From: Vermamoeba vermiformis
Lineage: Eukaryota
Length of the DNA stretch: 64,000 bases
Assembly (NCBI GenBank): GCA_045837725.1
Contig: JBEWZL010000292.1
Coordinates: forward strand, 62,001 to 126,000
Reading direction: 5' to 3'
Below, one piece after another: positions 1 through 64,000 of this stretch. The notes under the pieces were generated by a model, which saw nothing but the letters and a program-made list of their open reading frames with translations, was not told where the DNA came from and did no database searches. Positions within the stretch are counted from its first letter, which is position 1, and each line of letters starts with the position of its first letter. The position numbers were made by a program, and so were the translations under genes.

Positions 1-1718
1 CACGTGACAGGACAAGCTAGTGCGCCTGTACTGGCGCGAAGACAGTGCGGAGAGTGCGGCCTTTGTGCTGCTGCGGCGCGGTGTGACACAATTGCTGAGT
101 CTGGCGCACGAGTTGAGGTGAGTGCCACTACTGAAGTCTAAATATAGCGCAGTGACTAACCGCCGTGTCCCGCAGTGCCGTGCACGCAGGAGTGTGGCCC
201 AAGCACAGTGCGCTGAGTGCTGCACAGGTGCAAGTGCTGCTCGAGGCCTATCCCAGCAGCTTCAAGCGCGTCATGCGTCACGCACCCTTCTTGCTCGACA
301 CCAAAGAGAAGGTCGTGCTGTTGCAGCAGTGGATCCGTGCCGACAAGGAGGTGTATCAGCCAGTGGAGCAGGGTCAGATCTCGCACATTCAAATACGTCG
401 CACGCACCTGTTGCAAGATGTCTACCTCAAACTCGCACCGCCTGGCACCTCGTTGAAGCGCACGGTGAAGATCGAGTTCATCAATCAAGCGGGACTGCAA
501 GAGGCTGGCATTGACGGCGGAGGATTGTTCCGCGAGCTCGTCAACGAGTACGGTGATTGACACGTGTCACGCGTTCATGAATCAAACTAACCCACGTGTG
601 GTGCAGGGTGATCAAGACCGCATTCTCGCCGCAGTACGGACTGTTCAAAGCCACGGAACAACAGCAGCTCTATCCCAATCCTGCCTCCGCGCTCTTGGTC
701 GGTACGTTGCAGCACTCTGTTTGACACCTGTCACTCGCTCACCGTCGCGACAGAGAATGACACGGACAAGTTCCGCTTCTTGGGTCGATTGCTCGGCAAA
801 TGCATTTACGAGCTGTGTCTCGTGGACTTGCCGTTCACTGAATTCTTTTTGGCGCAGTTGTTGGATCGACCTGTGGCGAGTAAGTATACCTCGCGTATAC
901 CGTTCAGTGAACTGACACTCCCCTGCAGTGCATCAGCTGAAGAGTCTCGATGCCGCGCTGTACAAAGGACTGCTCTCGCTGCGCAGCTACACGGGTGACT
1001 TCGAGGACTTGGAGCTGACCTTCAGCGTGCACGAGGACGCGCGTGACATTGAGACCGCTGCTGTCAATTTGCCACGCCCCCTGACTGCTGGCAGAGTCGT
1101 GGAACTCATCGACCAGGGCAACAACGTCAAAGTGACACGTGACAATGTCGAAGAGTACATCGCCCTCGTTGCCAAATATAGAATGCAGACGCAAATCTCC
1201 GCGCAATCTCGCGCGTTCAAAGAAGGGCTGTGCGAGGTGATCGATCGCGAGTGGCTGGCACTGCTCGGCTGGACGGAGAGTGAATTCGCGCTGCTGATCA
1301 ACGGCGAACAGCTCGTGCACGGACTCGACATTGCCGCGATGCAAGAGCACGTGGTCTATGCGGGGGGCTATCACGCGCATCATCCGGTGGTGCTGCTGTT
1401 CTGGGAAGTGCTCTCGGAATTCACTCCGGTACGACACTGCACGACACCGCGCACCTTGTACTAACCACTCGTGCACACAGGAACAACAGTCGATGCTGCT
1501 CAAGTATGCCACATCCAGTCCGCGACCGCCGCTGCTCGGATTCGGCGCGCTGACAGCCAAAGTTCTGCATTAAATTGAGCTCGCAAGATGAGAGCTACTT
1601 GCCGAGTGCAAATACGTGCATGAATCTGCTCAAATTGCCGGCCTATCACTCCAAGCAGCTGATGCGCGACAAGTTGTTGTACGCCATCAACAGCAACAGC
1701 GGATTTGACCTCAGTTAA
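1..1718 (+). CDS. HECT E3 ubiquitin ligase, UBE3B/UBE3C (Hul5)-like; 5' end lies outside the window; multi-exon
   Basis: Motifs EAGIDGGGLFRE, YSDCSKP-region exon read in frame as FSPQYGLFKAT..LYPNP, LKYATSSPRPPLLGF and C-terminal LPSANTCMNLLKLPAY...AINSNSGFDLS* (catalytic Cys). GT-AG introns join the ORFs 165-560, 780-998 and 928-1464. Confidence 0.92.
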
Positions 1719-1773
1719 CGAATAAACACCGTGTGCAATATCTATTTATAGCACTACTATGTACAAATACAGA

Positions 1774-2824
1774 TTACCACGCTTCCATGCCGTCCTCTGG
1801 CGGGGGAGGTGGCGGAGGCAAGCTGCCGACATCCTCGACCTGCTCTGGATCCGCGTAGTACTCGGACTCAGGCTCGTAGTCTGGCACAGGGGGTGGAGGG
1901 GGTGCACTCATAGGGGGTGGAGGAGGCTCGCTCATGGGTGGGGGCGGGGGGGGGGGGGGGGCGGTGGTGGTGGCAGATCGGAGGGTGGTGGTGGCACGTA
2001 GCTGCTGCTCAGTGAACTCGCAGGACCGAAGCTGCTGGACGAAGTGGGTGCAGTATTATTGTGATAGGCATCGCTATTGTTATTGTTGTTGTTCTTGCGC
2101 TCACTCTTGCTCTTCTTCTTGTCTTTCTTCTCGCTCGTCACGCTGCTCACACTGGATGCAGCGCTGAGAGGCTGGTGTGCGGGTCCGAGCACGTGCGGTG
2201 CGGCATCTGCACCTGCGGGCACTGCATTCCACGCCATGTTGCTGATAGAGTCCACTGTGATTGCCTTGCGCGCCCATTCGAGCGGTGTGGGCACTGACGG
2301 CGTCGCGAGCTTGGTGGATTTGACGCCAGTGATGCGCGTGCCTTTGGGTGCAGTTCTGAATGCTGATTGTGCAGCCCAGTCACGCGACACTCGCATGCGC
2401 TATTGAGCAGTGATTAGGACCAGGTAAGCAAGCAATTTTAATTGAGTCAATAGTCGGAATTGAAAATCAGTGCAACGAAATGATAGCAGTGTAATTAATT
2501 GAATCCTATCATAATGAATAGAATACTCCTATATTTACCACTTACATCTCCAACCGCTGAGATTTGAACCTCTAATTTTTCAAGTTCGCTAGATTGCAAT
2601 TTGAGGAAGTTTGTTAAATGCGTGCCGACTGTATGCACGTGATAGGCTAGATTGGTGATAGCATTGAGCGTATATTCCTGTGTTTGTTTCAACAGCGAAT
2701 CTAAATCTGAGTTGGGTGTGCGGCAATACTGCGAAATCTTCTGCATAGTCTCGCCATTCTCGCGCAGGCCATCCAATGCAGCAGGCAGGTCATTGCGCGA
2801 CACGGCTTCAATCTCCTCGCTCAT
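1774..2824 (-). CDS. ABI: Abl-interactor (ABI) subunit of the SCAR/WAVE complex; no SH3 domain; apparent 1-nt frameshift in a G16 run
   Basis: N-terminus TQEYTLNAITNLAYHVHTVGTHLTNFLKLQ matches the ABI N-terminal helical region. One intron (~2400-2543) is followed by a poly-Pro tail ending EDGMEAW*. Confidence 0.8.
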
Positions 2825-2892
2825 GGTGTCGCGGCTTGGGGAAATTTTAAAAATGAAGCTGTGAAAAAATTGATTTTTGTTTTCTTGCCACG

Positions 2893-5800
2893 ATGAGCAC
2901 AGAGTGAGTGCTAATTATAATCATAGTGATTGGCAGTACTAATGTGACACTATTGTAGGTGGTTAGTGCCCTCCAAGCTGATCAAGTCAGTAGATCTGAT
3001 CAGGCCCAGATCTCTCATATTTCGTCCAACAACATTACCCTTCATCATCCTATATATTTTAAATATTTTTGCATGCGTATTTGCAGGAGAATCTCAGCGA
3101 GAACTATTTCTGATCCTCTTTCCAGTGCTGTTTGTCATCCAATTGTTTTTCATTCTACTCTCGCAGTGGTCGATTGATTTCCAATGCTTTGCCAACTACA
3201 CTAAGGTAATTCATTTATTTATAACATCGATTAACTCGTCACGATGACGCCACGTCACATTCTGCGATACTCAAGAACTGCATTCAGGTGTCAAGCACGC
3301 AACAGGCAACCAATGTGCGTGTAGTGCCTGCAGCGCACAAGGGCAGTCGTAAGTAATCGCGCGATGTTGCATATATCACTATGTTGTTGTTAACAGCGCG
3401 TGTTAAGGTGCCATTGTACCGCTGCACGAGATTGCCACCAATTCACCGTGGTTCGAGTTCCAAAAAAGGAAATACCGTTACGACGCAACGAGCCACAAGT
3501 TCGACAGACCGAGACCGAGCACGCAACAGTTCGGTGAGCTGAAGCGCCATCAAGGTCACACCAGCAGCGAGATGTACGCGGAGATGCAGCGCACGTGGGG
3601 CAACAACGCGATCGACATCCCACTGCCACGGTTCAGTGAACTGTACAAAGAACAGGTGCGACACGTGACCCTCCCTCGCACTCCAAGCACGTGACTGACG
3701 AGTGATGTTGACAGGCGCTGGCACCGTTCTTCGTGTTCCAAGTGTTCTGCGTGGCACTGTGGTGTCTCGACGACTACTGGCAGTACTCGCTGTTCACGCT
3801 GTTCATGCTGCTCGTGTTTGAAGCCACCGTCGTGCAGTCGGTAAGTGCGCCACTCATTCACTCACTGCCCCCACCCAGCACTAACACCCCGTGCAGCGCA
3901 TGAAGAACTTGCAGCTGTTGCGCAGCATGATCTCGCAGCCCACCGATGTGCGCGTGTACCGCGAGCACAAGTGGCTGACCGTGAAGAGCAGCGAACTCGT
4001 GCCCGGTGACATCTGTCTCGTGCACAAGAAGAAGGACGAGGCACACGTGATTGTGCCGTGCGACATGATCTTGCTCGCGGGCCAGTGCATTGCCAACGAG
4101 GCGATATTGACGGGCGAGTCCACGCCCCAGCTCAAAGAGTCCGTGCAGCCGTGTCTCGATGACAGCACACTCGACCTCCGCCGCGACAAGGTGCACGTGC
4201 TGTACGGTGGCACCAAGATTGTGCAGCACAGCGGCGACAGTCGTGTGAACAAGTCCTTCAAGGCCCCTGACGACGCGTGTCTGTGCATCGTGCTCAAGAC
4301 GGGCTTCAACACGAGTCAGGGCAAGCTCGTGCGCACCATTCTGTTCAGCAGCGAGCGCATCACCGCCAACAACCGCGAGAGCTTCTTGTTCATCGCCTTC
4401 TTGCTCGTGTTTGCACTCGCAGCCTCGGGCTACGTGCTGATGAAGGGCCTGAGCGAGGTCGAGGAGGGCAAGCGCGCGCTGTGGAAGTTGATCTTGGAGT
4501 GCACGCTGATCATCACCAGTGTCGTGCCCCCCGAGCTGCCCATGGAGCTCTCACTCGCCGTCAACACCTCGCTCGTCAATCTCAGCAAGTTGCAGGTTTT
4601 CTGCACGGAGCCGTTCCGCATTCCGCTGGCAGGTGGCATCACACACGCGTGCTTCGACAAGACGGGCACGCTGACTGACGAACACTTGCGTCTCGTGGGA
4701 GTGACGGGCCTGGAGCTGCAGCGTCCAGAGCACTTGCACCCTGTGAAAGAACTCGCGCAGCTCACGCCTGACACGCAGCTCGGAGGTATCTCCGCCACAG
4801 CCCTGGTGATGGCAGGGTGCCACGCAGCAGTGTGGTCCTCGGGTGCCGCCAAGCCGCAGGGTGATCCGCTGGAGGTGTCGATGATCGATGGCATTGGCGG
4901 TGCCCTGCAGTCCACACCGAGTCAGACGGGCGAGGTCACTGTCACGCTCAAAGCTCACTCGCAGCGTGCCCTCGTGCGCATCAGACAGCGCTTTCACTTC
5001 ACTTCCGCACTCAAGCGCATGTCTACTGTCGTGTCGCTCGATCACATCAGCACCACGCACTTTGTCGCCACGGCCAAGGGAGCACCCGAGACAATTGAAC
5101 AGTACCTGCGCGCAGACAGCGTGGATGTGCAGCAGTACCGCGAGTGTTACTTGCACTTCACGCGTCAAGGCAAGCGTGTGATTGCCATGGCCTACAAGCC
5201 CCTGCCTGAGCTGCACTCGGCGGATCAACTCCGTCACGTGACGCGCGAGCAGATCGAGTGTGATCTCATCTTTGCAGGCTTTCTCATCTTCGAATGTCCA
5301 CTCAAGTCCGACAGCAGCGAAGTGATTGCAGAGCTGCTCGAGTCACAGCACCGCGTGGTGGTGATCACAGGTGACAACGCACTCACTGCCTGTCAAGTGG
5401 CACAAGAGCTGCGCATTGCCCCGCGACCACTGCGCATGTTGCACAAGCACAACGACGTGCTCACGTGGCTCAGCATTGACGACTATGTGCGCGCCAGTCT
5501 CGGTCACGTGCACACCTCACCGAGTGTTGAACACGTGCTCGATGAGACACACGACTACTGCGTGACTGGTGATCTGATTGAGCAGTGGGCACGTGATCAC
5601 CCCGCGTCAGATTGGGAGTCACGTGTCACTGTGTACGCACGCTGCAGTCCGCAGATCAAAGCGTGGATCATCTCGCGCCTCAAATCCAAGGGCTACCACA
5701 CGCTGATGTGCGGTGATGGCACTAATGACGTCGGTGCCCTCAAACAAGCACACGTGGGCATTGCACTGCTCAGCACGGAGTCACTCGAGATGTTGAATGC

Positions 5801-6873
5801 ACTGCAGCAGAAGCGTCAGGCACGCCTTGCTGGCAACATTGCCGCTAACAACGCCAACTCCGAAGTGCGCTCACGTGCACCTGCCAACAAACCACGTGAT
5901 GCAGCACGTGATCAGCCAGCACCAGCCAATGCTGCCCCCACCAACGTACGCGAGGCAAGTTCGTTCTTGAGTCGTCTGCAGCGTCAGATGGAAGAGGCCC
6001 AGCGCGAGCAGAATGAAGGCAATGCCATGGTGCAGCTCGGTGATGCGTGCATTGCCAGTCCATTCACGGTCAAGTCGAATTCTATTGGTCCGAGTAAGTC
6101 TATTTTTAGCGCACCCTTCCACCACTCACCGTGACTCATTGCACCGCTAGTACTGCACATCTTGCGTCAAGGTCGCTGCACACTCGTCACTACGCTGCAG
6201 ATGTACCGCATATTGGCGCTGCACTGTCTCATCTACGCGTACAGTCTCAGCGTGCTCTATCACGACGGCATCAAGTACGGCGACACGCAAGCTACCATCT
6301 CGGGCATGTTGACTGCCATGTGCTTCTTGTTCATCTCGCGCTCGCAGCCGCTCAAAAAGCTCGCCTCTAAGCGACCCTTGAATCGCATCTTCACGCCGTT
6401 CATGTTTGCTTCGATTCTCGGTCAGTTTGCCATTCACCTCTCCGCCCTCATGTACATCTCCAATCTCTCGCAGTCACTCGTGGATATGTAAGTGTTGCTT
6501 GAGTGAAGACTGAAGCTGACTGACATCACTTAGTGACACCAAGCCCAAGCCTGATGAGGACTTCAAGCCAAATCTCGTCAATACAGCCGTATTCTTGATC
6601 TCGATGTGCATGCAGCTCGCTACATTTGTCGTGAATTACGAGGGTCATCCTTTCATGGAAAGCTTGTCCGAGAACAAGCCGCTGCGCAACTGTCTCGCGC
6701 TCAGCACTGGATTCACCTTCCTCGCCGCAAGTCAGATCTACCCTGAACTCAACGATACCCTCTCATTGGTTGAATTGCCTGCTGATTTCCGTGCTACTCT
6801 CCTAATTGTAATGGCTGCTGACTTCTCGCTCAGTTGGCTGTATGAAAAACTATGTAGAAAGTTGTTTACTTGA
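2893..6873 (+). CDS. ATP13A1: P5A-type ATPase (ATP13A1/Spf1), multi-exon
   Basis: Motifs [27 protein letters not shown] and [13 protein letters not shown]. The micro-exon ATGAGCACAGA at 2893 splices in frame to WLVPSKLIK. Confidence 0.96.
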
Positions 6874-7001
6874 ACCTAATGTTGGCCAATAAACGCACTG
6901 TGCCAGTACGCGATCACGTGACAATCGACCAATGTCGACTGAACCGACAGAATTTGTAAAGAGAAAGCTGTTGTTACCATCAGTCCTCTTACATCGTACA
7001 C

Positions 7002-8384
7002 ATGACCTCAAAAGCTGATTTTTTAAAGAGGTATCTGGAGCCAGTAGATCCAGCAGCCTCGTCGGACTACTTGGTTCCGACGAAGAAGAAAAAGAAGAAG
7101 TCCAAAGCTGCTAAAGCTGGAGGCATGAAAATTATCGATTCAGATGCAGACGCGCAAGTCAAACCTGATTTTGATAGGCAAGATGAAGAAGGTAAGCGAA
7201 TGCATTTTCTTTTATTATTCAAAAAATTCAAAAATTATTCTTTTAATTGCCCTATTGCTTCTCTTAATCTCAATATACACTATTACGTCGAAAATAAATG
7301 TTGCGTCGACAAACAAAATTCTGATTGGCAATTTCAATTCACAGAAGCACCAGTGATAGTCGAAGAGTCCTCAAAGCCCGTAGTTGAGGTCAAGAAGCCC
7401 AAAGTGGCACTCGGCAATTGGGTCACAGTCGCAGGTGACAATTCACCGCCCAGACGTCGCGATGACGCTTCACCACCACGCAGACAAGTTGATGATTCAC
7501 CTCCGCGAAGAACTATCGATGACAGCTCACCTCCACGACGCAGAACAGAGGACGCATCACCTCCACGACGCAGAACAGACGATGCATCACCACCACGTCG
7601 CAGAACAGAGGACGCATCACCACCACGTCGCAGAACAGACGATGCATCACCACCACGTCGCAGAACAGAGGACGCATCACCACCACGCCGCCACACTGAA
7701 GATGCCTCGCCACCACGTCGTGCCAACACAGACACGAATCGCAAGCGCAGTGCAGCCAGTGTGGTCGAAGAAGAAGGTCCAGTCAAGAAGCGACGCATGT
7801 TAGACGGAGGCAAAGCAGGTCTGTTGACCGACGAAGATGTTGCACGCGAAGAAGAAGCCTATCGCGCAGCTCAAGCAGCCAAGTTCCAGAACAGAGATCT
7901 GAGTGAGCTCGGCAAGGGTGCGCAGACAGTGTATCGTGACAGCAAGGGTCGTCGACTCGACACCCTCGTCGCAGCGATGAAGCAGCAGCAAGGTGAGCTG
8001 CTGGAGAGTGAAGAAGCGAATATGGAGTGGGGTGTGGGTCGTGTCGATGTCAAGAAACGCGAAGAAGAAGAACAACGCAGACGCGAAGAGGCAGATGCGC
8101 CGTACAAGGGCAAGAGCATGCACGACAAGGAGCTGAACGAGGACTGGCGACAAGAGGACCGCTGGGGTGATCCGATGGCCAAGTTCAAAGCAAAGAGCGA
8201 CAAGAAAGAGAAGAAGAAGGAGTATCAAGGCTGGTGGCCCCCCAATCGCTTCAACCTCGCCCCTGGTTATCGCTGGGACGGCATTGACCGCTCGAATGGC
8301 TTTGAAAAGAATTACTTCCTGCACCAGAACAGCAAGAAAGCGTTGCAAGATGTGGCCTATCGCTTCTTGTCCGAAGACATGTAA
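7002..8384 (+). CDS. BUD13: BUD13 homolog (RES splicing complex); one intron at ~7192-7343
   Basis: MTSKADFLKRYL start, DASPPRR repeats, GAQTVYRD, RWGDPMA and PPNRFNLAPGYRWDGIDRSNGFE...SEDM*. Confidence 0.96.
   Translation: MTSKADFLKRYLEPVDPAASSDYLVPTKKKKKKSKAAKAGGMKIIDSDADAQVKPDFDRQDEEGKRMHFLLLFKKFKNYSFNCPIASLNLNIHYYVENKCCVDKQNSDWQFQFTEAPVIVEESSKPVVEVKKPKVALGNWVTVAGDNSPPRRRDDASPPRRQVDDSPPRRTIDDSSPPRRRTEDASPPRRRTDDASPPRRRTEDASPPRRRTDDASPPRRRTEDASPPRRHTEDASPPRRANTDTNRKRSAASVVEEEGPVKKRRMLDGGKAGLLTDEDVAREEEAYRAAQAAKFQNRDLSELGKGAQTVYRDSKGRRLDTLVAAMKQQQGELLESEEANMEWGVGRVDVKKREEEEQRRREEADAPYKGKSMHDKELNEDWRQEDRWGDPMAKFKAKSDKKEKKKEYQGWWPPNRFNLAPGYRWDGIDRSNGFEKNYFLHQNSKKALQDVAYRFLSEDM
7521..7720 (+). 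repeat. Coding tandem repeat of about 30 bp (DASPPRRRTE/TD) in BUD13
   Basis: About 6-7 units of GAYGCATCACCWCCACGWCGCAGAACAGAS, with TE and TD variants alternating. Confidence 0.9.
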
Positions 8385-8424
8385 ATAACACATAAAACAC
8401 TTGTATATAAAAATTGCGTCCTAT

Positions 8425-10264
8425 TTACATGCGATGTCGTGCTACACTCGTCAGCCACTCACCGAATTGCGCGCGAGGAATCTTTTCCAGCAGTGCGCGC
8501 TCATAGAGCTCCACGAGATCGAGCGCAGCTGCATCTTTGCCCGAGTACTGCTGCTGCAACTTGATTCCGAGGGCGAGCGAGAAGAAATACTTCTTGGTGA
8601 GCTCTTCAATCTGCTGCAAATGCGTGGCGTCAAGCTGTTGTTCTTCGAGCAACTTGTGCGCCATGTCGTTGTACTGCTGATCAATCACCGCGGTCTCAGC
8701 TTCGAGGGCGTGCAGTGTCTGAGCACGGAGTTGCACCTTCACGCGATGCTCTTCTTCAGTATCCAACAACTGTTCGCGCGACATTGAGCGTTAATATACA
8801 TCACGCAGCTAATTACGCAGGACTACTGACCTGTTTGCTGAGAGTCTCGTTCTTGATCTGATGCACGCGATTCTTCTGCTTTTGTCGCTCCAACTGTTCT
8901 TGCAGTGCACTGATCTCACTCTCCCAGCTGTTGTCGCCTTGCAGTCGGGTCTGGTGCGCGCTGTTCAGCTCTTGTTCGAGCTCGAGCTTCAGTCGCTGAA
9001 TGTTCTGTTCTTGCACGCCAACACTCTGCTCACAGCTCACGACACTCGATTTGAGTGTGTTCAAGCGATGTTTGTTCAAATCAACCTGTTCGTGCTTCTG
9101 TGACACTTTGACACGCAGCGTGTCACACTTGCACTCGTGTTCGCTCAGCACGTGATCGCTCTTCTTCAGCCCTTCCAACATGCCACCAATCTCGCGCTGC
9201 TGTTCATCGACGAGTGCTTGCAGTGACTTGATCTTGTCTTGCAGTCGAATGTGCTGCACTTTCTCTTGCACTTGCAGCTCAGTGCGCAGCTTGTCAATGC
9301 GACTGCGCAGTTCGTCCACACTGCTCTCACGCTCACGCAGCGCTCGTTCAGCGAGTTCGAGGCGCTGTTCAGTGCTGAGCTCGGGCACGGTGCGCTTGAC
9401 CACCACTGGCTCTACGCGCTTCATGCCTGCCGCGTGCTGTTCGAGTTTGAGACGCTGGATCCGCTTGATTTCGAGTGCATCGTAGTAGCGCAGCCAGCGA
9501 TGAAAGAGATCGACCCACTCGAGCACGATGGGCAAGTCAGTCGCGTGGTGATCGCGCGGTGCAGTGCTGTTGTGCGCGGTGAATGCGCAGTCCAGCAAGT
9601 AGGTGCGACTGGTGAACAGCTCCGCCGTGTTCTGCGTCACATCCGACAACGACAGCACCGACACTTCAAACCACGTGCCTGTCTTGTAGTGACTAGCGAC
9701 ATTAGTCAGCGGAACATTGCGCGCGAATCCATAAGGCCTCACATCCACTACTTCGAGCAGATCAATGTGTCCGCGCGGAGTGTTGGTAGTCAGTTCGCTG
9801 GTGAAGTAGTGCACCTGACTCTCGCGCTGCAGGAAGTAGCGTCGCTCCCACGCTTTGATCAAACTCTTCGCGCCTTGCTTCTTCAACCAGCCGCGGATGG
9901 GGCGTGGCTTGTCACTGGTAGTTGCGCATGTGAGCTGTGAATAGAGCGGGTCCTCCATCATATCGACGCGACTAGCCAATCGCTTGATGAGTCGCATGAT
10001 CTTGTAGTACTCGACTAGTGCCGCGTTGTTGCGTCGAGTGCGTGTTTGTTGCAGCAGCTGCTTTTCTACTGCATCTACTTCGCCGAGCACATCTTCGAGA
10101 TCTGAATATATGGAGGATACTTGAATAGATTTTTGTTCCTTATTTTCCATTAATTCGCGTTCATACTGATCTGCTTGGCTGTAGATCCATTCAAACCGTA
10201 GTTCTAGCTTTTTAATGTCTTGAAATATGGGATCATTTAATAGACTACTATCGGGTGTGCTCAT
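8425..10264 (-). CDS. PH-domain plus long coiled-coil protein; one intron at ~8771-8830
   Basis: IRGWLKKQG...WERRYF...PRGHIDL PH signature followed by a heptad-rich region. A GTCAGT...ACAG intron joins ORF 8813-10264 to ORF 8425-8784 in frame. Confidence 0.8.
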
Positions 10265-10506
10265 TGTGTATTATTGATAATAGTCACAATTGTAAATATA
10301 ATCAATAACAGATATCGCTGTCTTGCTTGACTGTGTAGAACCCAAGGGACTAATGAAATAATGTAAATACAAATAAATAAATAATTAATTAATTTAGCAT
10401 AGCATAGTGTTGTGCTATCACCTACAAAAACAAAATTGGTTGGACAAATTCGAATTGAAACTGTACAAGGTATTTATTTCCTAATTAGGTGCAGCTATAT
10501 TTAGCC

Positions 10507-11809
10507 TCACACAATCTGCGTCAGTTGACCAATGAGCGGTGCAGTGCTGATCAGTGGTGGATCTGAGATCAGTGCCAGTTCTCCGTGCGAGGCAGTGCGG
10601 GCCAGTACTGCGCCCACCGCAGACCCCGCGCGATGTACTGCCACGTGCCAGGGCTCACCACGTGATCGCGCACCGAGCACGAGTGCGGCAAAGAGATCTC
10701 CCGTGCCCGTGTACTCGCCAGGACACTTGGGCAGTGTCAGTCGCCAGCGTCCTGAGTCGGTGACGAGCAGTGTGGTGAGTGTGTCACGTGCGGCGCTGTC
10801 ACTCGGTGCGGTGGTGATGATCACTGTGCGCGGTCCCAGGGCACGGAGTTGTTCCGCTGCACGCAATGCATCGGCTTCAGTGACAATCGGCACGCCTGAG
10901 AGGTACCTGAATGACACGTGTCAGTACTGTAGCGAATTCACATCAGTAATGTCACGAGTGTCACTCGGAGTCGTCCAAATGACATCCGCGTGTCAAAGTG
11001 TCAAAGTGTCATACTCAGCCTCGGTCTGATTGGGAAAGATGACGTCAGCACAGGGCAGTGCAGCCTCGCGATAGAGTGCCACCATCTCTGCTGTCACATA
11101 CAACTTGCCATCGTCTCCCATCACTGGATCGCAGTCTAAATAAGGCAATGGTCAGTCGTCGATGTCTATTTATGGTAAGTGACGCACAGAACTCGAGCGC
11201 GGGGTTCTTTTCTTTGAGAATTTTGACGATTTTGATGATCTCTTGCAGTGTGCTCGGTGAGTTCAAATAGCCTAATTTGGACTGCTGTCAGTGCTGATCA
11301 ACGTTGTTCATGAACGACTCGAGTGCTATAATTGGCCGCCAGTACGTACCAGTGAGCACGTGACTGTACGTGGTGAGTTGATTCTCCATCAGTCCTTCAA
11401 AGAGCTGCCATATCTTGTCGCCACTCAACTTCTCGCCGCGCCATGTCTTATAGCCTAATTTAGTAATCAGCGTACTGGTCGCTGGGTCACGTGATGTCAG
11501 ATCGTGACTTGACACCAACGGTTATTTATTAATCATTTAAAAATTCGACGCCACGTCGCATATTACTATAAGATGCATGTACATATGAAAATAAATATTA
11601 TTAATTTTACCAGTGTGGTTGGAGAAGTGAACGGAATTGATCGGATCAACTTCTATTCCCATCGTTTGCAGGGCATAGACTGCACATTTGTTGCCAACAT
11701 AGCCATGTACTACCTGTATCATACAATTATCAATGTCTGACATCGAAGGGTTCACCTGGATCGAGACGCTTACGTGAGATTGAATGGATAGCACCCGTTG
11801 TGTCGACAT
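10507..11809 (-). CDS. PDXK: Pyridoxal kinase, multi-exon
   Basis: [43 protein letters not shown] and [10 protein letters not shown]. Confidence 0.95.
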
Positions 11810-12017
11810 CTAAGATTAAACAAATGTACCACCAGAACTACACGCACATATACTAGAGATACTATGTACCGCCTACAAGAAGATATTAGGACTGTTATTT
11901 TAGCCGAATTTCAGCGAACGAAGGGCCGAAAAAAACAAGACCAAAAAAAATTTGTTTTTATTTACTATTTTTAAACGTCACAGACCACACACTGCTCCAT
12001 ATTACGTGTTCTGGAAA

Positions 12018-14617
12018 ATGACAACCAAAAAGCAGAAGATTCACATTAAGCCATTTCGCCATCAAGGGCAGATGGATCCTAATTATGCGGACACCACTTG
12101 GGCCTTGTTAAAGAATGCTATTTATGAAATTCACAAAAAGAACGCTTCGGGGCTCAGTTTCGAAGAGCTTTACAGGTAAATATAACAATTTCCTTATTAT
12201 TTTCTCATATTTAGTTTACAAAAACGAATTCTCAAATCCACAAAAATCCTTGCATGACCTGCTCTAATATTCATACGTACTAGAAATGCATATAATATGG
12301 TATTGCACAAGTATGGTGACAGATTGTACGAAGGATTGAAAGAAGTAGTGAATCAGCATTTGAAAGACGTCGCTGAAAAAGTCGCTTCTGCCAATGATCT
12401 TAAATTTTTGGACGCGTTAAATGAAGCCTGGTCAGACCATAAAATCTCAATGTTGATGATTCGTGATATTCTGATGTACATGGTAATTAACGAGGATCGG
12501 TCTTTTGGAATTTTAAATTTATTAAACCTGAAAATTTCTTTTACATTAGAAATTATGATAGACTGCAATTTTAACCACAAATAATATGCTCACTCGTATT
12601 GCAGTAATTTAAAGGTGCTTAAATTGCTAAAATAACTGACAATTATTTTTTCAAACAGGATCGAGTGTACGTAACGCAGAGCAATGTACCCTCAGTATAC
12701 GACTTGGGTTTGAGTCTCTTCCGCACGAATATCGCGCGCAATCCCAAGATTAAAGACCGACTGTTGAAGGTGTTGCTGTCCAATGTGCAACGCGAGCGCA
12801 ACGGTGAGGTGATAGCGCGGTCACTGATGAAGAACATCACGCAGATGTTAGTCGACCTCGGCATCAGCAACAGAGCTGTCTACGAAGAGGACTTTGAGCG
12901 TCAGTTCTTGGAGGCCTCGTCGCAGTTCTATCGCGTCGAGTCGCAGAACTTTATCAGCGAGAACAGCTGCTCGGACTACATGAAGAAGGTGGAGCAGCGC
13001 ATCAAAGAGGAGATGGAGCGCGTGCAGCACTATCTCGATGCCGCCACTGAGCCCAAGATCAAAGAGGTCGTGGAGCGTGAATTGATCACTCAACACATGA
13101 AAACTCTTGTCGAGGTACGTACTGTGATTGCCTTATTTGGTCATGAGTGTCGCTGACTGACACGTGTCACAGATGGACGGATCAGGGCAAGTCGCCATGT
13201 TGAAGGACGACAAGATTGAAGACTTGGCGCGCATGTATCAACTGCTCGGTCGTGTGAAGGGCGGTCACGACTTGATGCGCACGGTGTTGAGCACTTTGGT
13301 GCGCGATACGGGCAAGGCAGTGGTGGAGGACCCTGAGAACCAAGACAAACAGAACAGCTACGTGCAAGCACTGCTGGACCTGAAGGACAAGCACGACAAC
13401 ATCTTGACCAAGGCATTCTACAACGACAAGAACTTCCAACACACGCTCAATCAGGCCTTTGAGTACTTCATCAACCTCAACAACCGCTCACCGGAGTACA
13501 TCTCGCTGTTCATCGACGAGAAGTTGCGCAAGGGTCTCAAGGGTGCTGGTGAAGATGAAGTGGAGCGCACCTTGGACAAAGTGATGACATTGTTCCGCTT
13601 CATTCAAGAGAAGGACGTGTTCGAGAAGTACTACAAACAACACTTGGCCAAGCGACTCTTGTTGAACCGTTCAGTCAGTGACGACGCTGAGCGCAGCATG
13701 ATCTCCAAGCTGAAGACCGAGTGCGGCTATCAATTCACCTCCAAGCTCGAGGGCATGTTCACCGACATGAAGCTGAGTGCGGACACGATGGAGTCCTTCA
13801 AGAACTACGTGCAGAACAACGATCAGAACCTCTTGGGCGGCATTGACCTCAGCGTGCACATTCTCACCACGGGCTACTGGCCCACGCAGAACATTCCCAA
13901 GTGCATCTTGCCTGCCGAGATCAACAAGTGCTGCGAGGTGTTCCGCAAGTTCTACTTGGGCAATCACAACGGTCGTCGCTTGACCTGGCAGACCAACATG
14001 GGCACTGCAGATCTCAAGGCACACTTCGGCTCCAAGCGTCACGAGCTGAGCGTGTCGACCTATCAGATGGTCATCTTGTTGCAGTTCAACACCACCGACA
14101 AGATTGCCTTCAAAGAACTCGCCGCCATGACGGGCATTGCAGGCCCTGATCTCAAGCGCAACTTGCTCACCTTGTCGTGCGCCAAGTACAAGATCTTGAG
14201 CAAAGAGCCCAGCACCAAGACCGTGGAGGAGAGTGACAGCTTTGCATTCAACGACAAGTTCCGCAGCAAGTTGTTCCGCGTCAAGGTGATGGCAGTGGTG
14301 CAGAAAGAGACTGAAAAGGAGCGCAGTGCCACACAAGAGAAGATTGACGAGGACCGCAAGCACATGTATGTAGTGTCGGGTGCTCGATCTGGCGTGTACT
14401 GACCTCTATTTACAGGATTGAAGCCGCTATTGTGCGCATTATGAAGTCACGCAAGCAGATGGAGCACAGCAATTTGATTGCCGATGTGACCAAACAACTT
14501 TCTTCGCGTTTCAGACCCAATCCGCTCGTCATTAAGAAGCGAATTGAATCGTTGATTGAACGCGAGTACTTGGAGCGATCTAAGACTAATCGCAAGATGT
14601 ATAACTACCTCGCATAA
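12018..14617 (+). CDS. CUL3: Cullin-3, multi-exon
   Basis: [50 protein letters not shown] and the neddylation motif [13 protein letters not shown]...YNYLA*. Confidence 0.97.
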
Positions 14618-14915
14618 ACACCCCACCGCTGCGAGCGCAAACGAACTCGCATCCCTGTTAATATTACTTGCTATTTGTACTATCACCTTTTTGGAACCCT
14701 CTCTGGTCAACACACCACTCTTGTTTAATAAAATCGACTGTAAGCAATACAACAAGTACTGACGTGTCATAAGGACCTTTGCAGTGGCATTTTTGTTAAA
14801 TTTCTCAGACAAGATCCCGGCACTAAAAATTTGTTTTTTGTCACTGTCATTTGTTCTGTTAGAAGCTTCGATAAAACCACACGAGCTCTACATTTAAATC
14901 AAAGGCCTATTCACC

Positions 14916-17091
14916 ATGGAACAGTATGTATTGCGCAACCACTTCCAACGACTAACGATCAGATCCCCAAAACACACGAAACTTGTCATCTGAAAGCTAA
15001 TGTGATTTATTTATAGAGAAAACAATAACCAGAAGAATCAAAAGCAGCCGAAGCAACCCAAGCAAGCCAAGGCTCAAGCTGTAAGATCCGATCGAAAAAA
15101 AAACATTCTTTTGTGATCGGCAATAACTGACCGTAAATAGGACCCTAAGGCTAAGAAGGCTGTTGATGCCGATGAGGAGCTCGACGCTAGCGTAAGTAAT
15201 TTTTAAAGTCGTTATTTAACGATATTTATGAAATAAAATAAAATTCTGGATGCATCAAGTTAACCTCTTTTATGAATAATTCATAAAACGTTACAAACAT
15301 ACTATAATACCCACAATTTATTTTTCATACTCGTTTTTGCACTGTTTATGCATCCGCGATCGAGTGGCTAACAGCAGCTTGTGTCGCTAGCAATACTTTG
15401 AAATGCGTGCGCGTTGGATCCAATCGCTCAAGGACAGCGGCAAGAACCCTTACCCGCACAAGTTCCCTGTCTCTATCTCCGTGCCCACTTTCATTGAGCG
15501 CTATCAACATCTGCAGAATGGTGAAATGCTTAGCGACGTCGTAGTTGGTCTTGCTGGTACGTTGACTACGGTCCTATATTAATATAGTTTTGTATTGTAC
15601 TCACGCGCTGCAGGTCGTGTTCGCTCACGTCGCAGCAGTGGCAACAAGCTCTTCTTCTACGAGCTGATCGGTGATGGCGTCAAGCTTCAAATCCTCGCCA
15701 ATGCCTCGTACGTTGTTGCTCTATTGCAACTGTCTAGTACTGCGTGCTAATACTCTTACAGCGTGTACACAAATGCCGAGGAGTTCGCAGATGTGAACGC
15801 ACACATTAAGCGCGGTGACATTATCGGTGCTCTCGGTCACCCCTCGCGCAGCAAGACTGGCGAGCTCTCATTGGTGCCCACCAAGCTCGAGATCCTCTCG
15901 CCCTGTCTCTACATGATCCCTCGTCCTGGTACCTTGAAGGACCAAGAGACGCGTTATCGTCAGCGCTACTTGGACATGATTGTCAACGATCACACGCGCA
16001 CCATCTTCTTCACGCGCGCCAAGATCATCAACTACATTCGCAACTACCTCAACGAGCGTCACTTCCTTGAAGTTGAGACTCCGATGATGAACATGATTGC
16101 TGGTGGTGCTGCCGCCAAGCCCTTCGTGACGCATCACAACGACCTCAACATGCGTCTCTTCATGCGCATTGCTCCCGAGCTCTACTTGAAGCAGCTGATT
16201 GTCGGTGGTATTGAGCGTGTCTACGAGATTGGTCGTCAGTTCCGCAATGAAGGCATTGATCTCACACACAACCCCGAGTTCACCACCTGCGAGTTCTACA
16301 TGGCCTATGCTGACTACGCAGATTTGATGACCATCACTGAAGAGATGATCCGTGGCATGGTCAAGGCCATCACGGGCAGCTATCAATTGAAGTACAACCC
16401 TGCTGGTGGCTACGATCCTGAGGCCCCCGCTGACAAGGTGATCACCGTGGACTTTGAACAGCCCTTCTTGCGCATTCCGATGATCAAGGGCCTCGAAGAT
16501 GAGCTCAAGGTCACCTTCCCCACCGACCTCGAGTCCGACGAGACCAACAAGTTCTTGCGCGAGCTGTGTGTCAAGCACAACGTTGAGTGCGCTGATCCCA
16601 AGACCAATGCACGTCTGTTGGACAAGTTGGTGGGCGAGTTCATTGAAGTCAAGGCCAAGGAACGTCCCTTGTTCATCACTGATCACCCGCAATTGATGAG
16701 TCCTCTCGCCAAGTGGAACAGAAATCAGCGCAACTTGACCGAGCGATTCGAGTTGTTCATCATGACGCGCGAGGTCTGCAACGCCTACACTGAGTTGAAT
16801 GACCCGTTCGTGCAACGCAGTCTGTTCGGAGATCAAGCCAAGCTCAAGGCCCAAGGTGACGACGAGGCACAACTGATCGATGAGACCTTCTGCAAGGCCC
16901 TCGAATACGGTCTGCCGCCCACTGGTGGCTGGGGTATGGGTATCGATCGTATGGCCATGTTCTTGGCCAACTGCATCAACATCAAGGAGGTGATTTTATT
17001 CCCTGCCATGAAGCCCATCGAGAACGAGCCTCAACCGCAACAAGCTGGCCAACCACAACAGCCTGGCCAACCCGCTGCTCCAAAGAACTAG
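14916..17091 (+). CDS. KARS: Cytosolic lysyl-tRNA synthetase (class II) with several short 5' exons
   Basis: [43 protein letters not shown] and [18 protein letters not shown] micro-exon at 14916. Confidence 0.97.
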
Positions 17092-17175
17092 ATGTGCAGT
17101 TGCGGAATAAAAGGCCAAGCACTTCGGCACTTTATTGAAAATTAATAGTGATATACAAATATTACAAAGTATCCT

Positions 17176-19395
17176 TTAGAAGGTGATGATGGACAAAAGC
17201 TCTTTCGTAAGCTTGGTGTCTCCAAGATGCAATCTTTTGCGCACGTCATCTTCCCCACCGAAGGGTTTCACACCCCGTTCAGCCAAAATGACCCTTGCCT
17301 TCTGTTCGCCCAGACCTTGAACACGACGCAGGGCCCATTCAGGAGCAGAATTGACATTTATTGTCTCAGTGCCTAATAACAATGGATAGTAAGTAAATCA
17401 CTCATATTCCTCGTGCAGTACTGCTACTTACACCAGAAGTGCACTCGCTCTGCAAAGGGTCTACCAAAGAACGCTTCAAATTGTTGCAAAGCGACCACAG
17501 CACAACGGTCAGGGAGGCAAACAGTATCTTCTAGTTTTCCTGTTGAAAGCACCAGCAACATCCAATGTTTTAGTTTGGCCTTGCCCATCGCCTTCTGTAC
17601 TTTTCGATGCTCATCGTCGATTATTTGTTGCGTCAACTTCTCGAACTTGTAGTACTTGGTTTGGCCACAGATCACAAAGCCGTGTTTGGTACCATTGTCG
17701 AGAGAGACAAAGAAATCGAAGGGAGCTCCTTCTTTGTTCAGCACGACTTGTCCAGAGCTCTGCCAGGGGATTGGGGTGCAGTTATCCGAGATGGTCCGGT
17801 TCTTTGGAAACCTGTTGCTCGCTCGCCACACAGCTCCTCTGTCCTTGTTTGGAGCTCTGATACCAACCGTTGCATCAAGTTGACCACCAAACTTAGCTCC
17901 GCGGAGCAGATCCTTGAGCTTGACTCGACCTGCTTGAGCCCATGCAGCGATCTTCAGGGCCACGTACTGAGCACAAAATACGTCGAAGTGCTGCCAAGTG
18001 AAGAACTGATCATCTTCTGATGAGCGGATAGTGGCACTCAAGACCTCCAGCAGTGGTGAATTGCATCCCGTGTGTAGCAACCAGGCCTGAAGACATAGAT
18101 AAGGGAGGTAAGGAGTTTCTTTGTCGAATCTTAGGCCCAGTTCAAGCCGCTCCAGTTGATCATAGGTCAGTGTAGTGCCAGCCACTGAGGTGGTGGTCGC
18201 GACTCGTTGTCGCCGAATCGTATCGCCGATTACACTTTGCAGTGCCCCACAGCAGCGGGACGCCGACCAATTAGTTGACATCTTTCTGGCGAGAGTTTCG
18301 GACACAACTGTCCAATTCACTTGGTTCAGTGAAGGATAGCCCTTAACTAGCATCAATAATTGCTCGAGTAGCCGAGGATGTCCTCCAATGTCGAGCAATA
18401 CAGCTCGAAAGCATGCATCAGCGGAGATCTCTGAGGCCTGTAGCACTTCTTGAGCGATAGCCAGCGTGGACGTTGTGGATAACGGACTCAATCGACGATA
18501 GTCTACGGGGAGTTTTAAAGACAGTGCAGCGTTGGTCACTCCCTCTAGCGATGTTCCAGCTAACAGAAAGAAGAAATTGACCCCGTGTGGAGGATGCAGC
18601 CTCGTTGATTGGAGGCTCTCAATGATGTTTTTTAATGCCCGATTTGCCAGTTCCCTGTCTTCTTCGAGCCATTTACTATATTCGTCAACCCCCACCGCAA
18701 TGTTGACAATTGTATCTGGGCTTAGCTTGTTGGAGTGGAGGTAGTCTTCTCGAATTAATTCCAAAGACTGGCTGAGGTCGAATCCACTTTGTGCCACAGC
18801 TCCGAACATTTCCTTCAAGCAATTAGAACCTTTGGCTCCTTCCACAAAGTGATGATAAAGAAGTCTCAAGGAAAATGCCAGAGCAGGTTCTTCTCGATCT
18901 ACACGAGAGATGACGTTTCCGTCGTTGTACGTGGCATGAATGTGAATATAATGAGGGAAGTCGTTGACCACTTCGGCATGGGGGCTGCGTAGAGCTTCAG
19001 CAATAAATCGAGTTTTTCCTGAGCCTGGAGTGCCAACAATCGCCAAAAGCGGCCATTTTGTCCGATCACGCACGCTATCAGAGCGGAACTGTTTTTCGTG
19101 TTGAAACTGACGCCACACGTCTAGATACAAATCATCGCGCTCCAGAAAAGGAAGCTGACGACCTCCAACTGCGTGAATTCGCTAAGGCTCAGGAGGTTAG
19201 CGAACATTCAAATTCACATTTTAATTAATTTAACGAAATTATAAAATGCTTTAATTATTTATGCACCTCAAAATTGGCTGAGAGCTCAGGTGGTCGTTGG
19301 TTCTTGGCAATGATTCCCTTAAGTTGTTGAAATTTTTTAGCTACTTTTCTTATTCGTTTAAGCGGAGAGAGGGAACGCTCGCAAGTCTGAGACAT
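17176..19395 (-). CDS. Crinkler (CRN)-like protein: P-loop NTPase + PD-(D/E)xK-type REase + C-terminal helix-hairpin-helix; two introns
   Basis: Walker A GTPGSGKT, Walker B VGVDE, GGHPR motif, WQHFDVFCA...GAPFDFF...GQTKY nuclease-like core, and spliced tail INVNSAPEWALRRVQGLGEQKARVIL. Confidence 0.78.
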
Positions 19396-19581
19396 CACTT
19401 CAGAGGTGTTGTAGTTTAATGATAATTGTTTGAAAATAAAAAATTAAAACGGTCAAAAAAAAACGCGGTACAAAAAACGAAATTTCAGTGAAAACTTAAC
19501 CTTGGTAACCGGCGGTGAGGAATTAGGTGGTGAAACTAGCGAGTAGGATTACAAGTTGATTGAATGTTTATTAAAAGACTG

Positions 19582-22328
19582 TTATTTTCCATGGCACCTT
19601 TTAAATTTTTTGCCAGATCCGCACGGACACACCTCATTGCGGTTGACTTTGCTCTCTTTGGCTGGCGCAGCACTGGGCGGGGCAGCGCGCACACTTGGCG
19701 TGACACTTTGTTGCTCACGTTCTCTCGTCTCTTGAATCACTTGGTACAGATTGCCATATTTAGCCTCGCGAATGGACACGTTGACATTCTCCACTGCGAG
19801 TTGTGCCTCTTGCATTGTGAGCACGGGTTTGTTGCGCTCATCTTCGAGCGGCACTTCGTTCTCCTCGTGCACGCGCCAGTCAGTGCTGTGCGAGGCCTGG
19901 TCAGAGGGCTGTGCGGGCACTGGTCCTGAACTGCCACTCGACTCTTCGAACTGCGTGGCGAGCACTGCCACCAGTGTTTTGTCGGCAGCAAAGTACTGTG
20001 CTGAACTCTTCTTGGCGTCTAGTGGGAAGGGCAGCTGAGTCTAGAGAGGAATTGTTATTGTTATTAGAGAAGTAGTGCAGGGACACAACACTCACATTGA
20101 ATAGATATCTGCTGCTCGAGTCCACCAAACTGACCTCACCGCTGCTCTTCACATCGAGCGACACATTTGCATCGGGGCCCTGAAGACAATCAGTGGTCAC
20201 GCGATCTGATGCAGCACTGGATGTCTTACCAAGTCCGTGAGGTGCATCTTGAGCACCAAATCTTCAATCGAGTCGTCCTCTCTCGTCCTGTAATATGCGC
20301 GGCACTTGGGTCGTGCAGTGAGCGGAGGACTCTTGGCCACTTCGCTCGAACTGTTGAGCGGCACTTCATTCGAGGCACTGAGCGTGGACTTCTCGCTCGA
20401 CTCACTTGGCGTGGCATTTGCATTGCCTTTGCGCTTGTTCTTTTTCTTGTTGCCAGTGCTGATGACGGGCACCGGTGCAGTGCTCTCAGTCGACTTGTTC
20501 AATGGAGCACTGGCACTGCTAGTGCGCGAGTTGGGTTTGTTCTTCTTGTAGAACAAAATGTACGCGTTCTGTTTGAGCACCACGGCAGGGCTGACATTGC
20601 GCGTCACTTTTTCATCGTCAAACAAGTGCCACTGGCCTTGGTGGCGCACAAAGCAGGTGTAGTGGCCTGAGAAACAAGTCTCGCCGTAGTGCACGAGCAC
20701 GGCGTAGAGTGAATAGCCCGCGTCCTCGACTTCCTGCGCAGCATTAGTGTGTGACCACAGCACATTGGAACAACGTACTTTAGACTCAGCACTGAGCGCA
20801 GATTTCAGGTCCAGCTCCTCAGTGAATGTGATGGGCTTGTTGATCTTGAGACCACCGCGCATCATATCAAATCGCTTCAACTGCACCATCAATATGTTGG
20901 GCGGCGAATAGATTGTCAACTGTTTCTGTGCTGGCACTGCTTGATTGCATCTGATTGGCGGTCAGTAATGCTACATGCCTATAAATAACATACTTGTCGC
21001 ATCTGTAGCCAGTGGACTCATCGAGCTTTTCAATGCGCACAAAGTTCATCAGCGCCTCCTCCACGGAGAGGGCGTTCTGACTGAGATCGAGATTGAGATC
21101 TAAAAATGACTCGAGACTGCTGTTGACATTGCCGCACTTCTCGCACTTGACTTGACTCTGCAAGCTGCCACCAAACAGTTGATAAATCACCGTCGTCTCT
21201 TCAATGCGCATCTCATCCTCTCTGCGGCACTCGTCAGCACTCATTTGCAGAAATATTTGCAGCCCTTACTTGTCGATGGCAAAAGATACACCAGGATTTT
21301 GTTTGATGAAGTTGTCTTTGTATTGTTGATATAGTACGCGATGTGTCCTGTTCAGAATCGATGAAGCAAATTCATGCGCGTCTTCTTGGTTGTACAAAAA
21401 GAAATCACCCAGATCTGCGCGACATACATTAATTCATAAGATGTAGTGATTATAAGGCATGTACTCACGTCGCAGATTTTTCAAAAACTCAATCGGAGTG
21501 ATCCACTCGTACTGCGGGTCAAGTACTGTCTGAAGTGTCAAAGTGTCACTCGCGTGTCATCGCGCTATCAGTCACGTGTCAACGTACCTTGGCGTGCTGT
21601 TCAATTTCGCACAGTGCGCAGAATGGCTGTTGAGTGCCTGCGATTGCATGAGTCACGGTCATTAACCTGTCAAAGTACTTACAGCTCTTGGCGTGATCGC
21701 AAGTCAACAAGTAAGTCAGCATGGCAGGCGTGTAGATGACGCACTGCAGCACCGAGTTCAAATAGCAGCTGTTGCCCACATTTTTCAAGCCAGCACCTGT
21801 CACGCATTGTCAGAAATCACACTGTGGGTCCTATTCACTACGCACCTAATGGTCTCTTTTCTTCGAATTGCATCATCTGCTCCACTCGCTTGGGTGGCAC
21901 AATGTATCTAATAAGATGTTAATATTAAGGTGCGTTGTAGTCAAGAATTCTAACCTTGATGGCTGTTTCAACAATGATAGGCGCTTAGTGCCGCTAGTGG
22001 TACCAACAGGTGTCTCAGTCTTAGGCACGTCTTGTTTAATATACTCTGTTGTGACTTGATCGCGTAATATTTTGCATTGTCTGTTGTGACCTAAATTCCA
22101 GTGTTTTCTCTTTTGAATTTTATCAGAATATTATGAATATTACTATTTGTCGGTTAATAGACGTACCTGACAGTCTCCACTGCAGTAAAAAACTTTCTAA
22201 ATTGATTATTTTAATTAGTAAATTTTGGCTAATAATGATTTTTTGCGATCCGATCTGATCCAACCAACCTTGCAACCGCCACACTTCGATGTTGTTAATT
22301 TTCCGCACTGAATACAAGGACTAGACAT
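19582..22328 (-). CDS. Ubiquitin-specific protease with N-terminal MYND finger, USP catalytic domain (USP36/42 or plant UBP15-19-like), CS-like domain and C-terminal SEC-C motif
   Basis: Spliced MYND CIQCGKLTTSKCGGCKKVFYCSGDCQRKHWNLGHNRQC; Cys box GLKNVGNSCYLNSVLQC; QEDAHEF; His box HYGETCFSGHY..WHLFDD; tail RNEVCPCGSGKKFKRCHGK*. Confidence 0.85.
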
Positions 22329-22458
22329 TATGAACAAAGTAAAGTGACTTGTTCTCGTCTTCAGTTTGTTTTGTTAAGAATTAAAAACCTTTTTGTATCA
22401 AAGAGGCACAACAAGTGACATTTCATTCTGATCACCATACTTATAACGACATCAAATA

Positions 22459-23178
22459 ATGGATATTGAAGAACAGCAATTGCATTCGCTTGACCAAGTC
22501 GAACTTGTTGCAGATCAGAAAAACCTTGGCAAAGGCAAATTATTATTAACTAGCCAGTATGTATTACCGCAGTGTGTGGACTAAAATATAAGATAAAATC
22601 AATTGCAGAATAATTAAAATAAATTATTTTAATTTTTCTAATCTTTTTCCAAACAAGCCGCATTTCCTGGACTGGATCAAACAATGAAACACAAGAATGG
22701 GCCTGGAGATCTATTGTTATGCATGCAGTGAGCAAAGATGCCACCATGTCACCCAATGGCTCGATTTATTGTCAAGTGGCGAAAGCGCGATCGGAAATGA
22801 CAGAAGAAGAACTCGAAGCAGAAGAAGAGGGCGAAGACCTCGAACCATTCGGCGAGCTGCGATTCATTCCAAGTGATGGCAGCGCTGTTGAACCACTGTT
22901 CGAAGCATTCTCTAAAGGCGCGGAGATGAATCCAGATCCACTTGAAGGCACGTACCTTAAGAACTGTTACTTTAATTTTGTTAAACTAATCGACTCGAGC
23001 AGACGACGATGAAGAAGGTGAGTTCTATTTTGGCGATGATAATATGGACGGCGAACAACAAGAGCCTACATTTGAAATCACAACGGCCGAGGGTTTTGAA
23101 GAGATGATGCACAATAACAATAACAACGACCATGAAGGCGAAGATGACTTTGAAGATGCACCGAGTGACGGTCATTAA
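22459..23178 (+). CDS. CLNS1A: Methylosome subunit pICln (CLNS1A/Voldacs); two introns, the second GC-AG
   Basis: GKGKLLLT, SIVMHAVS, IYCQ, ELRFIP...LFEAFSKGAEMNPDP and an acidic tail. Confidence 0.88.
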
Positions 23179-23206
23179 CTTGTTAATAAATACATCTGTT
23201 TTATTT

Positions 23207-24526
23207 TCATCGGCGACGGTCGCGAGATCTTGACCGTGATTTGTCTCGTCTGTCACGTGATCGCGATCGACTGCGCCGTGAGCGACGATTGAGCGAGCGA
23301 GATCTAGACCGAGACCTGTCACGTCTTCTGTCACGTGATCGTGAACGCGAACGACGTCTGCTGTATCGGTCACGTGATCGAGAACGAGATCTGTCACTGC
23401 GACGTGTGTCACGTGATCTGTCAATGTCACGTGCACGATCATTGCGCGGTGGAGAGCGATCAACTGCGTCCTCTTGTTTGATGTCACGTCTGGGTGGTGA
23501 CATCTGATCACGGGGCTCACTCTTGACAGTCACTTCTTGTTTGACAGTTGAGTTCTGCGCACTATTATTGGTGTTGTTGTCAGTGTTGTTGTTCCTGTGC
23601 AATGGCTCTTCATCGCTGCTGGCCTCTTCCTCGCTCACTTCCAATCCTTCGGCGCGTTTCTTGTCGCGCTTCTTTTTTCTTTTGTCTTTCCGCTTCTTTT
23701 TCTCTTCGCTCCACAGTTTTTCAAATGACACGCCTGTGTTGATAGCTTCGAGTTGCAGTTCAATCTTACGCTTTTCTTTCTTTTCACGTCGCTTCATCTT
23801 TTTCATCTTCTTCTTTTCTTTCTTTTCTAATTTGCGCATGTGATCGTCAAACTTCATCTTCTTCGCCACTGGTCCAGGGTCCTGTTAGACAGTTAGCACG
23901 TGTTCACCAAATGCCAAGTGTGCGTTACACACCTCTTCTCCTGCGTCCAATTTGCGCTTTCTTGCTTCTTCTTCCTCGTCCTTTGGTGGTTTGTAATCTG
24001 CCACGTGGTCCACTCTGATAATGCGTCCACCAAGCTGAGAACAGGCCGACGTGAGTAGAAAAATTAGATAAAATTATGAAAATGACTTACTTTAATGCCA
24101 TTGAAGTTATCTACTGCCAAAGTTGTGCTCTTGTAATTCTCGTATGCGATAAACGCGAAGCCTTTTGACTTGCCAGTCTTCTTGTCACGAACCAAGTTAA
24201 CATCTGAGATATGTCCGTACCTAAAGTAATAATACGTTAATATTTTTAAAGGACAAGGTAAAAATACCAATCACAATAAAAAAAATAAATGCTGGTATTT
24301 TATTTTAATTTTTTTAATAATTTTGATTATTCTTATCGCTTTCTAAAACAACTACTCACTGCGAAAAAACTATCAACAAATCTCCTTCGGTAAATTCAAA
24401 AGGAAAACCACCAACGAATATGTATGGGCTGTCTTTGTACTGTTCGTGCCAAGATCCAGATGAGCCGGCCGTGCCAATCTGTATTTCCCGACTATTCAGC
24501 CGGTTGATCGCCTTCATATTATTCAT
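23207..24526 (-). CDS. RBMX2: RBMX2/Snu17(Ist3) RRM protein of the RES complex with an RS-rich tail
   Basis: [16 protein letters not shown]...[39 protein letters not shown] and RIIRVDHV. Confidence 0.93.
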
Positions 24527-24720
24527 GGTGCCGACTTAAAGAGCGTATAGGAGTATGACCTCATCAACCTCAAATTTCAGAAGGCCGATTTTTTTGCGCA
24601 CGTTTTTCTGTTCCTCATTCTTCAAGAATTTCCGTTTATCTTTTCATTTCGAAAAAACGCAACACTCGCGTCAACACAACAAACTCAACTTTAATACATA
24701 TACCAACACAATATCCGAAA

Positions 24721-25800
24721 ATGATGGAATGGTTGTTTGGCAAAACTAAAACCCCGCAAGGTAAAGATCGATCAAAAGTTTTCGGAACTATTCACCATTG
24801 CAGCACTCTTTTAAATATATTATATTAATAATCGCCATTGGAAGATAATAGGATACCCTTGACTCCATTAAAATCAAATTAATTAATTTACGAAATTTTT
24901 GACAGAAATTTTGCGTGAACATCAAAGAACAATTAATAGAGCTGTACGCGAGCTTGAAAGAGAGAAAAATAAATTGCAGCAACAGGAAAAGAAATTGGTT
25001 CTTGACATAAAACGAACGGCAAAGCAGGGACAAATGGTAATTTTTTTGGTATTTTTAAAAATTCAATCTCGCTGATCTAGTGGCTTTTTAGGGTGCTGTG
25101 CGTGTAATGGCTAAAGATCTCGTTAGAACACGAAAGCATGTCGAGAAAATGATTAAAATGAAGACGCAGTTACAGACTGTCAGCCTGAGACTACAGGTAA
25201 AAACATGAAGGCAAAAATAATTAAGGCGCTAACTAATACCTTTAGACGTTGAAATCACAATCCGCTATGGCTGAAGCAATGAGAGGTGTCACGAAGGTTA
25301 GTGGAACTCGATTAAAGTCAAGCGCTTAGGCTAACTTTGTTTCACTAGGCAATGATGACAATGAATAGACAAATTAACTTGCCGGCAATGCAAAAGATTA
25401 TGATGGAGTTTGAACGACAATCAGAGATCATGGAGATGAAAGAAGAGACTATTGGTGATACGAGTATGTCATGTCTTTGTTTTAAATTATGTTTTACACT
25501 ACTGACCTCAATGTGCTTAGTGGATGATATGATGGACGATGAAGACGAAGAGGCCGAGACCGATGCTATTGTGAATCAAGTGCTCGACGAGATTGGCATC
25601 AGTTTGACACAAGAGGTACGTGCCTACGTCAATATTGTGCACTTTCATAACTAACAGTTGTACAGTTGGTGGACACACCCAACACGGCTATTGCGACCAA
25701 ACAAGCCGCTCCCATGGCCAAAGTCGCTGCGCCTGCTGCAGAAGCTGCGGCTGACAGAGAACTGCAAGAGCGACTGGAGAATTTGAGAAAGAATATTTAA
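24721..25800 (+). CDS. CHMP2A: ESCRT-III CHMP2A/Vps2, multi-exon
   Basis: MEWLFGKTKTP, MAKDLVRTR, MNRQINLPAMQKIMMEFERQ, IVNQVLDEIG and a C-terminal LQERLENLRK MIM motif. Confidence 0.95.
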
Positions 25801-25913
25801 GCCTCGTTTGACTGTAAATTGTGTAATATATCATTGCCTTCGTTGTTTATTTGTGGATAATGTTTAATAATAAATTAGTTTGCAATTAGAGCGTCAACTT
25901 AATTACATTTGCG

Positions 25914-26389
25914 ATGGATCCCAACACAATGGAAGAGCCTCTTACAGAAGAGGCTAAAACAGCTATCATGGCGCACATGAATGAAGACCACGGAAAGCAC
26001 ATGACCGAATACGCTCAATACTTGGGCGGTTTAAAAAACGCCATCGGGTAAGAAATCGACAAGCTAATTGTATATATGAGGACAATCACGTAAATAAAAT
26101 ATTAATAATTTTATTACATAATTAATAGGGCGCGAATGGTTAGCTTGGACAATAAGGGAATTGATCTCCAAGTCCAGATCGAAGGTAGCTCGGAACAAAT
26201 TATTAGGTGCGCTTCCATAGCATATTTATGATGGCCTTTATAATGACTTATTTCTTTAGAATACCATACCCAAGAGAAATACACACAAGAAAGGAGTGCA
26301 AAAACGTTCTCATCGAGATGGTGAAACTCGCCGCAACCAAAAAGAGAGAATCTGAAGGTGCTGTTTCCTCAACTCAAAATAATAAATGA
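25914..26389 (+). CDS. Small DUF2470-like (HugZ/GluBP-related) domain protein; two introns
   Basis: AIMAHMNEDH...YAQYLG, ARMVSLDNKGIDL and RIPY...KNVLIEM, which resemble the HMNxDH DUF2470 pattern. Confidence 0.72.
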
Positions 26390-26522
26390 AAGGCGCGTAG
26401 CTCTAGCTTTATTTTGTGGCCGTTCGAAATCTCTTGTTCAGTGCACTTTCGTGATTGGTGCAAAGATTTTATCAATTTTATTTGGCTCCGAAAAAAGTGT
26501 GTTGCGCAAAAACCTTTTCCAT

Positions 26523-26546
26523 CCTCGTTCTTTTTCTCTTTGCTCC
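26523..26546 (+). promoter_or_regulatory. Pyrimidine tract upstream of the RPS6 ATG (possible 5'TOP-like transcription start)
   Basis: CCTCGTTCTTTTTCTCTTTGCTCC ending about 20 nt before ATG 26568. The transcription start site is unknown. Confidence 0.35.
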
Positions 26547-26567
26547 TGTTACGAAGGTTATAAAACA

Positions 26568-27749
26568 ATGAAGGTATGCTATTTTTCAGCATCGATAATC
26601 TACCCCTATCAGCATAATTATAAAAATACATATGTATTGAGGAAAGCCCGTTAATAATTATTTTTGATCAGCTGAACATTGCCAATCCCGCCACCGGCCG
26701 TCAAAAGCTTCTCGACATTGACGACGAGAAGAAGGTGTAAGTAATATTACGCGTGTATTATATTTAAATAATTTTAGGCAATAATAATTATTATTTGATA
26801 TTATTATTTATTTGGAGATGAGCCCCCAGTTAACTGTGATCAAGTATTAATGCATAAATATAACAGCCGCCTCTTCTACGATAAGAGAATCTCCCAAGAA
26901 GTTGATGGTGATGCTCTTGGTGACGAATTCAAGGGATACGTTTTCAAAATTACTGGTGGAATTGATAAGGACGGTTTTGCTATGAAGCAGGGTATTATGG
27001 TCAACCACCGCCTTCGTCTCCTTTTGGACGGTCGTAAGTATTGCTTTTTAGATGTGATAGATCGTTGTTGGATTTTGGATCATAGTCTTATCCTTTAATG
27101 AATCATTATAAGCACACTGTCGCTATTACAAACATATATTCACACAAATTTATTAGACTCTGGTCTCTACAGAGAACGCCGAGATGGTGCTCGCCGCCGA
27201 AAGTCTGTTCGCGGTTGCATCGTCGGTGCTGATCTCGCTGTTATCAACGTTATCATCGTCAAGCGCGGTGAGAAGGAGATTCCGGGATTGTCTGAGGAGC
27301 CCATGAACAAGACTTTGGGTCCCAAGAGAGTCGGCAAGATCCGCAAGTTCTTCGACTTGAAGAAGGAGGACGACGTTCGCCAATTCGTTATTCGACGTGA
27401 AGTGCCCGCCAAGGAAGGCAAGCCCAAGCGCGCTAAGGCCCCCAAGATTCAACGTTTGGTTACTCCTGAACGTGTTCAACGCAAGCGAAGAAGAATCCTC
27501 ATGAAGAAGTTGAGATACGAAAAGAACCAAAAGGAAGCCGCCGAATACAACAAGTTGGTTGCTCAATTGCGAAAGGAACAAAGACAAACCACCAAGTCCA
27601 AGCTTTCTACCCGCACCAGCACTGCCAAGCCCGCCGCTGCTGCTGACAAGAAGGCTGCCCCTGCCGCTAAGACCCAAGCTGCTGCCCCCAAGACTGCTGC
27701 TAAACAACCCGCCCCTGCTGCCGCCAAGAAGGTTGCTGCCAAGAAATAA
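26568..27749 (+). CDS. RPS6: 40S ribosomal protein S6 (eS6) with an Ala/Lys/Pro-rich C-terminal extension; three introns
   Basis: [42 protein letters not shown] and [11 protein letters not shown]. Confidence 0.98.
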
Positions 27750-27846
27750 ATTAAATATGTGAAAAAATAAAATGTTCGGCCTCATGTTTTAAACAATATC
27801 GCTTTAGCAAAACTTTATTTACAATTGTGACACTGGCCTTTTTATT

Positions 27847-29245
27847 TTATCGGCGGTCATAGGGCGGACGATCACGTGGCGGGTAATCTTTCTCTGGTTC
27901 TCGTGGGTAGTTGTCTTTGTAGTTATCCTTGTTATAGTTATCCTTACTGTAGTTGTCCTTGTTGTAGTCCGGGCGGTAATTATCCTTGTAAGAATTGTCT
28001 TTGTCGTAGTTGTCCCTCGAATAGTTATCTTTGTAACTGTCCTTGTTGTCATAGTCCTTGTAGTCTCGTGTGTTGTAATCTTTGTAGTCTTTGTTATAAT
28101 TACTGTTGTCCCTGTAATTATCTTTGTAATTATCCTTGCCGTAGTTATCTTTGTAATCCTTGTAGTTATTGTAATCTTTGTAGTTGTAGTCCTTGTAGTA
28201 GTCTCGTCTGTCTCGAGGATATCTGTCTCTGTTATCGTAGGGACGGTAGCGTTCATCACCTCGGGAGAACTTATCTCGTGGGCGGTATCCACCATAGGCG
28301 GGAGGTTCATAGTAGTCTCTATCATTTCGGTCCCGCGTATCGCGGTCGTAATTGTTGCGATAGTCGCGTGGGTACCATTCTCTTCGGTAATTCTCTCTTT
28401 CGTAGCGTGGATAAGGCTCGCGTGGGTAATCGCGTTCCGGAGAGCGCGATTTAGGTGTGTAGCGCTCATTGGAGTTGGAAGCTGGTGAAGCACTTCGCCT
28501 GTTGTCACTGCGTGTCAAGGTTTCCCGTTCTGTGCTCTTCTCGCGTGTGGCTGCTTCAGTGCTCGCTTGGAGGGCTTCGGCAGCTTTCTTTTCTTCCATA
28601 GCTAGATCTTGTTCAATTTGTTGCAGCTTGCTTACATAATCAGCAGGTACGGTACGCGCCTCCATGCTCCATTTGGGCGGATCAAACTGCAACAAAGTTT
28701 CTCTGTCACTGAGCATTTCAATCTCGCTACGAATGGCCTTTAAATCTGCATCGAAGATCTCTTGCTTAAATTCAGACAAATCAAGGTTTATCTTGCTTTC
28801 CAGTTCTCTGCTCGCAACGTCAACCATTTTGACTTCTGCATTCTTTTTCTGTTGGCGTAGGGCTCGCAACTAAAAATATTACGTTAATAAAATGAATATC
28901 ATGGGTATTAGTAATTATTGAGCTTGTATTGAATGCTACAGCATTACGGCCGAATTAGAAAAAAATTATTCAATAATTTTGAAGAAAATGCAATTAAAAT
29001 TCTGCTCATTATTTACTTACTTCCCGCTCTAGTTGCTCGTATTCTGACAATATTTGAACAGCATTTTGAGCGTATTCTGTTACTGGAACGAAATCAACAG
29101 ATGCAGATCCTTGTGCGGGAGGCACGTACAAGAGCTCTTTGCATATTATAGATTGTGGCTTGGGCTGTAGTGGCACTTTTTGTGACGTTCGCAATTTTTT
29201 CAGCGGCACGGTCGGGGACATGCCCGAGTAAGTTTGAGAGGACAT
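27847..29245 (-). CDS. Hypothetical protein: coiled coil plus R/Y/D/K/N low-complexity C-terminus; one intron at ~28871-29020
   Basis: ORFs 29009-29245 and 27847-28869 are joined by GTAAGT...TTTTAG. The tail consists of repeated YKDNY-like units. Confidence 0.7.
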
Positions 29246-29421
29246 CTGGCAGCTTTAGTCTACCAGTATAGGATAGTTCTTGCGCAAATATTACAGAAGT
29301 GATTATATTGGTGTCGTGTGTTGTGTACCTACAAACTGGCGGGCAGCATACATACTTTATGCAATGAACATTCCATTTAGTTTGTCAAACCAGTAAAAGA
29401 CAATGCGAGAATAACGTAGGC

Positions 29422-32400
29422 ATGAGCAATAATACGAATATTACACTGGAGGATATATTGGCCGAGGAGGATCCGGTCACAGTTCCTCCTAACCAGAATA
29501 TTTCAATCGAAGACATTTTGGCTGAGGATTTGGACAAAGAGACTGAAAAAATACTGCGCGAGCTGAAACAAAAAACAACCCCACCTATTGTAAATAATTC
29601 ATCAAATAACAATATTAACCAAAATCATACAACACAAGCCAACCAAAATATTCCAAAAGAGGACACACAAGCCACGTCAACCTGTAAGAATTAATTAATG
29701 CCTATTATAATTTATTTATACTACATTATACCGAGCAATAGGCGTAAATACCTAACTGTCATTTTCAAATAATATTTTCAATTTCCGTTTTGACACTGGT
29801 ATTTGTTGCAGCTGACGCAAATCGTGCATTTACAGCGACCAATGTGATTGTCGATGGGGTACGTCGTGATTTCTCAATTGTCATTTCGCTTACCCTCTTT
29901 AGATGGAGACGCAAGAGCTGAGTGACACGCCAGTGCCCGAGAAGAGGATAGACGAGGCAGTGTTGCAAGAGATATTGAAAGAGACCGAAGAGATTGATCT
30001 GAGTGCTATTGGTGGCGAGTCTGATCTCGATTCGTTGATGCGAAACATCTTGAGTGAAGTACGTACACTAAGCTAACTGTACTGCCAGTACGTGTCTCAC
30101 GCTTCTACACCACAGCGTCCTCTCAGCGACGACAGCAAGTTGCTCGAACAAGTTGCAGCTACACAGCGCGAGGTTGTCAATGTCGAAGAGTCGAAGAAGG
30201 TGTTGACTACTCTCGAGGAACGGAGACGTAAAAAACGACTGCACACGAATATCTTGGAGGCCACACGACTGGCGAACATTTCCAACAAATTAACACAGTC
30301 TAAGAAAGAGGCTGGCAACCCGACCTGCATTGCTGTAAGATATTGAACTGCGGATCCAGCACTTAGCTCACCACTTATCAGATCTCACTCAAATACGTTG
30401 CTATTGGCACGTCACATGGCCTGGTACTGATATTCGATCACTTCCAAGACCTGAAAAAGATTCTCGTCGCAGAAGGTAAGTGGCAACCTTTCATGACAAT
30501 ATATACTTACTGCAACAGCACTCGAGTACGGACCTGTGACAGCATTGGATGTGTCGCTCGATTCAGAGTGGGTGGCGTGTGGCCATCAAGGTGGACAGTT
30601 GGTCATATGGGACATTCAATCCGGCAAACAAATCAAGTCCATTCTTGACGCGCATCAACAAGCCCTTGTGACAGTCAAGTTCATTGAAGCTAAAAATAGA
30701 CTGTTGACCTCAGATCTCAAGGTAAGCAGGTCTGGTCTTATTGTACCGTCATCTAATGAGTGCCAGGGTGTGTTGAATCTGTTCAACATATCACGCATGC
30801 TGTTGATGTGGATGGTCTCAAAAGAGCTCATCTTAAGTGGTTCTGTCGGTCCTCTCTTCTCCATCGCACATCTGTTGCCTGGCTCGATTTCACACCCTGT
30901 GGACATCTTTTCTTTGGTGGCACTGAGCAATGCCAGCAAGACGATGATTGCGTCCTTTCAGAGCGAGAAAGTGCTCATCTTGCATCAAATTCCACGACCC
31001 AAGACCGTGCGAGACGGTGCCTTGCCTTATTTGGCATGGCGTCGTGTGGTAATGCGCGACACTAAGGGAGGTCGCAAGAAGTTGTTGGACCCAGTGCTGG
31101 CTATTGGCTGGGGCAACACCATCGAGTTGATTCGCGTGGTGATTCAAAACAAGCCTGACAACCCTCCACGTCTCTCACTCGACTTTGTCTCGGTGGCACG
31201 TCACGCAATTGACACCGAGTTGTGTGGCTTGCAATGGCTTGGCAGTGCAGCCATGGCCTATCTCAATGCCTCGGATGAGTTGCGTGTGGTCGATTCACTC
31301 TCGTTCGAAGAATTGGAGATTTCGAGCGTTAAAGACATGGAGCTCGTATTTCACACGCGCTTTGTCAATGCCGCGACAGGCACGCAAGAGGTCTGTTACG
31401 GACCTTCGATCAAAACTTACAAAGGTCGACTCTATCTGCTGGTACGTACTGCCTAGTATGATGTACTGAGCACATCTAACACTCGTGCCAGGGCCTCACA
31501 GGAGTCTATTCAGGTCACTTGTTGACGTGGTCTGAGCGCATCAACGTGCTCGTCAAACAAAGTCGCTGGCTCGACGCACTCGCCTTGGCACTTGACTTCT
31601 ACCAGGGCCGTGGTCTCGGTGCCGCTGGTTTGCCTCGCGATGCCAATATCGCACGCGGCTTGGTGTCGAAGAAGATTGAAGAGTTGTTGGAGAAGTTTTT
31701 GACCATTGGCATCGACAAGAAGCGCGGTATGTATTCCCTCACGTGCACTATCAGCGTGATATTAATACTGCCACTAGACTCGGCAAGTCCCTCGGGCAGT
31801 CCTAAAGCCGCGCCCAAGTCAGCAGCCGCGAGTGCCGCGCTCAAACAAGAGCTGCGCGTCAAAGAGCACCACCAGTACCTCGCGACTGTGTGCATCGACT
31901 ACTGTCTCGCGATCAACCGTGAAGATTTGCTGTTCAATTTGGTGTTCCCGCACTTCTTCAAGGCCGAGCAGCTCGGTGTGTTTTTGGAGCGGTTAGAGCC
32001 GTTCATTCTCGGCGACAAGCTGCACAAAGTGCCGCCAGAGGTGATCAAACTGTTGCTGCACTACTACGCCAGCAACAAGATGTTGCGACGCATGGAACAG
32101 ATCATCTTGCACCTCGACATTGCCTCGATTGACTTCCATCAAGTCGTCACGCTGTGTCGCAAGCACTACTTGTCCAATGCGCTGTTCTACGTGTTCATCA
32201 CCGCACTCGACGACTACATCACACCGATGGACGACATGTTCAAGGTCATATTCAAACCTGCCTCCATCTCGGGCACGGCACACGATCAACAAACGGTGAG
32301 TGCGACTCAGTGGTTGTTGTAGTCGCTGATCATATGACAGGTGCTCAAAACTGTGGGCTACAAGATATTGCTCTATTTGGAGTATTGTTTTGCAGGCAAG

Positions 32401-35040
32401 GTGTTCCCGCTCGACAAAGAGATGCCGACTGAGCGCATCAGACCAGTGAACGACAAGATCTTCGAGTACTTGTTCGCAGAGACTGTGCAAGGAGGTAGGT
32501 CACGTGATTTACATTCATCAGTGATTGACGGCGCGCAGAACACAACGAGTACCCTCGCGTGATAGCACTGCTGAACATTGACACGAATGAGTTCTTCAAG
32601 GCCCTCACCATCGCCTGCGAACACCCGCTCACCGTGCACCACTTGCACCAAGCCTCCGATGTGCTCACCAAGCTGATGATTGATCCGCGCGACGATGCAT
32701 TTGCATTCAACGCACAGCCGCTCAAAGGTGCTGCATTCACGGTACGTATTTGAATGCTGCTCACGAGTGCCATGCTGACACGTGTCAAACAACAGCCCGC
32801 ACAAGTCGGCGCATTATTCCGCTTCTTAGCGCGCTATTACTCGCGTCAGTTCTTAGAGCCCACGCAGTACATGCTGAACAGAGCACTGTCGTACCTCTTG
32901 CTGGCCAATGACCCCGCGACTGCTACTGAACGTCAAGCACTCGTATTGTCGCTGATTAAGAACTGTGCGCCGGAACGATTCAATCCCGACCAGGTCTTGT
33001 TGCGCGCTGAAAAGGCTCAATTGTAAGGCTTGCTATTAGACATTATATATTGCGTGCTAATGTGTTTGCTGCAGCTACAAAGTGTGCGAGTATTTTGCAC
33101 TCAAACGCCGTGACTTTGCCAAAGTGGTGCATTATCACGTGATCGATCCTGACTACAAGGTGAGTGGTATTGCGACGGTCATATGCAGCGCTAATATATG
33201 ACAGTTGGAGCTGTTCGATTACATCCGCGGTCAGCTCGATTCAATCACGCTTAGCGACAAAGAAAAAGACGCGATTAAAAATGCGGTGATTGTCAGTCTG
33301 AAAGAGATCATCAAAGTAGACCGCGAGAAGGCCTCCAATCTGATCATTGAACGCTTCGACAACGAGCACGAGCGACTGATGGACGAACTGTCAGTGTACC
33401 CCGAGCTGCTGTACTATTACTTGAGTGCGATTATGGAGCACAGCTTCAAAGAGGGCCGCAGCTCGCTGAGTGCCGAACAAGAGGAGAAGTTGATTGATTT
33501 GATGGCGCAGTTCGAGCCCAGCAAAGTGCTCCTCTTCTTGCAGCACAAGGGCATGAAGTACCGCTTGGACATTGTACGTGCACTTGACTCTGATTGATGG
33601 AGCATTATTGACCGTGTTAATTGTGTAGGCACTGCAAATCTGTCAGAAGATGGTGCTGCTCGAGCCCACAGCCTATCTCCTCGAGCGCAGTGGTGATTTG
33701 ACAGGAGCACTGCAACAGCACCTCGATCTGATTGGTCCCAAGCTCAGTGTCGTGCTGCTCGTCTCTCAGACTGAGACGATTGACCCTCACGTTGAAGAGG
33801 CCCTCGCTGATGACATTCAACGCGAGCTCGACAAAGCGATCGGTCTGTGTCAGCGCAACTCACAGAGACTCGAAGACGCTGAAAATGAGGTAAGAAAGTT
33901 TCCTTTTTAGGCAAGTGTCAGATGTTGACAACTCTGTTAGGCCCTGTGGTTCAAGTTGTTGGATTGTTGGGTCGAGCCGTGGCGCAAATTGAAAGAGCTC
34001 GACATGGACATTATGCGCAATCGCACGCGTGGAGGCAACAAGAATTCAGATGCCTCTGACAGCGACGCTGAAGCTGGCTGGCAACGTGGTTCGATCAAAG
34101 AGATTATGAAGCAGAAGCAAGTCATCTTGTCGCGCCTTCAGCTGTTGAACTCGTTCATTCAACGCGTCATTGACAACATGATGGGCTATGTAGCACTGCC
34201 TGCAATTTTGAAGAAGATTGTCACCGATCACGGCTCGGACAAATTCGGAGAATTTAAAACAATCTTCATCTCCATGCTGGACAACTACTCGTATGAACAG
34301 GACATCTTGACGACGGCCAATCAGCTCTTCGAATACGACACTTACCGCGTGTCTAAAGATCTTTTCAAACGCCGAGCACAGGGTCATTTAACTACGGTAA
34401 GTAAAGCACACATAAGCGCTAGTTCATTCAGCTAATTCCCTTGCAGCCCAAGTGTCAGTTGTGCGGCGAGAAGTTCCACACGTGGGACAAGGCAGTGCTG
34501 TTCAATTGCAGCCACAGTTTTCACATTGAATGTCTCACGTCACGCGGCACATCATTGACAGCTCCGCAGTGCCCGACGTGTGGTGAAAGCAGCACAGCCA
34601 TGTACGACAACAACAGACGACCTTTGCAAGTAAGTACTACAGGCACGGGTGTGAGGTCAGTGCTAACAACATGCTCTGCAGGACTCCGGCCGATCTCGCT
34701 CAGCAGTTGGTCAAAAGTCACGTGATCGATCCACCGCCGAAGTGTATCAAGAGCGTGTGAATCAGTTGATCATCCCGCAAGAGAAATCAAAGGTATATTG
34801 TGCACATTGAGGTTTCGAGTATTTGCATATCCATATTCTCACAATTCTATTCAGCTGGAGCTCCTGCACCTGATTCAGAAAGGCGAAGATGTGACACAAG
34901 CGCGCAGTCAGAATCACCGTCACTCCTATCGAGCACCTACTGTGGAACGCAATCCTGGCGTGCTGTCAGATCAAAGCAAGGTCCGCAGTGGTCTGTCGGA
35001 TGAAGAGGCTCGTGAAATCTTCAAGCGAAGAAAGAAATAG
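29422..35040 (+). CDS. VPS8: VPS8 (CORVET subunit): WD40 + alpha-solenoid + C-terminal RING, multi-exon
   Basis: GNPTCIA..YVAIGTSHG, LAIGWG, LLTWSERI..WLDALALA, FLERLEPFIL, LEPTAYLLERSGD, CQRNSQRL..ALWFKLLD and RING CQLC..FNCSHSFHIEC..CPTC. Confidence 0.92.
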
Positions 35041-35084
35041 ATTGAGCTCTCAATTGTATTATTTATCACCATAAACACGCGCAT

Positions 35085-38000
35085 TTATTCTTTGGCATTG
35101 ATGAAGTAATCTAAGCCCTTCAAGTTAATAATCGCTGTTGCAATGTCTTGGAAGCCGAGGTCCATGGCTATTTGATGGCGCAGATGGAAGTCGTCCAAGT
35201 ACTCCAAGAACCGTCGGATCTGCATCAGGTATTGATTCTTTTGTGGATCTGCTTTGTATTTCTTCACTACATCGCGGAACAACTCGCTGGTGAGGGGCAG
35301 ATTGGTCAAGTAATCGTCCAAGAACTCGAAGTTGCCCAAAATAATCACTTGTTGGTAGAGCGGGCTAAGGCAAATTTGTTAGACAGATCTGCGGCAAGCA
35401 ACGAAAAACTTACGCGATCCATTCGGCGGATGTGTTCAATCCATACGCATTGGCTATGACAAGACACTCGACAAAGCTACCTTTGAACATGATTACTTTG
35501 CGTGCCTCATCGAGTGACAGGTTCATCACATTTGCATCGAGGTTCTCAAGCTGCAGTTGAATCAGCGCCGCTTGCATGAGAGCTTGAGCACTCATTTGCA
35601 TGCAGTGACTCTGCAGTCGTGGTGAGTATTGGGAGTGATATTATTAAGCGCGTCAAACTTACTTTGGTGTAATAGTCCGCTGCGTCCAAATAGCTCGCCA
35701 TGGCATTGAGCAGTGCTGATTGTTCGTGAATGGCGACACGTGCTTTAGGTTTGTTCTCACTCTGCACTGCGTGCAATTCTTCTTTGGCCTTCTCGACGCA
35801 ATAGTCTGCGTATTCGCGGTACATTTGGAAGCGCAAGAAGAGCAGTTTCATGAGTCCAATCTCTTGCGGGTACTTGGTTTTCAAGAAGACATAGAGCGAC
35901 ACTTGCAACTCTTTCTTGTCGTTGTCGTCTTCAATGTAAATGTTCTTCGACAACAGCATTTCAAAGCAGTTGAACTGCACGAGCAGATCGAGTATGTATT
36001 GCATGTTGGTGTACTCTTTGGTGCCTGTAATGAGTCTGACGAGCAGTTTGAACTGTTTCTGCTTCACGTACTCTTGCTGTAATACACAGTCAGCGCTATT
36101 CGTCTCAATAATACTGTTTTCTAGACGTACCTGCACGCGACCCTTAACGATGGCCAGGATGTGATTGGTGCCTTGGATTTGATGTGCCAAGGAGAAACAG
36201 AAGTGTGCTCGAATCAGCAGATCAACTTCGGCTTGAAGAGGAATGGAATACACCGTCATCTCAAAGTGTCGCAATAACTCTTTGCCGACCTCTTCAGGGA
36301 GCTGTATATGACGATTAATACTACCGGACAATCATATAACGAGCATCTACGTACACCACAAAGCATGACATATTCGCTGAAATGACGTGCAGACCAGACA
36401 TTGGCAATGATTTTTGCAGCGGAGTTCGATCGACCAGGGATTGGTTGACCAGGGCTGAGTACCGCATCGAAATCACTTTGCGAAGGGATGCGTTTCATTG
36501 GTGAGTTGAAATCAGCCTCTTTCATGCTCGAGTGTTCACTGGATGGTCCTGAAGATGGCATGGGACTCATTGGTGTCGTGCCTATTGAAGTGCCAGTGGA
36601 CCAATCGGGCGAGGTGAGAGATTGGAAGCAACCATCGGCAAGCACGTGCGCGACTTTGACAGCGTCGAGTTGATTCAACACGATGAATGACTTGGCCAGG
36701 CTGTATTTCTTCGGACCTTCAACAAGCACGAACCGCAGCACTTCATAGGGATCTTTTGTATTGATTTCCTCGAACGACAAGGAGAGGACTTGTGCAACCT
36801 GTTACGCATAATTATATTAGTAGGAGTAAAATTTATGTACAACTGTTGATATACCTTGTACTTGACAACAATTCTTTCACAAAACTGTTTAGCGTGATTA
36901 GACAGGCCGACTAATCGATCCAACAGCTCGGCTAGCTCATTCAAATCGTAGTCGTCAAAGTTCTTAGGGCCATAGCGCTCTTCATACAGTGCTTTGATTG
37001 GCTCGGGGATATCATTCGGTGTGAGGGCACCTTCAGCCAGCAAGGCGATTGTGCGTGCGAGAACAAGTTCTTTGCTCTCGTGCTTGAACTGGCGACAGAC
37101 TTTCTCAACTTCAGCGAAATTTCCGCTTTCATTAATGAGCCTGCCAACAATTTGTTCGAGTGCTTCGGTTGACATTGAGGGTGCTGCTTCCATATTTGGC
37201 AGTTTGCCCATTTTCGAAATATCTAGGATAGAAGAGTTGTTAGTTAAAGTGCAGTACCTAAAATACACTGGGCTCAGTACCGTGAGGAATGTGCGAGGCC
37301 ACTGAGACTTGAATCATCTTGGCTTCAATCTCTTGCAGTACTTCTGCGTGCTTCCAAGCCTCATTCTTCTCTTGTCCCGAGCCTGAGGCAGGTGGATGTT
37401 GCTCAGTCTGCTCGTTGAATTCACCATTGAACCACGACAAAGCAAGGGACAACAAGAATATTTTCTCTGCTGCCAAATTCTCAACAGTTAGACTCGAAGT
37501 GGGCTCAGTGCGCATGTCCTCGGCTGATTGATTAAAGAAGTCACCAGCCACGAGCGGTGAAGTCTTGTACTGCACGAAGAGTTCGTTGACTTTCTTCCAA
37601 ATTTCCTAGCACAGAATTAGCCCAACACACGCTAATGATACGACTAGTATAATGACTTACAATGCGCTCAGCAGCGATGTTCCAGAAGTGACTGAGGGAA
37701 AACTGTTTGAGCGTGTGTTGTGCTTGTTGCACGGTGATCGCGTCAACATCAAGTTCATTGGCTACAGCGACTGTTCGTGCGTCATCAAACAGCGCTGCTT
37801 CTGCCAATCTGTCGACGATAGTCTCTGCAGGAGGCAATGCAAAGGTCTTGGTGTCTTTGTCAAACAACAGGTCCACTAGTCCCGCATTGCTCAACAGGGC
37901 ACACGTTGTCTCCAATGTTTTGTACTTGGCGTGCAAGTTGACAGTTGACAGCACGCGCAGCAAATGACCGAGTTCGTAGGGTGTCTGAATGTGACTCATC

Positions 38001-41000
38001 ATTGACTGCTCACTTTCTTCGCGCACCCATCGTTCAATCCAATCTATCATTCGTTAGCATCGAAATTATTATGTGAGGCTTGTGGACGTACCAGTGTCAC
38101 CAATCTTAAACAATAGCGGGAAGGGAGGCTGACGCCAATTGGTCACAAATTGTTTCGCGTGTCCTAGTGCCTCCTCGTAGCGATATTGGACAAAAGTTTG
38201 CAAGAACTTGATCCAGTGCACCATTAAATGACCAGGCTCGAATAATTGGAATGCTCGCTGATGCAATTAAGTTAGCTTGGTCCATGCATGTTAATAATTC
38301 TAAATTACTTACGAGCAGGTGAATGAACTGTTTCTTGACGCACAGAATTGAGATCAATCGGCCAAGCGTGTCTAACGAGTCTAAGGACCACACGACTTTC
38401 TTGCCTTGAGTGAGGATTGTTTTTTCTTTGTTTTTTCGTTTCAATATCGTTGGAGACTCGTTGCTTTCAGTTGCTGAGGTGTCAAATGCCTTGAAGTAAT
38501 CCGTTGGGAATGAGGCGTAGAGCCACACAATCATGCAGTTGAGCGGTGTCACATCGGGGAAGCACTGTGCAATCACGGCGAGCAATGGTCTGCGTAGCTT
38601 TTGTGCGTACTTCAAGAGAGCCTCGCCAGGGTGCACTTGATTGCGCGCTTGATTGATGAGTTCGAAGAGATCGCTGCTTTGCGCCTCTTCCTCGTTCTCT
38701 TGAGTGACAAACGAACCTCTTTCTGCCTCCATTTGTTTGACACACGTAATCAAGTGCTGACGAAGGTTCACATCCGTGAAATATTTGTTAACAATGCGCA
38801 GCACTTGGTCTCCCGGGTAATGCAGGACTTGTGCCTCGTACAAGAACCGAACCCAGTCGTTTTGTTGCGCAAGTTCAATGAGTGGTGCATCGTTGAGAGT
38901 TAGTTTGTGGACACGACAGAATTGTGTGACGAGGTGCCATTTGTTGTTCAGTTTCAGCACCTGATCATCAGTGTTGGACTCAGTCTTGTCATCACTGACA
39001 TGCTCCTCAGGTTGTGGCATTGCCGCTGTGCTTTCTTCCAATTGCACCAAGATCTCTTTGAGGGTCTGATCACCTTGATCTTTGCTGATTGACAAGAACG
39101 GCAAGATGACTTCTTCGAGTATCTGCTCGTTAGGTCCCTCGTCCATTTTAACTTGTTGAAGTGCCGCTTTGAATTGATAAATGCGTCTAGCAGCCTCAAT
39201 GTCAATGGTGAGCTCTTCATTGCTCATGTCACACAGTTCTAAGAAGCTGACACACGCTGCTACTACTGTGTCGTCAAACATGTGCAAGAAGGCTGTCACT
39301 TTGACTACTTTCATCAGCAACATCATTTCTTCAATCGACAATGACGTCGATTTGTTATTACCCTCGTCGAGTTCATCTTGTTGCAATGCAGCACGTCCTT
39401 TGCTCATCAACAGGTGGTAAGCGTGGAATGGCTGACCATTGACGAGGTAATAGGGAATGTCAATGTTGTCCACAAAGCGCTCTGAGTCAAATTCGGCGTC
39501 ATTGAACGAGAGTACTTTAGTTGTGGCGTCCTTGTTTGGCTGTAAGATCTTGTCGACGCTGAATGGCTCATTTTGAAGTAAGGCATAGAGGTTGACGTCG
39601 CGTCTTCCAGAGAGCAGATTTAGCCTTCGAGTGGGCGTGATAATCGCTGAAATATCGTGCGATTTCTTCTTTGATTTGTTGTCTGTTTCGGGGAAGAAGA
39701 CCTCGCGCAAGAGCGGGTATTTCTTGAGGAAGTCATTCATTTGTGCCTTGTCAACGTAATGCACATCACCTTTGCCTGCATTCCAAATATCTACAGTGCG
39801 TTAGACATGATTAACTATTTCAAGTGATGATCTTACCTCTCAGTTGCATGGGAGCGTACATCAAAGTGCTCAATGCCATCAGTGGTCTCTTCTCACGGGA
39901 TTGAGAAGCAAACATTGAATTGACGGAGAACGACTTGTCTTTGTTGGCGGGCACTTTGAACCAAGCCTTGGCATTGAGAATCGAAAGTTCAAAGAGATTC
40001 TTGTGTGCTCTGAATGAGAACAACAACCTCGCCCAGCGTCGATTGACATCTTGATCTAACGGCGTGTCAAACAGTTTGTTGAGCTCCACGATCATTTCGT
40101 TAACTTGTTCTTCTGTGGTCGCCAATTGATACGTGTCCAAGTACGCAGTCAAGATAGAATAGAACTCGTTGAGAATGCAGTAACGAACAAAGAGCACGTG
40201 TAAAGGGGCAATGTGACCATAGGGCAACATCTGATCTGGCGAAATTCTTCGGTGCTTGGAGCCATCTACATCCCCAAATAGTTGATTCACTTTGGCCAGT
40301 CGTTCTAACATTGGAGGCAATAGCTTGGTCTTCGAACCACTGAATGTAGCATCTGTTTCCTCTTTAGTAAAGATGCCTACTGCAGCTAATTCATTGTACA
40401 ACATTTCTTTGACAAATCCCTGGTATTAAGTCAATACAAAGTCATAGTAATAGTAAGTTGCACTTACAGCTGCAGAGCGAATCTCATGAGGCAAAACCTC
40501 TTCGATTAATTTAATCAAATCCACGCGAGGTTTATCGTCCTCATCGTCTTCGGCTTGTTTGCGCCCTAACTTTCCTTTAGCATTGACAAAGTAACCAGCC
40601 AAGTTTATGTCGTGTACCCAAGAAGCCAGCTTGCGCCACATGTTGTGCGAGAGGTAAAATGAAAGTTGACTGATGAAGTCTTTCTCTTGCTTGTCTTGAG
40701 TGAACTCCCCGCGCGTGCTGGTGTCCGTCATTAAAGCAGCCTCAACGATGACACGTAACTTAGTTTGCAGGTCCCATTGGTCAATCCAGGTCAAGCGCCA
40801 TTGACCATATGTTGCAGATTCATTTGAGTCTTGCAGCGCATTTCCAGCGTCGTTTGTGTTGACTTCAGTGCCTGCACTGCGTAATTCTGACTGGATCTTT
40901 GGTGGCAAATCGTCCAAGGTCTTCAAGTCAGTAGTCTGTTGTTCCGACGTGACTTTCGGTTGTTGTTTTAAAGCAGCCAACCGCGCAATATCGTACTTGT

Positions 41001-43935
41001 GGTTGGGATAGAACTGCTCCAATTGGTGCAAGAATCCTAGAAAGAAAGAAAAATTAGAATTAATTGGTTGAGATAGTTGGGTACATACTGATGAGCTCTT
41101 GATCGTGTTCACTGAGTTTGTTGTTATCGTTCAAATACGTCAGAAGAACATTGCGCACATCTCGGCGTGATGTTTTCCACGCAATATTTTTAAAGTGCGA
41201 ATCGACGTCTTCTCCAATGCTGTTGATCATCTTTCTAGCCAATTCAAACTGATTCTGACACACTGCATGATAAATGACTGGTTCGCTGATTCGCTTCAAA
41301 TAGTTGAAGTCAATATCTACCACGGCACCACTGCGTGTCATGTCGGTCATTGTTCGGCCTTGGCTTTGATAGCGCCATTTTAAGTAACTCAATGCCAAAG
41401 ACGGGTTGCAATTGACGAGGGCGTGTTGCACAATCTGTACGTCACTTTGTCGCTCCCAAAGATGTCGATAATTACCGAAGCTGAGAGCCAGTTCGTCCAA
41501 GTCCTCCAATGACTGAGATGAGGCCAGTTCACGTGCTGCCTCTTCTTCTTCATCTCGTTCTTTGACTTGAGGAGTTCTAGTTGGACTTGAAGGTTGATCG
41601 TTCGTGTCATCTTCGTCACGCGGAGGTGTTACAGGAGCTGAAGGGTAGTCTTCGAGGTCGGTGGGTGACGTGCCTGATTCGAACAAGACACGTGGGCGAA
41701 TGCGACCAAGTCTGCTGACCTGCTCAGTCTCATCTCTGCTCTTTCTTTTGCTCTTGGCCACGCTCCAAGGACTGTACAAAATATCGTCGGTCGCGACAGT
41801 TTTGCTCATACTGAGGTGTCGGAGATTGATTTTGAATTGACGCAGTTCGTCCAGTACTTTTGATATGGTCATCATTTCTCCGTACAAATCTTGATCGACT
41901 TGCGACGTTGAAGAAGACACGGCGAGTCTGCTGATGGCCTGTGAGGACTTTTGATCGATGATTAGACTGACAAAGTTCATGCCAATGCGCAGCAGTTGAT
42001 CCCAAAACACTTCGTCTTGCACGGTCATTGTGTGTTGCTTGATGAAGTCGAGCAGAATATGACCGCCTGTCAATTGTTGGTCCGGATCTAGACTTTGTAG
42101 CACAGGTTCAATGACATCAAGTTGTCGATATCTAGCCAGTTGTTAGCAAGACACGTCGAGGTGTAATGATTTCAGTATTACCTGAGACCCATCTTGAGTG
42201 CGTGTAGCCGAAGCGTTCGACGATCCCATGAATTTAACTCGTACAATCGTTCGGCAAGAATAGGCGTTGTAAATATGATCAAATCATTGGTGATCTTTGA
42301 GCGAGTACGATCCATGCACAGAACGCACAACGACGACTCATCGATGAAGTAAAACATCATTCGACCAGGCACTCTCAGAGGTACGCTTTTTTGCAGTTCC
42401 AAAGAGTGTGCATCGCCCTAGTGTCTGTTAGAACACTCGTGATTTGATATTGCACTTACGTTTTCACGGCTATAGAAGCAACAAGTGACCGTCGTTTCAG
42501 ATCTAACAACGATTACAATGTGCGTCGCATTCACTTCAACACTTTCAACTTTTCCATCAACCAGAGCAGGTAGGAGTTGAGCTGATTGTGAGATATTTTT
42601 GGGTTGTGGTGTTTTTCTGGCGTTCCAACCGTTGAGAGCTAGATTGGGACGAATCTCATTATCACCAATATAAATAGATGACGTGTTGTAGACATATTTC
42701 GGCATATTGAAGTGAACTGGACGCAGTGGTTTCCAAGGTCTAGGCAATGAAGCTGGTCTGGGTTTAGAGCTGTCAAACCACCGCAACAGCGACGTGTCAG
42801 AGGATGTGTTGTCATCATGCGAATCATCGTCGTCTGTGCGTGGAAGATCTTTCCAATTCGCTGGTTGTTCTCTGAACAGCACATCAAGGGCGATTGACAA
42901 GACAGAGCCACGTGATGTTACGGCGACGAGAGTGCTCAAATCTTGCGACACCGAGAACGTGACGTACTCTGATTTTGACAGTTAATCATTAGTGTCATTA
43001 GTGTATAGAACTTACCATTGCTAGCAGTAAGCTGATTGGGAGTTTTGATGTTGTTCAATTCGACCGCTCCACGCTGTGCACCGCTCGTGTTAAATATCAC
43101 TGTCAACAGTTAAGGAATAAATACCAAGAGTGTAAAATAAGAGTGTATATATTAAAATAAATTGTTAATAGGATACAGACTCGATTAGTTGACTCCAAGA
43201 AGAATATCCAACTCTCGTGCAATGTAGCAGCAATTATTTTGGCCTTTGCGTCTTCGGTGCGAATGACTGATTTGACGCGCAAAATGTCCTCGAATATTTG
43301 AAGTACAAGCAGCGTATTGTGATTGAGATGCAGTAGTATGTAGTGTTGATTGCATCCTATCAATTTAACTGACGATATGGCTTCGACTTGGTTTGCTATT
43401 CAATCAATTAATAAACGAAATGTTGCGAGAAAAATCAAATGTTACCTTCTTGATATAAGTAATTGCCCAATATTTTTTCTACATTAACCATGGGTATCTT
43501 GTATCTCAATACTGCATTGTCACTATTTTTTCTGAATTCTATGATTTTCTCTGAGTAATTTTCTGCTTGGGCAAGATCATCGATTAAAATTGGTCGCACT
43601 GTCGTATCCTCGTCGAAGATAATGACATTATTCTTCGTGAAAAATTGATGAATAATTATAGCACCGGATTTGACTTGAGTGACAAGGAGTATACACGAAG
43701 ATATTGCCGATCTAATCCACTCGTAACGTTCGCACTTCTTTATTTCAATCTGCTTAGCCAATTGAATGTCATCTTCAATATTTCCTAGCTTATATAGACT
43801 AAGTTTATCTTCCAATGACTTAAACGCAATGAATGACAGATCGGGCGAAAGCTGAGCAGACGTGAAGTCCAAAATCGGAAGTTTTCGTGTGAACTTGCGC
43901 AATATTAGCGCGGTATGCTTTTCGGTGTCATTCAT
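35085..43935 (-). CDS. SPG11: Spatacsin (SPG11), multi-exon
   Basis: WHLVTQFCRVH...LAQQNDWVRFLYEAQ, EVDLLIRAHFCF, LLVRLITG..EY..MQYILDLL...FEMLL and ECLVIANAY..W. Confidence 0.9.
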
Positions 43936-44081
43936 TGTGCCATCATTCCGCTAATGATAAAAGAAAAAAATGTCGCTGTTACCAAAATTAATGGTTCCCG
44001 CGCTTTTTTTGCCCAAGGTTTTTAAATCACGTTATTCGCTGTTAGGAGGAATAAAAATACCACAATACAAGAATCATCAAA

Positions 44082-46055
44082 ATGGAGCATAGAGAGTCAA
44101 TACAAATAAGGCTGAGTAAGTTGAAGATCGCTCATGAAGTTTGTTTCTCATCCCTCAATGTAGGTGAATTTGACGCCAGCAAGGCACCTATTGAGTCGGT
44201 TAATATTGGCAGAAAATGTGGCCGTATTATGGTTACGGCAAGCGATAACACAATTAATGTTTGGTCTGTCGGAAAGCGCGATCCATTATTTGTGAGTAAT
44301 TACTACCCTTTTGCCTCGAATATAATTAATAATCATTAAAATATTCCAGCATTTTACAAATACACAGAAGGTTATGTGGGCGGACTTCGATCCTCGCGAA
44401 CAATACGTTGTCAGCGTCGATGAAAGTTCTATCAAATTGTGGGATTTAGAGCAAAGCACAAGTAAGTATTTGGGTTGTCTAACGATAACACTAACCCTTT
44501 ATTAGTCGCAAGAACAATCGATTTCTCAAACAAAATTAAAATGAGCGCCACGAAGCGAAACAACTTGGCTTATCATCCATTCGCCCACATTGTTGCTGTA
44601 CGATTCGAGGATTCGCCCGTGCAGATATGGGACTTTAAGGTATTAAAAATAAAGCCTTTTAACTCCCTTTCTAACTTTCCGTCAGTCTCGCACACTGTTA
44701 CAGACCTTGCCCGAGTCAACTGGCACGGGTCCCATTACCTTCTCGCCCGATGGTCGTTGGATTTGCGTCGCGAACAATACGGCAGTAAGCGTGTGGGACA
44801 TCACCACCGCACAGGTTGTGTTCACGCAGCAGCTCTCTACTGCCATCACTAGTGCAGTATTTAGCCCTACTCAAATTGCTCTCGTCCTTGCCACTCAATC
44901 TGGCGCCGTTGAGGTTTGGGACTTGGTGAACAACAAGCAGCTGAGCGAGGCAGTTCAAGAAGCACACGCTGAGCCTGTCACTTCTCTGGCTTTCAATTTG
45001 GAAAACACTCTTATTATTGGACAGACTGCTACTGGTGTCAAAGCCTTTGAGTGGCCTTCAGGTCAATGCGTGGATCAAATCACCATCGAGCACGATGAGT
45101 GGAAGACAATCGGTGAGCTGACACGTGTCCCGAGCTCACCTTATTTGATTGGTTGTGCTGTCAAAGAGAATAAGAGTGCTGCATGGGTTATCGATGCTTC
45201 AGTAAGTCTATCAATCATGTGATGTTATTTGACTAACGCGTATCAGAAATTCATGTCTGCGAGTGCCAACGAAACAGCCGATGCTGCAGGTGCAGAAGAT
45301 TTTGCAGTCAATAACTCACAGGACGAGACTTCTCAAGACGAAGAGGTTTCAGCTGCTGGTGCCTCCAAAGAGACACGGGCCAATGACGACATTGCTGAGG
45401 ATTTGCTCGAGGAGAGCTACGAGGTCTATGCCAACCTTACCACTCGTGCCACTAACTTGCGTGCCCTGCGATCATTGTGGAGTTCTAGAGTACGTACGAT
45501 AATTAGCGATGACGCCCAAACTGACGCATAATCAGGGCTCAGTTAAGTCATGCTTGGAAATGATCAACAAGTCCAATGATTCATTCATTCTGCACGACAT
45601 TATTCACAACGACGTCTTGTCGGTCACCCGAGCGGAATTGACTGTTGAAGACTGTTTGTTGTTGCTGCATCAACTCAAGCTGCTGCTGGGCTCGCAAGTT
45701 GATGAGTAAGTGCCCTTTTGACATACCATAACACTCACTAACACCTCCTCAGTCACATTCTGTCCTCGCTGAAGATGCTCAAAGAAATGGTCAAGACACA
45801 CGGGGCTGCCATCAAATCAGGCAAAGAAGCCATGATGAACTTGAGCGAAGACGACAAGTAAGACATTATCATTGTATCGTCGTGGCACGTGTACTAATTA
45901 CTGCCAACAGACAAACACAAGCGCGCAACATGTCATTCTACGAGAACTTTGTGGGCATTCGACGTCTGTTGCTGCAGCTGAAGAAAAAGAGCGGTGTCGT
46001 GAGCACTGCTTCCAAAGAGCTCTCTGACGACATTAACACTGCTATCAGTGCTTAA
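44082..46055 (+). CDS. KATNB1: Katanin p80 (KATNB1)-like WD40 protein, divergent, multi-exon
   Basis: N-terminal WD40s (GRKCGRIMVT..INVWSVGK; FSPDGRWI) and a con80-like C-terminus (LTTRATNLRALRSLW...LTVEDCLLLLHQLKLLL). Confidence 0.75.
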
Positions 46056-46265
46056 GTGCATAATTATAGCGGCATTGTATTCTTCTAGGTGTATTATAAT
46101 AAAGTTCGTTAAATATTTTCGTGGGCTGTAGATCCGCGCAATCAATTGATTATAGCAATAACAATAGATTCCTTTATACAAAATATTTACAGTGGTACAA
46201 TTATTAGAATCTTGCTAATTGCTAATTCGAACCAAATAGTAGTCCGAACAGATTCGCTTGCTAAT

Positions 46266-47302
46266 TCACATAACGACGCATCGTCCTTTAGGCTCTTCAG
46301 TGGCTGTGGGCATGCCTAGTTCTTTTTGAATCTCTTCTGTTAAAGATAAAAACACGCGTGCTAAATGAAAATTTGTTGGTTAGATCTAGCCCCTTCAACG
46401 CATAGAAATTCGTTTCAATTTGACTTACCAATATTTTCGTCATTTTTCGCCGATGTCTCTACAAAAGCACAGCCCCATTTAGCTGCGAGTGCTTGGCCTT
46501 CTTCGGTTGAAATTTGTCTATTGAACGATTAGATCGTGTTCCAATAAAGATTTCTGTGTCGTTTCACAACGACAAAAATCAATAAATGAGCAAATAAAAA
46601 ATATTCTTCGGTTGAAAATCTATCGAATAAGCAAGCACAAATATAGGAAGCAATTTCAGATGGCATCGTGCCTTATGTCGAAGCGACGAATTTTCGCTTA
46701 CCTTTCATATGTTAAGTCTTTCTTATTTCCAACTAATACGCGAGGGACTTTATCTGTTCCCAAAGCATTCAAAATTTTTTCGTTAATGATCTTGACCATT
46801 TCAAAAGACGTCTTGGAAGTGACTGCATAAACTAATACATAGCCGTGAATTCCAACTGCATATTGCCGTTGAAAAATTGAATATTCATCCTGGAAATGAA
46901 AATTAGTCCCATGTCCATAAACCCAGCGGGATCGAATGTTTTTACGAACAATACTGTCAACCCGAAAAGTAATTAACTTACTTGGCCAGCAGTATCTACA
47001 ATTTCAAGGCCAAATTCTTCTCCTCCGTATTTAATTACTTTGTGGAATGTATTTTCGATTGTCGGATTGTATTGCTCAACAAACTGATTTTCTACAAACT
47101 GTACAGTCACCGTTGATTTGCCTATAAATATTACATTTAAGCGATAGTGCAAATTGAATTGTAAAAGAAATACGGGCGCTCACTTTCCAGATTAAATCTG
47201 GAAAGCAAATCCGGAAAAACAACATTAATTAAAGGTATAAGAACACTTACCAACGGCTCGAAAGCCCATAACAGCTACTTTTCTTTGCTTGTGAGGAGGC
47301 AT
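46266..47302 (-). CDS. RHEB: Rheb small GTPase, multi-exon
   Basis: RKVAVMGFRAVGKS with the diagnostic Arg in the G1 box, YNPTIENTF, DTAGQDEYS, VGNKKDL and CAAX CVVM*. Confidence 0.96.
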
Positions 47303-47550
47303 TTGTGGTTGTGTCTTCTTCGTTGGTTGTGAAAATAAGGTGGAACACAACCCAACTTGAATTTCACTCCGAACTTTGCGATTCACGCGTGGATCTACTT
47401 CTAGAACAGTCTTAAACTCCAAAAGAATAGTCTAAATAAGGGCATGGCTTTTGATCCTACGTGCACGTACGAAAAGAATTGTTTTGACAGTGACATTTAT
47501 TATTCTGAACCAGATCCGCGTACAAGAATGAAAATAAATGACTATTTATA

Positions 47551-50087
47551 TTATTTTTTCCATTGTTTTCCACCTCCCTGCTGGTTACGACCATAAGGGT
47601 TGTCAGCTGAATGGCCCGAAGCACTGTAGTTGCGCTTGTTATTGCTGTCTGTAAGTAGGAAATAATCAATACTATGCACTATGATATGCGAATATAAAGC
47701 ATGTATATTCAAGCACTTACTTGATTTGTTGATGTAAGGACGAGGCTTTTGATCCTTGGATCCGGCGTGCGACAGATCTATTAGAATGAATTGTGAGAAT
47801 GGGCTTGTAATAGCGATGGTCAATTATATGCACATACTTAATTGCACTTTAGGAGGAGTCGAGAAACCAAAAGACTTGGCAACCTTGAGCACATCCAACG
47901 CGTGCACGTTGAAAATGTCTTTGTGCGAGTGCGAGGCATAGGCCATCATATACGATCGATACGCCTCACGCGCTGAGGTGTGCAAGTAATAGTTCTTTTC
48001 AACCAATTTTTCCAGCTGCAAAACAGGTCGTTAGATCGTGTTCAGTGCACGCAATGTACGTCTTCAAATAACACTTACCTGAGCTTGAACATTGGCAATC
48101 TTGCTCTGAGGGAACTCGTATTCATTGAGCGGCACTTTGTTTTGTCGCAAATACTTTAAGAAACCAAGCTCTGAGGGCAACAAGAACAACAAAGCACGAC
48201 CTTTGCCGCCAACACCACGGGCAGTACGACCAACGCGGTGAATGTAGTCGCGAGGATCATCTGGGGGATCGTATTGAATGATCCAATCGACTGCGGGGAT
48301 GTCCAAGCCTCTTGCTGCTACATCCGTGCACAACAAAATTCCGGATGTAGCATTGCAAAACTCGAAAAAGGTCTTTGTTCTCTTCTTTTGTTTTTGTTGG
48401 CCCTAAATATCACGTGGTTAATATTAAGTACTTCTCAATGCTGATAGAAATAGATCCAACTTTTTTTAATGTTAGTACTTACGTGCAAGTCCATGACGGG
48501 CAAGTCAATGTAATTCAACAGCTCGGCATTGAATTTGACCGAGTTGCACGACGAGAAGAAGACGATGATCTTCTTGTTGCGATTCTTCTTCAAGAATGTG
48601 AACAGCAGCAAGAAGCGCAAGTCACTCTCCACGACGACGTAACCTTGTTCGAGACCCTCGACGGTAGCTGTGGTCTTCTTCTCATCAATATGGACTTCAA
48701 AGGGCTTCTTGCGCAATGACAAGCGAGCCAGATCTTGCACGTTTTGATTCATAGTGGCACTGAACAGAATAGTTTGACGCTCAGTGGGCAACAACTTGAT
48801 GATTTGACGCATGTCTTCTTCGAAACCAACTTCTAAAATACGATCAGCCTCGTCGATGATCAAACACTTCAAGTTCTTGAAGACGAAGCCTCGTGTGTTC
48901 TATTCAAAATAAAAAATTAGTTTATCAGATCCAGTTTGAAATCGCCAAGTATGAGTCTTAATTTTGACTCTTTTGTACGATAGTAAATAATATTTACCTG
49001 CAAGTGGTCCAGCAATCGACCAGGTGTAGCAATTACGAGATTGATGCCGTTAGTGAGTCGTTCGGCTTCAGTGGCTCTATTAGCACCACCCATAATGAGG
49101 CCAAAAGTCTGATTGTGGTACTTCAACAGCTCACTCGCCACTCTGTAGGTTTGAAGCGCCAATTCACGGGTAGGACTCAAAATAATAACACCAGTACCTA
49201 AATTGATCATCTTAGTTTCAATATTTTAAGAGGAATTTGATTGCATACCGTTTCTGGGCTTGAATTTAGCCTTGTGTAAGAGTTCAATAGCGGGGATGAG
49301 GAAAGCCAAAGTCTTGCCTGAGCCAGTACGCGCTGAACCGAGCAGATCTTGACCAGTCAACAAAACAGGAATAGATTGAGCCTAAGAGTTTGGTTAATAT
49401 GGATGCATTACTATTTGGCTCGAGCCTTACTTGTACTGCAGTCATTTTCGGGAAGTTCATTTCTTTGATCGCGTTGCGAGTCTGTTCAGACACTTCCAAC
49501 GAGTTGAAGTCGTAGTTGATTTCTTCGGCTTGGGCATCATTGTCATCCATTTGTTCGTCTATTTTGCAATTTATTAGAATTATTGGTTGGATTTATTTTT
49601 TGGATCGCGATCGTTGCTCGATCGAATTGCTTTACCTTTCTGTTCGCTGTTTTCAGGCTTCTCTTGGTTCTCTGAAGTTTCGTCTTTTTCAACAGGGGCA
49701 GGGGCCACTTTTTCCACCTTTTGCTTCTTCGGTGGCGACAACGCATCGTGATCGAGGCTGTCTTCGAGATTTGGCTCGGGTTGCTTTCGTTTCTTATTTA
49801 CTTGCGGTTTTCCATTTGTGTTATTTTTTTGCTCTTGGTGACCGTTAGCACTGCCATTTTCTGTGCAAGTTTGAGAAAATAATTAGATTTAGATCGCGTA
49901 ACGAAAATTAAGTTGACGTTAGAGCAATAATTCCATGAGGCTTACCGATGGGTTGCTTCTTAGGGACAATCTTTTGGGCCTTGGCAGGCGTATTATTTGC
50001 GCTTTTCGCTTGCGGATTTGGATTGCCGTTGTTAGATTTGTTAGGCAAAGGGTTGCTTAGCCGTTTCTTTTTATTATTATCAGCCAT
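47551..50087 (-). CDS. DDX18: DEAD-box RNA helicase DDX18/Has1, multi-exon
   Basis: [61 protein letters not shown] and [14 protein letters not shown]. Confidence 0.96.
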
Positions 50088-50263
50088 ATTGCCTACTCAG
50101 ATCTACATAAACAATGAATGACATCAATTTCCTGTTTGTCCGTTTCCCTTTCTTTTTGGGCTGGATTCCTTCGGACAAAAAATCGGCACACGATTACTTC
50201 TGGGGAGCTCAAAAACTATCAAAGTAAGTAAAATTAAAGCGGAAGTCGTACACAGAAGGGAAA

Positions 50264-51721
50264 ATGGTATTGTTGCAGCAATCAATTGCTTTACAGAATG
50301 GATCTAACGATTACCACAGCACGGCCGAAGAAAAGTCAAGACGACTGAAGATAAAGAGCGAGAACGTCGTGAGATCGAGAAGAAAAAATGCGAACAATAT
50401 GCAAGCTTATTGAATGGCTTTTGGGAGCGCGTAAGTGCCTTACAAGCCATCCAACAATTATTAACACAAAATTATTTGAAAATAATTTACGCAAAATTTC
50501 CTGGTGAGTATTATTAATACTTATCAATAACATTATCCAAATACAGAAAAGTAAAAATGATTTCAGCGAAGAGATGCTGCAACTCACCGAAAAAATTTTG
50601 GATGTCAATACTGAATGCTACACTGTTTGGAATTATCGCCGTACAATTCTCCTAGAGATGGAAAAGTAAGTGCACTCTAAGAGGGCAATGCGTTCATGTT
50701 ACCTCTGCAAGCTCCAGAAGCTCCTTCTGGTACGCGAGGCTAACTACTGCTTGACAGGGTGAAATCTCCCGAAGATATGAAAACCACCTTGAAAGAAGAA
50801 CTCAAATTCTTAGAACGAGCTATTGCACATCATCACAAGTCATATTGGGTGTGGTTCCAACGGATGTGGGTCACTGAACGCATTGAAGTTGATTGGCAGC
50901 GCGAATTAGGACTGTGCGCGCAACTGTTGGACCTTGATGCGAGAAATTGTAAGTGATAACAAGATGATTCGAGTGACACGTGTCGCACAACTTGGTCTCC
51001 TAGTACTAACGCGGATGTGGCACTTGTTGCAGTTCACTGCTGGACATATCGCCGCTACGTCGCTGACAAGGCTAAGATCACGCCAGAAGACGAGCTCAAA
51101 TTTGCAATGAAGAAGATTGAACAGAACTTCTCGAACTACTCGGCCTGGCATCAACGCAGCTATTTGATGCCGCAGTGCTATGAAAAGGACTTGGAGGCTT
51201 TCAAGAACGCAATATTGGGCGGTACGAGCACAACAACAGTCTGACACTATTAGTGCGTTGATACTTAACTACTTAAACAGAGTTTGATCTCGTGAAACAA
51301 GCGTTGTACACCGAGCCCGAAGATCAAAGTGGCTGGTTTTATCACCGCTGGCTCGTGGGTGTTTGTACGATTACAGTGATATTCCGCCTACATTCATATC
51401 ATTAACGCTGTTTTGCAGCTAAGAAGTTGATGAAGACGAGTGACTTCAAAGACTTGTTGCGCAAGGAGCTCGAGACCTTGAACGAACTGCTCGAGTTAGA
51501 GCCCAACAGCAAGTGTACGTTGAAGTCGATTTCTGTGCTGAAAGGTGTTAGTCGCAGCTAATAGTGTTGTTCTAATAGGGACGTTGTTGACCAAAGTGTT
51601 CGTGTTGAATCAACTCGAAGGCAATCAGGCCGAAGTGTTGCAAAGTCTGAAGCGATTGCAAGAGATTGATCCCAAGCACGAGCAGTATTACGCTGATTAT
51701 GCTGCAAAGAGTAATGCTTAG
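50264..51721 (+). CDS. RABGGTA: Rab geranylgeranyltransferase alpha subunit (BET4), multi-exon
   Basis: M|HGRRKV start and PFTA repeats YTVWNYRR, KSYWVWFQRMW, DARNFHCWTYRR, NFSNYSAWHQRS and TEPEDQSGWFYHRW. Confidence 0.93.
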
Positions 51722-51756
51722 AAAGTAAATTTACTGTACATATTAACAATTTATCT

Positions 51757-52929
51757 TCATTCTAAAATGACTACATCCAACGCATTGCCACGACGTTTCA
51801 TCCGGTACCGGATCGGTGTCTGTGATGCGAGACAATTTTCAATCACTCCGCGACTAACACTAAGCATGAGGCCATCAAGCCAAGTCGCCTCCACTTGCAC
51901 ATAACTGAAGATGTGTATCCAGAGCTCGAGTGGTAGCACGTGATGGTGGTGTTTGATGTTGATCATCAGCACACTCATCGGGGCCAATAGACTTCTTATT
52001 CGCACTAATTTGTTGTTACGTTCCATTATTCTGTCCACGAACGCTTCAAACTTGGTTGGAGTGCGTTCAATTTGTGGATTTCGTGCGGCACTGCTGATAA
52101 TGTCCAGCGACAATAGTGTTGTGTTGTGTTCCAAGCTTTCCTCTAACACATCGTACTCGCTATTGTCAGCAGCGAATATGTGGCGCAGTGTCGTGTTGAC
52201 TTTCAGCACGTTAGACAGGGCTTTAAAACCTTCACCTGACAAGTGACACCTGTCAATGCGCAGTATCTCGACGCTCGTGTTGGTCATTAAGCTGTCACAA
52301 AGGGCGATTAATCCTTCATCTTTGAATGAATAGCAGCGATTGACCGCGAGTTCTTTGATCGTGTTGTTGCTTTTAATTCCTCGACAGACGCTTTGCCACA
52401 ATAAGGAGGCTTCGGGAGCCATTGTGTCTATGCTCAAATACTGCAGGTTTGAACGTTCGATCAGTTTTTGTAAGGCGCCGCAAACACCAACATCGTCCAC
52501 GTCAGGTGAACTAACTGCCATAGAAAGAGCAACAAGATCTGGGTACTTCGCAGCGATAATATCGAAGAAAATTGGTATATCATCCTTGTGCATGCGTTCT
52601 ACTATAATACCGAGCTCAGATCTATTGCTCGTGTCAAGATCAAAAAATAGTTGTTCCAAAGTCAAACTGTTCTTTTTTGTATAAAACCCCTGAAAAATTG
52701 GGAGAATTTGATGCCGTTTTTGACTTATCCCCAGCGAATAAGGGTGCAGAAGCTGTGTGCCCTGAAAGCTAAATTAATTAAATGATTTACCGCATATGTT
52801 TATATATGATTGTCTTACTTGAATGGTGCATACTGGCGCTTCATTATCATCCTCATTTGTGCCTTTTTCGCTGTTCTACGCGCACGATTCAGTCACCGCA
52901 GAAAATTGAGACTTCTTTACCTGTCCCAT
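51757..52929 (-). CDS. RNI-like leucine-rich-repeat protein with a C-terminal F-box-like motif; 5' exons tentative (MGQ|NSEK...)
   Basis: NNTIKEL, NTSVEIL, NTTLRHI and NTTLLSL repeats; C-terminal VLPLELWIHIFSYV; two putative small upstream exons splice in frame. Confidence 0.7.
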
Positions 52930-53060
52930 TAGATGAACAGATCCCTACCCCAAGCCAACTAACAATATATTTCCTACTTTTTCTTTGTTGTGTCTTAATA
53001 AGGCGAGAACTTGAATACAAGTTCGGAAAAAATCAGGATTGTTGACGAACTTCGCGTCAT

Positions 53061-54983
53061 TTATTGCACGAGTAAAACTCCCATACAAGCAAGGCAAAAT
53101 ACAATCGTAGCACTAATGGTCGAGGAGGTCGATGTTGTGACTGAGTTAAGCGGAGCCTGAAGCGGCAGTGGCGAATTAGTGCTAGACGGTTCCTTGACTC
53201 TTTGAATAGTCACTGTTGCTATTGCCGCCGCTTGATTTCTGGACTTAACGACGTATTTGAAACTACCGCTCAACTGACCGTCGTTGAAAGTGAATGTGAC
53301 ACTGCTGCGGTCGATCTCTGCGTCCACTTTGCCACCTGTTGCTCCATACGCAATCACAAAAGTGACGCCTTCTCCAGAGGTGTGTTCGACAAACACAGAC
53401 GCGTCAATCGTGGTGACATCGAATGTAGTTGAAAGAGTGAAGTCATTCGCTATCGGAACGTCAAATGAAGGCGCAGAAGGAACACTATACAGCAGCGTGT
53501 CATTGTGCGCGTAATCAGTCGTTAAGTTGCCCACAGTAGTAATTTGGAGAATTCTTCGCGCATTAGTGTTCCTCGTCGATGTGAAAGTGTTGTTTGTGAA
53601 AAGCAGCTGGTCGGCTCCGTCGAACATGACGACTTGAATTCTCGTGGTGTTGAGCAACACGTCTGTCATTGTATTCGACACAAAGTTGACCACATTTTGG
53701 TTGTTGATACCAACAAAGGCGTTGTCCAGTGCAGTGTCAATTGAGTTGTCCATGAAGTGTAATTGTACGGCGTTGGAACTGACATAGACTGCAAGCGACG
53801 ATGTAGAGACGAATGTGTTGCCCGCTACAGTCACTTCGTTGTTCGGCTCTCCACTCAAGCGGAACAAGGGCCTGCACGCGTACATGACCACGTTATCTAC
53901 GAAGTTGATGTTCTCTGGTCGGACGTCTGCGTAGAGCGTTGAAATGTCCAATCCCATGGCAGGCAAAGTAGCGCTCGTGCAGTTACCGGTCTTGTACTGG
54001 GTCGCATAGTGGACCACATTTCTTCGGACTGTAGTGTTCGAAGGTGCCCAAGTATCGTGCCCCAAACCATTGTTCTTCTTCTCCGAGGCAAGCCAAATGC
54101 CAGCATTAATGCAATTCTCGACAAAATTGTCTTCAATAATGACATTATCGCCACCAATATTGGTCAGTCCTCGGCCCCACCATGCATTTTTCACAGTGTT
54201 GTTGGACACGAGAATGTTGTAGCATCGAGTTCCCGGATAATACGACACAACAGCTACGCCATCGTCCCCAGAGTTCTCGACCTTGTTGCCGCTAGTCGTG
54301 ATATCGTGTGCTGCGGCAGTGTGATGAATGGCATCGGCGTAAGTGAACTGCACGCTGTTGTTTGAAACAATGCCGTTCGAACAACCATAAATGAAAATTC
54401 CTCCCACTCCATGCACATTTGTAAGATCATAGACGTATCCTAGGGCAAGTCATCTCAGAACTTGTTGAACCACAATTAATTGTTTACCTTTTCCGGGCAA
54501 AGGTTCGACCCATATTGAGTCAACAGTGAAGTTATTGGCCTGGAAACACCAAACTGTAGCGGACCAAGGGACAGACTGACGGTCTTGATCCACACTCGTG
54601 AGCCGCAAATTAGACACACCGCTGTTCGAGTTGACAAGTTTAACTGCTGTCTTGTCGGAGACGTTGCCATGAAGCCAAGATCCGTATCCGTCGCCAAACA
54701 GATGAATATCGCTCACTTCTATGATGTCCGTATGAAGATAGAATCCAGCAGCGGCGGGAACGTAAACACGGGTCAGATCTGATCAGAAAAATTATTAGTC
54801 AAGGTAAATAAGTTACAAATCATATGTACTTCTTTGTCTGGCCGCAGCAAAAGCTGTTTTGAATGCACTGTCATTGGGCGTCATTGAATCCGCAACGGCA
54901 CCATAATCGGTGACAGACACAAAGTCGTCAAAGCCCTTCGCCAAAACGAGGAGCAGTGCAATACAAAATACCAGCTTGTGCAT
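53061..54983 (-). CDS. Secreted right-handed beta-helix protein (pectate-lyase-3/GH-like) with Ig/Big-like module and GPI-like tail; two introns
   Basis: Signal peptide MHKLVFCIALLLVLAKG, VSVTDYGAVAD..NDSAF, VFTFPP, ADAIH..NSGDDGVAVVSY, WGRGL..IGG, and an S/T-rich stalk ending IVFCLACMGVLLVQ*. Confidence 0.82.
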
Positions 54984-55182
54984 GCTTGATGAATTAACTG
55001 GAAGAGTAAAATTAATGGGACAGCGTGGATTACGCTCGCAAGAGAGATTTCAATTTTGACAGAATCTTAAGCTCGGAATTGGGATCGGAAGTCACATTTG
55101 GAAAAACAAATAGCTGCAATGACTATCCGTGAAAATTAACGGCGGCAAGGAATATAACATCTTATCTGTACCTTTTCATTGG

Positions 55183-55340
55183 CTTGGCACAAACAACTAC
55201 TTGCCGGTGGTACCATCCAGACCCTCGGGAACTGCGCCAGTGGTTGTGTTCTTCAATGCTACTACTCAACAAAGTGCTTTTTGTAGGGTCCTTCGACCGG
55301 CCACGCAAACGTTCTGTGGAGTTGAGGACTGCCCAGCACT
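55183..55340 (+). pseudogene. Decayed fragment of a paralog of the PKD gene at 55814
   Basis: LPVVPSRPSGTAPVVVFFNAT versus LSVVPSRTSGTAPLAVFFDAT, with DNA-level similarity. A frameshift precedes it, there is no intact signal peptide, and large deletions follow. Confidence 0.7.
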
Positions 55341-55813
55341 GTCTTTCTTCAACGAATGCTATTCTGTAGCAAATTTGTATGCAAGTTTGCGTTATGAATG
55401 ATTGCGCATGATCCAACAAACCCGATAAAGTTGCTTCCGTAATCACTTGGGTCATGATGCACATTCGTAAACAACGTTCAGGCCTTAACCAGAACATAGC
55501 AAGTTGTGGTATTCTGGGTGCATGTAGACGATAATTTTCGGGTTACTGAAAGACGACATGTCACCAATTGGCACGGAAAATTTTCTGTACAGAAAAGAAT
55601 TGTTTGTTATTAAATCTTTACACTTGGTCGCGATACTTACCCACTATTATTGTTGGTCATGCAAGCCGGAGCATATGGGCTGTACAGTAGTCTTCTTTTA
55701 GGATTTTGTGAACCGGGGCTGGACTGCTTACATGTCCGTTTGTGAACGATTTGTCCGAATCTTCCAAGAATAAATAGCCGAGGTGCACTCATGATTTCAA
55801 ATCAATCACAACT

Positions 55814-57454
55814 ATGAACATCATTACCATTTGTTCGCTATTCTTCGTGGTTTCTGTCGTGGCACAGACTCCATCGCTCTCAGTTGTACCATCCAGAACT
55901 TCAGGTACAGCTCCATTGGCTGTGTTCTTCGACGCTACGGGAACACGTCTGAGCAACAAAGATGCGTTTCGTGAGGTCACTTACACGTTCAACTTTGGTG
56001 ACCCCAACTCTGGCACTTGGCGCACAACTGGTCTATCGAAGAACAATCAGACTGGCGGTCCTCTCGCTGCACACGTCTACGACAATCCTGGAACTTACAA
56101 AGTCTCTGTTCGTGCCAGTGCTCCAGGCGGCTACTACCAAGACGCCACGCTCAACATCGTTGTGTTAAATCCAAATGTCACTTTTGCGGGAAACAAGACT
56201 GTGTGCGTGTCAGCGACTAGCAACTGGTCTGACTGCCCTGCCGGTGCACTGAGGAGAACGACTGTCCCGACGGGTACTGATTGGAATGGAAAGCGTTGGT
56301 TGTTCCGTCGTGGCGAGACATTCGATCAAGTCAACATCCAAGATGGCAATGCAAACGTGCTGGTCTCCGGCTACGGAAGCGGTGCAAATCCACAGTTCTC
56401 TGCAGTGCATGTCGGTGACTGGCGTCCAAACACTGCTAACTTCGCCAACGAGATCGTTGTCATGGGCCTCACTGTGAAGGGTCCTGGCATGACACAGTGC
56501 TTAGGCAAGCGAGTGCTCTTCTACAACAACAACATCACCACAACAACTGATGGCGCCATTGGCATTGGATTTGGCGAGCCAGGCTACTGGATCTTCGATG
56601 ACCCCTACAGATTCGTGCCTCAGAGTCAGTTCTACAACCCCACTGAGTTGTTCTTCGTTGATAACTACATTCGCGGAGACGTCTCTTCATCGCAAGGCAA
56701 CATCTACGGCAGCAGCTCTCGCACAGCTTTCATGGGCAACGATGCTGAAAGAAGCAAGTTCCATAACCTCCGCTGCACCAAGTGTTACAAAGTGTTCTTC
56801 GGCAACAACAGATTTGGCGGTGTATCTACCGATGGCGGCTATCACTCCTTAAAGCTGCATTCTCGTGGTCTCAATGACTCCTGGGTCTACAACGACAATG
56901 CAACGATCTCTGGCCCAGACTGGATCTCTCAGTACAACGTGATCGCCAACAACATCCTCAGCAGCGCACAAGACAACAATGTGTGGATCATGATGGTCTC
57001 GCCTCAGAATAGTAACTATCCTGAACGCATTGGAGATGTCATCGTTGAAAACAACAAGGTGTACAAGCATTCGGCTGATCAAGTTGACATCTTGCTGACT
57101 GGTCGTAACATCACTTATCGCAACAACAAGCGCACCGACGGATCCAATGTCGTCATATTGTTTAACGAGCACGGCGACGCCCTACCAGCAAGCTGGAAAG
57201 GTCCATATTTCAACGTCAGCACTCCCGTTGTTACCACACTAGCACTACAGGGCCCAGATGTGCCGCCCGTCAGTGGAGAAGCGTTAGTTCCGAGTGGAGA
57301 AGCGTCAGTTCCGAGCGACTCGACCTCAGAAGTCTCTCCTGTTGCTAATGCCCCCGTGGTCTCTCCCAGCGACGGATCAGCTGAGGTCTCCTCAGCGCCC
57401 GTGATCTCAGCTTTAGGCTGTGTGATTGTATCGTTGTTCGTTATCATCTTCTAA
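55814..57454 (+). CDS. Intronless secreted PKD-domain plus beta-helix-like protein with GPI-like tail, bacterial-like
   Basis: Signal peptide, SGTAPLAVFFDA, YTFNFGD..AAHVYDNPGTY (PKD), RWLFRRGETF, Asn-ladder repeats, S/P/E-rich stalk and hydrophobic C-terminus. Confidence 0.85.
   Translation: MNIITICSLFFVVSVVAQTPSLSVVPSRTSGTAPLAVFFDATGTRLSNKDAFREVTYTFNFGDPNSGTWRTTGLSKNNQTGGPLAAHVYDNPGTYKVSVRASAPGGYYQDATLNIVVLNPNVTFAGNKTVCVSATSNWSDCPAGALRRTTVPTGTDWNGKRWLFRRGETFDQVNIQDGNANVLVSGYGSGANPQFSAVHVGDWRPNTANFANEIVVMGLTVKGPGMTQCLGKRVLFYNNNITTTTDGAIGIGFGEPGYWIFDDPYRFVPQSQFYNPTELFFVDNYIRGDVSSSQGNIYGSSSRTAFMGNDAERSKFHNLRCTKCYKVFFGNNRFGGVSTDGGYHSLKLHSRGLNDSWVYNDNATISGPDWISQYNVIANNILSSAQDNNVWIMMVSPQNSNYPERIGDVIVENNKVYKHSADQVDILLTGRNITYRNNKRTDGSNVVILFNEHGDALPASWKGPYFNVSTPVVTTLALQGPDVPPVSGEALVPSGEASVPSDSTSEVSPVANAPVVSPSDGSAEVSSAPVISALGCVIVSLFVIIF
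57272..57313 (+). repeat. 21-bp tandem duplication (SGEALVP/SGEASVP) in the stalk
   Basis: AGTGGAGAAGCGTTAGTTCCG followed by AGTGGAGAAGCGTCAGTTCCG. Confidence 0.85.
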
Positions 57455-57497
57455 TAAAGATTTGTCGTCATTACTGAGAAAATCGATGTTGCAATCA

Positions 57498-59905
57498 TTA
57501 TTTACATTTGGTATCAAACAGAGTTGATCGAGGTCCAGAAGCTACAACAGGCAATGTCAAATTGGGCACTGGTGGCACCCAAGTCGAATTCAAATTGTTC
57601 TCCATGATACGTCTTTTCCTATGAGTCAAGGTTAGAATTTAAAAGCGCTCGAATTGGGTGTACTTACTGATCAGGTACACGTTGTCTCGAAGCATAATTG
57701 ATCTTCGAGGCTTCTGATTTCTGAGTTGGCGCAGACCGGTGTGACGGGCGTGGCTTACTATCAGGTTCACGTGGCTTGTTAACGCTGTGACTAGGCTCAA
57801 AAGATCTCGGCTTCGATGAAGGCACGCTGTCAGCTGAGCTTGAGACTGATATTGTATGGCTCGTATTGCCTTCAGTTGACCTTGGCTTAGGCACACTGTC
57901 GCTCGAGCTTGAGAACGAGAAATTGGCTTTCTTCATGACATCGCCGTTAAACTCGAATCCGCTCATCACGTCCAGGCCGTAGTGTAGTGCACCTCGAGCA
58001 CGCATGTTATTATCGTCGCTGATCAACACGACGTCGTCAGCAATATATGTCTGATAGTACAGTGCACAAAGCAATATGCGTTCGTCAGGAGACTCGGGTG
58101 CAACTTCACTGAGGGCGCTTGGACTCATCACTTCAGTTACTGATTGGCCGCGCACTTTGTCGCGACCTTGTGTTGCCAGGTATCGAATAGCATCACGTGC
58201 TGGCTGGCACTGCGGAGAATTTTTGCGTTCTTTGAGGTTATCGAGCTCCTTGGTGACTTGCATCGGAATAACAAACACGTGTGAAGTGTGCTGCACAGCA
58301 AACTTAAAGTCGAATAAGCGGCCAATAAGAATGCTCGTGTCAACAACCACATGCTTGACACCTTTGACACGTGTCAAATTAACGCTCTGTGACTTGCCAG
58401 TCAATAGAGGAATTGACGAGAGCTTTTGTTCGGCAAGGGCTTTTTCAGCTTCGGAGGCTTTGAGCTTTTCCTCGACTTTGAGGCTCTGATCTTCGAGCTT
58501 CATTTTCTCATTGCGTAAATTTGAGTTCAAATCCTCGTACTGCCTTTTCTTCTTCAGCAATTCAGTGCTACAATATGATCATTAGTAATCAATAATAGAA
58601 GTCATGCTAAGGCTCGTACTTGTGCGTTTTCAAGCTCGAGTTCTCCAACGTCAATTTTTTCAGCAGATTTTTAGTCTCTTCCAAGTCCCTCTTCAATCGC
58701 TCTTCAGCCAACAATTTTTCTTGAATGAGCTTTTGTTCAATTTGTTTCTCGAGCTCTTTCTTCTCTAGTGCTAATTTCTTCTCCATTTCTTTTCTTAATC
58801 GCTCCGTCTCTTCTTCTTTCAATCGCACTAATCGTTTCAGCTCTTCGTTCTCTTTAAGCAACTTGTTCTGTCGCTCAATTTCTTCCTGTCGCTTTTTCTC
58901 TTCTTCTTTCAGTTTCAATTCATCTTTTTCACGCTCTTTGTCTTTCATTTTTGCCTTTGACTCATCTTCGCGTGTCTTATTAGCATTTTCTTGCTTGCTC
59001 TTCTCGTCAGTTTTAGATTTGACGTCTTTGTCATTTCGATCCTTGAGTACTTCCTCCTTCGCTTTTTCTTTGTGTTTCTTCTCTTTTTCTTTCCTGTCCT
59101 TTTCCTCTTCTTTATCGCGCTTAGCAGTATCTTTGTTCTTGTCCGTTTCTTTTGTTTTGGCTGCCGTGTCTTTGGATTTTAATTTCTCTTTCAAGACTCG
59201 TTCTTCCTCTTGTTTCACAAGCGCGGCTTGTTTAATACGTTCTTCTTCCTCTTTTTGCTTGGCTAACGCGAGGCGCAGTCGTTCTGTTTCAGCTTTTAAT
59301 TTCTCAGCTTTCAGTCGCACTTTCTCGTCTTCTATTCGTACTTTTTCTTCTTTCTCTTCGATTTTCTTGTCTTGCTCTTTCTCTTTGACCTCTTCTTTCT
59401 TTTTTTCTGGCTCGTTACTCTTTGCTTTCGGCGGATCTGCTTTTTTGTTTGCCTCGCTTAATTTTGGTAGTTTTGCTCGACGTTTCCGAAATAACTCGAC
59501 AACCTTATTAACCTCCTCATCTATTAATAATACAAGAATTACTATCAATGTAGGAGGCCCGCCAAATGAAGTTGCCGCGCTTTTTCAAAAGATTTTCTCG
59601 ATCTGAGTTTCATTATTCAATGGTTTTAATTAATTATAATTAATTATAATTTTTTTACCACTATTATTGCTATCATTGCATTCACGGGCTAATGTTGTTA
59701 GCTCTTCCAACACGTCATCTGCCAATTTTTCGTAACGTGCTACTGCAAGCTTCGTTACCTCCTTATCTGCAATTGTTTATTAAATTAGAATATGAAAATT
59801 GGCTAGGCACTGTTTAATACCATCTAGAGATTTATTTTCGGGTTCCTCTTTGATCAAGATCTTCTCTATACGGAGGAATAGCGTCCGTCGGTTTAGTTTG
59901 GCCAT
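57498..59905 (-). CDS. K/E-rich coiled-coil protein with a C-terminal PIN (SWT1/SMG6-type) nuclease domain, multi-exon
   Basis: HVVVDTSILI, VIPMQVTKELDNLK, ARDAIRYL, PDERILLCALY and VLISDDNNMRARG (acidic PIN residues present). Confidence 0.82.
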
Positions 59906-60047
59906 ATTCAGCCGGAACTAAATTAATGAGTAATGTTGTGCTATCGAGATGGCTTTGTCAACTGGTAATAAGTATTTGGGCAAAGTCAGCTTGACGAAAT
60001 TTGACTAAATCATGCACTATCGGTGGGTTTATTTACATGTTGAGGTC

Positions 60048-62325
60048 CTAGACCTTATTTAGATGTTTGTACAAGTAAGTCGAATCTATACAACGCAGAT
60101 CTTGATCATCCAAGCTGCGGTAAAATAGAATGTACGCTGTGCTGGATGACTTAGACTCCATATTAAACAAATTCATTATTTCTTTTTCAGTTTTGAACGT
60201 CACTGTCTCGTCGTCGCAGTGGATCCAACTGTGCTCTTCTTTATTGTCGGATCCATTTCTGCTCGCTGGAGTGCTGAAAAAGTCGGTTCCAGGAATATGA
60301 CTATGATTACCGTGATCGTATTCGCCATCACCTTCATTGCTTGGCGTAGGTCGTTTGATTTTTAAATAGGAAAAGTAATGCCCATAAGACATGCTCGAGC
60401 CTTGGTGGAAAATAATGCCAAATAGCTCTATATGATACATAATCAGCACATTAGGTTAATAATAAAGAGTGCGTACCGTAAATGTTATTCCTTTCTTTGC
60501 AAGTCTTTTCGCACCACTGATCCAGTTTCAAATAGAGCGGGCTAGGAATGTGATGGTTGATCTTTTCAGTCGAGTACATTTCATGTCTGAATCTCTTCAA
60601 GTGGATCGTTAATATGCGCGGCAATGCACCAAACTTGGTCGATTTGACGGCCTGACAACAAACATATTACAACATTGCCGAATCAAAAAGAAACTATATA
60701 AACTATACCTCTGTGTGCGTACGACAGTTTTCGCACGAGTATTTATTATCGCCCCGTAATCTGTTAATAATAAGTTAATACCAAGTCAATTTCTATCAAG
60801 AAATTACTTACTGTTCACTGCTCGCAAACTGAGCGATCGACCACATCAAATTTTGACCCTTTTGAATCGTCAAGCTCAAATCTAAAAAGTTCTCGCTGCG
60901 CGCAGATACATTCTCGCACTCGAGACACTTGATCGAGTTCACTGAACAGCCTTGAAACAGTCGTTCAATGTAACTTAAACGTGTCTCAGGAGCTGGACTC
61001 GGCAGTGATTTCTTCAACGGTGATAAATATTTTGGTGTTGTATTGCCGCTGTTAGTGCCATTACTGTGACCGTTTTGTCCGTTCGGATGAGTTGTACCAT
61101 TACTCGCGACACATCCATTTTGACCATTGTCCAGGCGTTGCTTTTTAAACGGCGGTGCATCACCGTTGCTCGTGCTATTGTGGTACTCGTTGCCATAGCT
61201 TGTATGTCCGTGGCCATTAAATTCGTGACCATTGGTACTGTGTCCATTCTCCTCAACATCGCTCATCATGTCGCTGTAGGACCGCTTTCTTCTCTTAATG
61301 TGATTCTCTACTTCACTGAACACCTTCATGCACGTCTTGTCGGCATCGTCTAAATGACCGAGCACGACACGAATGAACTCTTGCACGTCTTGTTGTTCTG
61401 TGCCAGGCCCGAATTGAGGATCGATCGCTCTACAGTATGATTAGGCACCATTGATTATTAACAGTGAATACATACCCCAATGCCATCATGAGTGGCCTCG
61501 GTACAATGGCCGCGCCAATAGCTGTGTTCAAGTCTAGTTCGTGCTGTTGCGAGTACAAATGTGACAGTTTGTGATATCGTTCGTCCATCTCTTTGAACAG
61601 GTCTAAGAACTGATTGATGAGATGACGCGCTATATGCACGTGCGCCATATTCTTGTTATCGAACAGTGGCCGTCCAACAGCGGTCTCAGTGTCTATTGAA
61701 AATAGCGTAGTATTCATCGAATTTGCCGTGCGCAAATGGGTATGAAACTCTTTTGCGTGATATAAAACTTGGAGTACTGAATTGATATAGCATGTGTTGC
61801 CTAAATTATCGAGTCCTGGGAACGGTGCAACATGATTGGTCAGCACAGCTGGCGCAGATCGCGTTCGATCTCCATACGACAAAAATTTTCTTGGTCTGTT
61901 TTGAACCAGAGTTATTTAAATTTACAAATTATATTTGATACTTACGCAGGTGCTATTTGGCTGTTATTAAACGATTGTGCAGGAGGATCAGTGGCTTGCG
62001 ATCCAGAAAATAATGTCCTGCGTACAGGAGAGGGACCCTTTGTCAATTTAAAACTAAGTCGAGCTCTACTCGGGTTATTTAAATTTTGTGGTGATTTTTG
62101 GGCATCATTCTGCGACGTGGTGGTCGGTTCCACTTCCATTCGCTAAAATAAATCACGATCCAAGTTAATTTAGACATCCAAATTATTTCAGTAAGATTAG
62201 GTGATATTATTGTATACCTCTTCGGCGGGCTGGGTGGCATTATTTTCATTTTCTGGTGGATCTTGATCATCCGCGCCATAATTAGCTGCGATGAGTGCCA
62301 AGCCTCCAAGCTCGTTTTCAGCCAT
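60048..62325 (-). CDS. Ubiquitin-specific protease, USP1/USP12-46-like with large inserts, multi-exon
   Basis: FPGLDNLGNTCYINSVLQVLY, QQDVQEF, CLEC..ENFLDLSL, LRGDNKYSCENC, IHLKRF, HQGSSMSYGHY and CDDETV..AYILFY. Confidence 0.88.
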
Positions 62326-62392
62326 AACAAATTATTTTGTAATTATAATTTAATTGCTTTCATGGCAATGAATTGTTGTGTCGCTGTGATAT

Positions 62393-63121
62393 TGGGGATG
62401 GTTAAATTTTTCGCACGCGCCAAATTTTGTTCGTTTTTTTCGTTTCTTAACGTTAGCGCGTTCGGGAGGCACAACGCCCGCCAAACAAACGTATATTTTT
62501 ACGTATATCAACGTATACAAACGTATAAAAACGTATAAAAACGTATAAAACGTGACAAAACGTAAAAAAACGTAAGTCTTACGCGGATCTGAATCTGAAA
62601 ACAAAAAAAACAGATTCAGTTTAAGTGCTTAAATATCATCACTATACTTCTAAGTTTAAGTAGAAATTAGTAATTTGGTCAACCAATTTTTAAACCAAAT
62701 CCGACCGAATCCGCTTCAAAAAACTAGTTTACAATATCTTGCTGGGTGGGCAAAACATCTAATATATATGTGCCAGCCACTTTAAGCACTGACACCCCAG
62801 CAAAACAATTTTAAGCGAAGATCCGCTGGTTTTTCCTTCCGAGCTTTTTGAATTGTATCAAATAACCAATTTACTATTTTTTGCTATTCTTTTTGCTTCA
62901 ATTGATACTTCGAACAAGTAGCTTGAATTTGCGTAATGAAAACGTAAAATAACGCAAGAAAACGTGAAAAACGCATCGCAACGTAACGCAACGCCAGGTT
63001 TACGTGAGTATACGTTACTTTGGCGGGTTTTTGTTTTGGCGCCAAACTTGGGAGAAACGAAAACGTCGCGCAATGCCGTGCAACGTGAAATTCAGTCGTA
63101 CGAAAAATTTAACCATCCCCA
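62393..63121. mobile_element. Putative non-autonomous TIR DNA transposon (MITE-like), about 730 bp
   Basis: 25-bp terminal inverted repeats with 24/25 match (62393-62417 and 63097-63121), degenerate inverted subterminal blocks, AAAACGT repeat arrays and no credible ORF. No target-site duplication is visible. Confidence 0.65.
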
Positions 63122-63198
63122 CTTGGTAAAAAATTGGAGGGAATTTTAATTATAACTATTTACACTTTACTAACTAATGTTTCTGTACAATATTCCTA

Positions 63199-63968
63199 TT
63201 ATTGACTCTCCACGCGCTTTTTCAACGCTTCGTTGAAGTTATTGAATCCTTGAGTAGTTTTAGTAAAAATGGATCCGAGAAGTGGACAGGCGAGGCCACC
63301 GAACTTTTCTCCGTGTACTAAGCGAGTCTTATTGTTGTTACCATCAACCGGCTCGAATTTAAAGTAGTGCTCGCCGGTGAAAACAAAATTGAACCCGAAT
63401 ACTCCTCTCCATCTGAATTCATTCGCGTCGTTCTTCAACAACTACTTGAAATCAGTACTCATCGTCATATGTATATTAATAGTACATACCACAGGGCTAA
63501 ATGTCGACTCTTTCGTGTCACCAGGAGGCAACAGAGCTACTGAAAATTTAGATCCGGGCACGAAGCTATCTCCTTTGATCGTCTTTACAAACGAGCTCCA
63601 TTCGTTGTACTGTAAATCATTTGTGAATAATCAATAATAATAAGAATCAATAATAATTATTTTAATCAAAGTAAAGGCAGAAAGATTTTTTGAAACAATT
63701 CAATGTAATTTGCACGTTGGCGTGGCCTCAAAAATGCTTACTTTGCCAAAATCAGAGAAAACATCTTTCACTTTGCTTGGCGGAGCGTTTATTTCAATGC
63801 TAGTTTCGATTACGAGGGCCTGATCGAAAGAAATGTTAAGCAAACATTCGAACATTTAGCAAATTAGTTAGTATTGCATAATTCTTTCGACGTTGAAGAA
63901 AGTATATTGTATACACTTACAGGCTCGGTGCTCCAAAGGGATTTGACAGAGTTCCAAAAAGTAGCCAT
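63199..63968 (-). CDS. SRPBCC/START-like (polyketide cyclase 2) domain protein, multi-exon
   Basis: IETSIEINAPPSKV..VFSDF..YNEW, FRWRG..FTGEHYF and TRLVHGEKFGG..GFNNFNEALKKRVE. Confidence 0.85.
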
Positions 63969-64000
63969 GTCGGAAAGAAAGAGAAAGATAATAATTAATT

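Follow-up and report, generated by a model that had tools for sequence, protein, structure and literature searches.

The C-terminal modules of Crinkler proteins are usually viewed as toxins that pathogens and symbionts deliver. What, then, should be expected of such a module when the gene that encodes it carries no recognizable means of delivery? This question is raised by a gene on the minus strand of a 64-kb stretch of Vermamoeba vermiformis DNA (the window, by which we mean the whole of the sequence that was analyzed). In a poorly sampled eukaryote, the locus keeps a complete ATPase, restriction-endonuclease-fold (REase) and helix-hairpin-helix (HhH) cassette with intact catalytic residues and no delivery domain. 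We propose, with a probability of roughly 60%, that its product belongs to the Crinkler C-terminal family that joins an ATPase, a winged helix, an REase domain and an HhH tail, but lacks a header and probably acts inside its own cell.

Gene structure and genomic setting

The large exon at the center of the original prediction, some 1.75 kb with Walker A and B motifs, a GGHPR motif and a D...QxK core, could be located in every part, as could the few introns it described, which number two and are canonical (Table 1). The positions and phases of both introns are identical in two metagenome loci, L001 and L002 (three loci compared), whose proteins are 37–48% identical to this one. A less certain element was the first exon, which had been called NLS-like. 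The basic run PLKRIRKVAKKF is indeed present in exon 1, but it is absent from L001, and the alignment of exon 1 with its counterparts in L001 and L002 (44 residues each) is loose (31% and 29% identity), with an ..RP.. motif common to all three loci. Exon 1 has no Pfam family and no match among 156 family proteins, and a reading of its sequence finds no hydrophobic, signal-like stretch, in agreement with the claim that a signal peptide is lacking.

Table 1. Features of the gene and its predicted protein, in window coordinates.
Feature	Coordinates	Strand	Details and basis
Whole coding region	19395..17176	minus	691 codons, three exons; sequence reading and homologues
Exon 1	19395..19267	minus	129 nt, 43 aa; ATG at 19395; basic; without Pfam family
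Intron 1	19266..19182	minus	85 nt, GT..AG, phase 0; donor GT at 19266, 3' end ..ttag
Exon 2	19181..17432	minus	1750 nt; 583 aa plus one base; ATPase, winged helix, REase
AAA+/STAND-like P-loop ATPase core and lid	18342..19136	minus	exon-2 residues ~16–280; structure matches
Walker A GTPGSGKT	19034..19011	minus	G53, G55, K56 in 66/66 filled rows
Walker B hhhhGVDE	18704..18681	minus	D166 in 67/67, E167 in 62/67
GGHPR, start of lid helix	18386..18372	minus	R270 in 61/67 rows
Helical and winged-helix region between ATPase and nuclease	18012..18341	minus	residues ~281–390; predicted secondary structure
Restriction-endonuclease-fold domain (predicted)	18011..17433	minus	residues ~391–583 (last ~194 of exon 2)
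Putative nuclease-site D400	17984..17982	minus	family alignment
Putative nuclease-site D489	17717..17715	minus	family alignment
Putative nuclease-site Q507-T-K509	17663..17655	minus	Q507 17663..17661; K509 17657..17655
Intron 2	17431..17373	minus	59 nt, GTAAGT..AG, phase 1; Cys codon split; 3' end ..attag
Exon 3	17372..17176	minus	split Cys codon, 64 codons (helix-hairpin-helix tail), TAA stop
Candidate polyadenylation signal AATAAA	17131..17136	minus	40 nt past stop; sequence reading only

The reported absence of a Crinkler (CRN) header also held. A tblastn search of the 64-kb window with four Crinkler header regions returned nothing (best E 0.55), and an additional upstream exon encoding such a header, which the original prediction had named as grounds for abandoning it, is not encoded in the window; the upstream gene on the same strand ends at ~19582, 187 nt before the ATG. 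The adjoining genes are housekeeping genes, as first described, and encode a lysyl-tRNA synthetase (LysRS) and a ubiquitin hydrolase (UCH), with spacers of 84 nt and 187 nt. These flanks are particular to this locus: L001 lies beside Cut8 and L002 beside NPL4 and MTR4, and no synteny with either extends beyond the gene itself.

RNA data bear little on this gene. Three runs under the same species label (X3–X5) cover only the conserved end of the lysyl-tRNA synthetase gene and place zero reads at 17103–19627. Because they are only 90–95% alike in the synthetase, these runs come from a relative rather than from the window strain, and they are uninformative on expression and splicing. Equally uninformative in these respects is run X1, taken to be RNA by guess only, which yielded one 245-nt contig (17742–17986, depth 2.2, 8 differences). 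None of the six close homologues is a transcript-derived protein, yet a 97%-identical lysyl-tRNA synthetase is present in a transcriptome set, which gives a weak hint of low expression. The closest synthetases from named species (Capsaspora, insects, Chlamydomonas, Dimargaris) reach only ~67% identity.

Predicted domains of the protein

The structure predicted for exon 2 (pLDDT 92.8, pTM 0.90) folds its first ~415 residues into an AAA+/STAND-like ATPase followed by a putative winged helix. Structural matches of the ATPase include 2qen_A (Z 17.4), the NLR WRR4A (Z 16.3) and 2fna (Z 15.2), with ORC2 (Z 14.4), TnsC (Z 14.0) and MuB (Z 12.7) further down; among STAND proteins, plant NLRs reach Z 16.3 and 15.3, CED-4 12.9 and Apaf-1 10.5. 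Scores at least as high as those of the STAND proteins come from ORC/Cdc6 proteins and from two archaeal ATPases, 2qen and 2fna, and the assignment stops at the AAA+/STAND level. At that level the STAND-like NTPase of the original prediction is borne out by fold matches of up to Z 17.4 and by intact Walker A and B motifs. The arginine of the GGHPR motif, R270, is likely to be a sensor-2-type arginine, and T210 is conserved in 62 of 67 rows of the family alignment. Beyond the lid, residues ~290–388 appear as helices and a two-strand wing within the larger model, the only setting in which this region was considered, and the ORC/Cdc6 and NLR structural alignments reach residue ~380–417. As modeled, the protein has the ATPase plus helical/winged-helix arm of a STAND protein; Pfam found no repeat family of the LRR, TPR or WD40 type that would serve as a C-terminal sensor, and the protein ends instead in the REase domain and the HhH tail. 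Other searches contributed little: Pfam with exon 2 alone returned P-loop families only, all of them sub-threshold, and both phmmer of exon 2 against the PDB and PADLOC gave chance-level rows only.

The remainder of exon 2 is predicted to adopt an REase fold with an acidic...D...QxK site, the outcome on which the original prediction had staked itself. Modeled on its own, this domain has a pLDDT of 94.5, and its best match by VIA-align is 1y88_A (Z 9.7, rmsd 2.5 Å over 108 aligned residues). That structure is of AF1548, an archaeal protein of uncharacterized function that is only 7% identical to the domain modeled here, and the likeness is one of REase fold. We take 1y88 to carry an HhH-like C-terminal domain as well. 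A total of 34 chains score Z≥5, nearly all of them REase-fold nucleases, including MspJI (Z 7.2), FokI, Can2, Card1, NucC, Avs3 (Z 5.9) and Avs4 (Z 5.5). The fold call is based on VIA-align, as Foldseek alone is weak, with no match of the REase model in the PDB at E≤1e-3 (best MspJI, E 0.02). Two copies of the domain modeled as a complex scored 0.06. The D-QxK variant of the active site typifies Mrr and MspJI. In the 68-row family alignment its residues are widely kept (D489 in 63 of 66 rows, Q507 in 56 of 65 and K509 in 63 of 65), and all are present in this protein; position 400 is E in 65 family rows and D in 2, and here it is D.

The tail encoded by exon 3 matches Pfam HHH_3 (PF12836) at E 1.1e-5 and 25.9 bits, under the gathering cut-off of 27 bits. 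The HhH family profile matches EEPD1 (7.8e-10) and ComEA (1.6e-4), so that the ComEA-like module first described is of ComEA/EEPD1 type by that profile and sub-cut-off in Pfam. The corresponding exons of L001 and L002 are 56% and 49% identical to it. We part from the original prediction in its view of this module as a special, spliced-on addition. Pfam detects an HhH at E≤1e-3 in 16 of 68 family proteins and the family HMM in 48 of 156, two header-bearing proteins (P0017 and P0022) among them; the tail is a common part of the family and is probably ancestral.

Relationship to Crinkler effectors and other systems

Among 5.8 billion clustered proteins, exon 2 has six close homologues (E 0 to 3e-94, 37–95% identity), and a family profile search gathers 712 proteins at E≤1e-3. 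The Crinkler header PF20147 occurs in 5 of the 68 family members scanned, four of which are P0014 (PF20147 at 1e-21), P0017, P0022 and P0024. By BLASTP, residues 22–581 align with residues 182–750 of P0014 (1e-34, 24% identity), and P0017 is matched at 3e-33. Since the whole module aligns with PF20147-bearing proteins, it is a Crinkler C-terminal module, and the Crinkler-type NTPase-REase that had been predicted is upheld over its full length. The gene belongs to a small, old clade. In a FastTree tree this clade sits on a branch apart from the header-bearing clade; the tree is unrooted, with an unresolved backbone and labels on four of the five header-bearing rows, and header loss and header gain look alike in it. 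As leads only, neighbors in a protein atlas fall into clusters of eukaryotic proteins that occur most often in Mucoromycota and Rhodophyta; one cluster bears the name Crinkler family, and 45% of its members carry PF20147. No relative was found in prokaryotic genome contigs or viral contigs with narrow, close-clade peptide patterns, a search that says nothing on the origin from prokaryotes or transposons proposed in print or on a link to giant viruses.

This identification will hardly surprise specialists: the NTPase, REase and HhH vocabulary has been published, as have header-less relatives. The CR-toxin vocabulary of Zhang et al. 2016 is taken here from later papers (PMC5289972, PMC6131194, PMC11064341, PMC11342252), two of which summarize the CR-type NTPase + HTH + REase (+HhH) module (PMC5289972, PMC6131194); in reviews, NTPase + HTH + REase is given as the commonest C-terminus of Phytophthora CRN proteins (PMC5289972). 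With those CR-type systems the present protein shares its domain vocabulary, having a P-loop NTPase whose Walker A and B motifs are both intact and a predicted REase fold with acidic...D...(E/Q)xK residues. Closest are CRN effectors with an NTPase + HTH + REase C-terminus: homology to PF20147-bearing proteins spans its ATPase-to-REase module from one end to the other, whereas the gene lacks the Ubl/LFLAK-DWL header and any signal-like N-terminus. By architecture alone, its HhH also lies at a relative place equivalent to that in PsCRN108 of Phytophthora sojae, which is reported to be a DC-domain CRN with an HhH near residue 766 that acts in the nucleus and requires the motif for DNA binding (PMC4695088).

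A second comparison is with bacterial STAND-nuclease immune proteins such as Avs3 and Avs4, which join a STAND/AAA+-like ATPase to a nuclease of Mrr-like REase fold and become active on oligomerization. The Avs nuclease domains are among our REase fold matches and NLR NB-ARC domains are among the ATPase matches. The nuclease of the present protein, however, is C-terminal, so that the order is reversed, and is followed by an HhH tail, with no TPR, LRR or WD sensor. We read the resemblance as one of logic and not of family membership. Precedents for Crinkler-derived toxins that lack a working header inside free-living eukaryotes are Tribolium Medea1 (PMC11342252) and AACRNL (PMC12957317), although Medea1 is assigned to the NTPase8/REase7 subfamilies and the header-degenerate AACRNL has an ADP-ribosyltransferase.

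Proposed mechanism and alternative roles

We propose that the protein would be held on double-stranded DNA, independently of its sequence, by its HhH tail together with its winged helix. Binding of ATP could then lead the ATPase to oligomerize in the manner of ORC/Cdc6, of TnsC/MuB and of STAND proteins including Avs, and this assembly would bring the single-site, Mrr/MspJI-like nuclease domains together to cut the DNA. The target is most likely DNA in the producing cell, because the protein has neither a ubiquitin-like delivery header nor a signal peptide. Judged solely by the absence of a recognizable header, the protein probably acts in its own cell, where it may serve as a conflict or defense nuclease, or else as a toxin that is selfish or has been domesticated; a delivered effector is the less likely reading.

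It is also conceivable, if unlikely, that the protein is a DNA-binding regulator in which the HhH tail and winged helix settle on DNA and alter transcription or chromatin, and the REase fold is no more than a scaffold for DNA binding. PsCRN108 suppresses HSP genes through HhH-dependent promoter binding, according to PMC4695088, and position 400 is D here against the E of the family; these two observations, an analogue reported as a promoter binder and not a cutter and a substituted acidic residue, also count against our main explanation. An acidic residue at 400, D489, Q507 and K509 are nevertheless kept in this protein and in nearly all of its 68 relatives, which is the pattern expected of an active site under selection, and the Walker A and B motifs are intact too. 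That the gene encodes a Medea1-type toxin (CR-NTPase + REase), being selfish or mobile until recently and maintained by drive or toxin-antidote logic and not by benefit to the cell, seems to us decidedly unlikely. Header-less CR-NTPase8 + REase7 mobile elements, Tribolium Medea1 included, have been published (PMC11342252), and the three loci of the clade are non-syntenic. Against this, the gene differs from Medea1 and AACRNL in that its locus bears no sign of mobility or amplification: the gene has no terminal or direct repeats around it (only short, chance-like matches), occurs just once in the 64-kb window, resembles its surroundings in G+C content, has no adjacent transposase or antidote candidate, and is set off from its neighbors only by the two short spacers. 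Introns that are conserved at 37–48% protein identity further argue for long vertical residence.

Delivery through a short N-terminal region of unrecognized type (exon 1 and ~15 further residues), or by an unconventional route, we regard as very improbable. The length and position of exon 1 are kept in three loci with the shared ..RP.. motif, and several non-Ubl, alpha-helical CR headers are noted in reviews (PMC5289972); these ~58 residues are, however, too short for the ~105-residue PF20147, and exon 1 has neither a hydrophobic segment nor any family assignment. Least credible of all is a silent relic, a pseudogene that only looks intact. Such a relic would fit the want of RNA reads, in runs that come from a relative, and of a transcript-derived homologue, but the 691-codon frame is unbroken across both introns, the catalytic residues are intact, and relatives at 95% and at 37–48% identity share the structure.

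The preferred reading, that of a header-less internal nuclease, can be carried one step further, into territory that we consider speculative and improbable. The header-less clade might provide the protist with an immune or suicide nuclease of its own, a eukaryotic counterpart of bacterial STAND-nuclease defense, in which an in-house Crinkler module, much like Avs, would oligomerize in an ATP-dependent manner on foreign or damaged DNA and so fire its REase domain, with secreted Crinkler effectors as offshoots. Were this correct, the secreted effectors would derive from internal conflict nucleases, and not the reverse. The locus offers a clean, single-copy-looking test case, both for the biochemistry of the Crinkler module and for its possible service in the cell's own conflicts.

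Gene structure and its conservation

Re-reading of the sequence reproduced the coordinates of the original prediction and recovered its motifs, namely Walker A (GTPGSGKT), Walker B (GVDE), GGHPR and D...QxK, as well as the basic stretch PLKRIRKVAKKF in exon 1. Residue numbers refer to the exon-2 protein.

Features of the gene and its surroundings (window coordinates)
Feature	Position	Strand	Description	Basis
Coding region	ATG at 19395 to TAA 17178..17176	minus	691 aa, three exons	sequence reading
Exon 1	19395..19267	minus	43 residues, ends in phase 0, GT next	sequence reading
Intron 1	19266..19182	minus	85 nt, 3' end ..ttag at 19182	sequence reading
Exon 2	19181..17432	minus	1750 nt, long open frame; last base is first of Cys codon; GTAAGT next	
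Intron 2	17431..17373	minus	59 nt, 3' end ..attag at 17373	sequence reading
Exon 3	17372..17176	minus	rest of split Cys codon plus 64 residues	sequence reading
AATAAA	40 nt past the stop codon	minus		sequence reading
Region of the ubiquitin hydrolase (UCH) gene	19582-21400	minus	upstream neighbour; UCH E 8e-27	
Lysyl-tRNA synthetase C-terminus	17020-17091	plus	Q/P-rich tail on 18-nt tandem duplication (17032-17067)	
Tandem repeat	7527-7720		30-nt unit, 6.5 copies, 87% match; 60-nt super-period, 91%	

Only six close homologues of exon 2 (95, 47, 44, 42, 37 and 42% identity) emerged from 5.8 billion clustered proteins. Most of them terminate at ...HFWCK, a read-through of the intron-2 donor; in one, P0002, read-through of the intron is in frame and leads into a helix-hairpin-helix (HhH) tail. 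In L001 and L002, two metagenome contigs with relatives of the gene, the first exon has 44 codons and ends in phase 0, and the ..tag of intron 1 abuts an exon-2 start of the form R-I-x-x-[VI]-G (RIHAVG in the window, RIGSVG in L001, RIAPIG in L002). In both contigs the second intron splits a Cys codon behind its first base and is followed by an HhH exon that is 56% (L001) and 49% (L002) identical to that of the window and keeps the core N-x-N-[ST]-A-P..W.LRR..G.GE (NVNSAP in the window, NINTAP in L001 and L002). Because the same introns and HhH exon recur in both, sequence comparison indicates that the three-exon structure is old and conserved. Exon 1 aligns only loosely with its counterparts (31% and 29% identity, with a common ..RP.. 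motif), and its basic run is missing from L001, so that conservation gives no support to the suggestion that this exon is NLS-like.

RNA runs with the same species label placed zero reads on 17103-19627; these runs are only 90-95% like the window in a conserved exon of the neighbouring lysyl-tRNA synthetase gene (16800-17100; ~19 fixed differences in 240 nt), which implies that the species label spans at least two clearly different genomes. Reads of this same-label relative part from the window at 17042, and thus the Q/P-rich synthetase tail differs between the two organisms.

Crinkler homology, header and HhH tail

Exon 2 matched nothing in Pfam beyond sub-threshold P-loop families, and exon 3 matched HHH_3 at 25.9 bits (cut-off 27). 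Run against 1.84 billion representatives, a profile of the close clade retrieved 712 proteins at E<=1e-3; of these, 293 reached <=1e-10 and 24 reached <=1e-30. A Pfam scan of 68 rows, including 67 chosen from the listed profile hits for near-full-length coverage, placed HHH_3 on 16 and the Crinkler N-terminal header PF20147 on five (best E 1e-21), four of which are P0014, P0017, P0022 and P0024. Direct BLASTP aligned exon 2 with P0014 (1e-34, 24% identity, residues 22-581 versus 182-750) and with P0017 (3e-33). These matches establish homology, over the full length of the ATPase-to-nuclease module, with the C-terminal portion of genuine Crinkler-header proteins, in keeping with the Crinkler-type NTPase-REase identity originally proposed.

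The predicted absence of a header holds within the 64-kb window, where tblastn with four header regions found none (best E 0.55); a second copy of the gene was likewise not found there. The stretch preceding the ATPase is shorter than 60 residues in 37 of 67 profile-spanning family proteins, a class inflated by truncated gene calls, 60-99 residues in five and at least 100 in 25. The six members of the window clade form a monophyletic group in a FastTree phylogeny (support 100), apart from the subclade with the four labelled header proteins; since this tree is unrooted and its backbone unresolved, it does not separate header loss from header gain.

The tail of the family profile matches HhH domains of EEPD1 (7.8e-10), AF1531 and ComEA (1.6e-4). 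A family-specific HhH HMM, seeded with exon 3 of the window gene and run for two rounds, detected a C-terminal HhH in 48 of 156 family proteins, including the header-bearing P0017 and P0022. At least 29 of the 67 profile-spanning proteins have the tail, the true count being higher wherever a gene call on a eukaryotic contig breaks off at an intron (as in P0001 and P0003-P0005), and the tail occurs on both halves of the 69-row tree. The HhH module had been described as spliced on; an intron does precede its exon, but by this distribution the tail is a trait of the family. Published layouts agree: the DC-domain protein PsCRN108 has a DNA-binding HhH (L766/G768/V769) required for HSP promoter binding (PMC4695088), the annotation of Rhizophagus CRNs, which follows Zhang et al. 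2016, lists REase, NTPase4 and HhH domains (PMC6131194), and NTPase+HTH+REase is the commonest C-terminus in Phytophthora (PMC5289972).

Predicted folds and site residues

The AlphaFold2 model of exon 2, built on the 68-row alignment, reached a pLDDT of 92.8 and a pTM of 0.90. Its residues 2-415 match AAA+/STAND ATPases, including the helical and winged-helix arm: Pyrococcus PABY2304 (2qen, Z 17.4), plant NLRs (Z 16.3 and 15.3), SSO1545 (Z 15.2), archaeal ORC/Cdc6 (Z 14.4), the transposition ATPases TnsC (Z 14.0) and MuB (Z 12.7), and CED-4 (Z 12.9). Foldseek was concordant (RFC, ORC and NRC at E ~5e-7), upholding the predicted NTPase as AAA+/STAND-like. The last 194 residues, modelled separately (pLDDT 94.5), match nearly exclusively restriction-endonuclease-fold proteins, AF1548 best (Z 9.7, rmsd 2.5 A, 108 residues), followed by VC1899, Can2, R.BspD6I, Card1, MspJI, LlaBIII, FokI, Hjc, NucC and Avs3/4. 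The REase fold that had been predicted is thus supported by these structural matches, although Foldseek by itself is weak (MspJI, E 0.02).

Catalytic-type residues of both domains are nearly invariant in the 68-row alignment: D489 (63/66 rows), Q507 (56/65) and K509 (63/65) in the nuclease, and K56 (66/66), D166 (67/67), E167 (62/67), T210 (62/67) and R270 of GGHPR (61/67) in the ATPase. At position 400 (17982-17984), the first of the acidic residues in the nuclease site, 65 of the 68 rows have E, the 95%-identical P0001 among them, and two have D. The window has D, a recent conservative change at a probable metal-binding position.

Genomic residence and proposed role

The housekeeping setting originally described was confirmed: the same-strand ubiquitin hydrolase upstream, which carries a C-terminal SEC-C motif, stops ~187 nt ahead of the ATG, and the convergent lysyl-tRNA synthetase downstream stops 84 nt from the stop of the gene. 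The last exon of the hydrolase ends in the SEC-C zinc motif CPCGSGKKFKRCHGK (PF02810, E 3.8e-10), an unusual pairing with UCH. L001 adjoins Cut8 and L002 adjoins NPL4 and MTR4 (an MTR4-type helicase), neither being syntenic with the window. These contigs (L001 1-5408, L002 1-12597) have the common prefix Ga0209960, and their clade members represent either a pair of paralogues in a single eukaryote or genes of two related organisms.

We propose that the protein acts as an ATP-gated DNA endonuclease. Duplex DNA would be bound by the HhH tail and winged helix, the ATP-bound ATPase would form an oligomer, and the oligomer would bring the REase domains together for cutting. This proposal draws on the behaviour of structural neighbours (ORC/Cdc6, TnsC/MuB, NLR and Avs) and on the intact sites. 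The target is most likely internal, because the protein has no recognisable delivery domain.

Several rival readings, each less likely, stand beside ATP-gated cutting. The protein could instead be a non-cutting DNA binder like PsCRN108. It could be a selfish toxin element of the Medea type (PMC11342252); no terminal repeats were found around the gene, and its G+C is like that of its surroundings. An effector with a short header of an unrecognised type is another candidate, and the gene could also be a silent relic.

The gene is not of a new kind: header-less relatives have been published previously, as have the module and the HhH tail. The apparent novelty lies in a clade that is small, deeply conserved, intron-bearing and header-less and that resides amid the housekeeping genes of an under-sampled eukaryote, the nearest named lysyl-tRNA synthetases being only ~67% identical to that of the window.
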